Assembly (NCBI GenBank): GCA_009778115.1
Contig: WRKL01000001.1
Span: 1 to 64,000, forward strand
Direction of reading: 5' to 3'
DNA: 64,000 nucleotides
Origin: Oscillospiraceae bacterium
GTDB taxonomy: Bacteria; Bacillota; Clostridia; Oscillospirales; Ruminococcaceae
Both the position numbers and the translations under genes were made by a program. This document shows, one piece after another, positions 1-64,000 of the stretch (the stretch's first letter is position 1; every line of letters begins with the position of its first letter). The notes below the pieces were generated by a model. That model ran no database searches, was not told where the DNA came from, and worked only from the letters and a program-made list of their open reading frames with translations.

Positions 1-8902: not shown

Positions 8903-9703
8903 TTAAAGCTTGTTGTAAGCGGAATGATCCAGCGGTCCCACAAACCGGTTGAGTGCGAATGAATTACGGATCGCTTCGGTCACGAAACGTTTTGCCCGCA
9001 AAAAGGCATTTAATATTTCAGAACCCTTGGCGAGTTCCGCAGCGGCCGCAGCAGAAAAGGTACAACCTGCCCCATGAGTATATTTCGTGTCGATTCTTTC
9101 CGCTTCTAATATCTCGAATTTTTTTCCGTCGTAAAACACATCAACGGCATTTTCATTCTCTGCAAATTTACCGCCTTTTATAACAACGCACCCTGCGCCT
9201 GTTTCTTTTATAATTTGCGCCGCCTGTTTCATATCGTCTATATTTTTAATATCTTTTATGCCGCTGAGCTGGGATGCTTCAAAAATATTAGGCGTTACCG
9301 CCGCCGCAAGCGGAACAAGTGTCCGTTTATAACATTCCGCTCCCTCGGGACTGACAGGCTCTCCCGCTCCTTTGCACACCATAACAGGATCTACTACTAC
9401 GTTTTTAATTTTATGTTTCTTCAGCGTATGCGCCACGAACTCTATGATTTCCGGTGTCGGCAGCATCCCTGTTTTCATTGCGTCAACGCCAATTCCTGCA
9501 ATAACCGTTTCCGCCTGACATTTAATTATATCCAAATCGACCGGAAAAACCTGATGATTCCAATTGTTATGCGGATCCATCGCAACTATAACCGTCAGCG
9601 ATGACATACCGTACACACCAAATTCCTGAAATGTTTTCAAATCTGCTTGTATTCCCGCTCCTCCGCTCGAATCAGATCCCGCGATAGTTAGTGCTTTTTT
9701 CAT
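8903..9703 (-). CDS. thiD: Hydroxymethylpyrimidine/phosphomethylpyrimidine kinase (ThiD/PdxK family)
   Basis: The blocks IAGSDSSGGAGIQADLKTF, DPVMVCKGAG and HGAGCTFSAA belong to the ribokinase-fold ThiD/PdxK family. Confidence 0.75.
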   Translation of the reverse strand: MKKALTIAGSDSSGGAGIQADLKTFQEFGVYGMSSLTVIVAMDPHNNWNHQVFPVDLDIIKCQAETVIAGIGVDAMKTGMLPTPEIIEFVAHTLKKHKIKNVVVDPVMVCKGAGEPVSPEGAECYKRTLVPLAAAVTPNIFEASQLSGIKDIKNIDDMKQAAQIIKETGAGCVVIKGGKFAENENAVDVFYDGKKFEILEAERIDTKYTHGAGCTFSAAAAAELAKGSEILNAFLRAKRFVTEAIRNSFALNRFVGPLDHSAYNKL

Positions 9704-9779
9704 TGTGAACTCCTTTTTTATTTTTTATTTTTTAGGCGTTTGCGAAATTCCACAACCCGGAACTACGGCACTTTGCGTT

Positions 9780-10535
9780 CTACTTGATAATTTTTACATC
9801 CGGCTCCCATTTCGATGTTTCTACCCTCAGCTCCGGAAATTCTCCGGACAAACGATCTCTCATATCTTCACATATCACATTTTCGGTATAAAAATGCCCG
9901 GCACAAATAAGATTTATTCCTTCGCGATGCGCTTCAAGCATAATGTGATACGGCACTTCCCCGGTCAAAAAAGTATCTGCGCCCTCGTCTGCGACTTTTC
10001 TGAAAAATTCTCCGCCGCCGCCGCAAATTATCGCTATCTTTTTACATTCGTTTCTTTCTTTTAAATATTCAACCGACCTTGACGATAATTTATCCTTTAT
10101 GCTTGCGACCAGCTCCTTTATGCCCAGCGGAATATCAGGCACATACAATCGCCCGCACCCGTCGGCAAAATTTATGACGGGTGCAAATCCCAGCTTATCA
10201 CACAGCGTATCATTCACACCGCCGGAAGCTATGTCAAGATTGGTGTGAGCGGAAATAACCGTAAGCCCCGCTCTCGCCGCTTTATACACACTCGAATTCG
10301 AAAACACCCTTGTCATCGGCTTGTATATGGGCGGATGATGGGTTATAACCAGCTTTGCTCCGATTTTTTCCGCTTTGTTTATTGTTTCATCCGTTAAATC
10401 AAGCACAATTAAAACGGCTCCGGTTTGTTCATTTAAACTTCCCGCTATAAGCCCGACATTATCGTTTCCGTAAATAACCGAAAACGGAGCTATTTTATCT
10501 ATAAAATTATATATATCTTTTATTATCATACCCAA
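9780..10535 (-). CDS. Nif3-family dinuclear metal-centre protein (YqfO-like)
   Basis: LVITHHPPIY and ISAHTNLD are Nif3 motifs. It sits downstream of trmK, as in the B. subtilis yqfN-yqfO pair. Confidence 0.8.
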   Translation of the reverse strand: MGMIIKDIYNFIDKIAPFSVIYGNDNVGLIAGSLNEQTGAVLIVLDLTDETINKAEKIGAKLVITHHPPIYKPMTRVFSNSSVYKAARAGLTVISAHTNLDIASGGVNDTLCDKLGFAPVINFADGCGRLYVPDIPLGIKELVASIKDKLSSRSVEYLKERNECKKIAIICGGGGEFFRKVADEGADTFLTGEVPYHIMLEAHREGINLICAGHFYTENVICEDMRDRLSGEFPELRVETSKWEPDVKIIK

Positions 10536-10536
10536 C

Positions 10537-11307
10537 CTAACTCCTTAACTTTTTATAAGCAGGCAGTTCTTTCAAACCACGCAGAATATCCCGATAATAT
10601 TCGGATTTTTCGTTTTTGCTTTGTGCGATTATGCTAAGCTTTTCATAGTAGCTTTGTGCGTATTGCTGCGCCGCAGAATCTGTTTTATATGCTATCAATC
10701 CTCCGTGACACAACATTTGCAATTGCCGCTCTGAAATCAATGATTCAGGTTTTCCCACAGTGGTTTGAGCTAGAATTATTATATAAGATTTCCTGCCCTC
10801 GGTCACCGCAAATTCGTCAACTATTTCGAATCCTCCGGAAAAATTGCCGTATGAGCCTGAAGCAAACTTTTTTGTCAAAAGATACCGGCGCAGTTCGGCG
10901 GTACGGGTCATGGGCTGTAAAATCAAGCGAATTCCGGGTTTGGATAAAACTTCGGATTTTTCTGCGGCTTTTTCCAGTATACCGCTTATAAGTTCTCCGC
11001 CCATTCCCGCAATAACAACATCGTCGGTTTCGTTTATGCCGTCCAGCCCGTCGGTAAGCATTAATTTTACCGATTCGTTTGTACTGTGCTTATTTTTATG
11101 CGGCATTGCATATACACGCTTTAACGTGCGGCGTGCGGATTCAAGCGGACCTGCGTTTATGTCGGTTGCCGTCACATTACCGGTAATGTTTTCCTGCAGC
11201 AAATACGCCGCGAGATACCCATGGTCACAACCCACATCCACAACAGCCGCTTGCGGACGTATAAGTTCGGCTATCTTTTTTAATCTTGGCGAAAGTAAAA
11301 TATTCAT
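10537..11307 (-). CDS. trmK: tRNA (adenine22-N1)-methyltransferase TrmK-like SAM methyltransferase
   Basis: It has the SAM-binding motif VVDVGCDHGYL. Synteny with nif3 supports the call. Confidence 0.7.
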   Translation of the reverse strand: MNILLSPRLKKIAELIRPQAAVVDVGCDHGYLAAYLLQENITGNVTATDINAGPLESARRTLKRVYAMPHKNKHSTNESVKLMLTDGLDGINETDDVVIAGMGGELISGILEKAAEKSEVLSKPGIRLILQPMTRTAELRRYLLTKKFASGSYGNFSGGFEIVDEFAVTEGRKSYIIILAQTTVGKPESLISERQLQMLCHGGLIAYKTDSAAQQYAQSYYEKLSIIAQSKNEKSEYYRDILRGLKELPAYKKLRS

Positions 11308-11333
11308 ATTTTATTTTCCGCCGGCGGTTTCCA

Positions 11334-13775
11334 TCAAAGCATCCTCCAAATATTATTGATGTACTCTCTGATTGAACGGTCAGCGGAAAAAACTCCGGAT
11401 TTCGCTATATTCATAAGCGACATACTATTGAACTTCTGAGCGTTGCTGTAAACCTCGCTCACCTTCGCTTGCGCTGTACGGTAACTGTTGAAATCCGCCA
11501 GCACCATATATGGATCAGACCAGCGCAGGGATGAAGCTATTTCGTCAAAACTGCTTCCGTTAATGCCTGATGTCATACAATCTATAGCGTTTCTTATTAT
11601 GGTGTTCTGCTCATAATACATCATCGGCTTATAATCCTGATTTTGGATCTTTTGCACTTCGTCCGCCGTTAACCCGAACGTAAAGATATTTTCGCTGCCT
11701 ACCGCCTCGCCTATCTCAACATTAGCACCGTCCAGCGTTCCCAGCGTCACCGCGCCGCACAGCATAAGCTTCATGTTGCCCGTTCCGGATGCTTCGGTCC
11801 CCGCTAATGATATTTGTTCGCTTATTTCGCCGGCGGGTATAAGTATTTCGGACAGTGTCACGTTATAATCTTCCATGAATATTACACGGAGTTTGTCTTT
11901 GATTGACGGATTTTTTTCCAATTCTTCGGAAAGGGAACACAATAGCTTTATTATTTGTTTCGCCAAATAATACCCCGGGGCGGCTTTGGCGGCAAAAATG
12001 TAGGTTTTGGGTACAAAGGGTATATCCGGATTTTCCAGCAGCGCCAGATATTCGGATATGATATTTAATGCGTTGAGATGCTGACGCTTATATTCATGCA
12101 GCCGTTTAATTTGAACATCGAAGATTGAATCCGGATTAAGTGTTCTTCCCGAAACTTTCTTGACATATTCGGCAAATCTTATCTTATTCAACTTTTTAAC
12201 TTCCGCCAGTTTTAATAATACCTGTTCATCGTCCTTGTATTTCGCGAACTTTGCAAGCTGGGATGCATCCTTGATAAACTCGTCGCCAATCGTTTCCTTT
12301 AACAACTCGGTGAGTGCGGAGTTGGATTGACACAACCAGCGGCGGTATGCGATCCCGTTAGTCACATTCTTGAATTTGTGCGGATATTCTTCATAAAATT
12401 CGCGGAATACATCTTGCTTTATTATTTCGCTGTGCAGCCTGGACACACCGTTGATCGAATGCGCAGCAAACGCACAAAGATTAGCCATCCTTACAGTATG
12501 TCCGTGTATTATCTCCATTTTTTGGATCTTTTCGTTTCTTTCGTGTTCGGCGGAACTAAATCCTTTCTTTTGCAATTGAGTTTTCAAGGTTTTGTCAATT
12601 TCTGTTATCAGCTGGTATATACGCGGCAGAAGCTCTTTCAACATATTCGAATCCCACGCCTCGAGCGCTTCCCGCATAACCGTATGATTGGTATACGCAA
12701 AGGTTCCGCTCACCAACATCCAGGCTTTCTCCCAGCTGTAACCGCACTCGTCAAGCAATACCCGTAACAATTCCGCTATCGCAAGCGTGGGGTGCGTGTC
12801 ATTTATATGTATAGCGTTTTTCACATCAAAGTTATCCATCGTATCATATTGGCTCAAATGGCGCTGCACAATATCACCGACCGCCGCCGCGCTGAGGAAA
12901 TATTGTTGTTTCAAACGCAAAATTTTACCCTGAAGATGATTGTCGTTTGGATACAAAACCTTGGATATTGCCTCCCCGCTGGTTATTTGTCCGACTGCCT
13001 GGGTGTAATCACCCCGATTAAAACTTTCCATATCAAAAGCCAGGCTTTCCGCTTTAAACAATCGCAGGGTCGAAACCGAATTTGAATTATACCCTGTAAC
13101 AAACATATCATAAGGAACCGCTTTTACCGTTGAATAATTCTTATAATCCACATAATGATAATCGTTGTCCCAATATTCTTCTATTTCTCCGCCGAACCGC
13201 ACGTTGATAGTGAATTCCGGACGGGGTACAAGCCATACATCGCCGCCCGAAAGCCATTCGTCGGGGAGTTCTGTTTGCCATCCGTCTACGATCTTTTGCT
13301 TAAATATTCCGTATTCGTAAAGAATAGAATATCCGAACGTCCATTGTTCCGCCGTTGCCAGCGCATCCATATAACAGGAAGCAAGCCGTCCAAGACCACC
13401 GTTACCCAGTCCCGCATCCGGTTCATAATCATATATTTCTTCGAGCTTTACATCCTCGCTTTTAAGCACCGCTTCAAAATCTTCGATCAAGCCGAGATTA
13501 TACAAATCCGTCTTTAACGAACGTCCCATCAGGAATTCCATCGACAAATAGTTTACACTCTTTTTACCTTTGGAAATTTGAGCTACCCTATTCTTCGAAC
13601 TTTTGTCCATCAAAATTTCGGTTACCACACTCGCAACCGCATTGTAAAATTGCCTATTCGAAGCTGAATCGAACCCTACACCCGCTCGATGCTTCAAATA
13701 ATCGCCTATCTTTTGTTTTATCCGTGAACGTGAATAATGCTTTTCCATAGAATTATCCCCTTTTGCATATAGCAT
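11334..13775 (-). CDS. glgP: Alpha-glucan (glycogen/maltodextrin) phosphorylase, family GT35
   Basis: It is 813 aa. The blocks YLSMEFLMGRSL, EASGTGNMK and TNHTV match the PLP-dependent phosphorylase signature. Confidence 0.9.
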   Translation of the reverse strand: MLYAKGDNSMEKHYSRSRIKQKIGDYLKHRAGVGFDSASNRQFYNAVASVVTEILMDKSSKNRVAQISKGKKSVNYLSMEFLMGRSLKTDLYNLGLIEDFEAVLKSEDVKLEEIYDYEPDAGLGNGGLGRLASCYMDALATAEQWTFGYSILYEYGIFKQKIVDGWQTELPDEWLSGGDVWLVPRPEFTINVRFGGEIEEYWDNDYHYVDYKNYSTVKAVPYDMFVTGYNSNSVSTLRLFKAESLAFDMESFNRGDYTQAVGQITSGEAISKVLYPNDNHLQGKILRLKQQYFLSAAAVGDIVQRHLSQYDTMDNFDVKNAIHINDTHPTLAIAELLRVLLDECGYSWEKAWMLVSGTFAYTNHTVMREALEAWDSNMLKELLPRIYQLITEIDKTLKTQLQKKGFSSAEHERNEKIQKMEIIHGHTVRMANLCAFAAHSINGVSRLHSEIIKQDVFREFYEEYPHKFKNVTNGIAYRRWLCQSNSALTELLKETIGDEFIKDASQLAKFAKYKDDEQVLLKLAEVKKLNKIRFAEYVKKVSGRTLNPDSIFDVQIKRLHEYKRQHLNALNIISEYLALLENPDIPFVPKTYIFAAKAAPGYYLAKQIIKLLCSLSEELEKNPSIKDKLRVIFMEDYNVTLSEILIPAGEISEQISLAGTEASGTGNMKLMLCGAVTLGTLDGANVEIGEAVGSENIFTFGLTADEVQKIQNQDYKPMMYYEQNTIIRNAIDCMTSGINGSSFDEIASSLRWSDPYMVLADFNSYRTAQAKVSEVYSNAQKFNSMSLMNIAKSGVFSADRSIREYINNIWRML

Positions 13776-14169
13776 ATGACGGAACCTGAATTTATCCGTT
13801 TCTTTCCGGAAGAAGAAAAAAGTTTTTGAATAAAATTATTGTTTCATGAGCATATCAAAAATAACACCGTAACAATTCCGTACCCCTAAAATTAAGATCC
13901 CAAAAATCTATTAGACCGACTTGGCGGACTTGGCGGATTTTGAAAAATTGTTCCACGCACGAATTTGTTTTTTGGTAACCGGTGGATTTTAGAGATTGCC
14001 TATATTTATATAGTATAAACTTTTTTTCTAAAGTTGCAACTGTTTTTTTCTGCCCCACGTTCACCCGCGGGCATTTTTTCATACCCTACAGACAAAAAAA
14101 TCCTTTTTTTATTTTTCATGCTGCAATTATATCATACCCAAATACTATTTATCTGCTTTTAATTTTTTC

Positions 14170-14433
14170 TTATTCGAGAACGGATTTTATAGCTTTTGCT
14201 AATTGATCAGGGCAGGACGTACCCCTCTTCCCGCAAACAATACCCTCCAGCTTTCGTGTCGCTTCGTTTGCTTGCATTCCTTCTACCAAACTGGAAATAC
14301 CGCGCGTATTTCCGCTGCAGCCTCCGGCAATATTTACCTTGCTTACAATCGGCGTATTACCCGAACCGCCGGTCAGCTCAAAGGTAATTTCGGATGCGCA
14401 AACACCCTTGGGTTTAAAAATATATGACGGCAT
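14170..14433 (-). CDS. TSCPD-domain small protein (TIGR03905-like)
   Basis: It contains the GTSCPDQLAKAI motif. The RBS AAGGAGG lies 7 nt upstream of the ATG at 14433. The track ORF begins further upstream. Confidence 0.6.
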   Translation of the reverse strand: MPSYIFKPKGVCASEITFELTGGSGNTPIVSKVNIAGGCSGNTRGISSLVEGMQANEATRKLEGIVCGKRGTSCPDQLAKAIKSVLE

Positions 14434-14498
14434 AATAAACCTCCTTGTTTGATATATATTTTCTTTATAATTTCTTATTTGCATTTTTAATGAGGTGT

Positions 14499-16733
14499 TC
14501 AAAAAGTAATTTGTTTGCCCATATCTTCCTTTTGCAAACGAATCCCTTTCGCCGGAAGAGTTTTGGTGCGATAACGGTGGGGACTTTTAAATTGACCTTC
14601 GTTATATTTTTCGGCTGCAACCGCCAGTTGTGTTTTTCCCGTAGACATAACAGCGACCCCCTGGGTTGAACGGGTCGTTTTGGCATTGAGTACCGCGCCG
14701 GAAAAGAGCAGTTTCCTTCCGTTCGAGGCAGTGATAACAAATTCTGTATCCGAGCAGCAGAAAGCGGCGATAAGCGGTGATTTTATATTATACGCACCGG
14801 ACAGCTTCTTGCGGCGGGTAACAGTTTTATACGATGATACGGGGATCTTAGCGACTTTTCCGTTTTGGAAAAAGAAGAATATATGTTCACGGTATTCTGT
14901 TGTAAGTGCAGTAAAAATTAACTTTTCGTCGTCCTCAAACCCTAATTTTGCCGGAACATATTCGCCCAGCACACTGGCCTTCGTATCCTCAAATTCATGC
15001 GCAAAAGCTTTGTAGCACTGTCCTTTTGAGGTGAAAAATAAAAGTTCGGAATTATTGACCGCTTCGGTTGACAGCACCAGTTTGTCGTCTTCCTTAAGTT
15101 TTTGTTCGGACGACATACGCAGGGATTGCGGGGTTATTTTTTTGAAATAGCCGTGATCTGTAACAAATATGTTTACCGGGTAATTCGGCGGTGCTTCATC
15201 CTCGGTATCGCCGTCTTCTATATCTTCATATATAAGTACGGTTTTGCGAGGTTTCGAATATTCTTTGTTGTTTTTAATTTTCTTTAGTTCATCTATGATT
15301 ATCTTCTTGACTTTATTTTTGTCTTTTAATATTGATTGCAATTCGGCTATTTCAAGAGTAATTTGTTCTATTTCGCCTGTCCTTTTTAATATATATTCAC
15401 GGTTAAGGTGGCGCAACCGGATTTCGGCGACGTATTCCGCCTGCACCTCGTCAATCCCGAAGCCTATCATAAGGTTAGGTATAACTTCCTTTTCTTCTTC
15501 GGTTTCGCGGACAATACGCACCGCTTTATCTATATCAAGCAGGATTTTTTGCAAGCCCTTGAGAAGATGGAGTTTGTCGGATTTTTTCTTCATATCAAAA
15601 TGTGTACGCCTTTGCACACATTCGATACGGAACGCTATCCACTCTTGTAATATTTCGCGCACGCCCATTACACGGGGACTGCCCGCGATCAATATGTTGA
15701 AATTACAACTAAAAGAATCCTGCAACGGGGTCATTTTAAAGAGCCGTTTCATAAGCTTCACATGATCGGTTCCGCGCTTGAGATCCAAAGTCAGTTTTAA
15801 TCCGCCCTTGTCTGTTTCATCCCGCATATCCGAAAGCTCACGAATTTTGCCCGTTCTTACCAATTCCGTGATTTTACTCATCACGGCTTCAATTGTGGTA
15901 GACGGCGGTATTTCGGTTATGTCGATACAATTACAGCTTTTGTCGTAGGAATACTGTGAGCGAATTTTGAAACTTCCGCGCCCGGTTTCATAAACACGTC
16001 TAAGATCCTCATCGTTGTTGAGCAGTATTCCTCCGCCGGCAAAATCGGGACCCTTTAAAGTATGATATATATTGAAATCATCGTCTTTTAACAAGCCTAT
16101 AGTCGTATCGCAGAGTTCCGCAATATTAAAGCTGGCAATAGAACACGCCATCGAAACGGCGATCCCGACCGTTGTGTTCGCTAAAATCGCCGGAAAAGAA
16201 GCGGGCAGCAGTACCGGCTCGGTAGTAGTGTTGTCGTAATTGGGAACAAAATCCACGGCATCCTCGTCGATATCCTTAAAAAGTTCGATGCATAAATCAG
16301 CCAGCTTAGCTTCGGTATAACGTGAAGCGGCACACGAAATGGTGCTTGAGTATGCCTTGCCGAAATTCCCCTTAGATTCAACATAAGGGTGCAGCAAAGC
16401 TTCATTCCCTACCGACATACGCACAAGGGTATCATATATCGCCATTTCACCGTGGGGGTTAAGCCGCATAGTTTGACCTATGATATTGGCAGATTTTGTT
16501 TTTGCTCCGTTCAGCAATCCCATTTTATACATGGTATACAGGATTTTACGCTGACTTGGCTTGAAACCGTCTATTTCAGGCAGCGCGCGCGAAACTATAA
16601 CACTCATAGCGTAGGGCATAAAGTTTTGCTTTAATGTATTGGTGATAAGTTGTTCCACAACTATACCCGCACCCTCAATATGCGCATCGTTATTTATCGG
16701 ATTTTCGAGTTTTTTCGGCAAATTAATAACCAT
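14499..16733 (-). CDS. parC: Type IIA topoisomerase subunit A paralog (ParC/GyrA-like, lacking a GyrA-box)
   Basis: The N-terminus is YAMSVIVSRALPEIDGFKPSQRKILY. The active-site Tyr is in AASRYTEAKL. It is 744 aa and has no QRRGGKG box, so it looks like topo IV rather than gyrase. Confidence 0.75.
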   Translation of the reverse strand: MVINLPKKLENPINNDAHIEGAGIVVEQLITNTLKQNFMPYAMSVIVSRALPEIDGFKPSQRKILYTMYKMGLLNGAKTKSANIIGQTMRLNPHGEMAIYDTLVRMSVGNEALLHPYVESKGNFGKAYSSTISCAASRYTEAKLADLCIELFKDIDEDAVDFVPNYDNTTTEPVLLPASFPAILANTTVGIAVSMACSIASFNIAELCDTTIGLLKDDDFNIYHTLKGPDFAGGGILLNNDEDLRRVYETGRGSFKIRSQYSYDKSCNCIDITEIPPSTTIEAVMSKITELVRTGKIRELSDMRDETDKGGLKLTLDLKRGTDHVKLMKRLFKMTPLQDSFSCNFNILIAGSPRVMGVREILQEWIAFRIECVQRRTHFDMKKKSDKLHLLKGLQKILLDIDKAVRIVRETEEEKEVIPNLMIGFGIDEVQAEYVAEIRLRHLNREYILKRTGEIEQITLEIAELQSILKDKNKVKKIIIDELKKIKNNKEYSKPRKTVLIYEDIEDGDTEDEAPPNYPVNIFVTDHGYFKKITPQSLRMSSEQKLKEDDKLVLSTEAVNNSELLFFTSKGQCYKAFAHEFEDTKASVLGEYVPAKLGFEDDEKLIFTALTTEYREHIFFFFQNGKVAKIPVSSYKTVTRRKKLSGAYNIKSPLIAAFCCSDTEFVITASNGRKLLFSGAVLNAKTTRSTQGVAVMSTGKTQLAVAAEKYNEGQFKSPHRYRTKTLPAKGIRLQKEDMGKQITF

Positions 16734-16762
16734 CCTTAACTATACTTTATTCGCGGCAGTTT

Positions 16763-18214
16763 TTATTTTTCCGCAGACGATCGTTCTTTTATATACCGTT
16801 TCATTTCTTCTGCTTCTCCCGTTTTATATTTCCGGTGGGGTCTAGTACAAGCGTTTAGATTTTTATGGCTTGTTAACGGGGAAAACAAAAATCTTTCGAA
16901 CAATATTTCCTTAAATTGATTGATCATTGTTTCATTTTCGGGAATGCCTGATATATCCTTAAGTTCAAAGGGATCGTTTTTAATGTCGAAAAACATTATG
17001 TTTTCCATTGAACCGTTAATAAGCAATTTATGAGTTTGGGATCTAACCATATATTCATTCGAATCCGTAAAATATTCGGCGATGACGTACCCTTCGTTAT
17101 CTTTTATTTTCATGGAATCGGGAGTTTTTACGCCGCATTCCGTAAAAATCATTTCCGGCAAATCTGTTGTGCAGGTTAAATCTGAATGTTTGCTGATACG
17201 GCGATTGTCCGGATATTTTATCACCAGGGGTATTTTCATCAGAGGGTCATACATAAAACCGCCTTTAAGCAATAAATGATGAAAGCCCATATAATCACCG
17301 TGATCGGCGGTATATATTATCATTGTATTTTCATAAATCCCCTTTTTTCGCAGCAGAGAAACCATTTTTCCCACGGAATCATCAATCTGGGTTATGGTTG
17401 AATAATACATTGACATAACATGGCGAAGAGTGTTTTCGTCAAGGTTATCATAATCAAAATAGTATTTTCTTTTTTTGTCTGCCTCAGGTATCTCCGGGGT
17501 GTACCCGGGGAGGATCGCTAACGTGTTTTTATCGTATATTTCGGCATATTTACCCGGGGGATCAAACGGATGATGCGGCTTGATAAAACCCGTCACCAGC
17601 AAATTGTTTCCATTGCCCCATTTATCTATAATTTCCAGCGTACGGTCGGTGATCCAGGTAGTTGAATGATGCTCCTGCGGAAGATTGGATTTTAAAGCAC
17701 CAAAATTCTCCCAATATTCAGCCGGGGCTCTCTCCCGGCATTCGGCGCATTGATCATATAAATCGACGGTATCTATCAGGTTAAGCTTTTTAAGATATTT
17801 GTGATAATCGTCTTCAAAACGTCCCGGACCGTTTTGCTCGGCGAGCAGCATTTCATCAAATCCGATGTTAAGATATGCAGGTGTGAAATGCATTTTGCCC
17901 ACAGCCGCAGTTTTATAACCCTCACGCTTCAGGACACGGGGAAAAGTTTCAATACCGCCGGGCAGAGTGCATGAATTATCCAGCCCCAGATGTTCATGCG
18001 GATATTTTCCGGAAAATAAAGAATACCGCGACGGCGTGCAAACGGGATACGGACAAAAGTGAGCATCAAAAACTACTCCGTCCCCGGCTATCGCTTCAAG
18101 GTTCGGGGAAATTACATCCGGATTTCCGTAAACAGACAAACAATCCTGTCTGTGCTGATCCGCTAAAATTAAAAGTACATTCGGCTTTTCTTCTTTTTTA
18201 GACAAATTACGCAA
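16763..18214 (-). CDS. Cys-type sulfatase (formylglycine-dependent) with no signal peptide
   Basis: It has the C-T-P-S-R FGly signature (PVCTPSRYSLFSG). The LLILADQHR N-terminal sulfatase block is present. There is no N-terminal hydrophobic leader. Confidence 0.8.
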   Translation of the reverse strand: MRNLSKKEEKPNVLLILADQHRQDCLSVYGNPDVISPNLEAIAGDGVVFDAHFCPYPVCTPSRYSLFSGKYPHEHLGLDNSCTLPGGIETFPRVLKREGYKTAAVGKMHFTPAYLNIGFDEMLLAEQNGPGRFEDDYHKYLKKLNLIDTVDLYDQCAECRERAPAEYWENFGALKSNLPQEHHSTTWITDRTLEIIDKWGNGNNLLVTGFIKPHHPFDPPGKYAEIYDKNTLAILPGYTPEIPEADKKRKYYFDYDNLDENTLRHVMSMYYSTITQIDDSVGKMVSLLRKKGIYENTMIIYTADHGDYMGFHHLLLKGGFMYDPLMKIPLVIKYPDNRRISKHSDLTCTTDLPEMIFTECGVKTPDSMKIKDNEGYVIAEYFTDSNEYMVRSQTHKLLINGSMENIMFFDIKNDPFELKDISGIPENETMINQFKEILFERFLFSPLTSHKNLNACTRPHRKYKTGEAEEMKRYIKERSSAEK

Positions 18215-18231
18215 TTCTCCTCATTTGTCAC

Positions 18232-20217
18232 CTAACTAATGTCCGCAAGTTCTAAATAATCACCGCCGAATTCCGCGATATAGTCCTTACGTCCGGGTAA
18301 ATCGTCGCCGAGCAGCATATCGAAAATACGAGCGGTATCCTCCGCGCCGTCCGGCGTTACCTTGATTAAGCGACGGGTATCGGGATTCATGGTGGTAAGC
18401 CACATCATATCGGGTTCGTTTTCGCCCAGCCCCTTGGAGCGCTGAAGCTTAAATTTTGCATTTTTGCCGGTTTTGATTTTTTCTATGATCGTATTTTTTT
18501 CCGCTTCGGTGTAAGCGAAATATGTGCGGTCTTTCGTGTTTATTTCAAACAAAGGTGATTCCGCTATATATACATAACCTTCCTCGATCAGCGTAGGGGT
18601 CAGGCGATAAAGCATTGTTAAAATCATTGTCCGGATATGAAATCCGTCCACATCCGCATCCGTGCATATAATGATCTTATTCCAGCGTAAACCGGATATA
18701 TCAAAGGACGAAAAATCTTTGTTTGCCTTGGATGTCACTTCCACTCCGCATCCGAGCACCTTGATTATATCCGTGATTATTTGGTTTTTGAATATTTTAT
18801 CATATTCCGCTTTTAAACAATTAAGCACCTTGCCTCTTACCGGAATTATCGCCTGAAACTCTGCATCGCGCCCCTGTTTGCACGCGCCCAGCGCCGAATC
18901 GCCCTCCACAATATATATTTCACGCCTGGATAAATCCTTGCTGCGGCAATCGGCAAATTTTTCCACCTTGTTGATTATATCGACGCCCCCGGCGAGAGTT
19001 TTTTTCAGATTCAACCGTGTTTTTTCCGCTTTTTCCCGGCTTCGTTTGTTGATCAGCACCTGTTCGGCTATCCTGCCGGCTTCTTCGGGGTTTTCCAAAA
19101 AATAGACTTCGAGTTTCTGTTTCAAAAACTCCGTTATCGCTTCGTATATGAACTTGTTGGTTATCGCTTTTTTGGTTTGGTTTTCATATGATGTTTGGGT
19201 GGAAAACGAGGACAAAACCAAGATCAAACATTCTTCTACATCGGTAAAACTTATCTTTGACTCTCCCTTTAGATATTTTCCGTTTTGTTTCAGGTAACCG
19301 TCTATTTTGCTGACGAGCGCTTGCCTTACCGCCCGTTCGGGAGAACCTCCATGTTCCAGAAAGCTCGAGTTGTGATAATACTCTATCAGCTTTACCCGAT
19401 TAGAAAAAGTCAGCGCCGCCGCCATCTTTACCTTGTATTCCGGTTTGTCCGGTCGGTCCCGCCCCGCCGTTTCAGCTTGCCAGAACTGTATCGAGGTCAG
19501 GTTCTGTTCTGATGCGATTTCTCCGGCATAGTCCACTATCCCGTTTTTATAGACAAAGGTTTCGGTTTCTAATTTCCTGCCCCGTTCAATACGCAGCACA
19601 AACTCAACACCGTTGTTCACGATAGCCTGACGTTTCAGCATATCCCGAAAGTATTCATCGCTAACACCGATATCGGTGAAAACCGCCAGATCCGGTTTCC
19701 ATCGAATTTTTGTTCCGGTATCTTTTTTACCGTATGGTGTTTTTTTCAACCCGCCGATATTTTCCCCTTTTTCAAAATGCAGGTTATAAAGAGAGCCGTC
19801 AAACTTTATTTCAGCATCCATATATTCCGATGCATATTGTGTTGCCGCCAGTCCCAGCCCGTTCAGTCCCAGCGCATATTCGTAATCTTCCTCGTTATAC
19901 TTTCCGCCGGCGTACAGCTCGCAAAAGAGCAATTCCCAGTTCTCGCGTTTTTCGGTTTTATTGTAGTCAACCGGGATTCCGCGCCCGAAATCCTGAATTT
20001 CTATGGAGTTATCCTCAAATTTCGTAACTATAATTTTGCGGCCGTGTCCCTGTCTTGCTTCGTCCACCGAATTTGACACTATTTCGAAGATTGAATGACA
20101 GCAACCCTCGACCCCGTCCGAACCGAAAATAACAGTAGGACGTTTCCGCACCCTGTCCGCGCCTTTTAACGCCGATATGCTTTCGTTATTATAAATTGAT
20201 TTGTTTTGATTTTTCAT
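18232..20217 (-). CDS. parE: Type IIA topoisomerase subunit B paralog (ParE/GyrB-like)
   Basis: It has a GHKL ATPase N-terminus (EIVSNSVDEA), ELYAGGKY, and a TOPRIM domain (EGDSA). It is 661 aa. Confidence 0.75.
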   Translation of the reverse strand: MKNQNKSIYNNESISALKGADRVRKRPTVIFGSDGVEGCCHSIFEIVSNSVDEARQGHGRKIIVTKFEDNSIEIQDFGRGIPVDYNKTEKRENWELLFCELYAGGKYNEEDYEYALGLNGLGLAATQYASEYMDAEIKFDGSLYNLHFEKGENIGGLKKTPYGKKDTGTKIRWKPDLAVFTDIGVSDEYFRDMLKRQAIVNNGVEFVLRIERGRKLETETFVYKNGIVDYAGEIASEQNLTSIQFWQAETAGRDRPDKPEYKVKMAAALTFSNRVKLIEYYHNSSFLEHGGSPERAVRQALVSKIDGYLKQNGKYLKGESKISFTDVEECLILVLSSFSTQTSYENQTKKAITNKFIYEAITEFLKQKLEVYFLENPEEAGRIAEQVLINKRSREKAEKTRLNLKKTLAGGVDIINKVEKFADCRSKDLSRREIYIVEGDSALGACKQGRDAEFQAIIPVRGKVLNCLKAEYDKIFKNQIITDIIKVLGCGVEVTSKANKDFSSFDISGLRWNKIIICTDADVDGFHIRTMILTMLYRLTPTLIEEGYVYIAESPLFEINTKDRTYFAYTEAEKNTIIEKIKTGKNAKFKLQRSKGLGENEPDMMWLTTMNPDTRRLIKVTPDGAEDTARIFDMLLGDDLPGRKDYIAEFGGDYLELADIS

Positions 20218-20248
20218 AATATCATAATACCTTTACAAGCTATGGTTG

Positions 20249-21025
20249 TCAAGAAAAAAATGCCGAAATATTAGCGCAATATTGCCGCTCATACTCCACT
20301 CCAACCAAATATAATCCGTGCGCCGGCGCAGTTTTGCCCGCTTTAGAACGGTCCCCGGCGCTGATAATTTCGCTAATGTCTTCCCGTGTTACGTTTTGCC
20401 GCCTTAAATCGACCAAGGTTCCCGTTATGATCCTTACCATATTATAAAGGAACCCGTCACCCGTAATTCTCAATGTCAAAATCCCGTCATTTTTTTCGGC
20501 CTCAAAGGTAAATATCGTGCGTACATGACTATCCTGTTTCTTTGCTCTTGCCGCGCAAAACGATGAAAAGTCGTGGGTCCCGATAAATCCTTCCGCCGTT
20601 TCTTTCAGCTTCGAAAGATTGATGTTATGAGGATAATGCCACATCAGCTTTTCATAAAACGGGTTCCGGTATTTGCTGTTCCATATTTTATATTCATATG
20701 TTTTGTTTACCGCGCTGTACCTGGGGTGAAACGAAGGCGAAACTTCGCAGCAATCCAAAACCGCCATATCCCTCGGCAGGACTGTGTTCAGAGCCGGTGC
20801 AAATTTGTCCGCAGCTAATGCGCACTGTGTCCTTACAGTAAAATAATATGCGGCAGCGTGTACACCCGAATCCAGCCGCGAACATCCTGTAACGCCGTCC
20901 CGGTTTCCGGTTATTCTGTGTACCCCATCCTGCACGACCTGCTGCACCGCCAGAGCATTTTCCTGTACCTGCCATCCGTGGTATTTCGTTCCTGCATATT
21001 GCAATTTAAACAATAGATTTCTCAT
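20249..21025 (-). CDS. truA: tRNA pseudouridine(38-40) synthase TruA
   Basis: The RLDSGVHA catalytic-Asp motif is present. The YHGWQ block is present. The length is 258 aa. Confidence 0.85.
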   Translation of the reverse strand: MRNLLFKLQYAGTKYHGWQVQENALAVQQVVQDGVHRITGNRDGVTGCSRLDSGVHAAAYYFTVRTQCALAADKFAPALNTVLPRDMAVLDCCEVSPSFHPRYSAVNKTYEYKIWNSKYRNPFYEKLMWHYPHNINLSKLKETAEGFIGTHDFSSFCAARAKKQDSHVRTIFTFEAEKNDGILTLRITGDGFLYNMVRIITGTLVDLRRQNVTREDISEIISAGDRSKAGKTAPAHGLYLVGVEYERQYCANISAFFS

Positions 21026-21032
21026 AATACCA

Positions 21033-21195
21033 ATAGGTCTCCTTGAAAATCACTTCGCAACGTATGAACGGAAGATTTCCCGTCACACGATGTTAATTTA
21101 TCCTCAAATATCCATGATATTCTCGTCAAAATTGCCTTGTTTGACGAAAAATCATCTGTGTTCATACATCACGTTTTAATTCCCGAGGAGGTCTA
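21033..21195. mobile_element. Copy C of the MITE-like repeat (reverse orientation). It overlaps the trmFO stop codon.
   Basis: It is the reverse complement of copy A, with TIRs TAGGTCTCCTTG...CGAGGAGGTCTA. The trmFO ORF ends at 21176, inside the element. Confidence 0.8.
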
Positions 21196-22516
21196 ATATT
21201 AATTCCTCTAATTTTTGTATAGCTCTTTGCGCAAAAGCTTCATATCGTTTTTCTTTACCGCGCATAAGGCTGCGCACAGGTTCATCCATCGGCGGAAGCA
21301 ACCCCATGTTTGCGCCCATAGGTTGGAAGTTATTATTTCCCCGGCATAAATAACCGGCAAGAGCGCCCGTCATAGATTCACGCGGCGGAACAAAGGGACT
21401 CAAGCCCGAAACCAGCCTAACAGCGTTGATACCGGCGAGAATACCGGTAGCCGCAGACTCGGTATATCCCTCAACTCCGGTTATCTGTCCGGCGAACATA
21501 ATATTCGGATGATCCTTTAATCTCAAATGTGCATCCAGCAGTTTCGGCGAATTTATAAACGTGTTCCGATGCATAACACCATAGCGGACATATTCCGCAT
21601 TTTTCAACGCGGGGATAAGCGAAAACACCCGTTTTTGTTCCGCCCATTTCAGGTTTGTCTGAAAGCCTACAAGATTGTACAAATCCCCCTCTGTGTTCTC
21701 TTTGCGAAGCTGCACTACAGCCCACGGACGGCGCTCTGTACGCGGATCGGACAAACCTACCGGACGCATAGGCCCGAAACGCAGCGCATCCCGTCCCCGT
21801 TTTGCCAATACCTCGACGGGCATACAACCCTCATAAAATTTTCTCTTTTCAAAATCCTGTAAAACCGCTGTTTCGGCATTTCTCAAAGCATCAATAAATA
21901 ATTCGTACTCATCCTTGTCAAGAGGGCAATTAATATAATCCGCATCACCGCGCCCATATCTTGCGGCAAAAAAAGCATTTTCAAAATCAATGCTGCCGAA
22001 TGTAACTATAGGGGAAACCGCGTCATAAAAACTAAGCGAGCTTTCCCCGCATATTTTCTTTATGTAATCAGCCAGCGCGTCCGCACACAGAGGGCCCGCC
22101 GCAACAATGATATATTCTTCGCTTAACCGGTCAAGGGAGCATATTTCCTTTCCGGTAATTACTTCGATGTTCGGATGTGAATTTATCGCAGCGGTAACCG
22201 AATCCGAAAATTTTCCGCGATCGACCGCCAATGCTCCGCCGGCAGGAACGGCACATGATTCGGCACATTTTAAAATAAGTGATCCTAAAATTCGCATTTC
22301 TTGTTTAAGCAGCCCCGCCGCGCTTTGCAATCGCTTTGCTTTCAGCGAATTCGAACATACCAGTTCGGCGAAACCGCGGTATTTATGCGCGGGGGAAAAC
22401 CTGTGCGGCTTCATTTCATACAGTCTCACACAAATTCCGGATTCAGCTGCTTTCCACGCCGCCTCACATCCCGCCAGCCCCGCTCCGATGACCGCAATTT
22501 TAATATCTTTTTTCAT
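21176..22516 (-). CDS. trmFO: Methylenetetrahydrofolate--tRNA-(uracil54-C5)-methyltransferase TrmFO (Gid)
   Basis: It has the FAD-binding VIGAGLAGCEAAW. It is a 446-aa Gid-family protein. Its last 8 codons and stop lie inside repeat copy C. Confidence 0.9.
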   Translation of the reverse strand: MKKDIKIAVIGAGLAGCEAAWKAAESGICVRLYEMKPHRFSPAHKYRGFAELVCSNSLKAKRLQSAAGLLKQEMRILGSLILKCAESCAVPAGGALAVDRGKFSDSVTAAINSHPNIEVITGKEICSLDRLSEEYIIVAAGPLCADALADYIKKICGESSLSFYDAVSPIVTFGSIDFENAFFAARYGRGDADYINCPLDKDEYELFIDALRNAETAVLQDFEKRKFYEGCMPVEVLAKRGRDALRFGPMRPVGLSDPRTERRPWAVVQLRKENTEGDLYNLVGFQTNLKWAEQKRVFSLIPALKNAEYVRYGVMHRNTFINSPKLLDAHLRLKDHPNIMFAGQITGVEGYTESAATGILAGINAVRLVSGLSPFVPPRESMTGALAGYLCRGNNNFQPMGANMGLLPPMDEPVRSLMRGKEKRYEAFAQRAIQKLEELILDLLGN

Positions 22517-22680
22517 AATGTTTTTAGTATATCATTAAAAAGCGGATACGGCAAGTATGAAAAAATCCGCCTGCATACTGCCCTATGCTAGCTCTGTGCT
22601 TCGCACTGTGCTTTGCACCGTAGCTTTGATAATTAAAATGCGGTAAATAAACCCGAAACGGTTATTTATCAAAATAATAT

Positions 22681-22712
22681 ATTGACATATGCTCTTGGGT
22701 ATCATATAATAT
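22681..22712 (+). promoter_or_regulatory. Consensus sigma-A promoter upstream of secDF: TTGACA, a 17-nt spacer, then TATAAT
   Basis: TTGACATATGCTCTTGGGTATCATATAAT matches both hexamers perfectly. It lies ~190 nt upstream of the secD start. Confidence 0.5.
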
Positions 22713-22899
22713 CCTTAGTCCTCGCTTATTGCAACCTATTGTAACCTAATATTAGTCCCAATTGAGAAATTCAAATGAAAAATCTGCGCAATAGTCACAT
22801 ATCGGAGTTTGCACTTGATTTTTCGAGCATTTCTTAGGATTGGAATTAGTATAAAAATATTTTAATCGGAAGTATTCAAATTTCGGAAGGAGTTTTTAA

Positions 22900-24327
22900 A
22901 TGAAAGTCAGAGGCAAATCTGTCTTTTTCATAGTAGCGGCAATAGTTATTATTTTCGCGATGATGTCGCTGTTCGGCATTGACTATGTTTTTGGCGACAG
23001 AAGAGATTTATATGTAAAGAGTGCGGCGGATATTCGCTGGGGTATTGATATTCGCGGCGGAGTTGATGCCACTTTCTCACCGCCCCCGGAGCAAGAAAAT
23101 GTTACACAGGAAAATATGGGAGCGGCGGAAGAGCTTATCAAACAGCGGCTCGTCAACCTGGGTATAACGGATAACGAAGTGTACACGGACTTCAATAAAC
23201 ATCGTATTATTGTGCGTTTCCCATGGAAGAGCGATGAAGCCGACTTTGATCCCGAAGCAGCGATAAAAGAGCTGGGCGAAACCGCTATGCTCACTTTCCG
23301 CGAAGGACATGAATATGAACAAGTGGACGAAATATCCATCAAGCCCTCGGGCGTGACCGAAGAAAACATTATCCTTACCGGTGAAGATGTGGATAATGCA
23401 AGCCCGGGGTATGACAACAGTCAGGATGAATTCGTTGTTAATCTGCGCTTAAAAGGAGAAGGAACCCGGAAGTTCGCCGAGGCTACGGGCAAGCTTTCCG
23501 CTGCAGAACCAAAAGGGACTATTTCAATATGGATGGATGATGCCATGATTTCTTACCCGTCGGTAAATGCCCATATAACCGATGGAAACGCTGTAATTTC
23601 AGGCGGTTTCACCCAAACCGAAGTCCAGTCGCTCGCCAACAAGATTAATTCAGGCTCGCTTCCTTTCAAGCTCGAAACCACATCTTACAACACCATTCCC
23701 TCTACCCTCGGTAGCAACGCTTTAAGCGCAATGATGCTCGCGGGTATAATCACATATGTATTTATAGCTGTATTTATGGTTCTTATGTACCGTCTGCCGG
23801 GCGCTGTTTCGGCGATCACGGTATTAGGTCACGTTACGGGAAGTTTGGCGGCAATTTCCGGATTCCTCTTTGTGTTTCCGTCTTTCACCCTGACCTTGCC
23901 CGGAATAGCGGGTATAATTCTCGGCTTGGGCATGGGCGTGGATGCCAATGTTTTGATATTCTCCCGGATAAACGAAGAATTAGGCAACGGCAAGTCGCTC
24001 AGGGGTGCTGTGGATATTGGCTACAAACGCGGTTTCACAGCGGTAATTGACGGCAACATTACGGTTGTTATCGTTGCTATTATCCTTATGGGTGCGTTCG
24101 GGCCGCCGGACGGCACATTTGCGAAACTGCTTAATCCGGTATTCTTTATGTTCGGACCGTCTACCGCAGGAGCGATATACTCTTTCGGTTACACACTGGT
24201 CATCGGCGTGATAATGAACTTTATATTCAGCATATTGGCATCACGCCTGATGCTAAAATCTCTTATAAAGTTCAAGGTTTTCCAAAACCTCAAATTCTTC
24301 AGAGGTATAAAAAAGGAGGGAGCATAA
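22900..24327 (+). CDS. secD: Protein translocase subunit SecD
   Basis: It has an N-terminal transmembrane segment, a periplasmic-type domain, and a C-terminal 6-TM RND-like block. secF follows. Confidence 0.9.
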   Translation: MKVRGKSVFFIVAAIVIIFAMMSLFGIDYVFGDRRDLYVKSAADIRWGIDIRGGVDATFSPPPEQENVTQENMGAAEELIKQRLVNLGITDNEVYTDFNKHRIIVRFPWKSDEADFDPEAAIKELGETAMLTFREGHEYEQVDEISIKPSGVTEENIILTGEDVDNASPGYDNSQDEFVVNLRLKGEGTRKFAEATGKLSAAEPKGTISIWMDDAMISYPSVNAHITDGNAVISGGFTQTEVQSLANKINSGSLPFKLETTSYNTIPSTLGSNALSAMMLAGIITYVFIAVFMVLMYRLPGAVSAITVLGHVTGSLAAISGFLFVFPSFTLTLPGIAGIILGLGMGVDANVLIFSRINEELGNGKSLRGAVDIGYKRGFTAVIDGNITVVIVAIILMGAFGPPDGTFAKLLNPVFFMFGPSTAGAIYSFGYTLVIGVIMNFIFSILASRLMLKSLIKFKVFQNLKFFRGIKKEGA

Positions 24328-24330
24328 TTC

Positions 24331-25254
24331 ATGAATAGACGCTTTAATGTTGATTTTATCAAAAAATTCCCTATATTTCTGGCTATATCAGGCTCTATCA
24401 TCCTCATCGGTATTGTTCTTTCCTTTGTTGTCGGTGTTAAAATCGACATACATTTCAGCGGCGGAACTATCATCACATATTCATATGACGGTGAGGTTGA
24501 TTTTGATGCGGTTGCGGAGTCCGTCAGCGAAAGTGTTAATGCCGAAGCGAGAGTCACGGGTGCTACGGGTGCGGAGGGCGGCGAAAATTTCATCGTCACT
24601 CTGGTAGGAACAAAAAGTATAGGCATCGAAGAGCAGGAAAAATTAACCGACGATTTGGGGACCGAATTTAAGGACAACAACATATCCTTTGTGGAGGGCG
24701 TGAGCGTAAATGCGTCCAACGGACGTGACTTCTTTATCAAATGTCTTGCAGCGGTTTTGTTCGCGTTTTTGGTATTGGTTTTGTTTGTAGGTATAAGATT
24801 CCGCAAAATCGGCGGCTGGTCCGCAGGAGTATGCGGCATTATAGCCCTGCTCCACGATGCTTTGATAGTATATGTAACTTGCGTGATATTCGGCTTCGCG
24901 ATCAGCGAAACCTTTATGGCGGTGATCCTGGTTATTTTGGGATATTCCCTCAATGACACTATCGTTGTTTTCGACCGTATCCGTGAAAACCGCACCGATC
25001 CGGACAGCCGTCTGTCTATTGAACAATGCGTAAATTTAAGCATTAACCAATGCTTGAGCCGTTGTATTGCTACATCGGTCACCACAATATCGTCTATGTT
25101 GATTATCGTTATCGTTTCAGCTGTATTCGGTGTGTTCAGTATCGTTTCTTTCGGGATCCCTCTGCTTGCGGGATTGATTTCGGGTACATTCTCTTCGATA
25201 TGTTTCGGCGCTCCGCTCTGGATGTTCTGGCGCAAAAAAGCGGAATCGAAATAA
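24331..25254 (+). CDS. secF: Protein translocase subunit SecF
   Basis: It shows the SecF fold: a 6-TM block with LNDTIVVFDRIREN. It is translationally coupled to secD. Confidence 0.9.
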   Translation: MNRRFNVDFIKKFPIFLAISGSIILIGIVLSFVVGVKIDIHFSGGTIITYSYDGEVDFDAVAESVSESVNAEARVTGATGAEGGENFIVTLVGTKSIGIEEQEKLTDDLGTEFKDNNISFVEGVSVNASNGRDFFIKCLAAVLFAFLVLVLFVGIRFRKIGGWSAGVCGIIALLHDALIVYVTCVIFGFAISETFMAVILVILGYSLNDTIVVFDRIRENRTDPDSRLSIEQCVNLSINQCLSRCIATSVTTISSMLIIVIVSAVFGVFSIVSFGIPLLAGLISGTFSSICFGAPLWMFWRKKAESK

Positions 25255-25300
25255 GCCGGAAATCGAAATACTTTAAGGAATTTAAGGGATTGGTGGCAGT

Positions 25301-26611
25301 TTGAATTCTATTTTAATCAGAAATGCCAAAATCGTATCGCCGTTTAAAGATTATATCGAAAACGGCGATATTTTTATAAAAGACGGCATAATATCGGCAA
25401 TAGGTCAAGGGTTGAAAGAAGACGGCGAAATCATAGATGCCGGCGGATTGCACGCTTTCCCGGGACTTGTCGATATTCATGTTCATTTCCGCGATCCGGG
25501 ACTTACTCACAAAGAGGATATTGTCACGGGTTGCGAAGCTGCTGCCGCCGGCGGATTCACCACCGTCGTTTGCATGGCAAATACCTCACCTGCTGCCGAT
25601 AACCCCGAAACTATCGGGTACATCATACAGCAAGCGAAAAACGTGAAGATCAGGCTTTATCCCGTCGCCGCCGTCACCCGGGGGTTGAAAGGGGAAGAGC
25701 TTACGAATTTTACGGCACTGAAAAAAGCGGGAGCCGCCGCCTTTTCGGATGACGGGTTCCCGGTGAAGAGTAATAATATAATGCGAGAAGCTCTGGTGCA
25801 ATCTAATAAACTGGATGTGCCGCTGCTGTTGCACTGCGAGGATCCGGATCTGACAGGTAAGATAGGTAGTATAGGTAACGGGATCATGAACGATGGTGAG
25901 ATAAGCGAGAAACTGTCCGTTCCCGGCATTAAGCGGGCAAGCGAAGACATAGCAACACAGCGTGCTGTTTCGTTTGCTCAGGAATCGGACGCGAAAATTC
26001 ACATTCAGCATATATCAACAGCCGGAGCGGTCGAAATTGTCCGCCGGGCTAAATTTCAGGATAAAACCGCAAAATCTTCCGGATTTCAAATAACCGCCGA
26101 AACCGCTCCGCATTATTTCAGTTTAACCGAAAACGAGCTGTTATCAAAAGATGCGGATTTCCGCATGAATCCGCCGCTAAGAACCGCCGGCGACGTGGCG
26201 GCAGTACTAAAAGGGTTGGAAGACGGAACTATTAATTGTATCGCAACGGATCATGCCCCGCATACTCCGGACGAAAAATCCGATTTTATTTCCGCACCAA
26301 ACGGAATTATCGGGTTGGAAACCTCATTTGCGGTAGCCATAACAGAATTGTATCACAAACAAAAATACAGTCTGGGCAAAATAGCCGGACTGCTTTCGTA
26401 TAACGGCGCTAATATTTTGGGACTTCCCTGCTGTAATATGCAGAAAGGCGGAATCGCCGACATAATTCTTGCCGACATCAACCGGAAATGGACGGTCGAT
26501 CCTGCCCGGTTCTATTCAAAGTCGAGCAACAGTCCATATAAAGGCAGGGAGCTTACCGGTCAGGTAGTAATGACTATTTGCAACGGCAAAGTTATTTATT
26601 CACGCCCATAA
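25301..26611 (+). CDS. pyrC: Dihydroorotase-like cyclic amidohydrolase
   Basis: It has the metal-binding VDIHVHFRDPG. TDHAPH is an amidohydrolase motif. It is 436 aa. The start is TTG. Confidence 0.7.
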   Translation: MNSILIRNAKIVSPFKDYIENGDIFIKDGIISAIGQGLKEDGEIIDAGGLHAFPGLVDIHVHFRDPGLTHKEDIVTGCEAAAAGGFTTVVCMANTSPAADNPETIGYIIQQAKNVKIRLYPVAAVTRGLKGEELTNFTALKKAGAAAFSDDGFPVKSNNIMREALVQSNKLDVPLLLHCEDPDLTGKIGSIGNGIMNDGEISEKLSVPGIKRASEDIATQRAVSFAQESDAKIHIQHISTAGAVEIVRRAKFQDKTAKSSGFQITAETAPHYFSLTENELLSKDADFRMNPPLRTAGDVAAVLKGLEDGTINCIATDHAPHTPDEKSDFISAPNGIIGLETSFAVAITELYHKQKYSLGKIAGLLSYNGANILGLPCCNMQKGGIADIILADINRKWTVDPARFYSKSSNSPYKGRELTGQVVMTICNGKVIYSRP

Positions 26612-26981
26612 CACCGCCTATTGCGGATGCGGCAATTATCGCAACCAGCTTTATAAGCGAATACGCTTGAATATCAAACCCGAACGAGATAACAGACACA
26701 ATCAGGACATTCACACACAACAAAATACCGCATAACGCTCCTAACAACATTCCGTGTCTGCGGGTTTGTTTTCCGAAGATAAATCCGGCAATAAATCCGC
26801 CGATTGCACCGGCCGCAATTATGAGGGTATGCACAACCGAAAAAGGGATACTTTGAGCCGACATAAGCAAGGCAAAAAGAATAAAAAGCAAAAAGATTGC
26901 CGCCATTCCCGATGTAAGGCTTATAATCATAGGTTTTATCAGAGACAATGAACCCTCTTTTTCAGATTTTGGATTTTTCAA
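26592..26981 (-). CDS. Small polytopic membrane protein of unknown function
   Basis: It has four hydrophobic helices with GxxxG-like packing motifs. Its 3' end is convergent with, and overlaps, pyrC by ~20 nt. Confidence 0.5.
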   Translation of the reverse strand: MKNPKSEKEGSLSLIKPMIISLTSGMAAIFLLFILFALLMSAQSIPFSVVHTLIIAAGAIGGFIAGFIFGKQTRRHGMLLGALCGILLCVNVLIVSVISFGFDIQAYSLIKLVAIIAASAIGGVMGVNK

Positions 26982-27046
26982 CAGGCATACCCCCCACGAG
27001 CATTATTATATAACAATATAATATATTCACGGCGACCTTAATATAT

Positions 27047-27080
27047 TCCAAACCACGAGCCTGAGCCCGTGGTTTTTTTA
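27047..27080. terminator. Hairpin plus T-run terminator between yajC and the membrane-protein gene
   Basis: The sequence is AAACCACGAGCCTGAGCCCGTGGTTTTTTT. It lies 37 nt downstream of the yajC stop. The T-run is on the + strand, so strand assignment is ambiguous. Confidence 0.45.
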
Positions 27081-27116
27081 TCCCGCTCCCTGCATTGGAT
27101 GCTCCCCGCATCGGAC

Positions 27117-27596
27117 TTAATCGCCGTCTTTAATCGTTTCGTTCGTTTGTATCGCCCATTTTTTGACACGAATTTTACTGCGGTCGCTTCCGGTTTCGAC
27201 AACTACGGAATCTTCTTTTATGCCGGTGACGATTCCGATGATTCCACCCGAGGTAGTCACAACATCTCCGACTTCCAGTTGTTCGCGCATTTTAGTGATC
27301 TCTTTATCCCTCTTGCGCTGCGGACGTATCATAATAAAATACAATGCTACGATTATTATCGCAAAGGGTGCGACACTGGTCAGCATCGTCAACCAGCCGG
27401 CGGGTGCTGCCGCTGCTGCTGCTCCGGAAGAATTCGAAACCAGACTGCTCCCCGTCGATTCATTACGGTTTTCAGCTTCCGCATTCGCATTCGCAGATTC
27501 CGGAACAGAAGCTTGTGCGTTCGCATTTTCCGTTTCCCCGTTAGAAGTTATCTCTTCTATTTCGCCCGAGTTTGTGTTTAACATAAACTGCATCAT
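27117..27596 (-). CDS. yajC: Preprotein translocase subunit YajC, with a ~70-aa low-complexity N-terminal extension
   Basis: The core is YFIMIRPQRKRDKE...LEVGDVVTTSGGIIGIVTGI. The N-terminal 70 aa are rich in Asn, Ala, Glu and Ser. An alternative internal start at MLTSV (27386) would give a canonical ~89-aa YajC. Confidence 0.75.
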   Translation of the reverse strand: MMQFMLNTNSGEIEEITSNGETENANAQASVPESANANAEAENRNESTGSSLVSNSSGAAAAAAPAGWLTMLTSVAPFAIIIVALYFIMIRPQRKRDKEITKMREQLEVGDVVTTSGGIIGIVTGIKEDSVVVETGSDRSKIRVKKWAIQTNETIKDGD

Positions 27597-27715
27597 AACA
27601 ATATTGCCTTTCTTTTTTATATTTATATTTAGGATAGTATATCACATACGTCTTATATAAACAAGCATAAATATTTAATTTAAAATTTATTTCCGAAAAC
27701 GATTTACTGCCGCTC

Positions 27716-28882
27716 TTACCTAATCATGCGTTTTTTATGAATATAAACCGACAGTGCTGTCCCGAGCGCGATAAAATTAGCAAGCATGGACGAACCGCCG
27801 TAAGACAAAAACGGCATAGGGTTACCCATAACCGGGAACAATGAAACGCACATACCCAGATTATACACTGCCGGAAACGCAAACATAGCGAAAATACCCG
27901 CGAATACCGCCTTACCTTGGATGTCAGCGCATTGGATAGCGTTATACAGAAGCCGTAAGCAGAGTGTCAGCATAACGACAATAAAAACCAACGCGCCGGC
28001 AAGACCTAAAGATTCCGCTAAAAAACTGAAAATAAAATCGGAATGAATTTCCGGAACGTGTACATGGTCGCCGGAAAAGACACCCTTGCCGAATAATTCC
28101 CCTGTCCCCATCGCCATCCTTGCCTGCTGCTGCTGGTACATATATTCACGAAGTTGATTCGCCGCTGTTTCCGAAAGATTGTTTTCGTCAAGCGATGTTA
28201 TAAGTGCGAGAATCCGTAATTTTTGAAAATCCTGTAAAATATATGTCCAGAAAACAGGAATCGCAGCGGCGGCAACGGCGGCAATTCCAACTATATATTT
28301 CCAATTCAAACCGCAAATTATAAGCATACATAAAAATATTATGCTTATACTCAAGGCTGTTCCGTCGTCACCCTGCAAGTGTATCAGCAATACCGGGAAC
28401 GCACCGTGCATAAAAAGCAGCAATATATTTTTCGGATGATTAAGTTCTTTATGTACAAAATAAATATGGTACGCAAACGTCAGAATAAAAGATATTTTTA
28501 AAAATTCCGTGGGCTGGACCGTTGCTCCGACAAAAGGAACGGATAACCAGCGTTTGTCTTCCAAGCGGCCTTCCGCTCCAACACCAAAGAAAAAAGTAGC
28601 GAACACCGCCAAATAACATAACGCATAATGAAATTTCCAGCTTTTGACCAAAATTTCGTAGTCTATAAAGGACAAAGAAACCGCAAAAATTATTCCCAGC
28701 CCTACTGCCGCGCATTGCACTAAAAAAGAACGCTGATCAAAACGCAGTAACGCAACATAATCCGTGTTCAAAATACCCGCCAGCAAAATCACACTGCAAA
28801 AAGACAGTGCGATACAAGCTATCAGTAACACCCTGTCTGTCTTTTTTATATACGCAACCGACATACCCAATATCCTTTTCAC
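27716..28882 (-). CDS. SEDS-family peptidoglycan glycosyltransferase (FtsW/RodA/SpoVE)
   Basis: It has 10 TM segments. The block FPAVYNLGMCVSLFPVMGNPMPFLSYGGSS matches the SEDS C-terminal signature. Confidence 0.85.
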   Translation of the reverse strand: MKRILGMSVAYIKKTDRVLLIACIALSFCSVILLAGILNTDYVALLRFDQRSFLVQCAAVGLGIIFAVSLSFIDYEILVKSWKFHYALCYLAVFATFFFGVGAEGRLEDKRWLSVPFVGATVQPTEFLKISFILTFAYHIYFVHKELNHPKNILLLFMHGAFPVLLIHLQGDDGTALSISIIFLCMLIICGLNWKYIVGIAAVAAAAIPVFWTYILQDFQKLRILALITSLDENNLSETAANQLREYMYQQQQARMAMGTGELFGKGVFSGDHVHVPEIHSDFIFSFLAESLGLAGALVFIVVMLTLCLRLLYNAIQCADIQGKAVFAGIFAMFAFPAVYNLGMCVSLFPVMGNPMPFLSYGGSSMLANFIALGTALSVYIHKKRMIR

Positions 28883-29691
28883 CTGGAGAGATCGTCCTCC
28901 TTTGAATCAATGTTTTCGGTATTGATAATCTTGAAGAAAAAGCCTAAGTGATCCCGATATTCTTTTTTCCCTTTTTCAGACTTTTCTTCTGTTCTGAGAT
29001 CGCGTGCGGATATTGTCAATTCTTTTTTAAGCTTTTCTACCAATTCTTCGATTTGCGGACTGCATTCATCCGCCGCCCCCCGTGCGCATTTGCAGCTTAT
29101 TACATCTTTTAGCGCGGTTTGCTCCAGTAAAAATCTGTCTTTACCATCGACATCAACAAAAAAGTCCGGTTTTCTCTCTTTGATGAATTTGTATTTGGAA
29201 TCATCAAGAATATACAGAATATCGCTTGATGAAGTCAGCGAAGCCGTAAACATTATATCCGAAGAGTTAGCCCTGCCCGCGGCAGACTTTTGGATTTCGA
29301 CACCAAAGGGTATTATATCCAGCAAGATGTTCGTTTTTCCGTCGCCGTCGTAGTCCGCGGCATTTTCTTCAATCTTTCGGGTCAAAACATCCCGGTACCT
29401 CAGTTCTTTTGCATCAAGATATGTTTCCGCCGCAACAACCACTGTTAAATCGTACTTATCCCGAAAAAAAGTTTCGCTTATAAAAAAGGTCAGCAAAACA
29501 ACGGCGGTAACCGCTCCCAGCGTAGCTAAGGCATAATAATAACAATAGTGCTTCCATTTTTCCTTGAATGTTTTGGGCGGCACAATCTTATACACATCAT
29601 CAGGGTTTTCAAAAACATTTTCGCCCTGACCTTGTTTCAGTTTTTTGAGCGCTATCAAATCGTCCCTGTATTTACGTTCTTTTTCGTCCAC
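28879..29691 (-). CDS. Hypothetical single-pass membrane protein (Cys-rich C-terminal region)
   Basis: It is a 270-aa ORF with one TM segment. Its stop overlaps the start of the SEDS gene by 4 nt. No recognisable domain was found. Confidence 0.45.
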   Translation of the reverse strand: MDEKERKYRDDLIALKKLKQGQGENVFENPDDVYKIVPPKTFKEKWKHYCYYYALATLGAVTAVVLLTFFISETFFRDKYDLTVVVAAETYLDAKELRYRDVLTRKIEENAADYDGDGKTNILLDIIPFGVEIQKSAAGRANSSDIMFTASLTSSSDILYILDDSKYKFIKERKPDFFVDVDGKDRFLLEQTALKDVISCKCARGAADECSPQIEELVEKLKKELTISARDLRTEEKSEKGKKEYRDHLGFFFKIINTENIDSKEDDLSR

Positions 29692-29720
29692 GTTACACTC
29701 CGCAAATCATTTTTTTATAA

Positions 29721-29863
29721 TAGACCTCCTCGAAAACTACTTCGCGACGTACACACGGTGTTAATTTATCCTCAAATTTCCATAATATTCTCGTCAAAAT
29801 TGCCTTGTTTGACGAAAAATCATCTGTGTTCATGCATCACGTTTTAATTTCCGAGGAGGTCTA
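29721..29863. mobile_element. Copy D of the MITE-like repeat (reverse orientation)
   Basis: It has the same TIRs and core. It lies between lysS and the hypothetical gene. The right end carries an extra partial duplication (GAGGTCTA repeated 16 nt further on). Confidence 0.75.
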
Positions 29864-29896
29864 ATGAAGCTTTTATGAGGTCTATTGATAATTATA

Positions 29897-31453
29897 TTAT
29901 GAGTTCAGAGAATGCAGAGAGTGCAGATTTTTAGGTTTCAATGTGGGGAACAGTAATACATCCCGGATAGACATACTGTTGGTCAGTAGCATTATCAGCC
30001 GGTCTATGCCTATACCCATCCCGCCCGCCGGCGGCATTCCGTACTCCAGCGCGCAGAGAAAATCCTCGTCCACATCGCACGCCTCATCATCACCCGCACT
30101 TCGTAGCGCCGCTTGCTCCTCGAAACGTTTACGCTGGTCGATCGGGTCGTTAAGCTCAGAAAAAGCGTTGGCGTGTTCCCTTCCTACTATAAACAACTCA
30201 AAACGTTCGGTAAGTTCGCCGTTTTCACTTTTGCGTTTTGCCAGCGGAGAAATATCCACGGGATAATCCGTGATAAACGTCGGCTGTATTAGCTTGTGTT
30301 CGGCGTATTTTTCAAAAAACAGGTTTAATATATCACCCTTTTTATGTGTTTGCTTATATTCTATATCGTGTTCTTTGCACAGTTTATGCGCCGTGCACAT
30401 ATCAGAAATATCATTAAAATCTACACCCGCGTGTTCCCTGACCGCATCGGTCATCGTAATTTTCTTGAAAGGAACACCAAAATCCAGCAAAACATCGCCG
30501 TATTGTACCTGTGTTGTTCCGAGTACGGTCTGCGCCGCGGTGCGTATCAAATTTTCCGCCAGATCCATCATACCCTTGTAATCGGTGTATGCCTGATAAA
30601 GCTCAAGCATAGTGAATTCCGGGTTGTGCTGTATCGAGATCCCTTCATTTCGGAAGTTTCTGCCAATTTCATATACCCTGTCGAACCCGCCCACAATAAG
30701 TCTTTTCAAATAAAGCTCTGGTGCTATCCTCATATATAAATCAAGATCAAGGGTATTGTGGTGGGTAGTAAATGGTCTGGCATACCCCCCACCCGGAATT
30801 TTTTGCAATATTGGTGTTTCCACTTCCAAAAAACCCCTGCTATCCAGAAAGCGGCGAATTTCACGGACTATAAGGCTGCGCTTTTGAAATGTTTCGCGGA
30901 CATTCGAATTTATGATCAAGTCCAAATATCGCTGACGATAGCGAAGCTCGGTGTCCCGCAGCCCATGAAATTTTTCGGGCAGCGGCAGCAGCGATTTAGA
31001 AAGCAGGGTCAGCTTTCCGGCTTTAATGGAAATTTCACCCCTGCGCGTTCTGAATACCTCTCCCTTAATCCCTGCTATGTCGCCTATATCCCACAATCTT
31101 AAATCGCTGTAGGCTTGTTCACCGATTTCGTTTACCCTAATATAAATTTGTATTCTTCCCGTGGCATCGGACAAATCCATAAAACTCGCTTTACCCATAT
31201 CGCGCTTTGACATTATCCGTCCCGCTGCACAAACCTCGGTATTTTCAAGCCGCTCGAAATTCGCATGAATATCGCCGGCAAAGGCTGTGACGCCGAATTC
31301 TGTTATCGCATATGGATCCATTCCTCCGTCCGCCAGCTCTTTCAGCTTGCTCCGCCGTATCTGCGAAAGCTCATTTATATCCTGGTTTTGAACCTCATTA
31401 TTATTTATTTCTTCATTCAAATTAAAACACCCCGCTAAAAATATTAACTTCAA
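29897..31453 (-). CDS. lysS: Lysine--tRNA ligase (class II)
   Basis: It has an OB anticodon-binding domain and class II motifs ([15 protein letters not shown]). The annotated start is TTG. An in-frame TTG at ~31420 that begins LNEEINN is an alternative. Confidence 0.9.
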
Positions 31454-31479
31454 GCTCCGGAATAGAGACCCTCATAAAT

Positions 31480-31953
31480 TTATTTTGATATTTCCAAGAT
31501 TTCATATGTGATTTTTCCTGCCGGGATTTCAATATCCACTATTTTCCCGGCTTTTTTGCCTATCAGTTCTTTACCTATAGGAGATTCGTCTGAAATTTTA
31601 TTTTCGAAAGGATCGGATTCGGTAGAGCCCACAATATGATAATTTTCGATCTCGCCCGTTTCGACTTCCTTTACTTTTACTTTGGAGCCTATATTCACCG
31701 TATCGGTGGTCAGCTCATCTTCGTCGAGTATTACAACGTTTTTCAACATAGCTTCAACAACGGCTATGCGTGTTTCTACCATGGCTTGCTCGTTCTTAGC
31801 TTCGTCATATTCGCTGTTTTCGGACAAGTCGCCAAAACTCAGCGCAATTTTAATCTTTTCGGCAACTTCTTTGCGTTTAACGGTTTTCAATTCTTCCAAT
31901 TCGGTTTCTAATTTTCGCAATCCCTCTTCGGTCAATACTATTTGCTTATTCAT
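31480..31953 (-). CDS. greA: Transcription elongation factor GreA
   Basis: It is 157 aa. It has a coiled-coil N-terminus with the acidic tip SENSEYDE, and an FKBP-like C-terminus. The greA-lysS adjacency is conserved in Firmicutes. Confidence 0.9.
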
Positions 31954-31976
31954 CGGTAATTCTCCTCTTTAATTTA

Positions 31977-33188
31977 TTATTTCTTGAAATTAAGAATTTC
32001 GATCGCTTTTTCTATTTGGGGATCGGACTCTTCAAGCATGATTCCGCTTGCAAGATCCTGCTCCTGCTCTAATGTAAGCGCTACTTCGTAATGCGGAACG
32101 ATTCCTACTTCGTGAAAATTTTCGCCCAGCGGTGAATTATACTTTGCTATTGTCATTTGCACCGCAGAACCGTCTTTAAGCTTCATCGTCGCCTGCATTA
32201 CTCCTTTACCGTAGGTCGTTGTTCCGATAAAGTCTGCTTTTTCGTAGTCTTTTAATGCGGCTATCATCAATTCGGCAGCACTGGCGGAAAGTCCGTTACC
32301 CAGCACGGTTATCGGCAGCGATTCTTCTCTTCTGCCGTCCGAGCTTTGAACGATGACCGTTCTTCCGTCTTTGTATTCAGCGAATGCTATAGGGCCCTCG
32401 GGTAATATATTTTTCAGCACTTCGCACACACCCGTAAGATCGCCGCCGGGATTATTTCGCAAATCAATAATAATTCCGGTCGCGCCTTTTTGTTTGCAAT
32501 CCTTTATAGCGTTATTGTATTGGTCTGCCGTTTTTTTATTAAAAACATTTATTTTTATATAAGCGGCATCGCCGATCATTTTATATTTTATTGAATCAAT
32601 AGTTATCTCCCGGCGTGTCATGGTATACTCCGTGTCCGTATTATCCCGCCTTATCCGCAGTGTTATCCGTGCGCCCTGTTCTCCCTGAATCATCGCCGTA
32701 ACTTCTTCCGCGCTAAATTGGCTCAGGTCTTCCCGGTCAACTTCAATTATAAGATCGCCGGCCGCAAGCCCTTCTTCCTGCGCGGGTGAATTATCATACA
32801 GACTTTCAATTTTAAAATATCCGCTTTCATCCTTGCTTATCGTTATACCCACGCCTACCAGCACCCCGTTGATTATCTGTTCGTGGTTTTGCAGTTCCTT
32901 CAAATTAAAATACCGTGCGAAATTATCGCCCATGCCTTCGACGTAACCCCGCGCCAATGAATCATATAATTCCTCGTCCTCAATATCCCATAAAAATTCA
33001 GATCGCACAATAGCATCAATGTTTGCCACTTTTTCAAATATCTTTTCGCGTTCTGTCAGATTTACTATTTTTGTATTAAAATAGTTCATAGAAAACATAA
33101 CGCTTAAGGTAAACGTAATGGCGGCAATTACCGCCATGAATGTGATTGCCGCTCCTAACGATATTTTTTTATTCATAACGCACGCCAT
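31977..33188 (-). CDS. ctpA: Carboxyl-terminal processing protease (S41 family, with a PDZ domain)
   Basis: It has a PDZ block (GLAAGDLIIEVD) and the S41 catalytic region (GNGLSASAAE ... K). There is an N-terminal TM segment. Confidence 0.85.
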   Translation of the reverse strand: MACVMNKKISLGAAITFMAVIAAITFTLSVMFSMNYFNTKIVNLTEREKIFEKVANIDAIVRSEFLWDIEDEELYDSLARGYVEGMGDNFARYFNLKELQNHEQIINGVLVGVGITISKDESGYFKIESLYDNSPAQEEGLAAGDLIIEVDREDLSQFSAEEVTAMIQGEQGARITLRIRRDNTDTEYTMTRREITIDSIKYKMIGDAAYIKINVFNKKTADQYNNAIKDCKQKGATGIIIDLRNNPGGDLTGVCEVLKNILPEGPIAFAEYKDGRTVIVQSSDGRREESLPITVLGNGLSASAAELMIAALKDYEKADFIGTTTYGKGVMQATMKLKDGSAVQMTIAKYNSPLGENFHEVGIVPHYEVALTLEQEQDLASGIMLEESDPQIEKAIEILNFKK

Positions 33189-33279
33189 ACACCAAGCTGC
33201 ACAGAAATCCCTGAACCGGCTTGGTTCCTTTCCTGAGTATTTTTCGCGCCGCTCTCCATCCCTTTATCATTTTAAATTA

Positions 33280-34458
33280 TTATCCTCCGTATCTAACATG
33301 ATTTAAAGGGTTGACCGCAGCGCCGTTGATCCGTATTTCGAAATGAAGATGGGAACCGGTGGAAAAACCCGTATTTCCTACATAAGCGATAACCTGCCCT
33401 TTTGCGACTGATTGTCCTACCGATGCGGCGATGCTGCTGCAATGCGCGTACAACGTTACTTTTCCGCCGCCGTGGTCAACCATTATGTATCTTCCGTATA
33501 CACCGCTCGAAGCCACCGAAATTACAGTTCCGGAATTTGCCGCTATTATAGATTTTCCGTGAATCGACTGACCCGAAGAATTTCTGCCCGCTATGTCCAT
33601 CCCCCAATGGCGGTTACTGCCGCGGGGTTCCCCGAAATAGGAGGAAATGGAAGCGAATCCGGGTACCGGCCAGATAAATTCACCGCCCACATAATTTTTC
33701 TTTCCGCTTGATTTCATTGCCCTTTCTATTGCGGCTTTTATTTCCCTATCCAGCTTTTCCATTTCTTTGGCTGTTTTTTCTATATCCAGGGTGTATTTGT
33801 CCTGCTGATGCTTCAAAACATCCTGATATTCTTTGGATTTTCTGTAATTAATGTTTAGCTGCCGCCGGTCGTCGTTCAGCGTGTTCCGGTTTTGCTCGAG
33901 AATTTTCTTTTCATCATCCAATGACTTTTTTGTCCGTTCCAGTGATTTTTTTTGTTTTTCCAGCTTTTCCAGCATTTTCCGGTCGTGGTCGGACACGCGC
34001 TCCGCCATATCCGTGCGGGACACAAACTGCGCAAAACTTTCCGAGCTCAACAACACTTCAAGCAGAGAATCGCTGCCCGACATATACATAGAGCGTAACC
34101 GTTCCTTGAACAAATCAAGGGTATCCTCGATATCTCGCTGTTTTGCGGAAATTTCTTTTTTCTTAAGGTCTATTTTTTTTATAGTTTCGGATATTTCCCT
34201 GTCTTTGGTCGTTATTTTTTCCGCAATAACCTGTATTTGATCGTTTAAAAGCTTTTGATACTCCTCCTGATCCTCCTGTCCCTGCTTTTTTTGGTCGATC
34301 TGCCTTTGTAACTCTTTTTGCTTTTGTTCGAGATTTTTATATTTATTTTGCATTTGTGAAACGGTATTGGCCCCGGCACCCAAAGACATAGCTGATGCGA
34401 GTACCGCCATTATTAAAACAACCGAAACGGTTTTTATTAATGATTTATATTTTTTCAC
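33280..34458 (-). CDS. M23-family peptidase with a long N-terminal coiled coil (EnvC/PcsB-like)
   Basis: HWGMDIA and GSHLHFEIR are M23 zinc motifs. About 250 aa of Lys/Glu/Gln-rich coiled coil precede them. The gene is downstream of ftsEX. Confidence 0.8.
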   Translation of the reverse strand: MKKYKSLIKTVSVVLIMAVLASAMSLGAGANTVSQMQNKYKNLEQKQKELQRQIDQKKQGQEDQEEYQKLLNDQIQVIAEKITTKDREISETIKKIDLKKKEISAKQRDIEDTLDLFKERLRSMYMSGSDSLLEVLLSSESFAQFVSRTDMAERVSDHDRKMLEKLEKQKKSLERTKKSLDDEKKILEQNRNTLNDDRRQLNINYRKSKEYQDVLKHQQDKYTLDIEKTAKEMEKLDREIKAAIERAMKSSGKKNYVGGEFIWPVPGFASISSYFGEPRGSNRHWGMDIAGRNSSGQSIHGKSIIAANSGTVISVASSGVYGRYIMVDHGGGKVTLYAHCSSIAASVGQSVAKGQVIAYVGNTGFSTGSHLHFEIRINGAAVNPLNHVRYGG

Positions 34459-34481
34459 TACGGTTACACCTCTCTGAAATT

Positions 34482-35381
34482 TTATACTTTCAAATAACTG
34501 CGCAAACTAAGCACGCTCGAAATAACGCCCGTAACCAGACCACCGCTTGCAAAATAGAGGATTATTTGCCCTCTCATGACTTCGAGCGATGCCATATTAT
34601 CGAAAAAGCCGGTCAGAAACGGCGAATTGCTCAGTCCCATGGAGTTTGAAAGCTGCGCATACGAAAAATGCAGTAACCCAAACGCTAACCCGGCGGCTAT
34701 CAATCCGATTACGGCTCCCTCTATAATAAAGGGTATGCGGATAAAGTTGTCGGTAGCGCCCACTTGTTTCATAATCCCTATTTCGGTACGGCGCGCAAAA
34801 ACCGATGCTCGGATAGTGTTGGATATAACGATAACCGAAATTATCACAAGCGCGATAATCGCCACTATGCTGAACGAGCTTACCGCATTCCTTATATTTA
34901 CCAGCGTATTTGCGAAATCTTCGGGTATTCTCATCGCTTCATGTATATCAAGTTGTCCCGCCAGCGCCCTAAACTCCGATATATCGGATAAATTTTCGAC
35001 TGTGATTCTGAAAGATGCGGGAAACACATCCTCAAGTCCGGTCAGCAAATAACCCTTATCCCCCAATGCCTCCTGCTGTTCCAGAAACGCTTCCTGCTTG
35101 GTGGTATGTATCAAACCGGTCACATTTTCGCAGCCCAAAAACGCTCCGCGCGCCTGTTCAATTTTTTCCTCAGAAACATCATCCCTTATAAAAAGAACGA
35201 TTTCAACCTGACCCTCGATATATTTCATCATAGAATTAAGGCTTGCCGATATTAATATTGTAAACCCCAAAATCAGCAAACAAGCGGACAGAATGCCCAC
35301 CGATGCAACCGACATCAAACGATTAATCCATATGTTCTTCAGTCCTTCTTTGCTGAGATAACCTATACTGCTGCCTTTCAT
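34482..35381 (-). CDS. ftsX: Cell-division ABC transporter permease FtsX
   Basis: It shows the FtsX topology: TM1, a large extracytoplasmic loop, and a C-terminal 3-TM FtsX domain. It is adjacent to ftsE. Confidence 0.85.
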   Translation of the reverse strand: MKGSSIGYLSKEGLKNIWINRLMSVASVGILSACLLILGFTILISASLNSMMKYIEGQVEIVLFIRDDVSEEKIEQARGAFLGCENVTGLIHTTKQEAFLEQQEALGDKGYLLTGLEDVFPASFRITVENLSDISEFRALAGQLDIHEAMRIPEDFANTLVNIRNAVSSFSIVAIIALVIISVIVISNTIRASVFARRTEIGIMKQVGATDNFIRIPFIIEGAVIGLIAAGLAFGLLHFSYAQLSNSMGLSNSPFLTGFFDNMASLEVMRGQIILYFASGGLVTGVISSVLSLRSYLKV

Positions 35382-35387
35382 GTATAA

Positions 35388-36098
35388 TTACCTTCTGTTA
35401 TTTTTGTTAATGACACCGTCATAATCAATTTTTCCGTCTTCAATGCTGATGGTTCGCCCACCGAAATATCTCACAACATCGTGTTCATGCGTAACCATCA
35501 TGATCGTTGTTCCGCAATAGCTGTTGATGCGGCGAAGAAGTTCTACTATCTGCAAGGATAACTCCGGGTCGATGTTGCCCGTAGGCTCGTCCGCTACCAA
35601 CAAAGGCGGATCTATCGCAAGCGCGCGCGCAATAGCGACACGCTGCTGTTCGCCGCCCGAAAGCTCACGCGGATACATTTTCGCTTTATCCTCGAGTTGC
35701 ACCAACTTTAACACATAAGGCACATGGGTGCGTATAAAACGGCTGGAATGGTTAGTCACACGCAACGAGAACGCTACGTTGTCAAAAACATTCATTGTTT
35801 TGATCAAACGAAAATCCTGAAACACCATACCGACCGACCGACGAAACTTGGGCAGATGTTTCCGCTTAAGCTGACCCAGATTAAATCCGTTTACTACAAC
35901 TTTACCCGAAGTTGGCAGCGTTTCACGGGTGAGCAGTTTGAGCATCGAACTTTTACCCGCACCCGAAGAACCGATGACAAAAACAAACTCTCCTTTAGCC
36001 ACACTCAAGCTGACGTTCTTCAACGCCGTAAAACCGTTATCATAAACAAACGTTACATTTTTCAGATCTATCAAAATATTATATCCTTCTTGCTTCAT
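35388..36098 (-). CDS. ftsE: Cell-division ATP-binding protein FtsE
   Basis: It has Walker A (GSSGAGKSS), the signature LSGGEQQR, and Walker B ([10 protein letters not shown]). Confidence 0.9.
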
Positions 36099-37167
36099 TC
36101 GCGGATAAATATTTTTGTACCATCATTGCAATTTTAAACACGATGGCATGATCGAATTCACGCAGATCAAGTCCGGTAAGTTTCTTGATTTTTTCCAGCC
36201 GGTATACCAGCGTGTTCCGATGCACAAACAACTTCCGCGAAGTTTCCGAAACATTCAAACTATTTTCGAAAAACTTCTGTATAGTGAACATGGTTTCGTG
36301 ATCCAGCGACTCTATCGAGCCTTTTTTGAAAACTTCACGCAAAAACGTGGAGCAAAGGGTCGTGGGAAGTTGATATATGAGCCGCGCTATTCCTAAATTG
36401 CTGTAATTGACGATGGGGGTTTCGGTATCAAAAACCTTACCGACTTCAAGCGCTAACTGTGCTTCCTTAAACGAAAAAGCCAGATCCTTGACCCCTACCA
36501 CGATACTTCCGATACCTATAAGTGATTTTGTGTAAAATTCGCCGGAAAGCGTATCTACAATGGAATGAGCCAGCTTTTCCAGATCACGGGGCTCGATACC
36601 CTCTTTTATTTCCTTGATAAGCACAATATCGTTTTCACTTATCGTAAAGACAAAATCTTTTTGTTTATCCGGAAAAAGGTTCTGTATAACGTCCACCGCG
36701 GAAATATCGTTAATCGAGTGGATTTTTATAAAAAACACCACTCTGCTGACATCGGTGTTGAAGTGCAGTTCCCGCGCTTTGATAAATATATCGCCGGGCA
36801 GCACATTGTCCAGTACCACGTTCTTGATAAAATTATTACGATCGAATTTTTCATCGTAGTAATGTTTCAATTCGGCTATTGATACCGCCAGTGCCGCGAC
36901 CAGCTGTTCATCCGAAGGCTCCTCACCCTCCACAAATACTGCGTATTTTAAATCCGGACCATCTATGAAAGATTTGTAGGTATACCCTTCCAACTGGAAG
37001 ACTTCTGTGTTTTCAAGTGATGCCGGAGTCAAAAATGAATTTGTCAGCGCAAGTCTGGACATATCGCTGCAAGCGATAATCGTTGCGGATTCGTCAATAA
37101 TGCCTACCGTTTTTCCAAGCGCTTTTTGCATTTGAAACGTAAAGTTTTGATAAAGCTTATTTGTCAT
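36079..37167 (-). CDS. PucR/CdaR-family transcriptional regulator
   Basis: The C-terminal PucR-type HTH is present (NVSETSRKLFVHRNTLVYRLEKIKKLTGLD). Its stop overlaps the ftsE start by 20 nt. Confidence 0.7.
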   Translation of the reverse strand: MTNKLYQNFTFQMQKALGKTVGIIDESATIIACSDMSRLALTNSFLTPASLENTEVFQLEGYTYKSFIDGPDLKYAVFVEGEEPSDEQLVAALAVSIAELKHYYDEKFDRNNFIKNVVLDNVLPGDIFIKARELHFNTDVSRVVFFIKIHSINDISAVDVIQNLFPDKQKDFVFTISENDIVLIKEIKEGIEPRDLEKLAHSIVDTLSGEFYTKSLIGIGSIVVGVKDLAFSFKEAQLALEVGKVFDTETPIVNYSNLGIARLIYQLPTTLCSTFLREVFKKGSIESLDHETMFTIQKFFENSLNVSETSRKLFVHRNTLVYRLEKIKKLTGLDLREFDHAIVFKIAMMVQKYLSANEARRI

Positions 37168-37390
37168 AGTATCATTCCACCCGTTTTCTGCCTATATGGC
37201 TTTTGTCATGCGGCATTTTAACGGCTTTTTAAACCGTTGTTCTTATTCTAATATAAATTATCCTAATTTGCAACCTTTTTTAAAAACTTAAAACATATGG
37301 AAAAACTTTCGCTTGAATTTTATCATAATATATGCTATTATAGTTCCGGATTGAAGTGGCTTACATATCTATTGCGAAGGATATTCACTT

Positions 37391-39124
37391 ATGCTTAAAA
37401 AATTTCTGGCAAGGCGCAATTCAAACAGTCATAAGTATAAGAAACTGAACATAGTGTTGATTTTAATCACCCCGCTGTATCTCTTACTTATGACTGAGCT
37501 GAACCAATGTCAAAGCTTTTTCAGGGTTGGGAAGTTTATCATTTCTTCAACCAGCGTGTTCTTGTTCAGCCTGCTTATTGTTAGCTTGATTTATGCCGCT
37601 CTGTTGTTTTTTACCAAAAAACTTTATGTTACAGCTCTTATCATGGGTTTGGGATTGTTTACTCTTTCCTGTATCGAATATTTTAAATATGTGACGACAG
37701 GAATGCATTTTATCCTACCTGATTTTATTCTGGCTCCCAATGCCGGCGAGCTGATAAAGTTTGCCCGTATTGTTGTTCCTGTCCAAATGGTTTTGATATT
37801 TATATCCTTTTTGGCGTATGTGGGTGTATGTTACTACCTCAAACCCGCAATTAACGTAAAACTTCGTTATAGCTTGCCTATTGGCGCGGGGGTGCTCATT
37901 CTTTTTGCAATTGTGGTCGCCACCCCTGTTTCGGGTGCGTTATATCGTTATTTTAATGTTATTGATGCGCAGAACGCTAATGCGATGACGGCGAAACGCC
38001 GTTTCGAAAATAATGAATTGGTTGCGTTTTTGACCACCGATATTTCCGATAAAATAGAAAACATCATGCGAAAACCCACAGGCTACAGCGAACAGAAAGT
38101 AAAAACTGCGCTTTTACCCGGGGAAAATTCCGTCCAAAGTTTAAAACCGAATATCATAATAATATTAAACGAAAGCCATACAGATCTGAGAATTCACGGT
38201 GAAAAGATCCCGGACGGCGTATATGACGGATATGACAAGGCCCGGGCGAACTCCGTAACCGGAATTACCGAAGTGCCGACCTACGGCGGGTATACGGTAC
38301 GCACTGAATTCGAACTGCTCCACGGTCTTCCGGTAAAATCCACCGGTAATTCTATTGCGCCCCACGGTCTGCTTCGAAACCGGTCTCATCCTACTATTGC
38401 GCGGTATCTTTCCGACAACGGGTACAATTCTGTTTTTATTCATCCGTTCAACGATATTACATATGACAGGGGAAAAGCTTACTCATATTACGGGTTCGAT
38501 TCGCTGAAATTCGACGGACAGCTGGACGTTTCCATTCCTGATTTTTACGGATACGCGGATGATAACGCTTTATATGATCAAATTATATTCGAAATGAAAA
38601 CCAGCTCCAAACCGTCGTTTATATTTGTCACCACCATGCAAAATCATCTCCCTTATACGGACGAAAAACTAGATGAATATGAATTCTATCTCCGGGGCAT
38701 ACAGCATACCAATAATGGTTTGGGTGAATTTATCAGCAGACTGGAAAATTTTGAACAGGACACCCTGCTTTTGTTTATGGGCGATCATCTTCCTTATTTT
38801 TCCGATATAAACAATTTTTATGACCGGAACGGTTTGTCAACGGGTGATATGCAAAAGATATATGAACAGCAATACCTGGTTTACAACAACTTCGGATTGA
38901 ATGTAACTTTGCCGCAAAATAAAATTTCAACTTTCTTTCTTCCGTATGTCTTAATTGATAATATCGGGCTGCCAAAATCGCCGCTTATCGCTACAATGCT
39001 GGACAAGATGAATAAAACCCCCGTATATTCAACTTCCACGGGTTTTGATGACGAGCTTTTGGATATGCTGACTTATGACCGGATTAAAGGCGGGAACTAT
39101 GCAGCGCGGACACCCTTGAATTAA
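37391..39124 (+). CDS. LTA-synthase-family protein (polytopic N-terminus plus an extracellular sulfatase-like, phosphoglycerol-transferase domain)
   Basis: It has 5 N-terminal TM helices, then an alkaline-phosphatase-superfamily domain (IIILNESHTD; MGDHLPY). Confidence 0.7.
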   Translation: MLKKFLARRNSNSHKYKKLNIVLILITPLYLLLMTELNQCQSFFRVGKFIISSTSVFLFSLLIVSLIYAALLFFTKKLYVTALIMGLGLFTLSCIEYFKYVTTGMHFILPDFILAPNAGELIKFARIVVPVQMVLIFISFLAYVGVCYYLKPAINVKLRYSLPIGAGVLILFAIVVATPVSGALYRYFNVIDAQNANAMTAKRRFENNELVAFLTTDISDKIENIMRKPTGYSEQKVKTALLPGENSVQSLKPNIIIILNESHTDLRIHGEKIPDGVYDGYDKARANSVTGITEVPTYGGYTVRTEFELLHGLPVKSTGNSIAPHGLLRNRSHPTIARYLSDNGYNSVFIHPFNDITYDRGKAYSYYGFDSLKFDGQLDVSIPDFYGYADDNALYDQIIFEMKTSSKPSFIFVTTMQNHLPYTDEKLDEYEFYLRGIQHTNNGLGEFISRLENFEQDTLLLFMGDHLPYFSDINNFYDRNGLSTGDMQKIYEQQYLVYNNFGLNVTLPQNKISTFFLPYVLIDNIGLPKSPLIATMLDKMNKTPVYSTSTGFDDELLDMLTYDRIKGGNYAARTPLN

Positions 39125-39127
39125 AAA

Positions 39128-39796
39128 TTATTTTCTGGTTCTGTACATCGTTTTATACATATTCCGTCTAATGAGAATATTCTTCACCGCCCGGGTTTCT
39201 TCTACACCCTGCGCTTTGTATGCCATCATCCCCTTCACGCCCTTTTGATATGCCATCAGGGCGGTTTTTTCATCGTATTTATCTAACAAGGGTTTCAATA
39301 TGCTAATCCCTGCTAAAATATTTTGTTTCGGATCAAACAAATTATCTATTCCTTTTTTACTCAGCTTCTCTTTGTGGATTTCGTTTATTTGCATAAGCCC
39401 CCTGTCCACCGTACCATTGGTGTTCTGATTAACAGCTTCCGTCATGAACCGGCTCTCCCCCCATATTAACGCAAGGAGCAATTCGTATTCGATGTTGTTT
39501 TTTTCGCACAATGTATAAATATATTTCTGTAATTCCTTATCCAGCGGTACACCCGGGAGATATACGAAGTTTTCCGTTTTTTCAATTTCGGAGCCGGTTG
39601 CGAGAGGGTTGACCGGCGAAGCGCTTTCGTTAACGGAATTTTGCGGATTTAAGCTGTGTCCGCTGACCGTAAGCTTACGGTCAGGCATATCTGCCGGCAT
39701 TATGCTGCGTGTCAGAAAAGACGTCATGGTGAATATTATTATTGCGACTGTAACGATAAGCAATACGAACGGAATCGCAATTATTAATTTTCGCAT
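39128..39796 (-). CDS. Lytic transglycosylase (SLT domain) with an N-terminal membrane anchor
   Basis: The catalytic Glu lies in LALIWGESRF. MQINE is an SLT motif. Confidence 0.75.
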   Translation of the reverse strand: MRKLIIAIPFVLLIVTVAIIIFTMTSFLTRSIMPADMPDRKLTVSGHSLNPQNSVNESASPVNPLATGSEIEKTENFVYLPGVPLDKELQKYIYTLCEKNNIEYELLLALIWGESRFMTEAVNQNTNGTVDRGLMQINEIHKEKLSKKGIDNLFDPKQNILAGISILKPLLDKYDEKTALMAYQKGVKGMMAYKAQGVEETRAVKNILIRRNMYKTMYRTRK

Positions 39797-40044
39797 ATTC
39801 TAAGCCATCCTTTTTTATGAAATTGCCGTTGAACGGGTGATTTCTTATGTTTTCCCGTGGATAACAGCGTTTTTAAAATTGCCATGCATAATTATAACAA
39901 ATTGTAAAATTATATTTTGTCGAATTTACCGCCGATCTAATTTGTGAATAAATTTCAAATATATTGCAGTTTTATTGAAAATTTGTTGTCTTTAATATAT
40001 AATAGACTTGCAGCATTAAAATAAGGAAATTGGGAGGTGCGCAT

Positions 40045-41388
40045 ATGCCTTTAAAAGTAAATACCGAATACCTTGCGCCGTTTGTCCAAAAGCATGAATA
40101 TGAAGCCCTTGCCGGTTCTGTCAGGTCAGCTCATAATTCCCTGCATGAAAAATCCGGGCTCGGGAGCGAATTTTTAGGATGGCTTTCATTGCCGAAAGAC
40201 TACGATAAACAAGAATTTTTGCGCATAAAAAAAGCCGCGCGTAAAATTAAAAACGACAGCGACGTTTTAATCGTTATCGGAATAGGCGGCTCATATCTGG
40301 GTGCGCGTGCTGCCATTGAGTTCCTTAAATCGCCGTACTACAACAATCTAAAAAAAGACACCCCTGACATATATTTCGCCGGAAATAACCTCAGTTCCGT
40401 TTACCTCAATGAATTGCTGGCTCTGTGCGAAGGCCGCGATTTCTCGATCAATGTCGTATCAAAATCGGGAACCACGGTAGAGCCTGCTTTGGCGTTCAGA
40501 ATATTCCGCGAAAAGCTGGAAAGCAAATACACAAAAGAAGGTGCAAAAAACCGGATTTATTGCACAACAGACAGAGCACGGGGTAATTTGAAATCACTTT
40601 CGGATACCGAAGGGTATGAAACATTTGTGATCCCGGACAATATCGGCGGAAGATTTTCCGTACTGACGGCAGTGGGAATGCTGCCTGCTGCTGTAGCCGG
40701 GATAAATATAGATGCTGTTATGGCAGGTGCGGCTGATGCTATGACAGATTTTGAAAGCAACGATGCAAAACACAATGATTGCTGTAAATATGCCGTATTG
40801 CGCAATATATTTTACAATAAGGGTAAACAAACCGAATTGATGGCGTGTTATGAGCCGCGGCTTACCATGATGGTCGAATGGTACAAACAATTGTTTGGTG
40901 AAAGCGAGGGTAAGGATCACAAAGGATTGTTCCCCGCCGGTGTCGTTTTTTCCACGGATTTGCATTCATTAGGGCAATACATTCAGGACGGTTCACGATC
41001 CCTTTTTGAAACGGTTATTGATGTTAAGGAATCGCCGTCAGATGTATTCATCAAACAAGACCCCTCAAACTTTGACGGTTTGAACTATTTATCCGAACAA
41101 AACATGAGTGTGGTGAACCGGCGTGCTTTTGAGGGAACTGTACTGGCGCACACCCGGGGCGGAGTGCCGAATATTATTATAGAGATACCAAAAATCGACG
41201 AACAAGAGTTTGGGTATATGATATATTTTTTTCAGAAATCCTGTGCTGTTTCTGCTTATATGCTAGGGGTAAACCCTTTCGATCAGCCGGGAGTGGAGGA
41301 TTATAAACGGAATATGTTCGCGTTATTGGGAAAACCGGGGTTCGAACAACTGTCAAAGGAATTAGGCATATTGGATATGCAAAAATAA
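40045..41388 (+). CDS. pgi: Glucose-6-phosphate isomerase
   Basis: It matches the ~450-aa Gram-positive-type PGI ([23 protein letters not shown]). The RBS GGGAGG lies 8 nt upstream of the ATG at 40045. Confidence 0.9.
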
Positions 41389-41413
41389 AACTAAAATATG
41401 GGAGGGCTTTAGC

Positions 41414-41824
41414 ATGATAAAATTAATTGTAGGAACCAAAGGAACAGGCAAAACAAAGATTCTTATCGACATGATGGAAAAATCCGAAAGAGAATCTAAC
41501 GGTTCTGTGGTTTGCATTGATAAGGGCAGTAAGCTCCGGTTCACGGCAAACCATACTATAAGACTTATCGACATAGAGGATTACGGCATTTCCGGGCATG
41601 AAACTTTCGCCGGTTTTATTCTGGGTGTTCTTGCCGAAAATTATGATATTACGGATATTTTCATTGATTCCCTGATAAAAATAGTGGGACGCGATCTGGA
41701 CAAGCTCGAAAATTTCTTTGCCGGAATCAACAATCATGCCAAAGATGTAAACATAGTCTTCACGGTTTCGGCTGATTTATCCGAATTGCCTGAAAATGTA
41801 AAAAAGCTTGCGATAACGAATTGA
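41414..41824 (+). CDS. Small orphan P-loop NTPase-like protein (136 aa)
   Basis: There is a Walker-A-like VGTKGTGKTKI at residues 6-16. A hydrophobic strand follows, and D/E residues after it give a Walker-B-like IDIEDYG. The RBS GGGAGGG lies upstream. Confidence 0.4.
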   Translation: MIKLIVGTKGTGKTKILIDMMEKSERESNGSVVCIDKGSKLRFTANHTIRLIDIEDYGISGHETFAGFILGVLAENYDITDIFIDSLIKIVGRDLDKLENFFAGINNHAKDVNIVFTVSADLSELPENVKKLAITN

Positions 41825-41936
41825 TACTAATCCCATTTTAAAAACCGTTGAAAACGAGTGAGTAGTTTTTTAAGAAAAACGAATAACGAACGAAGTTTGA
41901 AACGATGATTTTAATGTGAGATTAGTATGAATCCGC

Positions 41937-42590
41937 CTATTTTCTTCGTTTTAATCCGGATTTGATCCAGTCATATAATTCGATAACAGCAAACCTCGGC
42001 TCATATCTCGGGTTGCTTCGGGTTAGTTTGGCGGCCGGGGGGCTAAGCACATCCTCGATCTTTTTGCCGCTCCTTTTGCTTCGCGGGTTTTGTTTGTCTG
42101 CCGTTTTTTTTCTGGCGGCGGGCACGCATAAAGGTGGGTAAAGAACGCACCACCAGTTTTTCCCGGTGCCTTCGCCCAGCGTCACCTGAACGGCGTTGTA
42201 ATTTCCGGCAGGGAGGGTTATGTCCTCGTATGTACGCGTTGTAAAGTACATTTGGACGTGTTCCGCGCTCACATCATATTCGAACCCTTGTTTTGCGATT
42301 TCGTCGGCAGCAACGGATTCTATAATATCCAGTGTCTCCGATGCGTTCTTTTCGGCATCCTGATAATTTTTTGCACTGCGAAAGAACTCCGATGTGTCTC
42401 TCAATATTCGGTCGCGCACCGCAAGTTTGAGTTCCTGATCATTTGCTCCGTCTGAATTCGCCAGTATATGCAGTCTGTATACGTTATTGCGAATATCGTC
42501 ACAGGCTCTGCCGAAGTCCAGCATACTTCCTGTCAGTACCGTAATTATCATCCCGGCAATCAATGCGATTTCGATTTTTTTAATTTTCAA
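41937..42590 (-). CDS. spoIIR: Stage II sporulation protein R (SpoIIR)
   Basis: It has a signal or anchor sequence. RLHILANSD...DQELKL and GKNWWCVLYPPLC are hallmark SpoIIR blocks. Confidence 0.8.
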   Translation of the reverse strand: MKIKKIEIALIAGMIITVLTGSMLDFGRACDDIRNNVYRLHILANSDGANDQELKLAVRDRILRDTSEFFRSAKNYQDAEKNASETLDIIESVAADEIAKQGFEYDVSAEHVQMYFTTRTYEDITLPAGNYNAVQVTLGEGTGKNWWCVLYPPLCVPAARKKTADKQNPRSKRSGKKIEDVLSPPAAKLTRSNPRYEPRFAVIELYDWIKSGLKRRK

Positions 42591-42650
42591 TTTAAATTCC
42601 CGCCTTTTAATTTTTGTACATTAATTATTGGCGGGTTTTCTTTTATGTAT

Positions 42651-43754
42651 TCAAAAATATCGTGAATAATATTCTTTTGTTTCATCGCCGTTATTTTTGT
42701 TTTCGGCAAAACCGTTATTGATAATTTGATCGATTACGATTTTTGCGGCATCAATCGGTATCGCGAATCCTAACCCTTCGATTTCGAACCCTGAGGATTT
42801 TGCATTTACTATTCCTATCAGTTCACCGTACAAATTGAATAAACCTCCGCCTGAATTTCCCGGGTTTATCGCCGTATCGGTTTGCAGCAGTGACATAGTT
42901 TGCCCGTCTATGGTAATTTCACGGTCAAGCGCAGATATTATCCCCGACGTTACGGTTCCGCCCAGCTCTCCCAGAGGATTCCCTATCGCTATGGCTGTTT
43001 GTCCGACGAGCAATCCGGATGACTTCCCAAAAACCGCAGGATGTAAGTTTTCCGCTTCTATTTTTATTAAAGCGAGATCGTTGTTCGGATCCGCTCCGAT
43101 CAGTTCGGCGCTATATTCGCGTTCGTCGCTCAACCTGACTTTTATCAGGCGCGCATCTTTTATTACATGACTGTTGGTAACAATGTAACCGTCCTCAGAT
43201 ATGATTACTCCGCTCCCTGCTCCGCCGCTCACAAATTGCCGCATCCAAATATCGTTGACAACTACCTCGGTGGTTATTTCTACCACCGAACTTTGAACAC
43301 CGGCAATCACATCTTCGACACTCATCTTCTCCCTTACAGCACCATCTTCGGCAGTTTTCAGCGCCGACGGAATCAAATCCTTATTTTCTCCTGCCGGAAA
43401 TTCAGCTGCCCCGGAAATGTCTGCATTGTTTTGGTAATTCATAAGATTCGCTCCCACAAACCCGAAAGCCGCCGAGCCAATCATGCAAACAGCGATCAAC
43501 GCAGCATAAACCCTCATACGCCGGGGGCTTGTTTTTGCGATCCTGCGGACAGGCTTTTGAATATTACCTGATACCGGATAGTATGGTCTATCGTCCGCAA
43601 GGTACACTTCTGCCGCAGGCTTTTCCGCCGCTGTTTCCGGATTTGTGCAAAAACCCCCTTTTATATCCGAGAAGTCATTTTTTTCGTAATTTTCACGGTT
43701 TTCGTAATTTTCACGGTATTCACGGTTTTCACGGTTTTCGTAAATTTCAAACAT
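42651..43754 (-). CDS. Trypsin-like S1C serine protease (HtrA-like, no PDZ) with an N-terminal ENRE(N/Y) tandem repeat
   Basis: The catalytic triad blocks are TNSHV, DLALIK and GNSGGGL. There is a TM anchor. The N-terminus reads YENRENREYRENYENRENYE. Start trimmed from the track ORF's 43793: the ATG at 43754 carries the RBS AAGGAAG. Confidence 0.8.
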   Translation of the reverse strand: MFEIYENRENREYRENYENRENYEKNDFSDIKGGFCTNPETAAEKPAAEVYLADDRPYYPVSGNIQKPVRRIAKTSPRRMRVYAALIAVCMIGSAAFGFVGANLMNYQNNADISGAAEFPAGENKDLIPSALKTAEDGAVREKMSVEDVIAGVQSSVVEITTEVVVNDIWMRQFVSGGAGSGVIISEDGYIVTNSHVIKDARLIKVRLSDEREYSAELIGADPNNDLALIKIEAENLHPAVFGKSSGLLVGQTAIAIGNPLGELGGTVTSGIISALDREITIDGQTMSLLQTDTAINPGNSGGGLFNLYGELIGIVNAKSSGFEIEGLGFAIPIDAAKIVIDQIINNGFAENKNNGDETKEYYSRYF

Positions 43755-44106
43755 TTTAATCTTCCTTTCAAATAATATTTTTTGCCGGCACATAAATCGC
43801 CGGGTTTTGCCGCACGCTTTAAAGTTTTTTTACTTCCCCGGACTTTTTGTGTTGCCTTGAATACCGGAATTATACATAATAAAAAAGGTGAATTAATGTT
43901 GGTTGCGTGAAAATATAAAAGGGATTTATCGAAATTATTTTCATTTTTTATATGTTTGATAATATTCGACAAATTTCGATGTGTGGTATGATATACAATT
44001 CTGCTATCATAAGTTTTCTATCTTCCCGCAATAATGCAATATTTTTTTGCATTATCTTTTTATAACGCCCCATTAGTTTATATTGATCCCAAGCTAAGAA
44101 ATTCCT

Positions 44107-44156
44107 AAAAATCAAGTGAAAGTTTTGATACATGGCTTTTACGCAATTTTTTATCT
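44107..44156 (+). repeat. Direct repeat copy 1 (~50 bp), upstream of a small ORF
   Basis: AAAAATCAAGTGAAAGTTTTGATACATGGCTTTTACGCAATTTTTTAT is ~85% identical to 44537-44586. Confidence 0.6.
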
Positions 44157-44187
44157 GCATTTCCGGTTGGCTCTAGTGTTAGGAGGT

Positions 44188-44475
44188 ATGATTTTGAAGT
44201 ATGAATACAAGGTAGTGACGCAAAACTTAGCTCCGCAACAAATTAAGGATGCACAAAAAACAAAAATTTCACATAAAAATCTATCTATAAAGAACGATGA
44301 CCCCTGCATATCCTACGGAATAAGTGTAAGCGATGAAAACGGTACTGTTGATACCATCATGGATATTCCGCTGGATCTTGAGTATCTTGAAATGCTTGTA
44401 CAGCGATGCAACGAATTGAACTTATGCGTACATCACCTCCGGGATGTTGTGGAAGATTGCATTAAGGATATTTAA
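44188..44475 (+). CDS. Hypothetical small protein (95 aa) flanked by direct repeats
   Basis: AGGAGG lies 7 nt before ATG 44188. The protein is acidic and Cys-containing, with no recognisable domain. Confidence 0.4.
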   Translation: MILKYEYKVVTQNLAPQQIKDAQKTKISHKNLSIKNDDPCISYGISVSDENGTVDTIMDIPLDLEYLEMLVQRCNELNLCVHHLRDVVEDCIKDI

Positions 44476-44536
44476 TTGGGGAGCAACTTTTTAACATCCC
44501 TCTTGTGGATACCAATATCCAATTAAATAGTTAATA

Positions 44537-44586
44537 AAAAATCAAGTGAAAACTTTGATATATGGATTTTACGCCGATTTTTTATA
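44537..44586 (+). repeat. Direct repeat copy 2 (~50 bp). It is bracketed by a 13-bp inverted repeat: ACCAATATCCAAT at ~44504 and ATTGGATATTGGT at ~44597.
   Basis: The sequence is AAAAATCAAGTGAAAACTTTGATATATGGATTTTACGCCGATTTTTTAT. The flanking inverted repeat was seen directly. Confidence 0.6.
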
Positions 44587-44768
44587 GTTACTTTTATTGG
44601 ATATTGGTACGATACTCTCTTTTTCAAATCTATTAAACCTTCGCGGAAACCATATTCTGCGGAATAAAAAATAGACCGTCCCGGTTTCCGGATTATACGG
44701 TCTATTTTTATTTAAGTTAAATAGTTTGGGGATTGGTCTTACACAAGCGGATTGCCAAAAGTAAAAAT

Positions 44769-45758
44769 TTACTTTATGACCTTCAATACATCCTCGAGTT
44801 TTTCACAATAAACATCACAAATAGATTTTGTTCCGCTGGATTCAATATTTCCGCCGCCCACGCCGACTGTCGGGAAATTCCCCAAGCGAACCGAACATAC
44901 ACCTGCGCCGGAATCCTCAATTCCTATAATCTGATTCCTATACTCCGGGTCAATACCCAAACCTACCCGCGCAACTTCGGCATACAGCCACGGATGCGGT
45001 TTCGGCGAAAGTTCGCCCAGTGTTCCGACATCACCCTTGCGCAGCGGAAATCCGGCAGTAATAATCGCATCATAAAAATCTTTCGGATCCCCCATTTTTA
45101 GTGTTCTGAAAGCATCCAGAATTTCCGGCCACGCTTTTTCATACAACCCTGAAGTGACAAGTCCGATTTTCACGCCCATATCTTTAAGTTCCAACAAGAA
45201 CTCCTTGATCCCCTCTACGGGTACGAACGCGCCTTCACGGCCTCTTCCCTCCATAATTTCTTTCATTTCGCGATGGGTATGTTCAAAATAAAATTCGCGA
45301 GCCTTATCAACGGATTCACCGGGACAATATTTTTTTATACAATATTGTAAATGCTCCGAAACACTATGCCCCGAAACGAAGGGCAAATCCGCTTCTTCAA
45401 GCTCAAACCTCGGATTACCCAGCATACTCGCAGTAGTCATTTCTATAATCCAAATCCAAAATTCCTCGCTGCGAACGCTGGTACCGTCCAGATCCATCAT
45501 TACGGCTTTTAAGGGCTTTTCTATTTTTGTTTCTTCTATCGGATAATATGCCGGATAACCCATCGCAGATTTTACATAACAGATAGTTTTATTTTGTTCG
45601 CCGAAAGCAATAAACTCAACTTTTCTGTCGCCGGTTGCGGCAATTTCGGTTACCCCGTTTTTGCCCGTTGCAAAGTTTCCGTCACTGCACGTCTCAAGCC
45701 GGATCAAATCACCGTTCGCCGGGAATGTTCCCAGTTTGGGAAAGATTAAATCGCTCAT
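44769..45758 (-). CDS. HAD-superfamily hydrolase (phosphatase or phosphomutase type) with an extra N-terminal domain
   Basis: HAD motif I is MMDLDGTSV. The start was trimmed to ATG 45758, which has an AAGGAG RBS. It is adjacent to a GH38 mannosidase. Confidence 0.65.
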   Translation of the reverse strand: MSDLIFPKLGTFPANGDLIRLETCSDGNFATGKNGVTEIAATGDRKVEFIAFGEQNKTICYVKSAMGYPAYYPIEETKIEKPLKAVMMDLDGTSVRSEEFWIWIIEMTTASMLGNPRFELEEADLPFVSGHSVSEHLQYCIKKYCPGESVDKAREFYFEHTHREMKEIMEGRGREGAFVPVEGIKEFLLELKDMGVKIGLVTSGLYEKAWPEILDAFRTLKMGDPKDFYDAIITAGFPLRKGDVGTLGELSPKPHPWLYAEVARVGLGIDPEYRNQIIGIEDSGAGVCSVRLGNFPTVGVGGGNIESSGTKSICDVYCEKLEDVLKVIK

Positions 45759-45789
45759 ATTATTCTCCTTTTGTGAATACAAAATGTTT

Positions 45790-48639
45790 TTAATTCAATT
45801 TTAATGTCACAATCTTATGCGGCGCCGCCTTAACGGTGAACTTGCCGCCGTCGACAGCGATGTCTGCTTCTTTTACAGATTCGTCCATACGCAGCTTTGA
45901 CACCGAAGTTACGGGCAATAAACTTTCTGCCGTGACATTAATTTCCCTTTCGGTAGAATTCCACAACCTGACGATCAAACCGTCGCCGTTTTCGGCTTGC
46001 TTGACCGCAGAAACCATAATGTCGCCCGGATCACTGTCAAGTTTCAAAAAGCTCGCGGCAGACGGAAGGCTTCCTGCTCTCGACACCCCTTGAACGGCTT
46101 TAATATCTACTTTATAGTCATACGCCGTTGTAAGCACTTCGCCGGTTCTCCAGTCGCCGGAATGGGGATAAAGCGCGTAATTATATTCAAGATCACCAAA
46201 GGAATGCTGTCCGGTATGTTTGTCCAGCTCTTCAACATTCATATTAGCGTTCGCCGTCATATAGGCACGCTGTGTACGCAGCAGTGTAATCGAAATAGTG
46301 CGATTTTCATCGTCCTGGATTTCGTATTCGCGTAAGCCTTTGCTCATAAACGCAAGTCCTTTGTTTTCTCCGCTCAAATCCACAAAGGTTTGCATCGGCT
46401 GGAATGCGAAAAATTGTTCTGCGTTATCCAGATTTATCGTATGCTTAACGGTACGTTTCGCAACATCCCACGCACTTTCCGAAACCGCCCAGTCGGTTTT
46501 TATTCCGCTCGGGAAGTTGACCCACAACTTATGGTCGCGTGCCTCATTACGCAGTTTTGTATTTATCGAGAGATATTTTGCTCCTTTTTCTAACGAGAGT
46601 TTTGTTGTGATCGGAATGTTTTTGTATTCGCGTGTACGATCTCCCTCGTCGATAGTCGCCGCTCCGGGAACACGCAAAGTAAGTTCAATTTTAAACACAC
46701 CACGCAGTTCGTTGGTTTCCATCATTGTGATCGTCGCCTGGCATCCATGACTTGTCACTACATGGTTGCGTGTCGGTTTTACGCTCACATGCGCACTCCC
46801 CACTTCGCCGCTGTCGGTGAAATAGTGCATATTTTCCATCAGATGTCCTGTGTTTTTATCAAGCATGGAGAATGTGCCGTTCTGGTTGATTTTTACCTTG
46901 ATATTTTCGTTTTCCAACGTCCCGCCGTCCCGGGCTATAAGAGGACGGTTCGATCCTATTTCCGGATGATGCACAATATTCGCCGGACGGATCCTCAGAG
47001 CATAGGATGCGTAACCCATCGCCGGAACTTCTGCATCAATCAGCAGACGCAGCCTTTTGGCCGGGAATTTAATAGCCTTGGTGTCGAGTTCCCGTTCGAT
47101 TCCGATAAGTACATCCTCTCTTGAAAGTTCTTCGTATTTTATGATGTTCCCGTCTTTATCCACTATATCATAGAACAAATCGCCCGTGGCTGTACCACCC
47201 ACGCCGGTATCAACGCTCTTGCTCTTTTTCTGCGCCTTGGGTATATCGAGAACGAGCGGCATTACAGACTTGCGCGCAAAAGGCTGGGTATTAAACAATG
47301 TTATCACATGGTCGCTGTCTTTAAAGTCTTTAGCAGTGTCCAGATTGCTGAAAATCGAAATCATGCTGCGCGAAACAACCTCTTCCGCAACGGTTTTGGC
47401 GATCGAAAAGTTATACATCATGTCTTCATGCGCAAGATCTACCGCCGCGCCGCAGATACTGTCATGCGCATGATTTTTTAATAATGCAGACCATGCTCTG
47501 TCCAGATTTGTGCGCGGATATTCCTTACCTAATCTCCAGGCTACGGCTGCCAGAGGTTCGGCAAGGTTGATAAGGTTATTTTCCACTATTTCGTTGAACA
47601 ACTTGATTTTTATACGGGAAGAGTGGGTCGCGCCCAGTAATGCGTTAAACGCTCCGATTTCAGAGGTTGTGTACCGCAATTCCCCTTTGTGCCGGTGCAT
47701 TTCGCTTTCCGGAAGCGCGTCACGGATCGTATCCATATAATCATCAAGTGACATTTGCACAAATTCTATGTCGTCCGAAACAGCGTTCAGTTCGCTAATA
47801 AGTTTAGGCAGGTATTTATAAGGTTCATCGTTATCTTCCATATTCAATGCCAGAAGCTGATCTTTTATCACATAGGGCATAGCCTGATCTGCGGCTTCTT
47901 TTATTGCGGCTTTAAGAACCGCCGGATCATGGTTAAAGTCAAAATCTTCAACCAATGCTACAAACGCTTTATCATAAAGTCCCATATCCGCCGGATGTGC
48001 CGGTTCATGAGCGCGGTCGTAGGTATAACCCAGATCCTTGGAGGGTTTGCCTAAAACCACAGGCTGATGGACATAGAAAAACCAGTTTGTACGGGTAACT
48101 TCATCAAAGGTGCGTAAGGTGTCCAGCGTAGAACCGTCCGAACCCTCCCATTTGAACAACGGAAGTTTCGGCATATGCTTGTTGGTTCCGCGGTAGAATA
48201 TAGCCGTATCAATTCCAAACCCCTGATAAAGCTGCGGCATTTGTGAATGCTGCCCGTAGGAAGTTGCTGTGTAGCCGGATTTCATTCCGCCGCCGAATTC
48301 TGATGACATTCTGTGTCCCAGTAACAGGTTTCTGATAAGGGATTCCGGGGCAACCGTGTTGGTTTCCGGTAAAGTATACCAGTTTACAACGATCATGCGC
48401 CCTGATTTGATAAGCTCGGCAAGTTTTTCTTTCTTTTCCGGACGGATATCGAGATAGTCTTCTAAAACTATCATACCTCCGTCAACGCAAAAGCATTTGT
48501 ATTCGGGTACCGTGTCCAAAACATTGATAATGTTGTCCATCAAATCAACCAAACGAAGCTTGGACTGTTCTGCGGTGTGACGCCACTCCCTGTCCCAGTG
48601 GGTTCCGCTGACAACGTGCATTTGATACTTTTTGCCCAT
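45790..48639 (-). CDS. Glycoside hydrolase family 38 alpha-mannosidase (mannosylglycerate hydrolase-like, cytoplasmic)
   Basis: It is 949 aa. It has the GH38 N-terminal catalytic block HVVSGTHWDREW. There is no signal peptide. The RBS GGAGGG is present. Confidence 0.85.
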   Translation of the reverse strand: MGKKYQMHVVSGTHWDREWRHTAEQSKLRLVDLMDNIINVLDTVPEYKCFCVDGGMIVLEDYLDIRPEKKEKLAELIKSGRMIVVNWYTLPETNTVAPESLIRNLLLGHRMSSEFGGGMKSGYTATSYGQHSQMPQLYQGFGIDTAIFYRGTNKHMPKLPLFKWEGSDGSTLDTLRTFDEVTRTNWFFYVHQPVVLGKPSKDLGYTYDRAHEPAHPADMGLYDKAFVALVEDFDFNHDPAVLKAAIKEAADQAMPYVIKDQLLALNMEDNDEPYKYLPKLISELNAVSDDIEFVQMSLDDYMDTIRDALPESEMHRHKGELRYTTSEIGAFNALLGATHSSRIKIKLFNEIVENNLINLAEPLAAVAWRLGKEYPRTNLDRAWSALLKNHAHDSICGAAVDLAHEDMMYNFSIAKTVAEEVVSRSMISIFSNLDTAKDFKDSDHVITLFNTQPFARKSVMPLVLDIPKAQKKSKSVDTGVGGTATGDLFYDIVDKDGNIIKYEELSREDVLIGIERELDTKAIKFPAKRLRLLIDAEVPAMGYASYALRIRPANIVHHPEIGSNRPLIARDGGTLENENIKVKINQNGTFSMLDKNTGHLMENMHYFTDSGEVGSAHVSVKPTRNHVVTSHGCQATITMMETNELRGVFKIELTLRVPGAATIDEGDRTREYKNIPITTKLSLEKGAKYLSINTKLRNEARDHKLWVNFPSGIKTDWAVSESAWDVAKRTVKHTINLDNAEQFFAFQPMQTFVDLSGENKGLAFMSKGLREYEIQDDENRTISITLLRTQRAYMTANANMNVEELDKHTGQHSFGDLEYNYALYPHSGDWRTGEVLTTAYDYKVDIKAVQGVSRAGSLPSAASFLKLDSDPGDIMVSAVKQAENGDGLIVRLWNSTEREINVTAESLLPVTSVSKLRMDESVKEADIAVDGGKFTVKAAPHKIVTLKLN

Positions 48640-48914
48640 TAATGAGCCCTCCTACATAATCTAAATTTTAAGCAGCCTTCAAAACCCTGTTTATCGCGGA
48701 GCGGGTTTTTAAGGTCACCTTTAGAGACAAAAATCACAGACAGTCCCTATATTATTTCATTATAAAAACTGTCTTAAAATGATACTACACCTTTTTCAAA
48801 GAATTACAATACGAAACAGACAAGGTTTACAAAATGTTCACAACTCTTTCGGGAGACTGGCATTGCAAATTTATTCGGAGTAATCCTAATCAAAATCACT
48901 CCGAATAATTTATT

Positions 48915-50033
48915 CTATTTTTTTATCTTTTTATACGGTTCGTATTCGCGGTTTTGCGCTTCGGCTACTCCTTTGTTTGTTATCCTGCCTTTGTATACAT
49001 TCAAACCCTTCATCAGTGCCGGGTCTGACTTCATGGCTTCTTCCGCACCCATATTCGCTATCTTTAATGCGTAGGGCATGGTGGCGTTGGACAAAGCAAA
49101 GGTTGAAGTCCGCGGAACAGCACCCGGCATATTCGGCACAGAATAATGAACGATTCCGTGCTTGACAAAATACGGATTTTCGTGATTGGTCAGCTGGTCA
49201 ATAGTTTCAATTGAGCCGCCCTGGTCTATTGAAACATCCACCAAAACCGAACCGGGACGCATTTTTTTAATCATATCTTCGGTAACGATTTTAGGCGCTC
49301 TCGCACCCGGAACCAGCACAGCGCCCACTATCAGATCTCCGCCGGTCACGGATTTTTCCACATTGCAGCTGTTGGAGACCAGAGTCACTACGCGGCTGGA
49401 AAGAACATCGTGGATATAAGATAAACGCTCGATAGACAGGTCAATTATAGTTACCCTTGCACCCAAGCCAACTGCCATTTTAGCCGCGTTAATACCGACT
49501 ATTCCACCCCCGATAATAACAACATGACCAGGTGCCACACCCGGAACCCCACCAAGTAGGATGCCGCTGCCCTGATTGGATTTTTGCATTAAATACGCAC
49601 CTACCTGAATCGACATACGCCCGGCAATTTCGCTCATGGGCGCAAGCAAAGGCAGTGTCCCGGATTCTTTTTGCACCGTTTCATACGCTATTGCCGTAAC
49701 CCCGGTTTTCAGCAAGGCATCTGTTTGCCGGGTGTCCGGCGCAAGATGAAGATATGCAAATATTATCTGACCTTCGCGCATCAGCGGATACTCCGGCGGC
49801 AATGGTTCCTTTACTTTGTAGATCATATCAGCGGTTTGGTATATTTCTTCGGGCGTGTTCAGGATTTTCGCTCCTGCTTCTATATACTCTTCATTGGAAA
49901 ATCCGCTTCCGACTCCGGCATTGTTTTGGATATAAACCGTATGCCCCTCAGCGGTAAAGCTTTTCACCCCGGCGGGCAGTATCGCTATTCTGTTCTCAAA
50001 CGCTTTGATTTCTTTCGGAATTCCTACTATCAA
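48915..50033 (-). CDS. ald: Alanine dehydrogenase
   Basis: It is 372 aa. It has a Rossmann GGGIVG motif. The N-terminus MIVGIPKEIKAFENR is typical. Confidence 0.9.
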   Translation of the reverse strand: MIVGIPKEIKAFENRIAILPAGVKSFTAEGHTVYIQNNAGVGSGFSNEEYIEAGAKILNTPEEIYQTADMIYKVKEPLPPEYPLMREGQIIFAYLHLAPDTRQTDALLKTGVTAIAYETVQKESGTLPLLAPMSEIAGRMSIQVGAYLMQKSNQGSGILLGGVPGVAPGHVVIIGGGIVGINAAKMAVGLGARVTIIDLSIERLSYIHDVLSSRVVTLVSNSCNVEKSVTGGDLIVGAVLVPGARAPKIVTEDMIKKMRPGSVLVDVSIDQGGSIETIDQLTNHENPYFVKHGIVHYSVPNMPGAVPRTSTFALSNATMPYALKIANMGAEEAMKSDPALMKGLNVYKGRITNKGVAEAQNREYEPYKKIKK

Positions 50034-50103
50034 AATTTTTCCTTTCTGTTACCCTTTTTACAGCGTAACTCTTAACATTTTTAATTTTTAGAGCAACCGT
50101 CCC

Positions 50104-52371
50104 TTAGTTAGGCACTTGAATCTGACCTCTGCCGCTACAGGAAAAGCAGGTACTTTCGTCTCTGCCGTTGTTACAGGTCGCGCAATAATGCCTTTGATTG
50201 TTGATCATTATATATCCTCTTCCGCTGCAAAGAGCGTGTGTGCGAGATGTAAAGCCGCGGCCGAAACAGCTTCTGCATTGTTCAAACCGGAACTGCGGTG
50301 TTATGGGTGTATTGTTATTATTATTGTTGTTCGGCGGTGTCGTATTTGAATTTGATCCGTTTGACGGCGTTGTTCCGCGGACTGTGACCCGACACCTCCG
50401 GCTCCTCCCGTTCCAGGTAGTTCCCGTGATCACTGCCGTTCCCGGACTGCATCCCGTAACTGTGCCATTGCTTGATACCGTAGCTATCGCGGCATCCGAG
50501 GTCGTCCATGTCACGGTCGCCGGGTTTGTATTGCGCGGGCTCAATGCTGCGCGAAGCTTTACCGTTCCGTTAACATTTATAGGCACTCTTGTTCTGTTGA
50601 GCTTTATGCTTTTCGCAGGCGTACCCACGATTACTCTGCTTAATGCTTTCTTTTTTCCGTCTTTTGTAGTGACCGTTATAATCGCCGCTCCTCTTTTTCT
50701 TGCGGTTATTCTTCCCTTTTTTGTGACAGATACTACTTTCGGATTGCTGGATTTCCAGGTGACATTCCGGTTTTTCGCATTGGACGGTGATATAGCCGCA
50801 TTCAATTGAAATTTTTCTCTTCTCGAGAGAACAAGTGAAGAACGATTCAACTGCACGGACTTTACCTTGATCACGCTGAAACGCGCCTGCAATTTATCCG
50901 ATTGAATCGCATTGAAAGCGTAGGATGTACTAGATGAAACTTTAGTTTTTCCGCGAAACCAGCCGTCAAAGGCATAACCTTTGTTCGCCGTTGCTCTGAG
51001 CGTAACACGCGTTCCGTGGTTAAATGTACCGCCGCCGGAAACTTTTCCGTTTTTTCCCGAAGCCGCGGTTATGCTGTAGCGCCGTAAAACAAAACGGGCG
51101 TTAAGCGTTCTTGCGGCAGTCGCATTAAAACTGTAGACACTGTTCGCGGAAACACGCGAGCCACCCGAATACCAGCCATCAAAATTATATCCCGCATATG
51201 CGACCGCTCGCAGTGAAACATTGGCATTGTGATTATAAGTACCGCTTCCGAAAGCAACGCCGCCTGTTCCGGATGCCGCGGTTATTGTATAACGTTTCAA
51301 ATTAAACCGCGCCTGTATGGTTGCATTTACGGTCGAAGTAAAGCTGAACGGATTGTTTACGCTGACCCTTGTGCTTCCTACATACCAGCCGTCAAAATTA
51401 TATCCCGTATTCGGAGTTGCCTGCAATGTCGCTCCTGCGCCGGAGTCGATTTGTATATTATTGCCTGAGGTACCGGAAATAGACGCAGAACCTCCTGCGG
51501 CAGCCGTTACCGTTACCGTTATCTTTTCAGCTATGATTCTATAGTTTATTCCTTGGTTTACCGCAGTTTGATGCGCGGTTGAATTTTCAGGACATAAGAT
51601 GATAAGATTATCGCAATTTTCAAACGACGGATCTCCGCCGATATAAGTGACACTTCGGGGTATGGTCAGTTCGGTCAGCGCCGCACACCCGCTAAATGCC
51701 CATAAATTAATACGGGTTACACCGGATGGCACAACATATGAACCGGATTTCCCTGCCGGATACTGTACAATGTACGTTTTATTTTTATTAAATAATACAC
51801 CGTTTTCGCTCGTGTAATTCGGATTATCGGAAGCAACATTTATTGTCGTCAGCAGCTCGCACTTGGCAAATGCTCCCGCGCCGATATTGGTTAAAAAAGC
51901 CGGAATTGTTACCGTAGTAATTTTAGTGTTCTCAAACACGTTTTGACCGATCCAGGTCACGGAAACCGGGATATTTATGCTTGCAAGATTTGTGTTCCAA
52001 AACGCAAAATTCCCGATTGTCTCCAGCGAATCAGACAACGTCACACTCGTGAGCATACTGCAATAACCAAAAGCAGAGCTGCCAATTTCAATAACGCTGT
52101 TCGGAATAACCACACCTGTCACGGTCTCATTCATCCGAAAAGCACTGCTTCCGATTACCCTTACGGGAAATCCGCCAAGTGAACCGGGCAAATTAATATT
52201 CCCGCCGATTCCGTTGTATTTGGTGATCGTTGCCGCACCGTTAGAAACGGTATACTCATAATCGCCTTCCGTCAGCGTGTTTGCGGTTACGGTTACATTC
52301 GCGGTCACAGAAACCGACAGTACAAACAACAGTGCCAGACCGGCGGCAAAAACTCTCTTTAATACTCTCAT
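50104..52371 (-). CDS. Secreted multidomain surface protein. Domains are BspA-type leucine-rich repeats, 3x Listeria-Bacteroides (InlB B-like, GYxFDGWY) repeats, 2x Big_2 Ig-like domains, a poly-Asn linker, and a C-terminal CxxCxGxG zinc-finger-like module.
   Basis: There is a signal peptide. LRR consensus is seen (SAF..C..L..V.IP.SVT.IG). GYNFDGWY recurs three times. Big_2-like blocks are present. The C-terminus reads CRSCFGRG...CATCNNGRDESTCFSCSGRG. Confidence 0.7.
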   Translation of the reverse strand: MRVLKRVFAAGLALLFVLSVSVTANVTVTANTLTEGDYEYTVSNGAATITKYNGIGGNINLPGSLGGFPVRVIGSSAFRMNETVTGVVIPNSVIEIGSSAFGYCSMLTSVTLSDSLETIGNFAFWNTNLASINIPVSVTWIGQNVFENTKITTVTIPAFLTNIGAGAFAKCELLTTINVASDNPNYTSENGVLFNKNKTYIVQYPAGKSGSYVVPSGVTRINLWAFSGCAALTELTIPRSVTYIGGDPSFENCDNLIILCPENSTAHQTAVNQGINYRIIAEKITVTVTAAAGGSASISGTSGNNIQIDSGAGATLQATPNTGYNFDGWYVGSTRVSVNNPFSFTSTVNATIQARFNLKRYTITAASGTGGVAFGSGTYNHNANVSLRAVAYAGYNFDGWYSGGSRVSANSVYSFNATAARTLNARFVLRRYSITAASGKNGKVSGGGTFNHGTRVTLRATANKGYAFDGWFRGKTKVSSSTSYAFNAIQSDKLQARFSVIKVKSVQLNRSSLVLSRREKFQLNAAISPSNAKNRNVTWKSSNPKVVSVTKKGRITARKRGAAIITVTTKDGKKKALSRVIVGTPAKSIKLNRTRVPINVNGTVKLRAALSPRNTNPATVTWTTSDAAIATVSSNGTVTGCSPGTAVITGTTWNGRSRRCRVTVRGTTPSNGSNSNTTPPNNNNNNNTPITPQFRFEQCRSCFGRGFTSRTHALCSGRGYIMINNQRHYCATCNNGRDESTCFSCSGRGQIQVPN

Positions 52372-52440
52372 ATTCTCTCAAACTTCTCCTTTTTATAATT
52401 TATTTAAAAACGGAATAAAGCCGATACTTAGTACAAGACC

Positions 52441-54207
52441 TTATCCTCCAAAGTACGAGAAGTGCATATAATCGGAAAAAGATGCGCCCCAAAGGAAACC
52501 GTATTTTCGCATAGTACGCACGACCACGCCGTTTGTTTTCATGGAGTAGGGATTTTTCCCCGGTTTCCAGAATGAACCGACCACGCCGGGCATATAATTT
52601 TCGTTGGGATTAATGTCAATCGCAACCCCCATTTTATGTTTAGAGGTTGAATTATCACCTCTCCACGAATATCCCCCTATGTCCTTAATCGGGAATTTTT
52701 CTTTCCCTCTATAAATCTCCCTGAATATCTGGCGTACCGTTGGTGCTATCTTTTTATGCACCGTCAGCCATCTGTTTTTAGTAATTTTTCGTCCGCCGGC
52801 TCCGAAGTCCCAAACCCGGATCGAAATATTTACCATGTTTTTTTTAGCCGCTGTATCCGATGGATAATGCCCGTATTTCCTTTTTCCGAAAATTCGTCTC
52901 GTTTTTCTTTTCCAGCTTTCCGCGGCATAGCCGTAATTATCCATTACACGGGTTTTTGCTTTGGATATGTCGCCCAGCAGCCGTCCGCTTTTCAGGGTTG
53001 TATACGCAACAATTCTATAATGATAAAATATACCGTTGGTCAAGCGGCTTACAGTCAGGCTCTTTTTTGATTTGCCTTTTATTGTTTTTATTTGCTTGAA
53101 TTTCCCGTTATCAGCCGCTCTGTAAATGATGTACCCCTGCGCTTTGGGTACCTGTGTCCATGTCAAACGTACAGTATCCGGTTTTAAGCGTTTAATGTTT
53201 TTTATTGAAGGGGCAGTTAGGGTGACTACAACCGATTTTTCACGGGAATATGCTCCATATCCATATTCTGTCCCCGCAACAGTAAAGGGACGGATGCGGT
53301 AATAATATCTTTCTCCGAGTTTTCGTCCAACATCGTTGTAGGATTTTGCCTTATTGTTTGTTGTATGGATTACCTTGAAATCACTGTTTGACTTTGCAGA
53401 GCGTTCAATAACATATCCCTGCGCCCCGGCTACCGTATTCCACTTGATATTAACCGTTTTTTCGTTCCAAGAGGAAACCGACGATTCAACCTTGGCAAAA
53501 GGGATATGAACCATAATTATATTGGAAAAAGAACCGAATGTTTTTTGTGTTTCCGAACCGGTCTCAAATTCAACATAAGCCCGAACCCGGTAATAATATT
53601 TAATTCCGTGTTTCAGGTCTGCATCGTCAAATGAAGTGCTGTTTTTACCTTGGGAATCAAATATGGTTTTATATTCTATGTCAGAATTGACGGAACGCTC
53701 CAAAACATAACCATCCGCCCCGTCAATTTCACTCCATACGATCTCTGCATTGTTTGCTTCTATAAAAAATCTCAGCGTTGTTTGCCCGAGGGGAATCACC
53801 GCGCTCAGTACATCAGAAAATTCGCCGTATATAATACTGCGGTTATACCGTCCATCAATATTTTCCATGTACATATATGCGCGTATTTTATAATAATACC
53901 TAATGTTAACGCTCACATCATCGTCATAATAAGAATCATAGCCGCTGTAAATATCATCCAGCAGAATAAAATTCCCATTTTCGCCGGCGGAACGGTATAA
54001 TTCATAACCATCAACCGAAGGGATACTTTCCCAGCTAACAGTTATTCCCCGATTGTCTGCCGAAGCTACGGATACAAGCCGCACTTTCGGCGGTACCACC
54101 GCAGAAGCCCGCACAGCTAAAATCAACGCTCCTTGCAAAAAAAGCAGGAAAAATATTGCAATAAACAGCATATACTTAAAAAGAGTGTGTTTTATTATAT
54201 TTTTCAT
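52441..54207 (-). CDS. Secreted cell-wall hydrolase with four FN3-like repeats and a C-terminal M15-family (VanY/D-Ala-D-Ala carboxypeptidase-like) zinc peptidase domain
   Basis: There is a signal peptide. The repeats are GYELYRS, GYVLERS, GYVIERS and GYIIYRA. The C-terminus has HKMGVAIDIN and DYMHFSY, which are M15 metal ligands. Confidence 0.65.
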   Translation of the reverse strand: MKNIIKHTLFKYMLFIAIFFLLFLQGALILAVRASAVVPPKVRLVSVASADNRGITVSWESIPSVDGYELYRSAGENGNFILLDDIYSGYDSYYDDDVSVNIRYYYKIRAYMYMENIDGRYNRSIIYGEFSDVLSAVIPLGQTTLRFFIEANNAEIVWSEIDGADGYVLERSVNSDIEYKTIFDSQGKNSTSFDDADLKHGIKYYYRVRAYVEFETGSETQKTFGSFSNIIMVHIPFAKVESSVSSWNEKTVNIKWNTVAGAQGYVIERSAKSNSDFKVIHTTNNKAKSYNDVGRKLGERYYYRIRPFTVAGTEYGYGAYSREKSVVVTLTAPSIKNIKRLKPDTVRLTWTQVPKAQGYIIYRAADNGKFKQIKTIKGKSKKSLTVSRLTNGIFYHYRIVAYTTLKSGRLLGDISKAKTRVMDNYGYAAESWKRKTRRIFGKRKYGHYPSDTAAKKNMVNISIRVWDFGAGGRKITKNRWLTVHKKIAPTVRQIFREIYRGKEKFPIKDIGGYSWRGDNSTSKHKMGVAIDINPNENYMPGVVGSFWKPGKNPYSMKTNGVVVRTMRKYGFLWGASFSDYMHFSYFGG

Positions 54208-54249
54208 ATGAAATTCATTCTGCCTTTTTATCGGGGGCGGACAGTACTT

Positions 54250-55251
54250 TTAATTTGATGTGATTAATTCCACAAAGATATCCGCTATTGCCGGATCAAA
54301 ATGTTTACCCGATTCTTTGCCGATGATTTTAACCGCTTCATCTTTGCTCAACTCTTTTTTATAAGGACGTTCGGAGATAAGCGCATCATATACATCCACA
54401 ACCGCAAGGACACGCCCGTGCAAAGGTATGTCCGTTCCCTGCAGACCGTACGGGTATCCTTTTCCGTCCCAGCGTTCATGATGAAAACCGGCAAACAACA
54501 TAGCGTTATGCAAAAAACGCTCGTCACCGGTTTTACTTATTATCTGGTTTATTATTTGCTCGCCCTCATAAACATGGGTTTTCATTATCTCATATTCATC
54601 GGCGGTAAACACTCCGGGTTTATTTAGGATCGAATCGGGTATTCTAACCTTGCCTATATCATGCAAACGTGTCGAACCGGCAAGAAAGGATATATCCATC
54701 GTTTCCAGTTCTTCTTTGTATACGCCTTTCTCTTTCATCGCTTCCAAAAGTTTTTCGCAATAACGCATTGTGTTTTCAACGTGTCCGCCTGTGACATGAT
54801 CCCGCCTTTCGATAATATCAGCCAAAACCGAAATGATCGCGTTTTTCATGGCTTCGAGTTTTTCGGATCTTTCGCGGACAATGCTGTCTATGTGCAGATG
54901 AGTTCTTACACGGTTAAAAAGAATCGGCGCGGAAAACGGTTTGTGGATAAAGTCCACCACACCGAGTTCAAAACCTTTAACTTCCGTGGATGTATCACCC
55001 TTACCCGTTAAAAATATAACCGGGATGTTTTTATAATCCTCGTATGATTTAAGCAGTCTGAGCGTGTCAAAGCCGTCCATACAAGGCATTTTTATATCCA
55101 GCAAAATCAAATCCGGTTTAGTATCTTCGAGCATAAGAAACAATTTTTCAGCGGATGGTAAAGCTATGGCATTGTAGTGTTCTTCCAAAACGTGTTTAGC
55201 CATAGCCAAATTTGTACCGTTATCGTCAACTATAAAAATCGTTTTTTTCAT
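54250..55251 (-). CDS. Response regulator with a REC domain fused to an HD-GYP c-di-GMP phosphodiesterase domain
   Basis: REC motifs are IVDDN and DLILLDIKMP. HD-GYP motifs are HDIGK and FHHERWDGKGYPYGL. Confidence 0.85.
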   Translation of the reverse strand: MKKTIFIVDDNGTNLAMAKHVLEEHYNAIALPSAEKLFLMLEDTKPDLILLDIKMPCMDGFDTLRLLKSYEDYKNIPVIFLTGKGDTSTEVKGFELGVVDFIHKPFSAPILFNRVRTHLHIDSIVRERSEKLEAMKNAIISVLADIIERRDHVTGGHVENTMRYCEKLLEAMKEKGVYKEELETMDISFLAGSTRLHDIGKVRIPDSILNKPGVFTADEYEIMKTHVYEGEQIINQIISKTGDERFLHNAMLFAGFHHERWDGKGYPYGLQGTDIPLHGRVLAVVDVYDALISERPYKKELSKDEAVKIIGKESGKHFDPAIADIFVELITSN

Positions 55252-55435
55252 ATACCGTCCCCATTCCCGACAGAAGACAAAAACCGCGGGGTGTTTTAAT
55301 AAAATTTGCCTCCTGAAGCTTCCTTATTATATGAACGTTCCCTTACACCGAACACTTTATTAGAATTCCGGTGTAAGGGATGATGAGATCATAACATCAA
55401 TAACGTTCTGGATGTAACAATGCTATTTAAAACGT

Positions 55436-55478
55436 TTCCTGTTCAACAGGTTCAACAGGTTCAACAGGTTCCAACAGG
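55436..55478. repeat. Tandem 9-mer (CAACAGGTT x4.5) immediately 3' of the MCP stop
   Basis: The sequence is CCTGTTCAACAGGTTCAACAGGTTCAACAGGTTCCAACAGG. Confidence 0.8.
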
Positions 55479-55483
55479 ATTTT

Positions 55484-57328
55484 TTAATACTTGCTTCCTC
55501 CTCTTGGAGCCCCGAAATCATACGATGCTATTTCCGGCGGTTCATTTGCTGCCGGTGCGGATTCAGAAACGGCTGCTGCTGAGAGGGATGCCGCATTCTT
55601 TGTGGAATCCTTAAGTTTAAATTGCTTCACAAGATTTTCCAGCGTATCTACCTGTGCGCTCATTTCTTCAGCCGACGCGGCACTTTCCTGAGCGGTCGCA
55701 CTGTTTTGCTGGACGACCTGGGTGACTTGATCTATACCAATATTGATCTGAGATATAGCACTGGACTGGTCATTGGAGGATTTCGAAATTTCGGTAACGA
55801 TTTCTGCGCTGTCGTTAATACCTTCCACAATCTTTTTGAGGGATTCGGATGTATCCTTGGCTATATTAAGACCAAGATGCGCTTTTTCAACCGAGTTTTC
55901 GATAAGTCCGCCGGTATTTTTCGCAGCTTCCGCACTCTTGGATGCAAGATTACGAACTTCATCCGCAACTACCGCGAAACCTTTACCCGCCGCGCCTGCT
56001 CTTGCGGCCTCTACCGCCGCGTTGAGCGCAAGGATGTTGGTCTGGAACGCTATATCATCAATAACCTTGATAACCTTTTCGATTTGGCCGCTCGCTTCGT
56101 TGATTTCTTCGATAGCTTTCATCATTTCGTCCATTTCGCCGCTTCCTCTTTCGGCATTGAGTTTGATTTCATCCGCAAGACTCGAGGCTTTATCCGCCAT
56201 GACAGCGTTTTCTTTGGTTTTTTCGGATATGCTTGAAATGGAACTGCTGAGTTCTTCAACCGAAGCCGCCTGCTCGGTAGAGCCCTGTGCCAGTGATTGC
56301 GCTCCGTCTGCTATTTGCTTGGAGCCAATGGCAACCTGTGTAGTGGCGGAATTTATTTGACTTAAAGTAGAATCGAGGTCATTGTTCATCTTTCTCAGGG
56401 ATACACCCAGGGTATCTTGTTCGGACGTGACCGAAATATCATTCGACAGATCGCCTTTTGCAACCGTTCCAAGTTCATCGGCAATTTCGGAAATACGATT
56501 GATGAACGCTGCGGTCGAAGATATGCACTGACCAACTTCATCTTTAATCTGTGCGTATTTTCCTATGACAACTTTATCGTCTTCTCTCAGGGTAATGTCG
56601 CCGGTAGCGGCTGCTTTTTTCATAAAGGTTGTAAGAACCGCCATGGGTTTGCTGATAAGACCCGAAATATACAACGATATAATCAGGGATACAGCGATAC
56701 ATATTGCTAAAACAACAATAATTACTATTAAGAGCATTTGGAACAACTGTGTCGAAGCTACATTAGCCGCATCCGCATCTTCAACTTTTATTGTCATACA
56801 GTCGTTAAGGTTATCTATAACTTTATTGATTCCTGCGGTCAGCGTGTACATATCTTCTTTCAAGTCGTCTTGTGAAACGTTATTCTTCGCATTTGCTAAG
56901 ATTCTTTCCAGCCCCGGCCTGAATTCTTCATTATATGTCTTGATAGCCTCATCGTATAGTTCAATGTTTTTTTGCGTGCTTTCCGATACTTTTTTCTTTG
57001 CAATATATTCGTCAAGATTTGTTTTGTAGTCCACCATTATCTTTTCAAACTCAGTAAACTCTCTTTTCATGTTGCCTTCAACATTAGCCAATTCCTCAGC
57101 ATCGCCGGCGTACAGAATAGTTTGGCGGACTTCCACGCGCAACTGCTGCGCATATACCAAAGCTGCGGAAATTTCGGCAAGAGGTTCCGTTTGATAGACG
57201 TACATATCTTCCGCGGATGTGTTGATCTGCAGCATACCAATGATTCCTACTGCGCCCACAATGACGCTCAGAATAATGGCAATCATAAAGCCTACTATCA
57301 ACTTCATTGATATTTTCATGTTTTTCAT
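55484..57328 (-). CDS. Methyl-accepting chemotaxis protein (TM, sensor, TM, HAMP and MA signalling domains)
   Basis: It has two TM segments, a HAMP domain, and the conserved MCP signalling hairpin region ([32 protein letters not shown]). Confidence 0.85.
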
Positions 57329-57503
57329 TTTTTTCTTTCTCCTTACTGCCTTTTGTTATTTATTTTGTTTTTTTGCCTGACATTAATTATATAGATGTTT
57401 CCGGTCATATTCAACACCTGAAATAATAGTTAATTAACATTTTTTATAACCACTAAAAACAGGTTTTTGTTTTCGCAAAACACCCCCTAAAAATATTTCG
57501 TCC

Positions 57504-57896
57504 CTAATCAAAGTTATTATTATCGCCGTTTTTCCATATCATTTCGAATATTTCAGCGATCCGTTCATTTTTACCCTCCAGCTTCAAATATCCAAAAACC
57601 GCTTCCAGTCCGGTGGCGGTTCTGTATTTTGCCGGAGTTGAATTTTTCGGAACGGTACTGCCGTTGGCGTTACGCCCCCGGCGGAATATATCCAATTCTT
57701 CGGCTGTTAAAAATAACTCGATAGTCCGAAATGCTTTCGCCTGCGCATCGGAACACACATACTTCACTGCCGCGCTATGCAATTTCGAAACCGGCATATC
57801 GCCGCCGGACACTATTTTCTCACGCACCAGCAACTCAAAAACCGAATCACCCAGAAACGCCAATGTGAGCGGACTAAAATTTTTATGTTTATTCAC
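57504..57896 (-). CDS. mrnC: Mini-ribonuclease 3 (Mini-III, 23S rRNA maturation)
   Basis: LAFLGDSVFELLVRE is the RNase III-like catalytic block. It is 130 aa. It sits upstream of obg. Confidence 0.8.
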   Translation of the reverse strand: MNKHKNFSPLTLAFLGDSVFELLVREKIVSGGDMPVSKLHSAAVKYVCSDAQAKAFRTIELFLTAEELDIFRRGRNANGSTVPKNSTPAKYRTATGLEAVFGYLKLEGKNERIAEIFEMIWKNGDNNNFD

Positions 57897-57900
57897 AATA

Positions 57901-59163
57901 TTAATACCTGTAATTAAATTCCAATCCCATTATATTAACCACTTCACCGTCTTCAATTCCCATTTCTTCTAATTTATCTATAATCCCACTCGAGCGCAGA
58001 ACACGCTGGAAGTATTGGAGTGACTCGTAATCGTCAATATTCACCGAATGAAGAACGGGTTCAAGCCACGGCGCATCCACAACATAAATGTCGCCTTCAC
58101 GGGTAACGTTAAACATTCGCCCGTTTTCCGGAGCCGGCGGGACATATTCTACAGCGAAAGGTTTCGGCGCAGGCAGTTCGGATAATTTTTGGTATATTAC
58201 ATTAACAAGCTCCCGGATTCCGGCTGAGGTCGCGGCGGAAATCGTATATAGCTGCTGATTTTTGTTTTCAATATACTTTGTGAAAGCGGTTATACTTTCG
58301 CTGTCAGCTATATCGCATTTATTGCCTACCACGATTTGCGGCCGTTCGGCAAGTTCGGGATTAAAGTTTTTCAATTCCTGCAAGACGGCTTCATAGTCAT
58401 TGCAAGGATCACGCCCCTCGTGTCCGGATATATCTACCAGATGCACGATAAGCCGGCAACGCTCTATGTGGCGCAAGAACCGGTGTCCCAATCCTGCCCC
58501 CTCACTCGCTCCTTTTATTAGCCCGGGTATGTCCGCCATCACAAAAGAGCGTTCTTCTCCTACCCGAACCACACCCAGAGCTGGGGAAAGTGTAGTAAAG
58601 TGATAATTCGCGATCTTAGGTCTGGCCGCGCTTACCGCCGAAATAAGGGTAGACTTTCCGGCGTTCGGAAAACCCACTATGCCCGCATCCGCAAGCAGTT
58701 TTAGTTCCAATATCAATTCAAATTCTTCGCCCGGATAACCCGGTTTCGCAAATCTCGGAGCTTGACGTGTCGGTGTTGCGAATTTCGCATTACCTTTTCC
58801 GCCTTGTCCGCCATGCGCAATAATGACCGGCTCATCCGTAGATATGTCGGCCATAATCATTTTGCTTTCGGCTTCTTTGACCAGAACTCCGGGCGGAACC
58901 TTTATAATCAAATCGTCTCCGCTTTTGCCCGTTTTGTTTGAGTTTCCGCCTCTTTCGCCGTTTTTCGCGAAAAATGTTTTTTTGTATTGAAAGTCTGTAA
59001 GTGTAGAAAGGTTACTGTCGGCGATTATTATAATATTTCCGCCTTTTCCGCCGTCGCCGCCGTTCGGTCCGCCCGCCGGAACATATTTTTCCCGCCGGAA
59101 TGAAACCGCGCCATCGCCGCCGTCGCCCGCTTTTACCTTTATTTTTGCAACATCAATAAACAT
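57901..59163 (-). CDS. obg: GTPase Obg
   Basis: The Obg fold N-terminus is MFIDVAKIKVKAGDGGDGAVSFRREK. The G domain has GFPNAGKST. The start is set at the MFIDV Met, trimmed from the track ORF's 59232. Confidence 0.9.
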   Translation of the reverse strand: MFIDVAKIKVKAGDGGDGAVSFRREKYVPAGGPNGGDGGKGGNIIIIADSNLSTLTDFQYKKTFFAKNGERGGNSNKTGKSGDDLIIKVPPGVLVKEAESKMIMADISTDEPVIIAHGGQGGKGNAKFATPTRQAPRFAKPGYPGEEFELILELKLLADAGIVGFPNAGKSTLISAVSAARPKIANYHFTTLSPALGVVRVGEERSFVMADIPGLIKGASEGAGLGHRFLRHIERCRLIVHLVDISGHEGRDPCNDYEAVLQELKNFNPELAERPQIVVGNKCDIADSESITAFTKYIENKNQQLYTISAATSAGIRELVNVIYQKLSELPAPKPFAVEYVPPAPENGRMFNVTREGDIYVVDAPWLEPVLHSVNIDDYESLQYFQRVLRSSGIIDKLEEMGIEDGEVVNIMGLEFNYRY

Positions 59164-59176
59164 ACTTATCCAAAAC

Positions 59177-59437
59177 CTAAATTCCCGCGCTATACACGCT
59201 GACCTTTTTCCGGCTTGCACCCATACGCTCATATTTTACTTTTCCGTCAATTTTTGCAAACAGCGTATCGTCCGAACCTCGTCCTACGTTTACTCCGGGA
59301 TGAATTTTCGTGCCGCGCTGACGTACCAAAATATTCCCCGCCAACACATACTGACCGTCCGCTCTTTTGGCTCCCAGCCTTTTGGATGTGCTGTCACGTC
59401 CGTTTCGCGTGGAACCCATACCTTTTTTATGCGCCAT
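59177..59437 (-). CDS. rpmA: 50S ribosomal protein L27, with no N-terminal propeptide
   Basis: [16 protein letters not shown]...[12 protein letters not shown] matches the L27 signature. A GGAGG RBS precedes it. The start is trimmed from the track ORF. Confidence 0.9.

Positions 59438-64000: not shown

Follow-up and report, generated by a model that had tools for sequence, protein, structure and literature searches.

Correia elements are MITEs of ~100-155 bp that have terminal inverted repeats, lie next to or between genes, are co-transcribed with them and form long hairpins in the mRNA; RNase III processing has been reported for them. The ERIC/IRU-type repeats of enterobacteria and the pneumococcal RUP are non-autonomous and palindromic, lie in transcribed intergenic regions and give orientation-dependent RNA hairpins; they belong to other sequence families and other hosts than the MITE described here. 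To our knowledge, no terminal Shine-Dalgarno motif has been described for ERIC/IRU repeats or RUP, and BOX repeats have neither a target duplication nor classic terminal inverted repeats.

Gene extension by repeats, at the 3' or the 5' end, has been reviewed (Delihas 2011, PMC3184786). In S. pneumoniae ATCC 700669, BOX repeats provide the extreme 3' end and stop codon of 36 annotated coding sequences (among them the housekeeping genes folE, mtlD, dnaJ, and glgP) without clear truncation (Croucher et al. 2011, PMC3049150). Like BOX, which is co-transcribed with its neighbors (PMC3049150), the MITE considered here is a small, interspersed, hairpin-forming repeat that encodes the end of trmFO with its stop codon and is presumably co-transcribed. 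The two are set apart by their descriptions, BOX being modular (boxA/B/C), whereas the element here has an 18-bp terminal inverted repeat and a 3-bp duplication. That a repeat can encode the 3' end of a gene together with its stop is thus an established phenomenon, documented for BOX, Correia, and other repeats, and the trmFO event reported here is another instance. The Correia elements (CREE/NEMIS) of Neisseria are reported to carry functional signals, namely an IHF site and promoters (Delihas 2011, PMC3184786). The signal in the element here is instead a Shine-Dalgarno-like GGAGG at both ends, the duplication is 3 bp (AAT, ATT, or TTT) rather than TA, and the host is a Gram-positive Clostridia lineage rather than Neisseria. 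In Acinetobacter, MITEAba12 has stops in all frames, and its fusions to coding sequences add up to 19 residues or give the first four (PMC6382973). It resembles the element here as a frame-stopping MITE that fuses to adjacent coding sequences, but its length is 113 bp, its outward-directed signals are promoters and not a ribosome-binding site, and most of the reported fusions either disrupt the gene or involve its 5' end. Neisseria REP2 and Borrelia IR-A/IR-B are dispersed repeats found immediately upstream of genes, whose ribosome-binding site they carry (Delihas 2011, PMC3184786). These also bring a promoter and the ATG, have no inverted repeats at their ends and are not regarded as transposons, whereas the element here has only a Shine-Dalgarno-like motif. 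A full-text search, which is a weak negative, returned no description of a Shine-Dalgarno motif inside MITE terminal repeats; Croucher et al. 2011 was the only paper in the library searched to mention MITE, terminal inverted repeat, and Shine-Dalgarno together, but it does not have this arrangement.

The window analyzed here is the whole 64,000-nt stretch of Oscillospiraceae DNA from contig WRKL01000001.1. The features around the junction of trmFO and truA are as follows.

20249..21025, minus strand: truA (tRNA pseudouridine synthase A), 258 aa, PF01416 at E = 2.1e-36
21032..21034: downstream target duplication of copy C (3-bp direct repeat)
21035..21194, minus strand: MITE copy C, 160 nt, sense to trmFO and truA, delimited by copy alignment and target duplications
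21039..21044, minus strand: Shine-Dalgarno-like AAGGAG in the 3' terminal repeat, 13 nt before the truA ATG, of presumed function
21176..21194, minus strand: element-derived end of trmFO, comprising the third base of a Leu codon, GAC CTC CTC GGG AAT (DLLGN), and TAA, delimited by copy alignment and target duplications
21195..21197: upstream target duplication of copy C, AAT on the plus strand and ATT in sense, part of the trmFO codons ATA-TTA
21176..22516, minus strand: trmFO coding sequence from the open reading frame (ORF) list, 446 aa, ending in ...EELILDLLGN and a stop

The C-terminus of the 446-aa ORF reads ...QKLEELILDLLGN and is followed by the stop TAA, the reverse complement of 21176-21178. 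A protein of this MAG, named TrmFO at NCBI, is 100% identical to it, and 26 other TrmFO proteins share 61-67% identity with it over 96-98% of the length; the GIDA-family fold (PF01134) together with this full-length similarity places it in TrmFO, the folate/FAD-dependent tRNA U54 methyltransferase. A previous sequence-only reading of this DNA had called trmFO essential, a description that is unjustified because the gene is dispensable in Bacillus subtilis. The same reading held that trmFO runs into the repeat by 24 nt and terminates at a TAA belonging to the element. We found that the gene does run into copy C and that its stop is the element's TAA inside that copy, but that the overlap by copy alignment and target duplications is 19 nt (22 nt with the target duplication). 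Similarly, only part of the ILDLLGN ending that had been assigned to the element comes from it: DLLGN and the stop do, whereas host sequence encodes the Ile and, up to the TT|A split at the element edge, two bases of the Leu codon, whose A is from the element. The 150-nt spacer between trmFO and truA is wholly one repeat copy, and the truA ATG lies 9 nt past the element end. In a second assembly of the same organism (L001), 18.3 kb that include the trmFO junction match at 100% identity, so the junction is no obvious assembly artefact.

Besides copy C, the window holds the following copies of the repeat, making four full copies and one truncated copy in 64 kb.

3438..3597, plus strand: copy A, 160 nt, duplication AAT, 14-23 nt upstream of a small chorismate mutase gene
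7636..7684, plus strand: truncated copy, 5' 49 nt only, 86% identity
29722..29862, minus strand: copy D, 141 nt (19-nt internal deletion), duplication ATT, between lysS and a 270-aa ORF
60294..60453, minus strand: copy E, 160 nt, duplication ATT, upstream of rplU, the copy nearest the family consensus

At least 14 more copies lie on contigs of two termite-gut metagenomes, and an orthologous counterpart of copy E was found in L011. Mean identity among copies is 96%. Within the window, copy C (aligned over 21032-21198) matches 3432-3598 (inverted), 29700-29866, and 60291-60457 at 94-96% identity, with 85% for the deleted copy D, and its blastn match to copy E has E = 1.6e-73. The motif GGAGGTCTAAT occurs seven times in the window at ≤1 mismatch, against 0.63 expected. 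Comparison of ~17 copies gave a consensus element that starts with AGACCTCCTCG, ends with CGAGGAGGTCT, and is exactly 160 nt long in six copies. Its ends, AGACCTCCTCGGAAATTA... and ...GGTTTTCGAGGAGGTCT, form terminal inverted repeats, which in the consensus have 18 bp paired when G-U is counted; the outer 11 are perfect Watson-Crick pairs, and imperfect pairing extends to ~36 bp. Copy C has the 5' terminal repeat AGACCTCCTCGGG and a degenerate 3' terminal repeat, CAAGGAGACCT versus the consensus CGAGGAGGTCT; three of its seven private substitutions fall in these last 10 nt. Deletion derivatives of 141, 121, 77, and 71 nt retain both ends. A 3-bp direct repeat flanks the two-ended copies and is perfect in 10 of 12 (nine AAT/ATT and one TTT), the remaining two matching at 2/3 positions. 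The longest element ORFs have ~46-50 codons and no Shine-Dalgarno sequence, stops occur in five of the six frames at the element ends, and a protein search with the two ORFs inside the element returned only three matches, all of them element-derived hypothetical ORFs and one of them without a locatable contig. At 160 nt and lacking a transposase gene, the element is within the size expected of a MITE (below ~600 bp). Because it combines terminal inverted repeats, a target duplication of fixed length, dispersed copies, and deletion derivatives, the repeat is, by its anatomy, a genuine MITE of a previously undescribed family.

We also considered a TA target duplication, as in Correia elements or IS630; the element ends are TAG...CTA in all copies. 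This model was dropped because comparison of 12 copies indicates 3 bp and AWT explains the flanks; for L093, whose flanks are TTT/TTT, a TA duplication is ruled out. Neither the window nor the loci examined yielded an autonomous parent sharing the terminal repeats, and terminal-repeat occurrences of a second class were absent from the window. A DDE_Tnp_1 remnant adjoins copy E and is not bounded by the terminal repeats. A second candidate for stop donation, a 217-aa ORF (60452-61105, minus strand) that ends in the TAG of copy E, was rejected; it has no Pfam match and is antisense to the DDE transposase remnant.

Several lines of evidence point to an insertion into the end of the trmFO coding sequence. 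Copy C is flanked by a perfect ATT/ATT duplication, and the 19 nt at the end of trmFO also open at least 12 other copies in unrelated contexts. The reverse history, in which the ILDLLGN tail is native to TrmFO and the element end arose from it or came to resemble it by convergence, without any insertion into the coding sequence, has in its favor that no empty site is available for direct comparison. It is at odds with both the 3-bp duplication and the shared 19 nt, as well as with the orthologues, none of the best 120 TrmFO matches ending in ILDLLGN. It is further contradicted by a second gene at another copy. Contigs L007 and L006, which overlap, carry a NuoE-like gene for a 2Fe-2S ferredoxin (PF01257, E = 1.7e-49) with a NuoF-like gene behind it; the NuoE-like gene enters that copy in the same frame as trmFO and ends in ...TIKILDLLGN and a stop (...TEKTIKILDLLGN). 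We therefore regard a native tail as extremely improbable. The sequence-only reading had named ILDLLGN endings in genomes that lack the repeat as the result that would speak against an insertion; what we observed is the opposite, since the unrelated TrmFO and NuoE-like proteins have an identical tail only where the repeat sits. Moreover, excision of the element from the NuoE-like gene yields an ending ...KILEELKEDA and a stop, and alignment to solved NuoE/HydC-type structures (PDB) reaches residues 170-171, across the excision point. This provides indirect support, at the level of sequence homology, for continuity across the insertion site in the NuoE-like gene.

The same operation on trmFO restores what would be a classic coupled junction. 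When copy C and one ATT are excised, the gene reads ...GAG GAA TTA ATA TTG GTA TTA TGA, that is, ...EELILVL and a stop, giving a protein of 443 aa, and the restored TGA overlaps the truA ATG as ATGA in the reconstructed junction GAGGAATTAATATTGGTATTATGAGAAAT. The TA-duplication model gives the same restored frame and the same ATGA overlap, and the chance of obtaining the correct frame in the trmFO reconstruction is ~1 in 3. Since no empty-site allele of trmFO-truA was found, the ancestral ATGA overlap is a product of this reconstruction. By the reconstructed sequence, two native codons (Val-Leu) and the stop alone are replaced, and the tail is three residues longer. The effect on the protein would be trivial, since only Val-Leu and the stop are replaced. 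Conserved TrmFO columns are kept through Y425/R431, around which conservation ends, and the tails of TrmFO proteins beyond about residue 431 are not conserved in sequence and differ by >15 residues in length. Judged by this conservation pattern, the enzyme core of TrmFO is untouched, and the altered tail lies in a non-conserved part.

Comparison with orthologous C-termini, which had been proposed as a check, thus confirmed variable tails; the closest TrmFO is 67% identical, so the comparison provided no empty site in a relative. Apart from the protein of the same MAG, no TrmFO with >67% identity was found among 5.8 billion protein clusters, fragments included, with full-length and C-terminal 109-aa queries. 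In the best 80 relatives among GTDB species representatives, truA was within 2.5 kb of trmFO at 0/80 loci, and the closest protein match (P0002) has a different gene order. Taken together, the ATT duplication, the shared 19 nt, the NuoE-like tail, the reconstruction, and the variable orthologue tails support the earlier claim that a MITE took the place of the native trmFO 3' end and now provides the final codons and the stop, with the gene surviving the insertion. We consider it very probable that a MITE from an undescribed family entered the last codons of trmFO at an ATT triplet, that DLLGN and the TAA are supplied by the element, and that an ancestral ...EELILVL-TGA/ATGA junction with presumed coupling to truA was split. 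For annotation, this implies that the five C-terminal residues are transposon-derived in both this TrmFO and the NuoE-like protein and should not be taken for conserved protein features.

At the RNA level, the sense strand of copy C is predicted to fold into one long hairpin of -57 to -60 kcal/mol (-59.7; z = -6.5). This hairpin had been placed directly after the trmFO stop, a position that we correct: the stop lies inside the 5' arm. The truA AAGGAG is predicted to be fully paired with CCUCC of the 5' arm and to be partly freed if a stretch the size of a ribosome footprint is held single-stranded at the trmFO stop. Among the 160-nt copies, copy C has the least stable fold, and its three 3'-terminal substitutions weaken the terminal stem.

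A hairpin of this stability overlapping the trmFO stop could suggest a transcription terminator for trmFO, with truA expressed from a promoter of its own. However, the stem is followed by ATTGGTATTATG and not by a T-run, and a scan detected no terminator-like site in 21030-21200 on either strand, and hence none in the element. Between the hairpin and truA, whose ATG is so close to the element end, the minus strand likewise showed no promoter-like site in the scan. Other copies, moreover, are situated inside obvious operons (nuoE-nuoF, prfA-sua5, and polysaccharide-synthesis genes). A terminator is therefore very unlikely in our view. Given the missing T-run, terminator-like site, and promoter-like site before truA, trmFO transcription more likely reads through the element than terminates in it.

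With the insertion taken as the preferred reading, a sequence of events can be proposed for the junction. Before insertion, the reconstructed trmFO would have ended in ...EELILVL-TGA overlapping the truA ATG, forming a translationally coupled junction. Insertion at the ATT triplet would have split this junction by 163 bp, the trmFO frame being closed at the element TAA after five element residues. This point of termination is expected, as the sense-oriented 5' end of the element has stops at 0, 6, and 11 codons and so stops every frame within 11 codons. The displaced host GAGGAA was 14 nt from the truA ATG, and the AAGGAG of the other terminal repeat would have taken about the same distance, at 13 nt. 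The element would then be co-transcribed in the trmFO-truA mRNA, where its long hairpin could sequester the new Shine-Dalgarno sequence, and translation of truA could be enabled jointly by ribosomes that terminate in the 5' arm and by the three stem-weakening substitutions. These predictions are consistent with a re-established translational coupling to truA, which we infer from the predicted fold. A spacing of 13 nt between AAGGAG and ATG is long for a Shine-Dalgarno sequence. The locus would indicate that a 160-bp insertion can be tolerated where stop and start codons overlap at a junction in a housekeeping operon, the element bringing its own stops and a ribosome-binding motif.

Both element ends, read outward, are CGAGGAGGTCT and contain the Shine-Dalgarno-like GGAGG. 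To relate these ends to neighboring genes, we considered 13 copies, in five of which (copy C, L007a, L007c, L008a, and L009a) a gene start lies ≤10 nt from an element end. The element GGAGG is the only candidate ribosome-binding site at these five starts, which are as follows.

truA, at copy C
polysaccharide pyruvyl transferase gene, GGAGGTCTaATG
FrhB-like gene, GGAGGTCTaGTG
sua5/tsaC, after prfA
154-aa ORF at L008a, GGAGGTCTatttATG, no Pfam match

The flanking ORFs are real genes by Pfam in four of the five copies, all but L008a. This frequency (5/13 copies) compares with 7.3% expected under a rough null model built on permissive AAT/ATT sites of the window and ORF-based gene calls (P ~0.002). 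In addition, the element is in sense orientation to its neighbors in ~9/11 asymmetric copies.

The more interesting aspect of the family is that it seems built to sit in operon junctions, an idea that is as yet unproven. In a tentative and rather doubtful extension, the MITE family may be adapted to tight operon gene junctions: it has an outward Shine-Dalgarno sequence at both ends and, in sense orientation, a 5' end that closes every frame within 11 codons, and its hairpin would keep the downstream Shine-Dalgarno sequence hidden as long as no ribosome ending translation in the 5' arm unfolds it, and so it would break and rebuild translational coupling wherever it lands. If true, this adaptation would explain the sense bias and the start-codon enrichment. 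If the coupling mechanism holds, the family would represent a compact natural mobile element compatible with gene junctions and a possible source of portable stop/Shine-Dalgarno cassettes.

The orientation bias and the enrichment at start codons would also be expected if the repeat were mainly a selected operon module acting in RNA (as an mRNA stabilizer, a processing site, or a coupling hairpin) rather than a selfish transposon, with its location between trmFO and truA being functional. The folds agree with this, since the folding stability of the sense strand exceeds that of the antisense strand by 12-20 kcal/mol in 8/8 copies tested. However, because the copies are 96% identical, this asymmetry is the property of one sequence and carries no independent covariation. 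Likewise, purifying selection can explain the orientation bias, because an antisense element leaves one frame open for 48 codons. The family also shows signatures of transposition (target duplications, terminal inverted repeats, and deletion derivatives), and the element has no Rfam match: with Rfam 15, one tRNA alone reached the gathering score in the window, and there was no hit at E ≤ 1 in 20950-21280. We consider it unlikely that the repeat is mainly such a module. The RNA-module and transposon readings are not mutually exclusive.

The transposon reading, which we prefer, is accompanied by a restricted distribution. An exact 20-nt core motif of the element had no matches among 185,579 species-representative genomes, and plasmid and phage collections gave no element matches. 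The best genomic relatives of the TrmFO are from Oscillospiraceae, Ruminococcaceae, and Acutalibacteraceae MAGs at ≤62% identity, and the host hence appears to belong to a poorly sampled lineage of Oscillospirales. On the sequences searched, we found the MITE family only in what would be a narrow lineage of termite-gut Oscillospiraceae. In JGI metagenomes, the exact 20-nt core motif was recovered from nine contigs, mostly of Ga0099364, which derives from gut compartment P3 of the termite Termes hospes (Hervé et al. 2020, PMC7024585; also the title of locus L027). Two further copies were reached through element-derived ORFs in JGI 3300002469.

A NuoE-like gene, which precedes a NuoF-like gene on two joined metagenome contigs, gives a second example, and a cleaner one, of the phenomenon seen at trmFO, where MITE copy C supplies the last codons and the stop:

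Contig L007 55-570 (-) joined to contig L006 12-2004 (+): NuoE-like gene, then NuoF-like gene

The ...ILDLLGN* end of the NuoE-like protein falls within the L007 MITE copy, and the insertion has replaced seven native residues (EELKEDA).

Further entries are copies of the element in gene junctions of L007 and of another metagenome contig (L009), and a gene beside copy A in the window:

L007 2486-2606 and 3704-3774: MITE deletion derivatives of 121 nt and 71 nt
L009 1203-1332: 5'-truncated MITE copy, spanning the gap from the prfA (RF1) stop codon to the sua5/tsaC start
Window 3612-3887 (+): small gene for a stand-alone chorismate mutase (CM_2 match, E = 1.2e-21)

The two derivatives exactly occupy consecutive gene junctions in a polysaccharide-synthesis cluster (glycosyltransferase/pyruvyl transferase/FrhB-like), each ending 1 nt before the downstream start codon. 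Within the L009 copy, the Shine-Dalgarno-like motif has been changed by mutation to GAGCAGG. The chorismate mutase gene starts 14-23 nt past MITE copy A and has its own ribosome-binding site, AAGGAAG.

The placement of truA directly after trmFO (window 20249-22516) is an uncommon gene order: of the 80 best-matching genomic relatives among GTDB species representatives, not one carries truA within 2.5 kb of trmFO, and the closest protein match has the context dprA-topA-trmFO. The trmFO/secD divergent region also holds one copy of a second repeat, unrelated to the MITE and about 46-49 nt long:

Window 22775-22823, 44107-44152 and 44537-44585: three copies, one inverted, all intergenic

These follow the pattern AAAAATCAAGTGAAA.TTTGATA.ATGG.TTTTACGC..ATTTTT, with 74-85% identity.

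Two copies have a partial look-alike of the MITE terminal repeat (AATAGACCTCAT, ATTAGACCTTCTCGG) ahead of their 5' end, at a distance of 12-22 nt:

Window 29875-29887: look-alike at copy D
Contig L008 about 14335-14350: look-alike at the MITE copy at the end of this metagenome contig

They could be remains of earlier MITE copies or, alternatively, could reflect a transposase preference for targets similar to its own ends.

DDE transposase pieces adjoin MITE copy E (window 60552-60949, +), one of them matching DDE_Tnp_1 below the Pfam cut-off (E = 0.0023); the borders of this remnant carry no MITE terminal repeats. On the strand opposite to the remnant, a 217-aa ORF (60452-61105) that seems to stop at the TAG of copy E is probably spurious.
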